A DNA stretch of 31,525 bases from Pseudomonadota bacterium. GTDB lineage: Bacteria > Bdellovibrionota_B > Oligoflexia > Oligoflexales > CAIYRB01. Of the stretch, positions 1 to 31,525 are shown in pieces (within the stretch, counting starts at the first letter, position 1; each line of letters begins with the position of its first letter). The stretch spans positions 1-31,525 of the forward strand of contig JANOTL010000198.1 in assembly GCA_031416315.1 (NCBI GenBank), in the 5' to 3' direction. The position numbers and the translations under genes are program-made. The notes under the pieces were generated by a model. The model had not been told where the DNA came from. It was given only the letters and a program-made list of their open reading frames with translations, and searched no databases.

Positions 1-1
1 A

Positions 2-799
2 GCCGACCGCTTTCGCGAGGCGGAGCGCCGCGTCGCCCATCTTGTCGCGCAGCGTCTCGCTGACGACGGGACAGGGAGCCTCCTCGACGAGCTTCTGATG
101 GCGCCGCTGGATCGAGCAGTCGCGCTCGCCGAGGTGCGCATAGTTGCCGTGCTCGTCGGCGACCATCTGGATCTCGACGTGGCGAGGCTTGGCGCAGTAG
201 CGCTCGATGAAGACGTCGGGATTGCCGAAGCCGGCCTCGGCTTCGGCCTGTGCCAGTTGGAATTGGCGCTCGAGGTCGTCGCGCTTCGTGACGACCTTCA
301 TGCCGCGGCCACCGCCGCCGGCCGCCGCCTTGATGATCAGCGGGTAGCCGACCTCGTTCGCGACCTTGAGGGCCTCCTCCTCGGTGCTGACCTTGCCGCG
401 GCTGCCGGGGAGCATCGGGACCTTGGACTTCTCGGCGAGCGCGCGGGCCTCGACTTTGTTGCCGAGGGCGAAGATCGCCTCGGGCTGCGGGCCGATCCAC
501 TTCACCTTGTAGGCAGAGCAGATCTTGGCGAACTCGGCGTTCTCGGAGAGAAAGCCGTAGCCGGGATGCACGGCGTCGGCGCCGGAGATCTCGACCGCCG
601 CCATGATCGACGGGATGCGCAGGTAGCTTTTGATGCTCGGGCCCGGGCCGATGCAGATCGATTCGTCGGCGAGCTTCGCGTGCAAGGAGTCGCGGTCGGC
701 GACGGAGTGGATCGCCACCGTCTTCAGGCCGAGCTCTTTGCACGCGCGGATGATGCGCACGGCGATCTCGCCGCGGTTGGCGATCAGGACCTTTTTCAT
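2..799 (-). CDS. accC: Biotin carboxylase of acetyl-CoA carboxylase (3' end runs off the window)
   Basis: Not in the ORF track. Manual translation from ATG at 799 gives MKKVLIANRGEIAVRIIRAC...HPGYGFLSENAEF...KAAAGGGGRGM...ERDCSIQRRHQKLVEEAP. Lies directly downstream of accB. Confidence 0.97.
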   Translation of the reverse strand, partial: MKKVLIANRGEIAVRIIRACKELGLKTVAIHSVADRDSLHAKLADESICIGPGPSIKSYLRIPSIMAAVEISGADAVHPGYGFLSENAEFAKICSAYKVKWIGPQPEAIFALGNKVEARALAEKSKVPMLPGSRGKVSTEEEALKVANEVGYPLIIKAAAGGGGRGMKVVTKRDDLERQFQLAQAEAEAGFGNPDVFIERYCAKPRHVEIQMVADEHGNYAHLGERDCSIQRRHQKLVEEAPCPVVSETLRDKMGDAALRLAKAVG

Positions 800-818
800 G
801 CCGGAGAGCCGCCCGTCA

Positions 819-1313
819 TTATTCGATCACGAAAAGGGGTTGGTCGAACTCCACCGGCTGCTCGTTGTCCACGAGGATCTCGCGGACGGTGCCGTCGAAG
901 TCGGCCTCGATCTCGGTCATCAGCTTCATCGCTTCGATGACGCACAGCGAGTCGCCCTTCTTCACGCGCTTGCCGATCTCTGCGAAAGGCTCGCCGCCGG
1001 GGGTCGAGGAGCGGTAGAAGGTGCCGACGAAGGGCGACTTCAAGATGCGGCCTTTCGCCGTCGGCGTCGCCTGCGGCTTCGCGTCGTGCGCCGGCTGCGG
1101 CGCCGGCGCATGCATCTGCGTCTGATACTGAATGGACGGCGGCATGGGCGCGCCATACATCGGCGCCATCGCATGCGTCCCCGGGCCGCCGAGAGTCATC
1201 TGCGGCGGCGTGGTCGTGACGACGACCTTCAGGTCCTTGTCCTCGACCTCGATTTGATGGATCCCGTGCTTGCGCGCGAGCTCGATGACCTTCTCAAGCG
1301 CTTCGAGATTCAT
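819..1313 (-). CDS. accB: Biotin carboxyl carrier protein
   Basis: SPFVGTFY motif, EAMKLM biotinylation motif, Pro/Ala-rich linker, C-terminal PVEFDQPLFVIE. Confidence 0.97.
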   Translation of the reverse strand: MNLEALEKVIELARKHGIHQIEVEDKDLKVVVTTTPPQMTLGGPGTHAMAPMYGAPMPPSIQYQTQMHAPAPQPAHDAKPQATPTAKGRILKSPFVGTFYRSSTPGGEPFAEIGKRVKKGDSLCVIEAMKLMTEIEADFDGTVREILVDNEQPVEFDQPLFVIE

Positions 1314-1329
1314 GCTCAGATCGTCTCCG

Positions 1330-1896
1330 TTATTTGTTGACGCGCTCGACGTATTCGCCGGTGCGGGTGTCGATCTTCAGGAGATCGCCTTCGTTGATGT
1401 GGAACGGCACGTTCTTCACGATGAGGCCGGTCTCCATCACCGCGGGCTTGCCGCCGCCGCTAGACGTGTCGCCGCGGATGTTCGGCTGCGTCTCTTTCAC
1501 GCGCAGGTTCACGAAGGTGTCGATTTCGACCGTGACCGGCTTGCCCTTGTAGTACGTGACGGCCAACACGCTGTTTTCCAGCATGAAGTCCTTGTTCTCG
1601 CCGACTTCGTCGACGGTCAAGGTGATCTGGTCGAACGACTCCTGGTCCATGAAGTTGAAGTTCGTGCCGTCGTTGTACAGGTACTGCATGTTGCGGGTTT
1701 GGACGTCGGGGATGCCGACCTTGTCGCCCGACTTGAAGGTGATCTCGACGACGCGCGCCGACTCGAGACCCTTCAGCTTGGTGCGCACGAAGGCGGAGCC
1801 CTTACCCGGGTTGACGTGCTGGAACTCGACGATCGTCCACGCTTTATTGTCGTACTCGATCTTGAGCCCGCGCTTGAATTCGTTGGTGGAGATCAT
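1330..1896 (-). CDS. efp: Elongation factor P
   Basis: HVNPGKGSAFVRTK tip loop, RGDTSSGGGKPA, IDTRTGEYVER; efp-accB-accC synteny. Confidence 0.98.
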   Translation of the reverse strand: MISTNEFKRGLKIEYDNKAWTIVEFQHVNPGKGSAFVRTKLKGLESARVVEITFKSGDKVGIPDVQTRNMQYLYNDGTNFNFMDQESFDQITLTVDEVGENKDFMLENSVLAVTYYKGKPVTVEIDTFVNLRVKETQPNIRGDTSSGGGKPAVMETGLIVKNVPFHINEGDLLKIDTRTGEYVERVNK

Positions 1897-1944
1897 GCCG
1901 GTCGGTTCCTCGATGCATGCAGTTCGGGTTTTGGAGAGACGGAG

Positions 1945-1973
1945 ATCCTAGCCGTGCCTTGGCAGATTGACAA
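1945..1973 (-). promoter_or_regulatory. Sigma70-type promoter for efp-accB-accC
   Basis: Minus strand reads TTGTCA-N17-TAGGAT, about 50 nt upstream of the efp ATG, which has a GAGG SD-like site. Confidence 0.65.
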
Positions 1974-2041
1974 ATATTGTCCGGCGCGGGGCGATAAATA
2001 GGTGTTTGTCCAGCGGTTACTGTGCGTTAACCGAAAAATGC

Positions 2042-2068
2042 TCAGGCCGGCACGGCAAATTCCGATCC
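2042..2068 (+). promoter_or_regulatory. Sigma28 (FliA)-like promoter, probably leaderless
   Basis: TCAGG-N14-TCCGATCC-N7-ATG(2076); no SD sequence in front of the ATG. Confidence 0.45.
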
Positions 2069-2075
2069 TGGTTAC

Positions 2076-5000
2076 ATGAGTAGATCCGCCCTAAAGCTCT
2101 TAGCCTTTCTTGCGTTTACGACCGCAACCAGCGCGCTCGCCGAACCCGCGGGTTTCCGCTATCTCGGTCGACTGACTAAAACGAGCGGTGCGCCCGTCGA
2201 GCGCGCGACGCTCACGATCAATGTCTACACCGTCGAGACCGACGGCGCGCCGATGAAGGTCATCGGGCCGCTCGTCGACCGCCCGTTGGCGAACGGTGTC
2301 TTCGACCTCGACTTGAATTTCTCACCCGCCGAGCTCGATACCCTCCTCGGCGGCGTCGACGAGTGCTGGCTCGAGGTCGTCGCCGATTTCACCGAGGCCG
2401 GCGGGGAAGCGAAGCACGTCGTCATGCCACGCCAGCGGCTTCTCGCCTCCCCCTACTCCCTCCGCACGAAGATCGACGGCAATTCACTCTACTACGACAT
2501 CGACGGCCGCCTTACGGCCCGCATCGCGCCGGCGACGACGAACACGCCGGGTCTGATCAAGGCGACCGACACGTACATGACGGTCGCTGCCGACGGCACG
2601 ATCACCTCGATCAAGCTCGCGGAGACGGCGACGACCTCGACGAGCTTCACGGGCACCATGGTCGGCGACGTGACCGGGACGCAGGCCGCGACCGTCGTGG
2701 CGAGAATCCAGGGCAACGCCGTACAGACGGGTACGCCCACGAACGGACAGATCCTCAAATGGACGACGGCCGGCGGTGGCCGCTGGGAGTTCGCCGCCGA
2801 CGAATCCGGCCTCTCCGGCATCTCGGGCGGCGCCGGTGGGAACATCACCGACGATACGATCACGAATCACGACATCAGCTCGACCGCGGCGATTTCTGCG
2901 TCGAAGCTCGGCGCGGGCACGGTCGACGATACCGAGCTCGGGTACTTGAACGGCGTCACCTCGTCGATCCAGACGCAGCTCGGCACGAAGCAAGCGACGA
3001 TCGGGGCGGCGACCAACATCACCATGCAGGATTTGACGGCTCGCGACGCGGGACTGCGCAACGTCACGGCCGAGACGCTGACGACGTCGAAGCAAGTCGC
3101 AATCGCCGTTCAACCTTATGCCGCGTTGCCGACGAGCACCGGCGAGCTGCGCTTTTACGAGTTGACGGCGACAGGAGCGCATTACGTCGCGCTGAAGGCG
3201 GCCGACGACCTCGCGGGCGCGGTCACCTTGACCTTGCCCGCGACGGCGGGAACGACCGGCCAAGTGCTGCAGACGAGCGGCGCGGGCGGGATCCTGACGT
3301 GGGTTGACGCCGGCGTCGACACTAACGCCAAGACGCTTTGCAACGACGGCGAATACCTGCGCGGCGAAACGACCACGACCTGCCGCACCGCGGCCCAGAT
3401 CGTGGCCGACGGCGGCGCCGGCAACATGACCAAAACGACTTACGACGCGGGCGACAACAGCAAGGTCGACGTCGCCGACAACGCCGATCTCCTCGGCGGC
3501 GAGAACGCGGCCGCCTTCCACAATGCCGCTAACCTTACGGGCTCCGTCGCCGATGCGCGCTTGAGCGCTAGCGTCTCGCTCTTGGGTCAGACGATCACGT
3601 CCGGTGAGATCGTCGATCTCGATGCGGCGAAGCTCACGGGGTCCGTCGCCGACGGGCGACTCAGCGCCAACGTTTCTCTTTTGGGTCAAACGATCACGTC
3701 AGGAGAAATCGTTGACCTCGATGCCGCGAAGCTCACGGGCTCCGTCGCTGACGGCCGGCTCAGCGCCAACGTCTCGCTCCTTGGCCAGACCATCACCTCG
3801 GGCGAGATCGTCGACGGCACGATCGTCGACGACGACATCGCCAGCCTCAGCGGGGGCAAGATCACCGCGGGTACAATCGGTCGCGCGTACCTCCAGACCA
3901 TGACCGGAGACGCCGGTGCGGGCGGCGCGAGTGGCGCCGCGCCTGCACCGGCGACTGGCGATGCCGCCGCCGGGAAGTATCTCAAAGCTGACGGTACTTG
4001 GGCCGTCCCGAGCGCGACCGCGAACTGGGCCGCGCCGGGGACGATCGGCTCGACGACGCCGAATACGGGGGCGTTCACGACGCTCGCTTCGACGAGCGCG
4101 ACCGTCACGACTTCAGGCGACTCCGACCAGACCGGCGTCGTGCGACTCCTTAACCCGAGCTTGGCGACGGCGGGACGGCAGCTCGACCTCGCCATCGGAC
4201 ACAGCTTGGCTACGGGGCGCGCTGCACACATCGGCTATCGCTACGAGACGGCGACCGCTGACTCTGGCCTTTATCTAAGTGTCAACGGCGACACGTCTTC
4301 TTCGCTTTTCTTGCGAAAGGGCGGGAACGTGGGGATCGGCACGACAAGTCCGACATCCAAGCTCCACGTAGTCGGCACCGTCTCGAGCCCAGGCGTCGGC
4401 ACGGGCGCGTCGAACGAAGTGTTCGGCGCCCTCTCCGGCGCCGCGTTGACGACGGGCACAGACAACACCTTCCTCGGGCAGTATGCCGGCAACTCCGTGA
4501 CGACGCAGTCAAACAACGTTTTCGTCGGATCGAGCTCGGGCAAAAACGTTACGGGAAGCTACAACACGTTCCTGGGATCTTACGCTAACTTCTCAGGAAA
4601 CATTTCCCAGTCTATCGCCCTTGGCTACGCGGCCACCCCGACTGCCAGCAGTCAATTGGTCGTCGGCAGTGGCGCCGCCTCGGTCGAAAACGCCTACCTG
4701 GGTCAAGGCGTGACGGCCAGCGCGCCGTCCAGCTTTACCATAAATGCTTCCGGCGGCTCAGGTACGGACGTCGCAGGCGCTAGCCTTGCCTTCGCCGGCG
4801 GCAGAGCGACGGGTAATGCCGCAAGCGGACCTATCTACTTTCAAACTTCGGACATCGGAGCTTCAGGAACGACCCTTCAGGCGCTATCGACGAAGATGAC
4901 ACTGACCGCGACAGGCAACGTCGGCATTGGGACGACATCTCCCTCTCTGAAACTCCAAGCGGCTGGGTCAGTGGGGCTTCCCGCAACGACTGGCACGACT

Positions 5001-5516
5001 CAGACAGGCGTTATGCGGTATTCATCAACGGGAATTGACGCGGTCATGGATATGGGAGTGCAAAGTGTAACCCCGTATGGCGGATGGATTCAGTCCACCA
5101 ACGCCACGGATCTCAGTCAATATTACGCCATCGCCCTCAATCCTCGAGGAGGCGCCGTCGGCATCGGCACGCCGACGCCGGCCACGAAACTCGACGTCAA
5201 CGGCGACGTCAAAGCCGGCTACAAGAGCGACAACACTGGCCTCACCATCGACTGGACGCTGGGCAACACGCAGGTCACGAGCTCGGCTGCGGGCACCCTC
5301 GTGCTGAACGGCATGCAGAACGGCGGCTACTACACTCTCGTCCTGACGGCCGGTAGCACGTCCGCCTACACGCTTTCCGGCAGCAGCATCTCGACCTGGA
5401 AGTGTCAACCCGCCTGCGCCAGCAACCAAATCATCGGGACGAGCGCCAAGGATACCGTCATCACGGTGATGAAATCCGGTACGATCGGATACGTGACTTG
5501 GACCTCCGGATTTTGA
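2076..5516 (+). CDS. Secreted mosaic tail-fibre-like adhesin (1146 aa)
   Basis: Signal peptide. N-terminal domain FRYLGRL...PRQRLLASPYSL. Thr/Gly/Ala-rich shaft with VTGTQAATVVARIQG, 33-aa tandem repeats and three G(N/A)VGIGT(T/P)(S/T)P motifs. C-terminal IDWTLGNTQ domain. No recognisable S74 chaperone. Confidence 0.8.
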   Translation: MSRSALKLLAFLAFTTATSALAEPAGFRYLGRLTKTSGAPVERATLTINVYTVETDGAPMKVIGPLVDRPLANGVFDLDLNFSPAELDTLLGGVDECWLEVVADFTEAGGEAKHVVMPRQRLLASPYSLRTKIDGNSLYYDIDGRLTARIAPATTNTPGLIKATDTYMTVAADGTITSIKLAETATTSTSFTGTMVGDVTGTQAATVVARIQGNAVQTGTPTNGQILKWTTAGGGRWEFAADESGLSGISGGAGGNITDDTITNHDISSTAAISASKLGAGTVDDTELGYLNGVTSSIQTQLGTKQATIGAATNITMQDLTARDAGLRNVTAETLTTSKQVAIAVQPYAALPTSTGELRFYELTATGAHYVALKAADDLAGAVTLTLPATAGTTGQVLQTSGAGGILTWVDAGVDTNAKTLCNDGEYLRGETTTTCRTAAQIVADGGAGNMTKTTYDAGDNSKVDVADNADLLGGENAAAFHNAANLTGSVADARLSASVSLLGQTITSGEIVDLDAAKLTGSVADGRLSANVSLLGQTITSGEIVDLDAAKLTGSVADGRLSANVSLLGQTITSGEIVDGTIVDDDIASLSGGKITAGTIGRAYLQTMTGDAGAGGASGAAPAPATGDAAAGKYLKADGTWAVPSATANWAAPGTIGSTTPNTGAFTTLASTSATVTTSGDSDQTGVVRLLNPSLATAGRQLDLAIGHSLATGRAAHIGYRYETATADSGLYLSVNGDTSSSLFLRKGGNVGIGTTSPTSKLHVVGTVSSPGVGTGASNEVFGALSGAALTTGTDNTFLGQYAGNSVTTQSNNVFVGSSSGKNVTGSYNTFLGSYANFSGNISQSIALGYAATPTASSQLVVGSGAASVENAYLGQGVTASAPSSFTINASGGSGTDVAGASLAFAGGRATGNAASGPIYFQTSDIGASGTTLQALSTKMTLTATGNVGIGTTSPSLKLQAAGSVGLPATTGTTQTGVMRYSSTGIDAVMDMGVQSVTPYGGWIQSTNATDLSQYYAIALNPRGGAVGIGTPTPATKLDVNGDVKAGYKSDNTGLTIDWTLGNTQVTSSAAGTLVLNGMQNGGYYTLVLTAGSTSAYTLSGSSISTWKCQPACASNQIIGTSAKDTVITVMKSGTIGYVTWTSGF
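3525..3815 (+). repeat. Three tandem 99-bp (33-aa) intragenic repeats
   Basis: Units start at 3525, 3624 and 3723; consensus AAKLTGSVADGRLSANVSLLGQTITSGEIVD(LD). Confidence 0.95.
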
Positions 5517-5525
5517 GGCGTAGCC

Positions 5526-7259
5526 GTGCTTCGACCACTGGCGCTCAGCTTTTTGCTCGCCCTCGCCTTCGGCGGTGATGCGCTCGCTTTTCCGCAGCAA
5601 TTCATGCTCAAGAACACGACGGCAGCCGTCGCTCCGCCGAATCCGACCTCGCCGGTCACGTCGAGTGTTTTCGCGACGAGGCTGACTCTGAGCTGGACGA
5701 GCGGCGGCGGCTCCACGACCTCTTACAAGGGCGCCTACCAAACCGGCGCCTCGGCGCCAGCCGATTGCAACTCCGGCACGACCTTCACGACGGCGAGCAC
5801 ATCGAGCACGATCACGGCGCTTGCCTCGAGCACGCAATATTCCTTCCGCATCTGCGCGTCAGACGGGACCACGCTTTCGAGTGGGGTGACGCTGACCGAT
5901 TCCACCGTCGGTCCGCCGCCAGATCCGACCGGCTTCAGCGCGACGGCGAACAGCTCGGCCCAGATCACTACCTCGTGGACGACTGGCGGCGGCACGACGT
6001 CTCATTTCTACGTTGCGTACCAGGCCGGCGCCACGCCGCCTGCGAGCTGCTCTGCCTACTACGCGAGTAACTCGCCTCTTGCCGTCACGAATCTGTCGCC
6101 GTCGACTCAGTATTCTTTCCGCATTTGCGCCGTGGACGGCGGCGGAGCGTTTTCGGCTGGCGTCCCGACGGCGACGGCGACGACGACCACCGCCCCGGCC
6201 GATCCGACGAGCCTGACGGTTTCGGGGACCGGGCCCTCCAGCACAAGCCTCAGCTGGACCGCGAGCGGCGGAACCACCGTTGGATACTGGATCGCCTATC
6301 AGAACGGGGGCACGGCACCTGCCACCTGTTCCGGTGCGTATGACACGGTCGCCGCGAATAGCGTGACCATCGTAGGCTTGCTTCCAGGCGTCCAGCGCTC
6401 GTTTCGAGTCTGCCCCATCGATCTCGGCGCCACGGTGCCCACCGCGTCGGGGCCGACGATTTCGGCCACGACGGACGCGGCACCCGCCGGTTCCTATTTC
6501 TTTTCCGGAGCCGACGAGAGCTTCGTCGTCCCCGGGGGCGTCACTTCGCTTCTGGTCAAGCTTTGGGGCGCGGGCGGCGGCGGTTCCGCTGGACCTGGTG
6601 GCGGCAGCGGCTTCGTTACGGCGACGATTGCGGTCACGCCGAGCGAGACTTTGACCATCATCGTGGGAGAAGGTGGCCGTAGCGGAGGCCTGAATTGCGG
6701 CTATGTCGCCGGAACCTACGGAGGCGGCGGCTCGGGCGGCCTCGGCACCTACGCAGGCTACCACTATCAGAACACGTCCGGCGGCGGTCGATCGGCGCTC
6801 CGGCGCGGCTCGACCGAGCTTCTCACGGCCGGTGGCGGAGGCGGAGGCGGGTATACCCTAGGTGGCGCAGGCGGGGGCACGGTCGGCACCTCGGGCGGTG
6901 GCTACTTGACGGCGGGGGCAACTGGCGGCAGCCAATCGGCCGGAGGCGCCGGCGGCCTCGCCAACTTTTACGGAGTCGCGGGTTCCAACGGCAGCCAGTT
7001 CCAAGGGGGTAACGCGGCCGCGGAAGACGACTGCGGCGGCGGCGGCGGCGGCGGCTACTACGGCGGCGGCGGCAGCAACCCATGGGGCGGCGGCGGCGGC
7101 GGCTCAAGCTGGGTGACAGGCAGTGGCACGACGACGGCCGGGTCTAATGCGACGCCGGGCGGGACAGGCGACGCTGCTTATCTGCCCGGCTTCGGCGTGG
7201 GCGGCTCGGGCACAAACGGTCGCCCTGGGGGTTACGGCTTGGTCGCGATCAGTTGGTGA
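5526..7259 (+). CDS. Secreted protein with three Cys-containing fibronectin type III repeats and a C-terminal glycine-rich domain
   Basis: GTG start 9 nt after the fibre stop; signal peptide. Three repeats of (L/T)SWT...YQxGxxxPAxC...(Y/R)SFR(I/V)C. Then FVVPGGVTSLLVKLWGAGGGG...GGGGGGGYYGGGG...GGYGLVAISW. Confidence 0.85.
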   Translation: MLRPLALSFLLALAFGGDALAFPQQFMLKNTTAAVAPPNPTSPVTSSVFATRLTLSWTSGGGSTTSYKGAYQTGASAPADCNSGTTFTTASTSSTITALASSTQYSFRICASDGTTLSSGVTLTDSTVGPPPDPTGFSATANSSAQITTSWTTGGGTTSHFYVAYQAGATPPASCSAYYASNSPLAVTNLSPSTQYSFRICAVDGGGAFSAGVPTATATTTTAPADPTSLTVSGTGPSSTSLSWTASGGTTVGYWIAYQNGGTAPATCSGAYDTVAANSVTIVGLLPGVQRSFRVCPIDLGATVPTASGPTISATTDAAPAGSYFFSGADESFVVPGGVTSLLVKLWGAGGGGSAGPGGGSGFVTATIAVTPSETLTIIVGEGGRSGGLNCGYVAGTYGGGGSGGLGTYAGYHYQNTSGGGRSALRRGSTELLTAGGGGGGGYTLGGAGGGTVGTSGGGYLTAGATGGSQSAGGAGGLANFYGVAGSNGSQFQGGNAAAEDDCGGGGGGGYYGGGGSNPWGGGGGGSSWVTGSGTTTAGSNATPGGTGDAAYLPGFGVGGSGTNGRPGGYGLVAISW

Positions 7260-7336
7260 ACAGCACGCTAAAAATACTTCGGTGGTTGACGACCGGGAAG
7301 TTCCAGAACGGAATTTAGCCGCCGCCTCCCGCTTTT

Positions 7337-8962
7337 TTACTTCGAATAACGAATCTCGTCCCGCACCGAGAACGCTCCCGAGCTGCTCTCACCCGCCCGT
7401 GCCGCTCCATACGTCCGAATACGAATCGAGGCGCCGTCGACGTCGACCCGCGAGAAGCCGTTGAAGGCTTGCACCTCCGTCACGCCGAGCTGCATCTGCG
7501 GGAACGCCAGCAAGTCGCGCACATGACCGTTCTCGTCGGAGCTTTCGACGAGACGACGCTCAGGCACCGCGCCAGCGGGCGGTACGAGGAGGAAGCCCGC
7601 GCCGGTGTTCGGCCCGACGCCATAACTCGACTCGACGCGCACCGCGTCGCCTTCGCCGAAAGAAAGCGGCCGCATGCGCTGCGCCAGATGCTCATGACCC
7701 GCGAAGTTCCAGTCCATCACGCCGCCGAACTCGCGCGTCACGGGACGAAAGTCGAACTGCTGTTGCCAATGCCGCGCACCCGCGTTGTACGGGGGAATGT
7801 GCCAGTAGCTGAAGGTCCAGAGCGGCGTCGGACTCGCCGCGATCTCGGCGCGGCGCTCCGCCAGGCGCTCGCGCAGCCAACGCAGTTGCTCGCCACTCGG
7901 CGACGAGAAGTCGACCATCCGCTCGCTGTCGAGCGCGAAAAAACGGGCGGGGCCGAAGTCGAATCCGTAATAGACGCCGCCCTCTCGTGCTTTGGGCAGC
8001 GTGAAGAGACGTTCGAACGAGCCGTGATCCCAGGAGGAGCCGACGCCTGGCGTATCGTGGTTGCCGATCGCCGGCATCACGACTTTGGTGGCGAAGAGCG
8101 GCCGAGCTTTGTCGAAAAAGCTCCACCAGTCGCCCGGATTGTCGTTCCAAGGCATGTCGCCGGCGACCAGCACGAAGTCGAGGTCCGCGTGGCTCCGTAC
8201 GATCTCGTCGACCGTCGCGCTGAAGGTGCCGGTCTCGCCGTTGTCCTGAGCATCCGCGAAAATCGCGAAGCGCGCCGTACGGGGCGAGGCGCTCGCCGTG
8301 CGGAAACGGTAGCGCTCGGAGACGAATGTCTCCGAGCCGACTTGGTACGAATAGAGCGTGCCGGGCGCCAAGCCCCGTAAAACGAAGCTATGCCGCTGCC
8401 CGTCCTCGTCCCTTTGCTCGAAGACCTCGCGCGGCCGATCGACGGGCGCGACGCGGATCCACGCCGGCGCGGCCGTCGACGTGAGGAAGGTGACGACGAT
8501 CCCCGAAGACGGCGGCGTCTCGCCGTTCCACGAGAGCATCGGCCCGATGTACGGAAAGGCGATCGGCCAGGAAAAGTCCTGGCCGCCGTTGTTGTCCCAT
8601 TGCCCCGAGCCGCACTCGTCACGACACACCGCAAAATGCAGAGCACGCGCCGTGGCGGGGACGTCGACCGCGACCTCCCACTCGCGCGTGCCGGGCAGCT
8701 GAGTGAGTTGTAATTGCCTGAAATAATTGATGTTTCCGACAGTCTCCTCACGTCCGGCGCCGGGGCCTGCGAGGGGGACGTTCCAGCCATTAAAGCCGTA
8801 GTGCAGCGCGGCGGTACGGGCGCCGCCAAGGAACGGCAGGGTCAGGACGATGCGGACCGTCGTCCCGGGCCGCACGACCTTCGGCTCGACCTTGAATTGC
8901 GGTGCGCCATGCGCGGCGCTCGCGTTGAGCGCCAGGAGGATGACGAGAATGGCTTTGTGCAT
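7337..8962 (-). CDS. Secreted metallophosphoesterase (purple acid phosphatase-like) with an N-terminal starch-binding-type CBM
   Basis: Start moved to MHKAILVILLAL (signal peptide). CBM motifs LHYGFNGWN and WDNNGGQDF, an FN3-like segment (LRGLAPGTLYSYQV), and catalytic motifs FAD, AGD, GNHD, HIPPY, GHEH. Confidence 0.85.
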   Translation of the reverse strand: MHKAILVILLALNASAAHGAPQFKVEPKVVRPGTTVRIVLTLPFLGGARTAALHYGFNGWNVPLAGPGAGREETVGNINYFRQLQLTQLPGTREWEVAVDVPATARALHFAVCRDECGSGQWDNNGGQDFSWPIAFPYIGPMLSWNGETPPSSGIVVTFLTSTAAPAWIRVAPVDRPREVFEQRDEDGQRHSFVLRGLAPGTLYSYQVGSETFVSERYRFRTASASPRTARFAIFADAQDNGETGTFSATVDEIVRSHADLDFVLVAGDMPWNDNPGDWWSFFDKARPLFATKVVMPAIGNHDTPGVGSSWDHGSFERLFTLPKAREGGVYYGFDFGPARFFALDSERMVDFSSPSGEQLRWLRERLAERRAEIAASPTPLWTFSYWHIPPYNAGARHWQQQFDFRPVTREFGGVMDWNFAGHEHLAQRMRPLSFGEGDAVRVESSYGVGPNTGAGFLLVPPAGAVPERRLVESSDENGHVRDLLAFPQMQLGVTEVQAFNGFSRVDVDGASIRIRTYGAARAGESSSGAFSVRDEIRYSK

Positions 8963-9102
8963 GGGCCGGATGATGGCCCGGGGCTTCGGCGGCCGTCCAT
9001 CGAAATTGGCCAACGGGTCAAAATTTACGGAACATTTTTCTGGAATCGGTAAAATCGAGCCCGTCCCCCCCCTTTCCATCGTGACGCTTTAGGAGCCTGC
9101 CG

Positions 9103-10602
9103 ATGCGCTCGTGGTCCTTGCCGATTCTTGCCGTGCTCGCGACCGGGATCGCCGCCAGCTCATGCCGCGGTCGCAACGAGCCGAGCGCGCAGCTCCGTGC
9201 CGACGAAACTGCGCCTGCAGCCACGACCGCCAACGAAGCCTCGAGCGTTCCCGAGGCCGCCCCCGACTGCGGCGAGATCGACGCGGTGAGCTCCGAGAAG
9301 CTGACTGGTGGCCAGGTCTTCGACCTCACGTCGCGCTGCGTCTTCGACCGCGACGTTCACGAAGTCCGGATCCGCATCTTGAGCGAGACGTTCCAGAAGG
9401 TGCTCGACGACGGCTGCGCCGACAAGGACTCGGGCTACGGTCACGTGATCGAGCTCGTCCTCGACGGCAAGAGGATCGAGAACGTCGGCATCAAAGTGCG
9501 CGGCAACACCTCGAAGTGCAGCCCGAAGCGCCAATTCAAGTTCAAGTTCGACGCGGAGCAGGCCTTCTCGGTCTACGCCGGCAACTACGAGATGAAAGAG
9601 TTCCCGGCGAACGACGGCCGCACCTTCTTCGGCTTGGAAGGCTTCAGCGTCCGCGCCAGCGCCAACGACCCGACGATGATCCGCGAACGTATCTCGTCCA
9701 GGGTCTTCATCAGCACGGAGGAGCTCGCGCCCATCGCCGAGCGCGGCGGCCTCGTCTACCGCGTCGCCTTCGCCAAGCTCTTCGTGTCGTTCAACCGGCC
9801 GCAAAACCAGGGCCCCGAGGGTAGCTTCACCCGCCTCTTCGACAACTACTATTACGACTACAAGGGCCTTTACTCCCTCTCTGAGAACATCGACAAAACC
9901 TACCTGCGCTCGCGCTTCCAGAAGGGCGACGAGAAGATGAAGGGCTTCTTCCTCTACCAAGCCGACCTGGCGAAAGCCTGGTTTGAGAAGGCCAAATACG
10001 ACCGCAAAGGCTGGTCCGCGGAGTATGTCGACGGCAAGAAGGTGGACGACGAGGCATCCGCCGTCCTCGGCGACCAGAAGATCCTCGAGCTGATCGCGCT
10101 GCTCGAAAGCAACGCCACCGAGGCACAGCTCGCCGCCGTGATCGACGTCGACAACATCGTCAACTACGTCACCGGCGTCATGCTCACGGGCCACTGGGAC
10201 AGCATGATCGCCAACCGCAACAACGACTGGCTCTTCTTCAACGGCGCGAAGAAGCAGTGGCAGATCATCGCCTGGGACCTCGACAACAGCCAGGGCGCCC
10301 TCGTCGACCAGTACCACGATCTCATGCAGCCGCATCTCTACAAGCCGGCAAAGAACGGCGGCAAGCTCTTTACCGAGCTCTTCTCCGAGGCGCGGCCGAC
10401 CTTCCGCGCCAAGCTCAAGGACCGGGTGAAAAAAATCCTCGCCGGCTCGCAAAGCGAGTCGAGCTTCGAGGCGAGCGTCGACATGCTAGAAAACACGGTG
10501 AAGACGAGCGTCGAAGGCTGGGAAGGCTACAGCCACGGCTCGTTCGAAGACATCAAGAACTTCGTGAAGGCCCGCAAGAAAGCGCTGAAGCCGCAGCTTT
10601 GA
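9103..10602 (+). CDS. CotH-family kinase lipoprotein
   Basis: AGGAG SD; lipoprotein-like signal (IAASSC); motifs GIKVRGN, DPTMIRERIS, ENID, HWDS..NN, WDLDNS. Confidence 0.8.
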   Translation: MRSWSLPILAVLATGIAASSCRGRNEPSAQLRADETAPAATTANEASSVPEAAPDCGEIDAVSSEKLTGGQVFDLTSRCVFDRDVHEVRIRILSETFQKVLDDGCADKDSGYGHVIELVLDGKRIENVGIKVRGNTSKCSPKRQFKFKFDAEQAFSVYAGNYEMKEFPANDGRTFFGLEGFSVRASANDPTMIRERISSRVFISTEELAPIAERGGLVYRVAFAKLFVSFNRPQNQGPEGSFTRLFDNYYYDYKGLYSLSENIDKTYLRSRFQKGDEKMKGFFLYQADLAKAWFEKAKYDRKGWSAEYVDGKKVDDEASAVLGDQKILELIALLESNATEAQLAAVIDVDNIVNYVTGVMLTGHWDSMIANRNNDWLFFNGAKKQWQIIAWDLDNSQGALVDQYHDLMQPHLYKPAKNGGKLFTELFSEARPTFRAKLKDRVKKILAGSQSESSFEASVDMLENTVKTSVEGWEGYSHGSFEDIKNFVKARKKALKPQL

Positions 10603-10611
10603 GCTCGTCTA

Positions 10612-11418
10612 TCAGCGCCGCGAGCGCCGCTCGACCCGCCGCAACCGCGGCGGCTCCGACTTCGGCGAGGGCGCCGGCGGCGGCGTCTCCTTCACGGCCG
10701 GCGTCACGACGGCTTCGGAGACGACGACCTGGACCTCGTCCTTGGTCAGCTTCTCGTGACGAAGAATCCGGCGCAGCGGGCCGCGGAATCCTTCGAGGCT
10801 GACGAAGCGCTCGCGCTGGATCCCCTCGCCCGGTCCGCGCACCACCCGGCCACCCGTCGCGTGCACGACGTCGCCGCGAAAGACCGCTTGGCCCTCGACC
10901 TCGGCATGCCGCTTCTCCAGAATCACCATGTGGCCGTCGTATACGAGGAAGTCGCCGGCCTGCGCGTCTTGAAGCCGCAGGTCCAAGTCGACCAAACCGT
11001 AACGCTTGCGCAACTCGGAGCCTGAAAGCGCGAGCATCGTCTTCGTGTCGAGGTAGGGATAAGGGAGGCCGGCCGTCGTGAATACCAAGGCCGCGAAATG
11101 GCTGCAGTCGAGGCTGCACCGACTGCACATCCCGCAGACCTTGAGCCGCGCCTTCGGCGAGGGCTCTTTCTGTGCCAGGCACTCGTTGCAAAGCTTGCAG
11201 TCGTCGCTGTCACCGATCTGATAGCCGCCGTAGACGTAGGAGACGAGCGCCTGGTCGAGGATCTCGCCGGCCACGTCGCGAATGCGCTCGCGGACCTCGG
11301 CGATCGGAACCGGCGTCGTCTTCGCGGGCGTCGGCGCGGCGCCGAGCGCGCACAGCGCCGCCGCAGTCAGAGCCAGGCTGCGCAATAATTGCCGGGTTTT
11401 GTGGAGTTGCCATCGCAT
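10612..11418 (-). CDS. NlpC/P60-superfamily cysteine peptidase with a Cys-rich insert
   Basis: Signal peptide; YVYGG...LDCSHF...GHMVI...VVHAT supply the Cys-His-His residues. Confidence 0.7.
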   Translation of the reverse strand: MRWQLHKTRQLLRSLALTAAALCALGAAPTPAKTTPVPIAEVRERIRDVAGEILDQALVSYVYGGYQIGDSDDCKLCNECLAQKEPSPKARLKVCGMCSRCSLDCSHFAALVFTTAGLPYPYLDTKTMLALSGSELRKRYGLVDLDLRLQDAQAGDFLVYDGHMVILEKRHAEVEGQAVFRGDVVHATGGRVVRGPGEGIQRERFVSLEGFRGPLRRILRHEKLTKDEVQVVVSEAVVTPAVKETPPPAPSPKSEPPRLRRVERRSRR

Positions 11419-11486
11419 GAGCTAGCCATCGTCCTATACGGGCTTCCACATGATATTATAGGAAGTGCCCGCCGTTTAGGTCTCAC

Positions 11487-12926
11487 TTGAGCGTCTACAG
11501 CTATACCAAACAAGTCCGCGCAGTCCTGGCCGTCGAGGCGGTGATCATCGCCTCGGTCGCAGCCGTGAGCTATGCCTTTTGGACGAAGCTCTGCGACGAC
11601 ACCCTGGAGAGCTGCGTCGCCACCGGGAGCGTCCTCGGCCCGGTCACCTTCCTCTTGCTCTCCGCCATTCGCCCGTTCGTCTTCACGCCGCTCTTTTTCG
11701 TCGCGGTGATCGGCGGCAAGGCCTTTGGGCCGATCGGCGGCACCTTGATGACGGTCCTCGGCTGCACGCTGTCCGGGATGATCGTCTTCGGCATCGCCAA
11801 AGTCCTCGGCCGGCGCATGACCAAGCCCTGGCTGCGCTCGAACTTGCCGGCGACCTTTAAATTCATCCGCTCGCAGGACTACAAGGTGGTCTTCGCACTG
11901 CGGCTCATCCCGTTCCTCCCCTTCGACCTCGCCTCACTCTGGTTCGGCGCGCTCGATTTCCGCGCCAAGAGCGTCCTCATCGCCACGGCGCTCGGCTCGA
12001 TCCCGGAGGCGTACCTCTTCTCGAAGCTCGTCGATCCGACGGAGACGCTCCTCGACGCCACGCTCATGTCGCTCGCGACCGTCGGCCTCGGGATGATCGC
12101 GCCGCTCCTCGTCTTCGAGTTTTTGAGCCGTAAAAAGGGCACCGGGATGTGGCAAACGCTCCGCGCCATGTACCGCGAGATCCATTACGAGGTTCAGTCC
12201 AACAACGACATCGTGAAACGCCAGTCCTTCGACGCCGACCAGACGCCCGTTCTCCTCCTTTACGGCTTCTTCTCCTCGCGCCGCGCCGTCACCGTGCTCG
12301 AGAAGATGCTGACGACCCGCGGCCACCAGGTCTTGTCGTTCAACCTCGGCGGCCTCATGGGGACCTTCTTCACCAGAGACATCCTCGAGACGGCGAACTT
12401 CATCGACTACAAGATCAAGCGCCAGGTCGAGCGCCACGGCTTCAAGAAGATCCACATCGTCGCCCATTCGAAAGGCGGAATGGTCGCGCTCTGGTGGGCT
12501 TTGAAGCTCGGCGGCCACAAGTACTGCGACCGCGTCGTCACGATGGGGACGCCGTACAACGGCTCGCTCCTCACCTACCTCGCGCTGATGACCCCGCTCG
12601 GCTTCATCTGGCGCGACATGGGCCAGATGCGGCCTGGCTCGCAGTTCCTGAAGAGCCTGCACGACGTCGAGATTCCAGACGCGTTCAAAGTCTATTGCCT
12701 GAACTCGGCGAAAGACAAAGTCGCCAGCGGCCGTGCCGGGATCTTCCGCCCCCGCAAGGCGAGCCCGAACGTGATCAACGTGCCGATGAACCACATCTCG
12801 CACTTCGAGTTCCTCTATCGCCGGGATGTGGGGGACACGATCTCGCGGATCTTGCGCGGGGAAGAGCCGGCGGCTGCGGAGGTCGCCCCGGCAGCCTCGA
12901 TCTTGCCGGTGTCGGGCTTCGAATAA
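11487..12926 (+). CDS. DedA/VTT (TVP38-like) membrane domain fused to an alpha/beta-hydrolase (lipase-like)
   Basis: TTG start. N-half is hydrophobic with GGKAFGPIGG, LRLIPFLPFD and GSIP. C-half has PVLLLYGF, AHSKGG, VVTMGTPYNGS, DKV and SHFEF. Confidence 0.85.
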   Translation: MSVYSYTKQVRAVLAVEAVIIASVAAVSYAFWTKLCDDTLESCVATGSVLGPVTFLLLSAIRPFVFTPLFFVAVIGGKAFGPIGGTLMTVLGCTLSGMIVFGIAKVLGRRMTKPWLRSNLPATFKFIRSQDYKVVFALRLIPFLPFDLASLWFGALDFRAKSVLIATALGSIPEAYLFSKLVDPTETLLDATLMSLATVGLGMIAPLLVFEFLSRKKGTGMWQTLRAMYREIHYEVQSNNDIVKRQSFDADQTPVLLLYGFFSSRRAVTVLEKMLTTRGHQVLSFNLGGLMGTFFTRDILETANFIDYKIKRQVERHGFKKIHIVAHSKGGMVALWWALKLGGHKYCDRVVTMGTPYNGSLLTYLALMTPLGFIWRDMGQMRPGSQFLKSLHDVEIPDAFKVYCLNSAKDKVASGRAGIFRPRKASPNVINVPMNHISHFEFLYRRDVGDTISRILRGEEPAAAEVAPAASILPVSGFE

Positions 12927-12962
12927 GGCCGCAGGCCCCCAACCTTCCTCGCCGATTCCGCC

Positions 12963-12990
12963 TCAAGGCGCGCCTGAAATCTGCCGATCA
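12963..12990 (+). promoter_or_regulatory. Sigma28 (FliA)-like promoter, probably leaderless
   Basis: TCAAG-N15-GCCGATCA-N7-ATG(12998). Confidence 0.55.
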
Positions 12991-12997
12991 AGCCGGT

Positions 12998-14137
12998 ATG
13001 GGAACGCGCGTCAAGAGCTACATCCTGATCCTGGTCACTCTGGCCGGCGGCTGCCGTGACGCGGGCAGCGACGCCAAGACCGCTGGGAATGCGACGGCCA
13101 CGGCCCCCGCTCTCGCGACCCCCACGGCGCCCGCCCCGGAAGAGGAGGCGGTTGCTCCGATCGTAGTGGCCGGCATCTACCTCCTTTCGTGCTCGTCCGA
13201 CACCCGCACCTCCTACGTGAAGAAGGCCGATGCGGCGGACAGCATCGTCGCGTGCATCGTCGCCGATGCCGACGGCAAGCAGGTCGACCTCGAGACCTAT
13301 GCCACGATCGTCGAGACCCCGGCAGGCGACGTCGTGACGCCGGAGGCGGTGCCGAAAGAGACCGAAGCACCGTGGCAAGTCGGGTTCCGGCTCCCCGACC
13401 AAGGCGCGGTCACGAAGGTACGCCTCACCGGCACGGCCAAGGGGCAGCCGCTCGCGCTCGAGTCGAGCGACCTCAGTTTCTCGTGGCAGCGCCACCCGGT
13501 CTTCAGCGCCTACGTCGACCTCCTGCGCCTCACCATCAAGGTCATCGACCACAAGGCCGAATTCACCGATCCGACGGCCGCGGAGCCGAACGCCCACATG
13601 GTCTTCTTCACCGAGTCGTATCACTCGGGTGACCTCGGGGGCCCGCAAGGCGCCGACGCGATCTGCGTCACGGAAGGGTCGACCTTGCCGTTCAAGACGC
13701 CGCGAACGCATTGGAAGGCGCTGCTTTCGACGAGCAAGACGGACGCGCGCGATCGCGTCACGATCGGCGGACCCGTGCGCGACTATGAATACGAGCGTCC
13801 CTCGGAGGCTCCGGACGAGTTTTGGCGGGCCGAACATCGCGATCGCGTGCGCTTTACGTCGGCCGGTCGCATCATCGGCCAGGGCACCTGGGACGACGCG
13901 CTCGACCTGCCGGTCTTCCTCGCCACCGCGTGGATGGCCTCGACGCCGACCGGAGTCTACGACCCGAGCTTCGGCGACTGCGAAGGGTGGACCTCCTCCG
14001 CCGCGACGGCCTCGGGCGGCGGCGCCCGGTTTCCCGCCGTGCCGACGGACGAAGAGACCTACTTCGTCGACCCCTGGCTCACGAACGGCGCCAGGCGCTG
14101 CAACCAGCTGGGCCGAATCCTCTGTATCAGCCAATGA
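12998..14137 (+). CDS. Lipoprotein with a C-terminal DUF1554/endostatin-like domain
   Basis: Real start is inside ORF 12149..14137: MGTRVKSYILILVTLAGGC (lipobox-like). Domain motifs GDLGGPQGADAIC, WKALLS, CEGWTS, RILCISQ. Confidence 0.75.
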   Translation: MGTRVKSYILILVTLAGGCRDAGSDAKTAGNATATAPALATPTAPAPEEEAVAPIVVAGIYLLSCSSDTRTSYVKKADAADSIVACIVADADGKQVDLETYATIVETPAGDVVTPEAVPKETEAPWQVGFRLPDQGAVTKVRLTGTAKGQPLALESSDLSFSWQRHPVFSAYVDLLRLTIKVIDHKAEFTDPTAAEPNAHMVFFTESYHSGDLGGPQGADAICVTEGSTLPFKTPRTHWKALLSTSKTDARDRVTIGGPVRDYEYERPSEAPDEFWRAEHRDRVRFTSAGRIIGQGTWDDALDLPVFLATAWMASTPTGVYDPSFGDCEGWTSSAATASGGGARFPAVPTDEETYFVDPWLTNGARRCNQLGRILCISQ

Positions 14138-14213
14138 GGCCGAGGGCTTAGAATTGGACTTGCGGCCCTGCCCGTGGGCCGCTAACCATGGTCGACCCTA
14201 ACCGAGGTTCCCT

Positions 14214-14588
14214 GTGAGGCCGAGCTCCGAGGCGCGCGAGCCGAGATATCCGTTTGCCGGACGTGTCCGCGTGACCGTGCCGTTCGCGCCGTGGCGGCTC
14301 GTGATCAGCGCCCGCGCGCAAAACGTGTCGACGAGCGGCGTCAGCGCCATCCTCTTGCCCTCGAAGGTGCAAGGGCGCGAGGAGCTCCTGCTGGAAGGCG
14401 ATCCCTTCGACCTCCAGCTGGAGCACGAGGCCGGCGACGAGCGCGGGCTGCCGATGCCGACCGTCGCGGCGCGGCTGACGCGCAAGCAGAAGACTGCGGC
14501 CGGGCTGGAGCTCGCTTTCTCGTTCGAGCGGCCGAGCGAAGACCTTTTGGCCTTCGTCCACGACCTCCGCACGGCGGGCGCGCCGTGA
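14214..14588 (+). CDS. Stand-alone PilZ-like protein
   Basis: Near-canonical REPR(Y)P Arg motif and NVSTSG (D/NxSxxG). The stop overlaps the panP start (GTGA). Confidence 0.65.
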   Translation: MRPSSEAREPRYPFAGRVRVTVPFAPWRLVISARAQNVSTSGVSAILLPSKVQGREELLLEGDPFDLQLEHEAGDERGLPMPTVAARLTRKQKTAAGLELAFSFERPSEDLLAFVHDLRTAGAP

Positions 14589-16237
14589 AGCAAAAAAAGG
14601 CCGAAGCCACACTCGAGACGATGCGCAAGGTCTTCACCCTCCCAGAGGGCGACGACTCGAAGCTGGCGCGCCTCGACCGCGAGATCTCGGAGAACCTCCT
14701 CGGCTTCCTGAAGGACCGGATCGTCGCCGGCGACATCGCGCCGGCGAATCTCGAGCAGGATTTCCTCGAGACGCGCATCCCGGACGACCCGATGTTCGTC
14801 GCCGAGCAGACCGACTTTCTCCTGAGCAAGGTCGTGTCGCAGTCGGTGCACACCTGGAGCCCGAACTTCATCGGCCACATGACCTCGGCCATCCCCTACT
14901 TCATGCTGCCGCTCGCCAAGATCATGGTCGCCTTGAACCAAAATCTCGTGAAAATCGAGACCTCCAAGGCCTTCACGCCGCTCGAGCGCCAAGTGATCGG
15001 GATGCTGCACCGTCTCATTTACGGCGACACGCCTGCCTGCGACGACGCCTTTTACGGGCAGTGGACCCAGGACTTCAACCATTCGATCGGCACCTTTTGC
15101 TCCGGCGGCACGGTCGCCAACATCACCGGTCTCTGGGTGGCGCGGAACAAGCTCCTGCCCGGCGTCTCCGAGAACGGCCTCGGGCGCGCGCTGCTCGACC
15201 AGGGCTACGAGGACCTGGCCGTCTTGGTGTCGCGGCGCGGGCATTATTCGCTGAAGAAGGCGGCGGACCTCCTCGGCCTCGGGCGCAAAAACCTGGTGGC
15301 GATTCCGGTCGACCGGCATCACAAGGTCGACGTCGCCGAGATGGCGCGCACGGCGCGTGAGCTGAAGCAGCGGAAGGTCGGGATCGTCGCCATCGTCGGC
15401 ATCGCCGGCTCGACCGAGACCGGCAGCGTCGACCGCCTGGACCTGCTCGCAGACCTAGCGCAGGAGCTCGGCTGCTCCTACCACGTCGACGCCGCATGGG
15501 GCGGCCCGACGCTTTTCTCCGCGCGTTACCGCGGGCTCTTGAAGGGCATCGAGCGCGCCGACTCCGTGACCATCGACGCCCACAAGCAGCTTTACGTGCC
15601 GATGGGCGCCGGCGCCTGCCTGTTTCGCGATCCGCACGCCCTCGACGAGATCGAGACCAACGCGAACTACATTATTCGCCGCGGCTCGCGTGATATCGGC
15701 AAGCACACGCTCGAGGGCTCGCGCCCCGGCATGGCGATGCTCGTGCACTCGGGGCTACGCATTCTCGGGCGTCGCGGCTACGAGCTGCTCATTGACCTCG
15801 GCATCGGCAAGGCCGGGCAGTTTGCCAAAATGATCAAAGCAACCAACGATTTCGAGGTGGTGACCGAGCCAGAGCTGAACCTCCTCACGTACCGCTACGT
15901 GCCGGAGCTCGCGAAGAAGATCCTGGCGACGGGGTCGCTCGATCAGCGCGCCGCGGCCAACGAGATCTTGAGCGACATGACCGAGTCGATCCAGAAAATC
16001 CAGCGCGCGGCTGGTAAGACCTTCGTCTCGCGGACGCGTTTCGAGGCGAAGCAGCACGACGACAAGGTCCTGTCGGTCTTCCGCGTCGTGCTGGCGAATC
16101 CTTTGACGACGCGGCAGATCCTGGCCGAGATCCTCGAAGAGCAACGCGGCTACGGCGTCGAGATCCTCGAGAGCGAAGGCCATGGCACGAAGCTCGCCGC
16201 GGTCTTGGGCGGCGCGGCGGCGGCGGGCGGCGTATGA
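14585..16237 (+). CDS. panP: Pyridoxal-dependent aspartate 1-decarboxylase
   Basis: [16 protein letters not shown]...[36 protein letters not shown] (PLP lysine), [20 protein letters not shown] start at 14585. Confidence 0.9.
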
Positions 16238-16821
16238 AGCGCGTCGTCATGATCGACAACTACGATTCGTTCACGTTCAACCTTGTGCAGTATCTCCAAG
16301 AGCTCGGCCTCGAGGTCGAGACCGTGCGCAACGACGCCGCGACTCTCGACGTGCTCCTCGCGAAGAAAGCTTCGTTCTTCATGCTGTCGCCCGGACCCTC
16401 GAGCCCCGATCAGGCGGGCGTTTGCCTCGCGCTCATTGCGGCGTGCGCCAAAGCCCGGCGCCCGCTGCTCGGCGTATGCCTTGGGCATCAGGCGATCGGC
16501 CAGGCGTTCGGCGGCAAGGTGGTGCGTGCGGAGCTGCCGATGCACGGCAAGCTCTCCCAGGTCTCGCACAAGGGCAAGGGCTCTTTCGCCGGCCTCCCCT
16601 CCCCGTTCACCGCGACGCGCTATCATTCCCTGATCGTCGAACGCGCGAGCCTGCCGGCGTGCCTCGAGATCACGGCGGAGACGGCGGACGGCACGATCAT
16701 GGGGCTTCGTCACAAGGAGACGCTGATGGAGGGTGTGCAGTTTCATCCGGAGAGCGTCCTGACCGAGCACGGCCGGGCGATGCTCGCGACGTTCGCGCGC
16801 GCCGCCGAAGCTTGGACTTAA
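16234..16821 (+). CDS. trpG: Glutamine amidotransferase, anthranilate/aminodeoxychorismate synthase component II (TrpG/PabA)
   Basis: [38 protein letters not shown] overlap with panP. Confidence 0.9.
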
Positions 16822-16826
16822 AGGCG

Positions 16827-17624
16827 ATGCTGAACTTGCGGACGATCTCCATCCTTTCGTGTCTCGTGCTGGCGGGTGGACTGCTTGCCTTGCGCTGCTC
16901 GACGGATACGGCCTCAACGCCTGCGGTGAAGGACAAAGGCAAGGACGAGGACGAGGACAAGGGCAAAGAAAGCGCCACGGCCGATGGCAGCGGCTCGGCG
17001 TCGCGATCTGCCGCCGGTTCAGGCTCGGGTGCGAAAGCTCAGGCAGCCCAGGACTCCGGCTCCACGGCAGCCTCCGGCAAAGGCAGCGCTGAGGAGCCCG
17101 AGGTCGCGCCCGAGGCTCCGGCGGATCCGACTTCGCCGGCAAGCGGCAGCTCGGAACCGGCCGAGCAGGTCGAGGCAGGGTCCGGAAGCGTCGCGCCCAC
17201 AGTGCCGACGACTTGCAGCGTGACCGCAGGGCTCGACACCGTCGAGGTCACGTTCTCGACTCCGATCGAGACTTGCCACGGCCAGGGTCGCGTCTGGGAT
17301 TTCTTCGAGGAACGCTGCGGAGCGATGCCGCGCGCGGCCACGTGCACGTGGGACTTCATCGACGGAGCGACCGCGGTTCGCCTCCCGCCCGAAGTCGACC
17401 GCACGAACTCGAAACTCGTCTGGTGCGGGACGGCCGACGGCGGTCACACGGTGATCGCGCAATTCCTGGTCCTAAAAGCCGGGGTCACGACGTTCCCGTG
17501 CGTTTTCGACTCCAAGGTCACGCCGCTGCAGGCGGTATGCTTGACCGACGTGCCTGCGCTCGTCGCGGGGCTCAGCGGCCAGCCCCACACAGTGGTCATT
17601 ACAGCTTGTGCCGGGCGCAGCTGA
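16827..17624 (+). CDS. Hypothetical exported or lipoprotein with a low-complexity linker and Cys-rich C-terminal domain
   Basis: Start inside ORF 16182..17624: MLNLRTISILSCLVLAGGLLALRC, then a Ser/Gly/Ala/Glu linker and a domain with eight Cys. Confidence 0.7.
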   Translation: MLNLRTISILSCLVLAGGLLALRCSTDTASTPAVKDKGKDEDEDKGKESATADGSGSASRSAAGSGSGAKAQAAQDSGSTAASGKGSAEEPEVAPEAPADPTSPASGSSEPAEQVEAGSGSVAPTVPTTCSVTAGLDTVEVTFSTPIETCHGQGRVWDFFEERCGAMPRAATCTWDFIDGATAVRLPPEVDRTNSKLVWCGTADGGHTVIAQFLVLKAGVTTFPCVFDSKVTPLQAVCLTDVPALVAGLSGQPHTVVITACAGRS

Positions 17625-17631
17625 GCCCGGT

Positions 17632-18048
17632 TCAGTCTGTGTACGGCTGCTTCATCTCGCGCCGTGCGGCGAGCACCATCCCAGCGAGGTAAATCAGGAG
17701 AATGACCGGCGTCCAGACGGCGATCAGCTTGGTAGCCGCCTCGTCGCCCGGGTTGCCGAGCTGCGTGACGCCGACCCAGGCCGCCGCGGCGCCGACGGCG
17801 ACCAGAATCGCATGCATCGCCGCGTGCCATTTCCCGAGCGCGGCGCCGAGGATGAGGAAGCCGAGCGGTGTGATAAGGACGCCGGCGACCAGCTCCGAGC
17901 GCAGGTCGCTCTCGCCGAAAGTGAGCCGGCTCACGAGCTGCGGCCAGTAAAAGCAGAGCATGAAGACGCCGGCGTAAATCGCCAGCGCCTTCACCGCGAT
18001 GTATGCCGCCTTGAAGGCCCCAGGCGTGGTCGACTCGTCATGACTCAT
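17632..18048 (-). CDS. Small membrane protein with four predicted transmembrane helices
   Basis: MSHDESTTPGAFKAAYIAV...; four hydrophobic segments; TATAAT lies 7 nt before the ATG. Confidence 0.7.
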   Translation of the reverse strand: MSHDESTTPGAFKAAYIAVKALAIYAGVFMLCFYWPQLVSRLTFGESDLRSELVAGVLITPLGFLILGAALGKWHAAMHAILVAVGAAAAWVGVTQLGNPGDEAATKLIAVWTPVILLIYLAGMVLAARREMKQPYTD

Positions 18049-18055
18049 GCCGACC

Positions 18056-18061
18056 ATTATA
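18056..18061 (-). promoter_or_regulatory. Consensus -10 box, leaderless geometry
   Basis: Minus strand reads gcgcTATAATggtcggcATG(18048). Confidence 0.5.
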
Positions 18062-18082
18062 GCGCGAATCGCCGCGCCGCGT

Positions 18083-18772
18083 TTACGGACGCACGAGGCC
18101 AATGTCGAAGCGCACCGAGCGCAGCGGCATGCCCGCCGCCGGATCGGCGTCGCGCAGCGCACAGACGACCTTTGCCTGCTCCGACGCTGGCAAAGCTTGC
18201 AGGATGCCGTCGCCGGCGTTGTAGCGGTTGCCGGCGAAGTACATCTGTGTCGTGACGCCGTGGAAGCCGCGCTTCTGCACCTTGTAGTGCACGTGCGGCG
18301 GGCGCTGCCAATTCTGAGAGGCCGGGTAGTCGCCCGGGATGACCGTCTTGAACAGGTACTCGCCGTTGACGTCGGTGAGGACTCGGCCCCAGTACTGGAA
18401 GTTCGGATCGAGCGGCAGGCCGCTCGAGTCGCCCGGGTGGCTGTAGCGGCCCGAGGCGCAGGCCTGCCAGATCTCGACGAGCGCGCCGGCGACCGGGTTG
18501 CAGGCGGCGTCGGTCACCTTGCCTTGAATGAAGATCTTCTCGCCCAAGACCTCGGCGCGGCCGCCGGCGGTCAGGTCCCAGTCGGTGTCGGGCTGGGAGC
18601 GCACCGGATAGAACGGGCCCTCGGTCTGAGCCGGGGTACGCGCGGCGCATTCTGCGGCGTCGGCGCGGCGGCCGAAGCCGAAAAGCGCGGCGAGGCCGCC
18701 GGCGGCGCCGGTGAGAGCGACGTGGCGCAGAAGGCCGCGGCGCGGCAAGGCAGACTGGGAGTCGTTGGCCAT
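18083..18772 (-). CDS. Tat-exported intradiol ring-cleavage dioxygenase-like protein
   Basis: RRGLL twin-arginine signal; TEGPFY, EIWQA, GRYSH, PGDY, RPPHVH, TTQMYF. Confidence 0.88.
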   Translation of the reverse strand: MANDSQSALPRRGLLRHVALTGAAGGLAALFGFGRRADAAECAARTPAQTEGPFYPVRSQPDTDWDLTAGGRAEVLGEKIFIQGKVTDAACNPVAGALVEIWQACASGRYSHPGDSSGLPLDPNFQYWGRVLTDVNGEYLFKTVIPGDYPASQNWQRPPHVHYKVQKRGFHGVTTQMYFAGNRYNAGDGILQALPASEQAKVVCALRDADPAAGMPLRSVRFDIGLVRP

Positions 18773-18889
18773 GGGGATACCCTCTCTTGAGCTCGTTTGA
18801 AGGGTGAACCTAGCGCAAGCCTCCTGGTAGAGGCCAATACCATGGCGCCATGCCTTCCATAGGCCGAGGCTATGGCTGTTCGCTGGCCT

Positions 18890-20395
18890 TCAGCGCGTCC
18901 TCTGCATCGCCAAGAGGCAGGCGGCCATCTTGTTGCGTGTCTCCTGCCATTCGTCGGCCGGGTCGGAATCGTAGACGATGCCGGCCGAGGCCTGCGTCGA
19001 GGCGACGCCGTGCGCCATGTGGATGGAGCGGATCAAGATGGTCGAGCGCAGGTCGCCGCGGAAGTCGAACATCCCGAGGCTGCCGGCGTAGAACTCGCGG
19101 CTCATCTTCTCCAGCTCGCGGATGAGCTGCATCGCCCGGATCTTAGGGGCGCCGGTGACCGTGCCGTTCGGAAAGCCCGCGGCCAGGGCGTCGAAGGCGT
19201 CGATCTCCGGGCGCAGCTCGCCCGAAACCTGGCTCACCATGTGGAAGACGTGGCTGTACTCCTCGACGGTCATCAGCTCCTCGACCTTCACGGTGCCGGG
19301 CGCCGCGACGCGGCCGACGTCGTTCCGGCCGAGGTCGACGAGCATGACGTGCTCGGCGCGCTCCTTCTCCGAGGTGACGAGCTCTTCCTTCATGGCCCGG
19401 TCCTTGGCGGCGTTCCAGCTGCGTCGGCGCGTGCCGGCGATCGGCCGGTGGGTGACGCGCCGGCCGTCGACCGTGACCATCATCTCCGGCGAGGCGCCGA
19501 GCACGTGGTGCTCGCCGAAGCGGTAAAAGAACATGTAGGGCGACGGATTGAGCGTGCGAAGGTGCCGGAAGACGTCGAACGGCCTCGCCGCGGTGTCGAC
19601 GGTGAGGCGGTTGCCGATCTGGATCTGGAAGATCTCGCCGGCGCGGATCTCCTCGAGGCAGCGCGCGGCGAGCTTCTTGAACTCCTTTTCGTCGAAGGCG
19701 GAGCGGCAAGCCGTGAAATCGGGGCGCTCGCTTGCCGCCGACTCGATCTCGAGCGGCGGCGGCGTGTGCATGCCTTTCAAGCGCTTGAGAAGCGCCTTCA
19801 GCGCCGTGATCCCGGCGTCGTAATCGGTCGCGAGGCGGACGACGAAGAGCCGGCGCGCCAGATGGTCTAAGGCCAAAAAGGAGCGCGGGAGGAAGAAATA
19901 GGCGTCGGGGAGCGCCAGCTCCTTCGGCAAAGGCGGGCGGCCGCCGAGGCTCGTGGGCTCGAGGGCCGTGACGCAGTCGTAGCCGAAAAAGCCGGTCGGT
20001 CCGGCGAAGAGCGCGGCGTCGGGGCCGCCGAGGCGAACGCCCTTGGCGTGGGCGGAGACGAGGCGCGTGCCGCGCATCTTCGCGCGGAGGGCGGCGAGCG
20101 GGTGGCCGCCCTCGGCCGGCTCGCCGAGGCGCCACGAGTACGTCCACAGCGGATCGAAGCCGAGAAAGCTCCAGCGAGCGTTCGGGCCGGAGGTGGCGGA
20201 TTCCAGCAGGAAGAGGTGTTCCTCGCCGACGAAGCGGTCGGCGAGCGTGACGGCGGTCTCGTGGTCGAAGGGAATGGCGGCGGCCAAGGCGACCAAGACC
20301 TGGTCGGGTGCGTCGCCGTCCGCCTTCGCTGCGGCGCGCGCCGTCGCCAGCGCCGTGTCGAAGTCCTCCCGGGTCGGGAGGAGGACGTCGCTCAT
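18890..20395 (-). CDS. trpE: Anthranilate synthase component I (chorismate-binding family)
   Basis: [48 protein letters not shown]. Start taken at MSDVLL. A PabB role cannot be fully excluded. Confidence 0.85.
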
Positions 20396-20526
20396 GACGG
20401 CGTCCCCGTGTTCACGACGGGTTGCGTACCGCGCTCGCCGCACAGCACGACGAGGAGGTTCGCGACCATCGACGCTTTTCTTTGCTCGTCGAACTGCACG
20501 ACGTTCTTCTTTTGCAGAGGGATCAT
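20392..20526 (-). pseudogene. 44-aa ORF resembling the extreme C-terminus of an SPFH/band-7 protein (gene remnant)
   Basis: [44 protein letters not shown] resembles the LDEERKAAMVSNLLVVLC...QPVVNTG tail I recall from bacterial SPFH proteins. The upstream in-frame sequence is unrelated and hits a stop. Its TGA overlaps the trpE ATG. Confidence 0.7.
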
Positions 20527-20652
20527 CCAGGTTGCCAGCCGGACAAAGGCCTCAAGGAGCGTTCGCGCATCGCTTCACCTTCGCTTTACGGGACGGAGCC
20601 GCCAGGGTATCTCAGGTCGTCGCCAGTATAACGTCTGAGGAAAGGGTTCTCC

Positions 20653-22020
20653 ATGGCTCTCGAGCGGTCCGAGCTCGCGCTCGCCGGCGCGGCCGGTTGG
20701 GCCCCAAGGCATCTGACGCGGCCGGTGACGGGCGTGGTGCACGGGTTGAGCGCCTTGGTGGCCGGGCCAGAGACGGAGCTCGCGGGCGACGGCGCCCTCG
20801 CGCTCGAGAACGGGCGGATCGTCGCCGTCGGCGCGAGCGCCGCAGTGCTGGCGCAATGCCCGAGCCTGCCTCGAATCGACGGCACGGGCTTCAGCGCCGC
20901 GCCGGGCCTCGTCAACGCGCACGTGCACACGCCGATGGGCTTTTTCCGCGGCTTGGGGCTCGGGCGCGAGTCGATGGTCGAGACCTTCATGTTCCCGGCG
21001 GAAAAGGCGCTGACCCCGGAGCTGCTCGAGCCTTTGGCATACGGCTATCTGGTCTCGGGCCTGCGCGGCGGCGCGACGACGTTCGGCGAGCATTACTATT
21101 TCGCAAGCGGCGTCGCCCGCGCCCTGGACCGCTTGGGGCTGCGCGGCGCCGTCGGCGAGACGGTCGCCGATCTCGGCGGCGCCTTCCCGGGGCGCGAAGG
21201 CTGGGAGCGTTGGCAGAAAGAGATGGCGGCGTGGGGGTACTCGAGCCGCGTGACGCCGGTGATCGCGCCGCATGCGGCGGACACGGTGTCGCCGGCCCTG
21301 CTGAGGGAGCTCGCGGCGGCGGCGAAAAGCGCGAAGCTGCCCTTGCACATGCATCTGGCGCAATCGCGCGGCGAGCACGACCGCGTCATGGCGCGCGAAG
21401 GGATCTCGCCGGTCGCCTACGCGGAGCGCGCGGGCGCGCTCGGCCCCTCGACCCTGGCCGTCCATTTGACCGCGATCGATGCGGAGGACGCGCGGCGCCT
21501 CGGCGCCGCCGGCGCGACGGCGGGTTATTGCCCCGCCTCGCAGCTGATCTTCGAGAAGCTGGCGCCGATCCGAGAGCTCGCCGCGGCGGGCGTGCCGCTC
21601 GCCCTCGGCACGGACTGCGCCGCCTCGAACGACGGCGCCGACCTGTTCTCGGAGATGAAGCTCGCGACGCTCCTCGGTCGAGACCGAGGCCTAGGCGATG
21701 CCTGGGCGAGCCCGGCGGCGAGCCTGGCGATGGCTTCAACCAACGGCGCCCGCGCCCTGGGCCTGGAGAAGACGACCGGCCGGCTCGCGCCCGGCATGGC
21801 AGCAGATGTGCTCTTCCTGGCCGACGGGATGGAGACGTGGCCGGCGGCGGCGCCGCTCAACAACCTGGTGTTGAGCACGAGCCCTAGACAAGTCGCGCAC
21901 GTCTTGGTGGACGGCCTCTTCGTGCTCGTTGACGGCAAGACGGCGCGCGTGGACGAGCGCGAGCTCGAGCGGGAGTACCGTGCGGCGGTGAAGGAAATCG
22001 CGCGGCGCGTCGGCTTCTGA
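20653..22020 (+). CDS. Metal-dependent amidohydrolase (MTA/SAH deaminase-like)
   Basis: PGLVNAHVH, APHA, HMHLAQ, AVHL, LGTD..ASND, GRLAPGMAAD. Confidence 0.88.
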   Translation: MALERSELALAGAAGWAPRHLTRPVTGVVHGLSALVAGPETELAGDGALALENGRIVAVGASAAVLAQCPSLPRIDGTGFSAAPGLVNAHVHTPMGFFRGLGLGRESMVETFMFPAEKALTPELLEPLAYGYLVSGLRGGATTFGEHYYFASGVARALDRLGLRGAVGETVADLGGAFPGREGWERWQKEMAAWGYSSRVTPVIAPHAADTVSPALLRELAAAAKSAKLPLHMHLAQSRGEHDRVMAREGISPVAYAERAGALGPSTLAVHLTAIDAEDARRLGAAGATAGYCPASQLIFEKLAPIRELAAAGVPLALGTDCAASNDGADLFSEMKLATLLGRDRGLGDAWASPAASLAMASTNGARALGLEKTTGRLAPGMAADVLFLADGMETWPAAAPLNNLVLSTSPRQVAHVLVDGLFVLVDGKTARVDERELEREYRAAVKEIARRVGF

Positions 22021-22024
22021 GGTT

Positions 22025-22300
22025 TTAGCGACGGGGCGAGGGCAACGGCAGGCGCAGGTACCGCCAACGGTCGCGCGCCTTTCTCATCTCCTCGAGCTCG
22101 CGCCCGAGCTTCGGGTCAAGTCGGCCGCCGTTCGCCGCGACGGCCGCTTCGAGCGTATCGATGAGGATCGTCAGCTTCCGGTCCTTCACGTACGCCGAGA
22201 CGACGACGAGAGCTAACCCGACGGCCAGGTAGCCGCGGCCGAAGAAGAGCGGCACCAACGGCACGAGATGAAAGATGACGGCGACGAGCAATTGCTGCAT
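22025..22300 (-). CDS. Small membrane protein (91 aa)
   Basis: 3' part of ORF 22025..23311: MQQLLVAVIFHLVPLVPLFFGRGYLAVGLALVVVSAY, then a charged helix. It fills the gap between two + strand genes. Confidence 0.55.
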   Translation of the reverse strand: MQQLLVAVIFHLVPLVPLFFGRGYLAVGLALVVVSAYVKDRKLTILIDTLEAAVAANGGRLDPKLGRELEEMRKARDRWRYLRLPLPSPRR

Positions 22301-22363
22301 GATGGACGGACGTACCACACGGAAATCGCAACGAACAGAGCTCCTTTTTGCGGAGATGCAGAT

Positions 22364-23572
22364 ATGGCTTCGAGGGCGCGTAATGCTTGGCTGACCTCTC
22401 TCACGCTCGTTCTCTGGACGACCCCGGCGTCGGCCACCGAGTTCGGTCTGATGCGCGCCATGCAGTCGGGCCCGATCGGAGACGCGCCGGCGATGGCGGG
22501 CCTCGAGAAGATCGAGGCAGAGGCTCAGTTCAGCCTCTATCGTACGTTCGGCAACTACACCCTGAACGACGACACCGACTCCCGCGCCTCGGCGACCGGC
22601 GTGAAGTCGCGGGTCGCAGCAGGCGGCGGCTTCTCGCCGACCAAGCAGTTCTCGCTCTCGGGCTTCATCGACGCGACCGTCGCGAGCGACTACGACGAGA
22701 ACCAAACGCGCGGCACCTACGACAGCACCTACGATTCCGGCCTCTACCGGCACGAGCTCGCGCTCTTCGGCATGTTCAAGACGAGCGGCCTCGTCTTCGG
22801 CGGCGGCATGGGCCTCGTCCTGATCGGCAGCGAGACCAAGGAGTTCGAATACGACGACGACAAGTACGAGCTCGACATCGGCTCGGCCGCGATGCCGGTC
22901 CTGCGCCTCTTCGGCGGCCTGTCGACGAAAGAGTTCGACGGCACCCTCGGCGTGCGTTTCTTCAGCAAAGGCACGGCGGTCGTGACCGCCAAGGACGCGA
23001 CCGGCACCGAGTCGGAGTACGACGTGGTGCGCCGCGCCCCGGCCGAGGTCCACGCCGACGCCAAGATCAAGTTCAACGGCGGCTACGTCTCCGGCATGGC
23101 GGGCGTCCTCCTCAGCGGCCAGGCGTCCGAGCAAGTCGACGAATTCTCGACGCGCTACGTCGTCACGCCCGACGGCAAAAAGAAGCGCGAGACCGGCATC
23201 GCGCGCATCAACACCAATACGTACAAGTTCGGCGTCGGCGGCCGCTTCGACCCGGTGAAGGTCTTTGGCATCATGGCCGCCCTGCAGTATCAAACCTCGG
23301 CCGCGGCTCAAGACGCGTACGTGATGCCCGAGCAGGAGAACTTGGGAGGGCTGCGCTTCGACCTCGGCGGCGAGGTCAACATCCAGAAGTTTCGCGGCAT
23401 GCTCGATTTCGGTTACGTGCTCGAGTCGTCCACGTCCTACACCGTCGAAGACAACGACCGCAGCGCCACGAGCGTCGACCGCACGCTGAAGCCCGCGCTA
23501 GCGAAAGGCGACAAGGTGAAGGTGTCCCAAGGCGCTCTGTCGGTTACCCTCGGGGGCGGCCTCGCCATTTGA
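22364..23572 (+). CDS. Probable outer-membrane beta-barrel protein
   Basis: GGAG SD then MASRARNAWLTSLTLVLWTTPASA (signal peptide); alternating amphipathic strands rich in Gly/Phe/Tyr; ends LSVTLGGGLAI. Confidence 0.7.
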   Translation: MASRARNAWLTSLTLVLWTTPASATEFGLMRAMQSGPIGDAPAMAGLEKIEAEAQFSLYRTFGNYTLNDDTDSRASATGVKSRVAAGGGFSPTKQFSLSGFIDATVASDYDENQTRGTYDSTYDSGLYRHELALFGMFKTSGLVFGGGMGLVLIGSETKEFEYDDDKYELDIGSAAMPVLRLFGGLSTKEFDGTLGVRFFSKGTAVVTAKDATGTESEYDVVRRAPAEVHADAKIKFNGGYVSGMAGVLLSGQASEQVDEFSTRYVVTPDGKKKRETGIARINTNTYKFGVGGRFDPVKVFGIMAALQYQTSAAAQDAYVMPEQENLGGLRFDLGGEVNIQKFRGMLDFGYVLESSTSYTVEDNDRSATSVDRTLKPALAKGDKVKVSQGALSVTLGGGLAI

Positions 23573-24204
23573 GCGCGCTGATCGACATTTCCCCGAGCCT
23601 CTCGCCCAGAACGGCCGTGTGGCCTGGGGACGTCGCTTTCTCCCGCCAGGTCGCGCTCGACGTGCATGCCGGCCACAACATCACGCTTTCGAGCGTGACG
23701 AGCACGGTGCACGTCGGGGCGCATGCGGATGCTCCCTCGCACTTTCACCGGGACGGGGCGACGATCGACGCGGTGGCGCTCGATGCCTACGTGGGTCCGT
23801 GCACGGTCGTGACGGTGTCGGTGGCGCCTGGCGGCCTGATTCGCGCCGGTGACTGCGCGACGGCCTTGCGACACGGTGCGAAACGGATTCTCTTTCGCAC
23901 GCTGACGCAGCCGGATCCGGACCGCTTCAACGAGGATTTCGCCGCTTTCGATCCCGAGGCCGTGCGGGCGATGGGCGCTGCGGGGGTAGTCCTGATCGGG
24001 ATCGACACGCCGTCGGTGGATTCCTTCAGCTCGAAAGAGCTGCCGGCGCATCAAGAGCTCCACAAGTTCGGCGTCCGCAATCTCGAGGGACTCGTGCTCG
24101 CGCACGTCGCGGACGGCGACTACGAGCTGATCGCATTGCCGCTCAAGCTTTCCGGCTGCGACGCGAGCCCCGTGCGTGCCGTGTTGCGCATGAGAGACAA
24201 CTAG
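23569..24204 (+). CDS. kynB: Kynurenine formamidase (arylformamidase, cyclase family)
   Basis: TTG start overlapping the upstream stop; DISP..VWPGD, HVGAHADAPSH, GIDTPSVD, LEGLVL, YELIALPLK, DASPVRAVL. Confidence 0.85.
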   Translation: MSALIDISPSLSPRTAVWPGDVAFSRQVALDVHAGHNITLSSVTSTVHVGAHADAPSHFHRDGATIDAVALDAYVGPCTVVTVSVAPGGLIRAGDCATALRHGAKRILFRTLTQPDPDRFNEDFAAFDPEAVRAMGAAGVVLIGIDTPSVDSFSSKELPAHQELHKFGVRNLEGLVLAHVADGDYELIALPLKLSGCDASPVRAVLRMRDN

Positions 24205-24223
24205 GGCCTTTTTTCAACGCCGT

Positions 24224-24272
24224 AAAAAAGGGTCGTTCCCGGTGGTCTCCCCCCGGGTTCTCCCTTTTCTTT
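24224..24272. terminator. Bidirectional intrinsic terminator (sRNA on minus, kynB on plus)
   Basis: Minus strand: AAAAGGG-AGAA-CCCGGGGG-GAGA-CCACCGGG-AACGA-CCCUUUUUU. On the plus strand the hairpin is followed by TTTTCTTT. Confidence 0.7.
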
Positions 24273-24389
24273 GAGCGATGTCTGAGGATTTTGTGGGGAT
24301 CTGGCGGAAGGACTCTCTAGGACTAGAGAGCATTGGGGTAGGATTTCGGGAGGTTTGGCTGAGGATCAACATCGCCCCGCGTCATCACA
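24224..24389 (-). ncRNA. Candidate sigma54-dependent small RNA with repeated UCC motifs
   Basis: Bounded by a perfect sigma54 promoter and a terminator. Closing stem 24366-24377 with 24273-24285, internal hairpin 24313-24330, eight UCC motifs, no convincing ORF. Confidence 0.7.
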
Positions 24390-24399
24390 CCAGTTCCAT

Positions 24400-24415
24400 T
24401 GCAACGCGAGTGCCA
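24400..24415 (-). promoter_or_regulatory. Sigma54 (-24/-12) promoter
   Basis: Minus strand TGGCAC-TCGCG-TTGCA, an exact match to TGGCAC-N5-TTGCA, in an intergenic region. Confidence 0.85.
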
Positions 24416-24652
24416 ACTCTTTAGACGGTCGCAGATGTCGTTTCGCCTTTTTCGCGCGGTGCGCTATTTCTCGCGTAACACCGCGTTCCGCCGCGTTCTC
24501 AAGGCGGCGGCCGCGCGGCTGTAGGGCGCGCAGAGTCGTCGTTACGCGCCGATTCGACCCGAGGGTCCGGTATACTTTTGCGACTCGGACCAAAATCGAT
24601 GCGCGTCCGTCCGAAAACGAGACCAGGCGCGTCCAGATCGAGGAGGTAAGCG

Positions 24653-25300
24653 ATGCGGTGGGTGATTTTGGTGACGGGAGTTACCGGGATCCTTGGCGGA
24701 ATCATCGGCACGCGGTGGCGTCAGGAGACGTTTCCAGCGCCAGGTGTAGTCGCCCGGAGTCAGGTGAATGGCGGATCGGCGTCGGTCGGCTCGGGCAACG
24801 CGGCCTCACCCCAGGCCGGCCCGCACACGGACGCGGGTGGACGGCAGCCGGACGCGAACGCGTCCGCCCTCGTGCACCATTGCCACGACGGGGACACCTG
24901 CCGCCTCGGCTTCGGGCCGGGTCAGTCGGTCTGGCTCAACGTCCGCCTGGCAGGGATCGACACGCCAGAAATCAAGGGCCGAGGCGGCCCCGGCCAACCG
25001 CTCGGGGACGCCGCGCGCGAGGCGATCAACGCTGCAGCGAAAGGCAAAGTCGTCTCGGTTCGTCAGGTCGACCTGGATCAATACAATCGGCCCATCGTCG
25101 AGCTGGCCGTCGACGGCCGGATTCTGAACCTCGAGCTCGTCGAGCAGGGCTTAGCAGAAGTCTACCGGGGCGCCACGAAGCGGCTCGACCGAGCTCCCTA
25201 TCTCGCCTCGGAAGAGCGGGCGCGCCGCGCGAAGCGAGGCATCTGGGGGCTCTCGGGGTACCAGTCGCCAAAGGCCTATCGCAGGAGCAAGTCGCACTGA
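24653..25300 (+). CDS. Thermonuclease (staphylococcal nuclease family), N-terminally anchored or exported
   Basis: GGAGGT SD; hydrophobic N-terminus; DGDT, VRLAGIDTPE, DQYNR, NLELVEQGLA, RGIW. Confidence 0.92.
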   Translation: MRWVILVTGVTGILGGIIGTRWRQETFPAPGVVARSQVNGGSASVGSGNAASPQAGPHTDAGGRQPDANASALVHHCHDGDTCRLGFGPGQSVWLNVRLAGIDTPEIKGRGGPGQPLGDAAREAINAAAKGKVVSVRQVDLDQYNRPIVELAVDGRILNLELVEQGLAEVYRGATKRLDRAPYLASEERARRAKRGIWGLSGYQSPKAYRRSKSH

Positions 25301-25305
25301 GAAGA

Positions 25306-25340
25306 GGCCGGCGGATCTTTCTCTTGATCCGTCGGTCCTT
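25306..25340 (+). terminator. Hairpin between convergent genes, putative terminator
   Basis: GGCCGGCGGATC-N8-GATCCGTCGGTC, a 12-bp stem with two G-U pairs on the + strand; weak U tail. Confidence 0.45.
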
Positions 25341-25359
25341 GCATCGCCCCGACGCTGCT

Positions 25360-26148
25360 CTAAAGGACCGGGTCCGTGGAGATCCGCACGATCTGCTTCT
25401 TCACGACCTTGATCTCGTAACCGTCGCGATCGTACTGCCGCGCGTAGAATTGGATCCAGTTGCCACCCGTCGCGCGCCAGACCACGATGCGGCGGCGGTC
25501 GCGGCAGGTGAACTTGATCGATTCGCCGATGTTCTGCTTCGAGGTCATGAAGCAGCCGTACTTCTCGGAGAGGACGCGTACGATCACACGATACAGATGG
25601 TCGAAGTTCGGAACCTGCGCTTTGGTCGTGGCGAAGAACTTGGCGCCGCCGACCATACCGAAGACGCCGTCGTGGTAGTCGATCGGGTTCTCGATCGCCC
25701 GCGTGACGGCGAGGCGCGCCAGCTCGGGGTTCGAGCGCAGGCCGTACGGCATGGAGGCGAGGCGCTCGGGCGTCAGCATCGCGTCTTCGAAGATGATCGC
25801 CGGGTTGGTCTCGTAGCGCTCGATCGAGCCGGAAAGCACCTCGTCCCATTCGAGCGCAGCGTCCGGCACAGGGCTGCTCGCGGGCGAAGGGCCGATGTCC
25901 TCAGAGTCGAGGGGCTCGCCCTCGAAGCTCGGGTCGTCGTCGAGATCGACGGCCCGAGCCGTGCGCGCGACGCCGCTCCGCGATGGCGCGGACTCGGCGT
26001 CGACGCTCGTCCGCGTCGGGTTGCGGCGGGCGGGGGTCGCGAGCTTTCCTTCGCCCGGGTGAATACAGCCGAAGGCGCCGGTCAGGAGGACCGTCGCGAG
26101 CAGCAGCTCGAAGGAGCAGCGGCGCCTGCGCTCAGGAAGCTTTTGCAT
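25360..26148 (-). CDS. Hypothetical lipoprotein
   Basis: Basic N-terminus, hydrophobic stretch and GAFGC lipobox; overlaps the end of the cyclase gene by 17 nt. Confidence 0.7.
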   Translation of the reverse strand: MQKLPERRRRCSFELLLATVLLTGAFGCIHPGEGKLATPARRNPTRTSVDAESAPSRSGVARTARAVDLDDDPSFEGEPLDSEDIGPSPASSPVPDAALEWDEVLSGSIERYETNPAIIFEDAMLTPERLASMPYGLRSNPELARLAVTRAIENPIDYHDGVFGMVGGAKFFATTKAQVPNFDHLYRVIVRVLSEKYGCFMTSKQNIGESIKFTCRDRRRIVVWRATGGNWIQFYARQYDRDGYEIKVVKKQIVRISTDPVL

Positions 26149-28531
26149 CTTTTTTCGCCTCGCGCGTGAACGCGAACTCGCAGAGATATTCGATCAGCTT
26201 GTCGCTCTGCTGGTCGTTGACGTTCGTCAGCATGACGCCGTGCGTGTACTCGCCGCCGTCGGTGTAGCCCCAGCGCACTTCGCCCTGCAGTACCTCGATG
26301 CCGTCGCGGGCAAGAAGGCCTTTCAGCGTGCCGGCGGCCGCGTCGAGGACGATGTTCATGCGGGTACCCTTCGCCAGGAGCTGCGGGAGTCGGATCGAGA
26401 GGCCGGTGTGCGAGAAGTTGACGAGCTGGCCTTCGCCGAAGTCACAGGAGAGTTGGAACTTCGAGGGGTCGTGGACGGGCCAGCGCTGGTCGACACGTTC
26501 AATGTTAGCACACTTGCGGAAGCCCTCGAGGGCCGCGGCGCGGGTCTGCGGGTCCTGGTAAAACGGGTCGTACTCGTACGCCTCGACGAGCTCCGAATGA
26601 TGCTTGATGCGGATAAAACGCTTGGTGAACGCCTCTTGCGGGAGGCCGATGCCGCGCACGAGGTCGTCCGTCGTCGCGCCGATGAGGACCGAGTGCATCT
26701 CGCAGGCGCCCTCGAGGCGCTTCGCGAAGTTGACGCCGTTGCCGACGACGGTGAAGTCGATCCGCGAGCCGCTGCCGAGGTCGCCCAAGTAACACGAGGC
26801 CGTGTTGATGCCGATGCGCAAGGGGTACACGGGCTCGCCGGCCGCGGCCGCCTCGAGGTTACATTTCAGGTTGTCCTCCTGAATCGCGACGCCACATCGT
26901 AGCGCCTGTTCCGCGTGATCGGGTGAGGACGAGTCGGAGTCAAAGCGGTAGCCGAAGTAGCAGAGGAGACCGTCACCGAGCGTCTTGTCGATGACTCCTC
27001 CGTGCAGATGAATGGTCTCGCCGATCTTGGCGAGCATCTTCTTCAGGTTCTCGAAGGCCATGCGCGGGAGCATGTTCTCGGCGAGGAGCGAGAAGCCGAC
27101 CACGTCGACGAACATCAGCGTCACGACGCGCTCGCGGGCCTCGAAGCTGATCTGCTCGGGATTTTTCAAAATCGCCTTCAAATCGTCCGCGTTGACAGAG
27201 CCTTCCAGCGCCAGGCGGAGGAGCTGGACCTTGCGCTCGCTCCTGCGGTTCTTCTCGGCGAAAACGGTGAGGGCGGCGCCGACGTAACCGACCGCGGGAA
27301 AGAGCCAGGGGATGACGAGCGACATATAAGCGAAGCCGTAGATCGACATCAGGATGCCGCCGAGAAGTCCGCCGAGCATCGCGATCCAGAAGGTCGTGGC
27401 CGCGCATTTGACGGCGACGACGACGCCGACGACGACGGCGAGGGCGATCAGAGACTCGCCGTAGGCGAGCGGCTTCAGCCACTGTCCGGTGAGGACGCTG
27501 TTCAGCATCGTCGCGATGACGAAGCCGCCCGGTGTGTAGCCGAAGGGCGTGAGCTTGAAGTCGGTGTTGCCGGTGAACATCTGCGGGATGATGAGGACGA
27601 CGTCGCCCTCCTCGATCAGCTTCGAAGGCTTGCCGTCGCGGGCGAGCTGGATCAAGCCCTTCATGCTCTTGTTCTTCTCGGAGAACTTCGACGGCATGGG
27701 GAAGTTGACGGTCAACATGCCGTGGTTGTCGATCGGGACGAGGTGGCCGTCGAGGTAGAGGTGGCCGCGCTCGATCTTGCGCTCCTTCGCCAGATACAGC
27801 GAAAGATGCGCGATCGCTTGATCGTCGGCCATCCGCAGAAAGGGCTGGATCTGGCCCGAGCCGGAATAGAGAAAATGGCCGATGTCGCCGAAGACCGGCT
27901 GCAGCTCTTTTGCCGCGCCGTAGGCGTACCAGCCGCGATCGTCGGTCATCGCGGGGAGCTCGCTTTCGGCGAACTTGCCACCGGGCGAGCCGAGCATCCC
28001 GGAGAGCTGATACGAAGGCCGCGTCAGGTCGAGCGCCTCGCGGTAGCGAATCGGCGCCGGCGTCACGAACGAGCCGACGATGACCGGCACGTCGAGCGAC
28101 TTCAAAACGTCGATCGTCTGGTCGAGGTCGCCGGTGAGATCATCGGCACGCGAGAACATGGCGTCGACGAAGATGGCCCGCGGCTTGTTGGCGGCCAAGG
28201 TTTTGAAGACGCGGGCCCACTCTTCGAGCGAGAGCACCCAGGTGCCGATCTTGGCGAAGGTCGAGTCGTCGATGGAGTAGAGCTTCAGCTTCGGGCTGAT
28301 CTCGGGGCTCTTGCCGACGAACTCGCGGATGCGGAACATCAGCGGATGGGCGATGCGCGAGTCGAGATAGGAGCCGAGCTCCGAGCGGAAGGCGAAGACG
28401 AGCACGCCCGCCCACAAGACGCCGACGAGAAAGGCCCAACGCCAGCCGATCGACGTGCGGCCCGACATGCCTTGCATGTTGCCGCCTTCGGAAGCCGCGC
28501 TTCCGCCCCTCGACTTTTGTTTGTCCGCCAT
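26132..28531 (-). CDS. CHASE2-sensor class III adenylate cyclase with a C-terminal PilZ domain
   Basis: N-terminal TM, CHASE2-like region (LYSIDD, IFVDAMF, TPFG..PG), three TMs, cyclase motifs MFVDVVGFS, DKTLGDG, RIGINT, DFTVVGNGVNFAKRLE, then RVDQR...NFSHTG...GEVRW. Start taken at MADKQ. Confidence 0.88.
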   Translation of the reverse strand: MADKQKSRGGSAASEGGNMQGMSGRTSIGWRWAFLVGVLWAGVLVFAFRSELGSYLDSRIAHPLMFRIREFVGKSPEISPKLKLYSIDDSTFAKIGTWVLSLEEWARVFKTLAANKPRAIFVDAMFSRADDLTGDLDQTIDVLKSLDVPVIVGSFVTPAPIRYREALDLTRPSYQLSGMLGSPGGKFAESELPAMTDDRGWYAYGAAKELQPVFGDIGHFLYSGSGQIQPFLRMADDQAIAHLSLYLAKERKIERGHLYLDGHLVPIDNHGMLTVNFPMPSKFSEKNKSMKGLIQLARDGKPSKLIEEGDVVLIIPQMFTGNTDFKLTPFGYTPGGFVIATMLNSVLTGQWLKPLAYGESLIALAVVVGVVVAVKCAATTFWIAMLGGLLGGILMSIYGFAYMSLVIPWLFPAVGYVGAALTVFAEKNRRSERKVQLLRLALEGSVNADDLKAILKNPEQISFEARERVVTLMFVDVVGFSLLAENMLPRMAFENLKKMLAKIGETIHLHGGVIDKTLGDGLLCYFGYRFDSDSSSPDHAEQALRCGVAIQEDNLKCNLEAAAAGEPVYPLRIGINTASCYLGDLGSGSRIDFTVVGNGVNFAKRLEGACEMHSVLIGATTDDLVRGIGLPQEAFTKRFIRIKHHSELVEAYEYDPFYQDPQTRAAALEGFRKCANIERVDQRWPVHDPSKFQLSCDFGEGQLVNFSHTGLSIRLPQLLAKGTRMNIVLDAAAGTLKGLLARDGIEVLQGEVRWGYTDGGEYTHGVMLTNVNDQQSDKLIEYLCEFAFTREAKKDAKAS

Positions 28532-28538
28532 GGTCTTG

Positions 28539-28566
28539 GTTTCGGCGCGTCCCGCCGCGGCATTGA
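28539..28566 (-). promoter_or_regulatory. Sigma28 (FliA)-like promoter, probably leaderless
   Basis: Minus strand TCAAT-N15-GCCGAAAC-N7-ATG(28531). Confidence 0.5.
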
Positions 28567-28817
28567 GGCGGCGGCGAGGGGGACGCGTCAGAAAGACCGG
28601 CCACCTGGCCAATCTCGCGCTTGCGCCTCTCGCAATTCCCAGCTATACGTTTTCATCAATCGCGGACTTGTGCCGCGGGGTCCCCCCAGAGCGTATCCCG
28701 ACACCCTTCGTTTTCAGACGAAGGCGTCGCTTTGGCTCCGTATTCGAGTCGTGAGTGATCCCGGGCCCAACGGTCTGGATCATGTTGATTCTGCGGCCAT
28801 ATTGGGGGACCCGCGCT

Positions 28818-29843
28818 TTGTCTCTTTCGCCTATCTCCGTGCCTCCGGCGCTCCTGAGCGTCGAGAGCCTTCAGACGACGTTTTTCACCAAGGCCGGCGC
28901 CGTGCGCGCGGTCGACGGCGTCAGCTTCTCCGTGCCGAAGGGCAAGACGCTTGGCATCGTCGGCGAATCGGGCTGCGGCAAAAGCGTCACCAGCTTTTCG
29001 ATCCTGCGGCTTCTTTCCGCGCCGGGTCAGGTGACGGGCGGCCGCATCCTCTTCAAAGGGCAGGACCTGCTGACGCTGGCGCCGGATGCGATGCGCAGAG
29101 TGCGCGGCAAAGAGATCGCCACGATCTTCCAGGAACCGATGACGGCGCTGAACCCGGTGCTGACGATCGGCTACCAGATCGCCGAGCAGATCATCGCGCA
29201 TGAAGGCGTGACGAAGGCCGAAGCGCGCCGCCGCGGCGTCGAGCTCCTGGCCCAGGTCGGGATTCCGTCGCCGGAAAAGCGCATCGACGACTACCCGCAC
29301 CAGCTGTCGGGCGGCATGCGGCAGCGCGCCATGATCGCGATGGCGCTCTCGTGCAATCCAGAGCTCCTGATCGCCGACGAGCCGACGACCGCGCTCGACG
29401 TGACGATCCAGGCTCAGATCCTGGACCTCCTGCAGAAGCTCCAGGCGGAGCGCCACATGTCGATGCAGTTCATCACCCACGATCTGGGCGTGATCTCCGA
29501 GATCGCCGACCGCGTCCTCGTGATGTACGCCGGCACCGTGGTCGAGGAGGCCGAGGCGGACGATCTGTTCGCACATCCGCGCCATCCGTACACGGTGGGG
29601 CTCATGAGCTCGATCCCACGCATGGACGAGCCGGAGACGGGCCGTCGCGAGCGCCTGCGGACGATTCCAGGATCGGTGCCGTCGCTTCTTTCCTTGCCGC
29701 CGGGTTGCCGTTTCCAGAATCGTTGTCCGCGCGCTTCCGAGCGTTGCCGCAGGGAAGAGCCTACGCTCGCGCCCGTCGGAGTCCACAACCCGACGTCGCC
29801 TGCGCCTGCGGACACCCGCGTCGCCTGCTTCCACCCGTACTGA
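28818..29843 (+). CDS. oppD: Oligopeptide/dipeptide ABC transporter ATPase
   Basis: [49 protein letters not shown] at 28818 (after GGGGGA) is the likelier start than GTG at 28755. Confidence 0.92.
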
Positions 29844-29859
29844 GCGAGGACAAAACGCC

Positions 29860-30870
29860 ATGACGCGCGAGCTGCTCGCCATTCACAACGTCAAGAAACA
29901 TTTTCCGATCCGCTCGGGGCTTCTCCTGCGGCAGACCGGAACGGTGCATGCCGTCGACGGCGTGAGCCTCACCTTGAACGCGGGCGAGACCCTGGGCCTC
30001 GTCGGCGAGTCCGGCTGCGGCAAGTCCACGCTCGGCCGCACGGCGATCCGCATTTACGAGCCCACGGCGGGCGAGGTGCGCTTCGAGGGCAAGGACGTCT
30101 CACACCTCTCGGGCAAGGCGCTCTTCGACTTCCGGCGCGACGTGCAGATGATCTTCCAAGATCCTTACAGCTCGCTCAACCCGCGGCGCACGGTCGCGAG
30201 CATCATCGAGCAGCCGCTCGTGATCCACGGCGTTCCGGCGGCGGAGCGGTCGCGACGCGTGCGCGAGCTTCTCGATAAGATCGGCCTGGGCGCCTGGGCG
30301 CAGAATCGCTACCCGCACGAGTTCTCCGGCGGCCAAAGGCAAAGGATCGCGATCGCCCGCGCCATCGCCCTGAAGCCCAAGGTCGTGATCGCGGACGAGC
30401 CGGTCTCCGCCCTCGACGTCTCCGTGCAGTCGCAGATCCTGAACCTGATGGCGGAGCTGCAGGACGAGCTCGGAATGGCTTACCTCTTCGTGTCGCACAA
30501 CCTGGCCGTCATCAAGCACATGTGCGACCGCGTCGCCGTCATGTACCTCGGCGGTGTCGTCGAAGAGGCCACGCGCGAGGCGCTCTTCGCCGCGCCGAAG
30601 CATCCCTACACGCAGGCCCTCATGGCGGCGAACCCGATCCCGGGGCAGGGCCGCCGCCGCATGCGGCCGATGCTGACGGGAGACGTGCCGTCGCCCGTGA
30701 AGCCGCCGCCGGGCTGCAAATTCCATCCGCGCTGCCCGCTCGCGACGGCAAAATGCAAGGTCGAGGTTCCCGCCCTGAAGAACATCGGCACCGCTGAGGC
30801 ACCGTATAAGGTCGCGTGTCACTACGTTCTAAGCATGACTGATTATCCGAAAATGGCCCCCACCACGTAG
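29860..30870 (+). CDS. oppF: Oligopeptide/dipeptide ABC transporter ATPase
   Basis: [52 protein letters not shown]. Confidence 0.93.
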
Positions 30871-30889
30871 GTCTCACTAAGGAGCTCGC

Positions 30890-31525
30890 ATGAAACGCAG
30901 GAAAAGTGTCTGGAAGGGAATCGCGATCGCTGCCGTCCTAGCGGCGACGGAAGCCTCGGGAGCGCAGCTCACCGTGGGCACGAGTCAGGAGTTCGAGAGT
31001 CTGAATCCGCTCATCGCGCAAATGTCGGCCTCGACTTGGACCTACCTGGCCGTGCAACGGCCGGTCACGTCGATCAACCCGGACTGGAAGTGGCAGTGCT
31101 ACCTCTGCGTCACCCTGCCCACGCTCGAAAACGGGCTGGCGAAGGTGATCGACGAAGGCGGCGTGAAGAAGATGCTCGTCACCTGGGAGCTCAAGCCGGA
31201 AGCCACCTGGGGCGACGGCAAGCCCGTGATCGCCGAGGATTTCAAGCTGAGCTGGGAGGTCGGGAAGGATCCGGGCGTCCAGGTCGGCTCGCGCGACACG
31301 TACGAGCGCATCGAGACCGTCGAGATCGACAAGGCGAACCCGAAGAAATTCACGGTGAAGCTCCGTGAGGCACGTTACGACTTCAACCAGCTGCCGATAA
31401 ACCTCCTGCCGTCGTCGGTCGAAGGCCCGATCTATCAGAAGGCCAAGGGCCAGCCCGAGGCCTACGAGAAGGCGACCGCCTACACGACGGACCCGACGAA
31501 CCCGGGCCTCTACAACGGGCCCTTC
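30890..31525 (+). CDS. Peptide ABC transporter substrate-binding protein (family 5), truncated by the window end
   Basis: Not in the ORF track. AAGGAG SD, then MKRRKSVWKGIAIAAVLAATEASGAQLTVGTSQEFESLNPL...LPTLENG...WGDGKPVIAEDFKLSW...YNGPF. Confidence 0.88.
   Translation, partial: MKRRKSVWKGIAIAAVLAATEASGAQLTVGTSQEFESLNPLIAQMSASTWTYLAVQRPVTSINPDWKWQCYLCVTLPTLENGLAKVIDEGGVKKMLVTWELKPEATWGDGKPVIAEDFKLSWEVGKDPGVQVGSRDTYERIETVEIDKANPKKFTVKLREARYDFNQLPINLLPSSVEGPIYQKAKGQPEAYEKATAYTTDPTNPGLYNGPF

Follow-up and report, generated by a model that had tools for sequence, protein, structure and literature searches.

A conserved sigma-54-type non-coding RNA family predicted in the Oligoflexales, with a phased, G-poor loop that may act as a protein decoy

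On comparative sequence evidence, a short element found in genomes of the order Oligoflexales is a real, conserved and uncatalogued RNA family, whose transcript is predicted. In the window, by which we mean the whole stretch of 31,525 nucleotides that was analysed, the predicted non-coding RNA runs on the minus strand from position 24388 to 24224 (about 165 nt, or about 174 nt with a 3' pairing tail; the ends are taken from promoter spacing, a Y/R start and conserved structure). Its best reading seems to be that of an inducible protein-decoy RNA, which we hold tentatively, at a little short of even confidence. The length, composition and phase of its loop are kept in the absence of a seed, and this would fit a protein platform better than a pairing sRNA.

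The gap that holds the element lies between kynB (arylformamidase; 23572 to 24204, plus strand; TIGR03035, just over the cut-off) and a gene for a SNase-family nuclease (24653 to 25300, plus strand; PF00565). It measures 448 bp, against 450 bp in the first-pass annotation, all of whose described features were recovered at their positions in the window. The convergent neighbour kynB is not fixed across the family, and the divergent nuclease gene is adjacent in some homologs only. The sigma-54 (-24/-12) promoter at 24415 to 24400 (minus strand) has the exact consensus and is the sole exact match in the window; 34 exact matches exist genome-wide. The eight UCC triplets between 24365 and 24288, the strands of a long-range stem at 24376 to 24369 and 24281 to 24274, a central hairpin at 24331 to 24312 and a 3' hairpin with a GAGA loop and U6 at 24268 to 24224 (fold z -3.8) are all present on the same strand. 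A sigma-70 promoter scan and a strict terminator scan each gave no hit. The RNA features in this window alone are not decisive, since the whole RNA folds here no better than its shuffles (z -0.53), the eight UCC are not above dinucleotide shuffles (mean 6.0, p 0.13) and the genome contains as many as 34 promoter matches. The UCC number does exceed that of mononucleotide shuffles (mean 2.9, p 0.001). Of the 199,410 UCC positions of the genome, 277 open a cluster of at least eight UCC within about 90 nt, and two of the eight seen here sit inside the central hairpin.

The case for a family is made by the homologs. By BLAST, patterns and two covariance models, the element was found in 19 of 95 genomes of the order, spread over 8 of its 16 families, and the promoter and stem are kept in these genomes without a conserved open reading frame, which bears out the earlier proposal of a stand-alone, minus-strand, sigma-54-type non-coding unit. 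Ten of the 12 genomes in the window's own family carry it, one copy being cut by a contig end, and it was not found in the other two (G002 and G006); nine further genomes belong to seven other families. The anatomy described below is based on 19 sequences, namely those from 18 genomes and one metagenomic sequence (L169). As 18 genomes of the order and one metagenomic sequence made up the training set of the second covariance model (R2), the scores it gives these 18 members are circular. Six members (G013, G014, G016, G024, G025 and G028), however, were found by the first model (R1) without being part of its training set, and synteny with kynB, an amidohydrolase gene or the gene of a CHASE2 cyclase independently supports G024, G025 and G035. 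Weak R2 hits occurred in 15 genomes; in the 13 that were inspected (leaving aside G079, G080 and a second hit in G035) they represent other sigma-54 promoters or chance, with the exception of one in G085. RpoN is present in 92 of the 95 genomes, and the patchy distribution of the element is therefore not explained by the presence of this sigma factor.

Beyond the order, model R1 found no member in 36 genomes of the class and model R2 none in two distant genomes. A loose pattern applied to 6 of 64 metagenome parts gave two true members in 120 loci, and none of 57 loci on viral contigs was a member. An exact 19-mer scan of species genomes returned 29 stretches, of which four are family members and 25 are due to chance. 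A short-loop pattern run over the order gave noise only, and tracking one neighbour gene added no member in 30 loci.

The neighbours of the element vary in identity and direction, and in G021 the element lies in the opposite orientation between kynB and the nuclease gene. As it is kept as a unit beside changing neighbours and in either orientation, it appears to be a stand-alone unit and not a cis-acting leader. Among these neighbours, a gene for a CHASE2-adenylate/guanylate cyclase-PilZ fusion (26132 to 28612, minus strand, in the window) recurs beside the RNA and kynB across the order. Another, at L340:4819-6081 (plus strand), encodes a protein of about 420 to 460 amino acids without a Pfam or NCBIfam match; it has relatives in 93 of the 95 genomes and adjoins the RNA in G024, G025 and G035.

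The first-pass annotation had recognised no named family, and the search against Rfam 15 agrees with this: no match in the window reached a gathering score, the best E-values in six member loci were 2.1 and 4.4, and five further member loci gave one chance hit elsewhere in a locus. 6S RNA, a long rod with a small central bubble, gave no RF00013 match at the element, the 6S RNA of this genome being located on another contig. In the accessible literature on Oligoflexales or Bdellovibrio sRNAs, neither a regulatory RNA of the order nor a description of the element was found; an uncurated listing in the supplements of motif surveys is possible. A small-ORF mRNA was considered and rejected: there is no conserved reading frame in 12 homologs, in which an ATG in the closing stem opens frames of 1 to more than 50 codons with unrelated sequences. 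Retron, MITE and type III antitoxin readings were likewise rejected, as the element is single-copy in this genome and lacks a reverse transcriptase or a fixed toxin neighbour.

The promoter stands at a fixed spacing before all 19 tabulated sequences, and RpoN is encoded in this genome. A start near 24389 had been predicted; G24388 is the likelier base, with a purine at that offset in 14 of the 19 sequences. Further upstream, a de novo 11-mer of the type CAAAA-N-T(A/G)(T/A)AC was found before 16 homologs (score 217, against 134 to 146 in eight shuffled sets). In 12 of these 16 it lies 108 to 123 bp upstream of the -24 box; in this genome the distance is 165 bp, and the CAAAA-N-TATAC copy at 24569 to 24580 (minus strand), accompanied by an inverted half-site at 24591 to 24595, is a candidate site for an enhancer-binding protein. 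Here the motif could double as the -10 box of the divergent nuclease gene, but it persists in G004 and G005, where no divergent gene starts. The genome encodes 18 near-full-length sigma-54 activator domains, and the motif may well be the enhancer for one of these activators. No clear regulon carrying it emerged among 195 loose sigma-54 sites, and no activator gene lies among the neighbours that were scanned.

Three structural elements follow the 5' leader. The closing stem, P1, pairs GGCGAUG (24376 to 24370) with CAUCGCY (24280 to 24274), both strands being near-invariant; 98% of its alignment cells are paired, with G-U alternatives. P1 shows few double changes, some of which depend on a doubtful placement of G016 in the alignment. 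In this genome P1 has an ensemble probability of 0.26; of 12 homologs, eight reach 0.5 or more and three, this genome included, have a low value. The long stem had been described with an outer extension, which is not a family feature among the homologs. P1 closes a loop of 82 to 94 nt with 7 to 18% G in 18 of the 19 sequences, the exception being G025, which has a loop of 52 nt and neither of the other two hairpins. Within the loop lies P2 (24331 to 24312), 8 bp with a GUCC loop; a mid-loop hairpin of differing sequence is predicted in all 18 full-length loops. Downstream of P1 comes P3 (24268 to 24226), a GC-rich, CCGGGG-type hairpin with an internal loop and an inner stem at 24257 to 24238. 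It is found in 17 of the 19 sequences, and its lower stem pairs cognately (p 0.003 over 11 spread genomes), double changes being present. A terminator with a GAGA loop and U6 had been proposed, and the U6 run (24229 to 24224) is indeed present here; at least five U follow the hairpin in only 4 of 17 homologs, so a reading as an intrinsic terminator is not general. The region of P3 (24205 to 24270) has A/U runs on either side and folds on both strands, and the hairpin probably serves as the end of the kynB transcript on the plus strand as well. Finally, the leader (24388 to 24377), which is identical bar one base in five genomes and variable elsewhere, may pair with a 3' tail at 24220 to 24215 to form a further stem, P0. 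The evidence for this pairing is suggestive: cognate leader-tail pairs score better than others with p 0.008 in 17 sequences and 0.019 in 11 (overall range 0.005 to 0.02), as compared to 0.09 and 0.41 for a control window. In this genome the duplex is weak: at -8.5 kcal/mol, the cognate tail ranks seventh among 17 tails for this leader.

It could be imagined that the function resides in these conserved stems, that is, in P1, P3 and a possible three-way junction with P0, through recognition by a protein or nuclease or through GlmY-like mimicry, and that the loop arms are only spacers or a Rho-dependent terminator of the RNA itself. The near-invariance of P1, the conserved core of P3 and the cognate pairing of P0 all speak for this, and Rho-dependent termination at P3 would account for the many homologs without a U-tract. 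Plain spacers, however, need no phasing of 11 to 12 nt such as that of the arms; G025 and G035 lack P3 and yet keep P1 and the G-poor loop; and P0 is weak or absent in G008, G014, G018 and L169. We therefore consider a function centred on the stems unlikely.

Concerning the strand, it had been argued that a G-U pair and a GNRA loop favour the minus strand. The first half of this argument stands, since the G-U variants of P1 are workable on that strand only, while the GNRA loop is not a family feature. The promoter, moreover, sets the minus strand in all members. These two observations, together with the counts of GGA, argue against a CsrB-like sponge on the plus strand. The motif of CsrB and RsmZ is GGA, and the plus strand has eight GGA in this genome, which also contains csrA (PF02599). 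Across the members, however, the antisense strand has between one and eight GGA, mostly no more than four, and csrA lies directly before a fliW-like gene in what we take to be the flagellin-hook operon, an arrangement that points to a protein antagonist. In the predicted RNA itself the loops of the 19 sequences contain at most one GGA each, and Rfam gives no match, so that the element differs from CsrB and RsmZ, although it shares with them a short motif repeated in a non-coding RNA and the proposed titration of a protein (PMC13501541). A cis-antisense role towards the downstream gene, which is often convergent, is contradicted by neighbours that differ in identity and direction. Taken together, a plus-strand sponge or a cis-antisense RNA is a most improbable explanation.

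The two single-stranded arms of the loop carry the most unusual signal. Arm A (24369 to 24332, 38 nt) and arm B (24311 to 24281, 31 nt) are G-poor and predicted to be single-stranded, and each seems to be made up of about three units of 11 to 12 nt, consisting of an A-tract and a pyrimidine tract. Across the homologs the arms are 29 to 42 nt long, again with about three units each, and the C/G ratio of the loop is 1.9 to 4.4; segments that are as G-poor and C-rich as this one occur 61 times elsewhere in the genome. The statistics were compiled from 15 of the 18 full-length sequences, the near-duplicates G007, G010 and L169 being dropped. Compared to dinucleotide shuffles, the arms are enriched in CAAA (29 against 18.6), CUUC (21 against 10.7) and UCUU (16 against 7.5), and also in AAAU. 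The autocorrelation of A, C and pyrimidines peaks at lags 11 to 12 and has troughs at 6 to 7; the peak reaches z 3 to 5 against dinucleotide shuffles in each arm, and about 3 for C alone, values that are overstated in the pooled set because the homologs share ancestry. When each family is represented by one genome and the corrected arm boundaries are used, z amounts to 5.1, a value that no shuffle out of 1000 attained once the choice of lag was corrected for. The best lag pair is 11-12 or 12-13 in 11 of the 15 homologs, G011 and G016 showing little periodicity at 11 to 12. At lags 11 to 12 the signal is absent from the upstream DNA and from 30 of the 61 other G-poor segments. Between families, arm similarity is near the level of shuffles (0.44 against 0.40; the arms are nearly saturated), which indicates that no seed is conserved. 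Such spacing, kept where the sequence is not, is uncommon and lends itself to a direct test.

An A periodicity of about 11 bp can be a feature of DNA, and the one seen here is compatible with such an origin. The element might thus act at the level of DNA, as an orphan promoter with phased A-tracts and inverted repeats, no functional RNA being made. The shuffle-level fold of the whole RNA in this genome and the scarce covariation of P1 agree with that. On the other hand, P1 shows G-U substitutions and P3 double changes, P2 varies in sequence, the depletion of G is strand-specific, and the upstream DNA has no such period. We regard a DNA element as very unlikely.

The first-pass annotation saw in the element a mirror image of CsrB, either a repressor that masks SD or GGA sequences by many UCC motifs or a sponge. 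The sponge half fits best, and the homologs do not bear out the masking half. In the arms of 15 homologs UCC occurs 35 times, in comparison with 27.7±4.3 in mononucleotide and 38.6±3.8 in dinucleotide shuffles, and is thus at shuffle level, which does not support it as the functional motif. Anti-SD words are also at the level of shuffles (41 against 33.8 for 4-mers, 12 against 11.2 for 5-mers), as is the summed pairing with the SD consensus (-110.8 against -109.4±6.3 kcal/mol). The search for homologs proposed at the time yielded a kept promoter and stem, together with little covariation in P1 and no excess of UCC. A 16S tail was not found in this assembly.

A multi-site repressor by base pairing, similar to RsaE or the cuckoo RNAs, would have pyrimidine tracts that pair with purine-rich initiation regions and A-tracts that keep these tracts open. 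SD usage in this genome is strong, with GGAGG and AGGAG at 698 and 670 of 5,344 called genes, compared to about 40 in a control window. Pairing of the arms with the SD consensus is somewhat stronger than that of shuffles in this genome (-10.0 against -8.0) and in G001 (-10.9 against -7.6), and a spacing of 11 nt, which is one A-form turn, might favour short duplexes within a closed loop. Over the 15 homologs, however, neither anti-SD words nor SD pairing exceeds chance, and the arms hold no conserved pairing seed, nor was an exposed anti-SD seed of the RsaE or RNAIII kind found in them. In a single genome with crude gene calls, exact complements of 8, 9 and 10 nt occur in 215, 43 and 10 initiation regions (191±29, 49±11 and 12±4 in shuffles), and the best arm duplexes (-38.2 and -30.4) lie within or above those of five shuffles per arm. 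Furthermore, the family words are not strand-enriched in the 5' UTRs or 3' regions of this genome, so no mRNA counterpart is seen, and a trimer model of the arms picked only AT-rich intergenic DNA. A pairing repressor therefore seems doubtful; if the RNA were an ordinary pairing sRNA, it would add one more lineage-specific family.

The protein-decoy reading can be put as follows. A signal would activate an enhancer-binding protein at the upstream site, and sigma-54 polymerase would make the RNA from the conserved promoter. The RNA is predicted to fold into P1, P2 and P3, leaving about 65 to 75 unpaired nucleotides with roughly six units of an A-tract and a pyrimidine tract. A ring-shaped or multi-copy single-strand binder would then load on these units and leave its mRNA targets. 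The strongest sequence conservation lies in P1 and P3, which counts against a decoy, as it is explained there only as a scaffold or a second recognition site. Neither Hfq nor ProQ was found in this genome, which is 93% complete, so that the absence of Hfq is not proven; it does encode Rho, four RRM proteins and one CSD protein. As no regulatory RNA was found for the order in the literature and neither chaperone was detected, the RNA suggests a post-transcriptional circuit that relies on some other protein partner. RRM proteins of Bacteroides bind single-stranded regions of sRNAs (PMC11697453). It is possible, if on the unlikely side, that the ligand is an RRM protein or another binder, and this would represent a new sponge-ligand pair.

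The boldest case is Rho: in its length, its excess of C over G, its spacing and the hairpin that follows it, the loop matches a site at which Rho loads. In the accessible portions of two sources, rut sites are described as 60 to 90 nt long, richer in C than in G, poorly structured and A/C-rich (PMC12360218), and as having a C every 11 to 13 nt and a downstream GC-rich hairpin (PMC6407284). Here the loop has 82 to 94 nt and a C/G ratio of 1.9 to 4.4, and the arms are by prediction largely unpaired, the first of these descriptions being a loose yardstick; C recurs at a lag of 11 to 12, and P3 is present in 17 of the 19 sequences. The roughly six units of the loop match the six subunits of Rho. 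A signal-induced, trans-acting decoy, of which about six phased C/A units would load the hexamer and so lift Rho-dependent termination genome-wide, is a decidedly unlikely reading, and equally so is Rho as the ligand of a decoy in general. The unit of 11 to 12 nt is longer than the repeat of 9 to 10 nt (five bound and four to five of linker) seen by cryo-EM for Rho of E. coli in the accessible part of PMC12360218, and a rut-like loop might merely terminate its own RNA. Rut sites, as far as they are covered by the accessible parts of the two papers (PMC12360218, PMC6407284), act in cis in nascent mRNAs, unlike this separately promoted, stem-closed unit. A trans-acting Rho-decoy RNA was not found in the literature searched, including reviews, which in the portion available name RARE and protein inhibitors (PMC12360218). 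If Rho were the ligand, the RNA would constitute a new way to control termination.

Several known RNAs are reminiscent of the element, each being considered as described in the accessible part of its source. CrcZ of Pseudomonas, 407 nt long, has an RpoN promoter with an enhancer-binding activator, and its six single-stranded A-rich (ARN) stretches titrate hexameric Hfq (PMC4063720). An RpoN promoter with an upstream activator site (here at the sequence level), repeated single-stranded units and a proposed titration are common to both; unlike in CrcZ and CrcY, Hfq was not found here, AAN repeats are not enriched (9 against 9.8), and the A-tract/pyrimidine units lie in one closed loop. The cuckoo or alpha-r14 sRNAs are made of two to four neighbouring hairpins that all present a fixed CCUCCUCCC loop (PMC4615179). 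These RNAs and NfeR1 (PMC10746234) resemble the element in exposing several copies of pyrimidine-rich motifs, but those of the element are degenerate, are found in long arms and show no enrichment of anti-SD words, and hairpins with a CCUCCUCCC loop are lacking. Pxr of Myxococcus has three stem-loops, of which the conserved loop of SL1 is critical, and linked pxrR and pxrK genes (PMC5684412). It shares with the element a predicted sigma-54 promoter with an enhancer and the status of a lineage-restricted sRNA in a former deltaproteobacterial group; the element differs by its one large closed loop and by having no activator among the neighbours scanned. In Bdellovibrio, the nearest studied predatory lineage, the attack-phase RNAs APsRNA1 to 7 and merRNA are stand-alone non-coding RNAs as well; three have FliA promoters, and a sponge role has been proposed for merRNA (PMC3627812). 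By eye, none of these eight has the P1 pair or a G-poor loop in supplement S1 of that paper. On the features compared, the element does not belong to CrcZ, CsrB, cuckoo, Pxr or 6S.

A number of other loci came to light during the searches. In G083 (L318:1501-1715, plus strand) and G086 (L323:1639-1426, minus strand) a sigma-54 promoter lies directly 5' of a group-II-D1D4-4 RNA of Rfam (61 bits, above the gathering score), with a sigma-54 activator gene at 1 to 2 kb in both; the arrangement is probably the same in G079 (contig C25). The RNA of G083 and G086 is possibly a fragment of a group II intron kept as a regulated RNA. The locus in G085 (contig C1; L324:1632-1501, minus strand) has a sigma-54 promoter, a long stem of other sequence and a G-poor, C-rich loop with family words; it is not syntenic and may represent a remote member of the family or an RNA that arose by convergence. 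In G067 (L316:1501-1700, plus strand) and G072 (L317:1501-1680, plus strand) predicted sigma-54 promoters precede structured, ORF-free stretches without an Rfam match, one with a C-rich hairpin loop and the other with a clean intrinsic terminator. A short P1-like stem round a C-rich loop of about 80 nt is present in G006 (contig C88; L328:1501-1590, plus strand), no sigma-54 site being seen upstream. In G000 (contig C16, 26119 to 26300, plus strand) a sigma-54 promoter, accompanied by the candidate enhancer in inverted orientation, precedes a C-rich leader of about 150 nt with 11 UCC and an ORF resembling a secreted protein. Finally, G030 and G039 contain long ORFs with 15 and 4 tandem short matches, respectively, to the C-terminal part of the DNA-binding domain of sigma-54; these are repeat proteins whose unit resembles an RpoN box.
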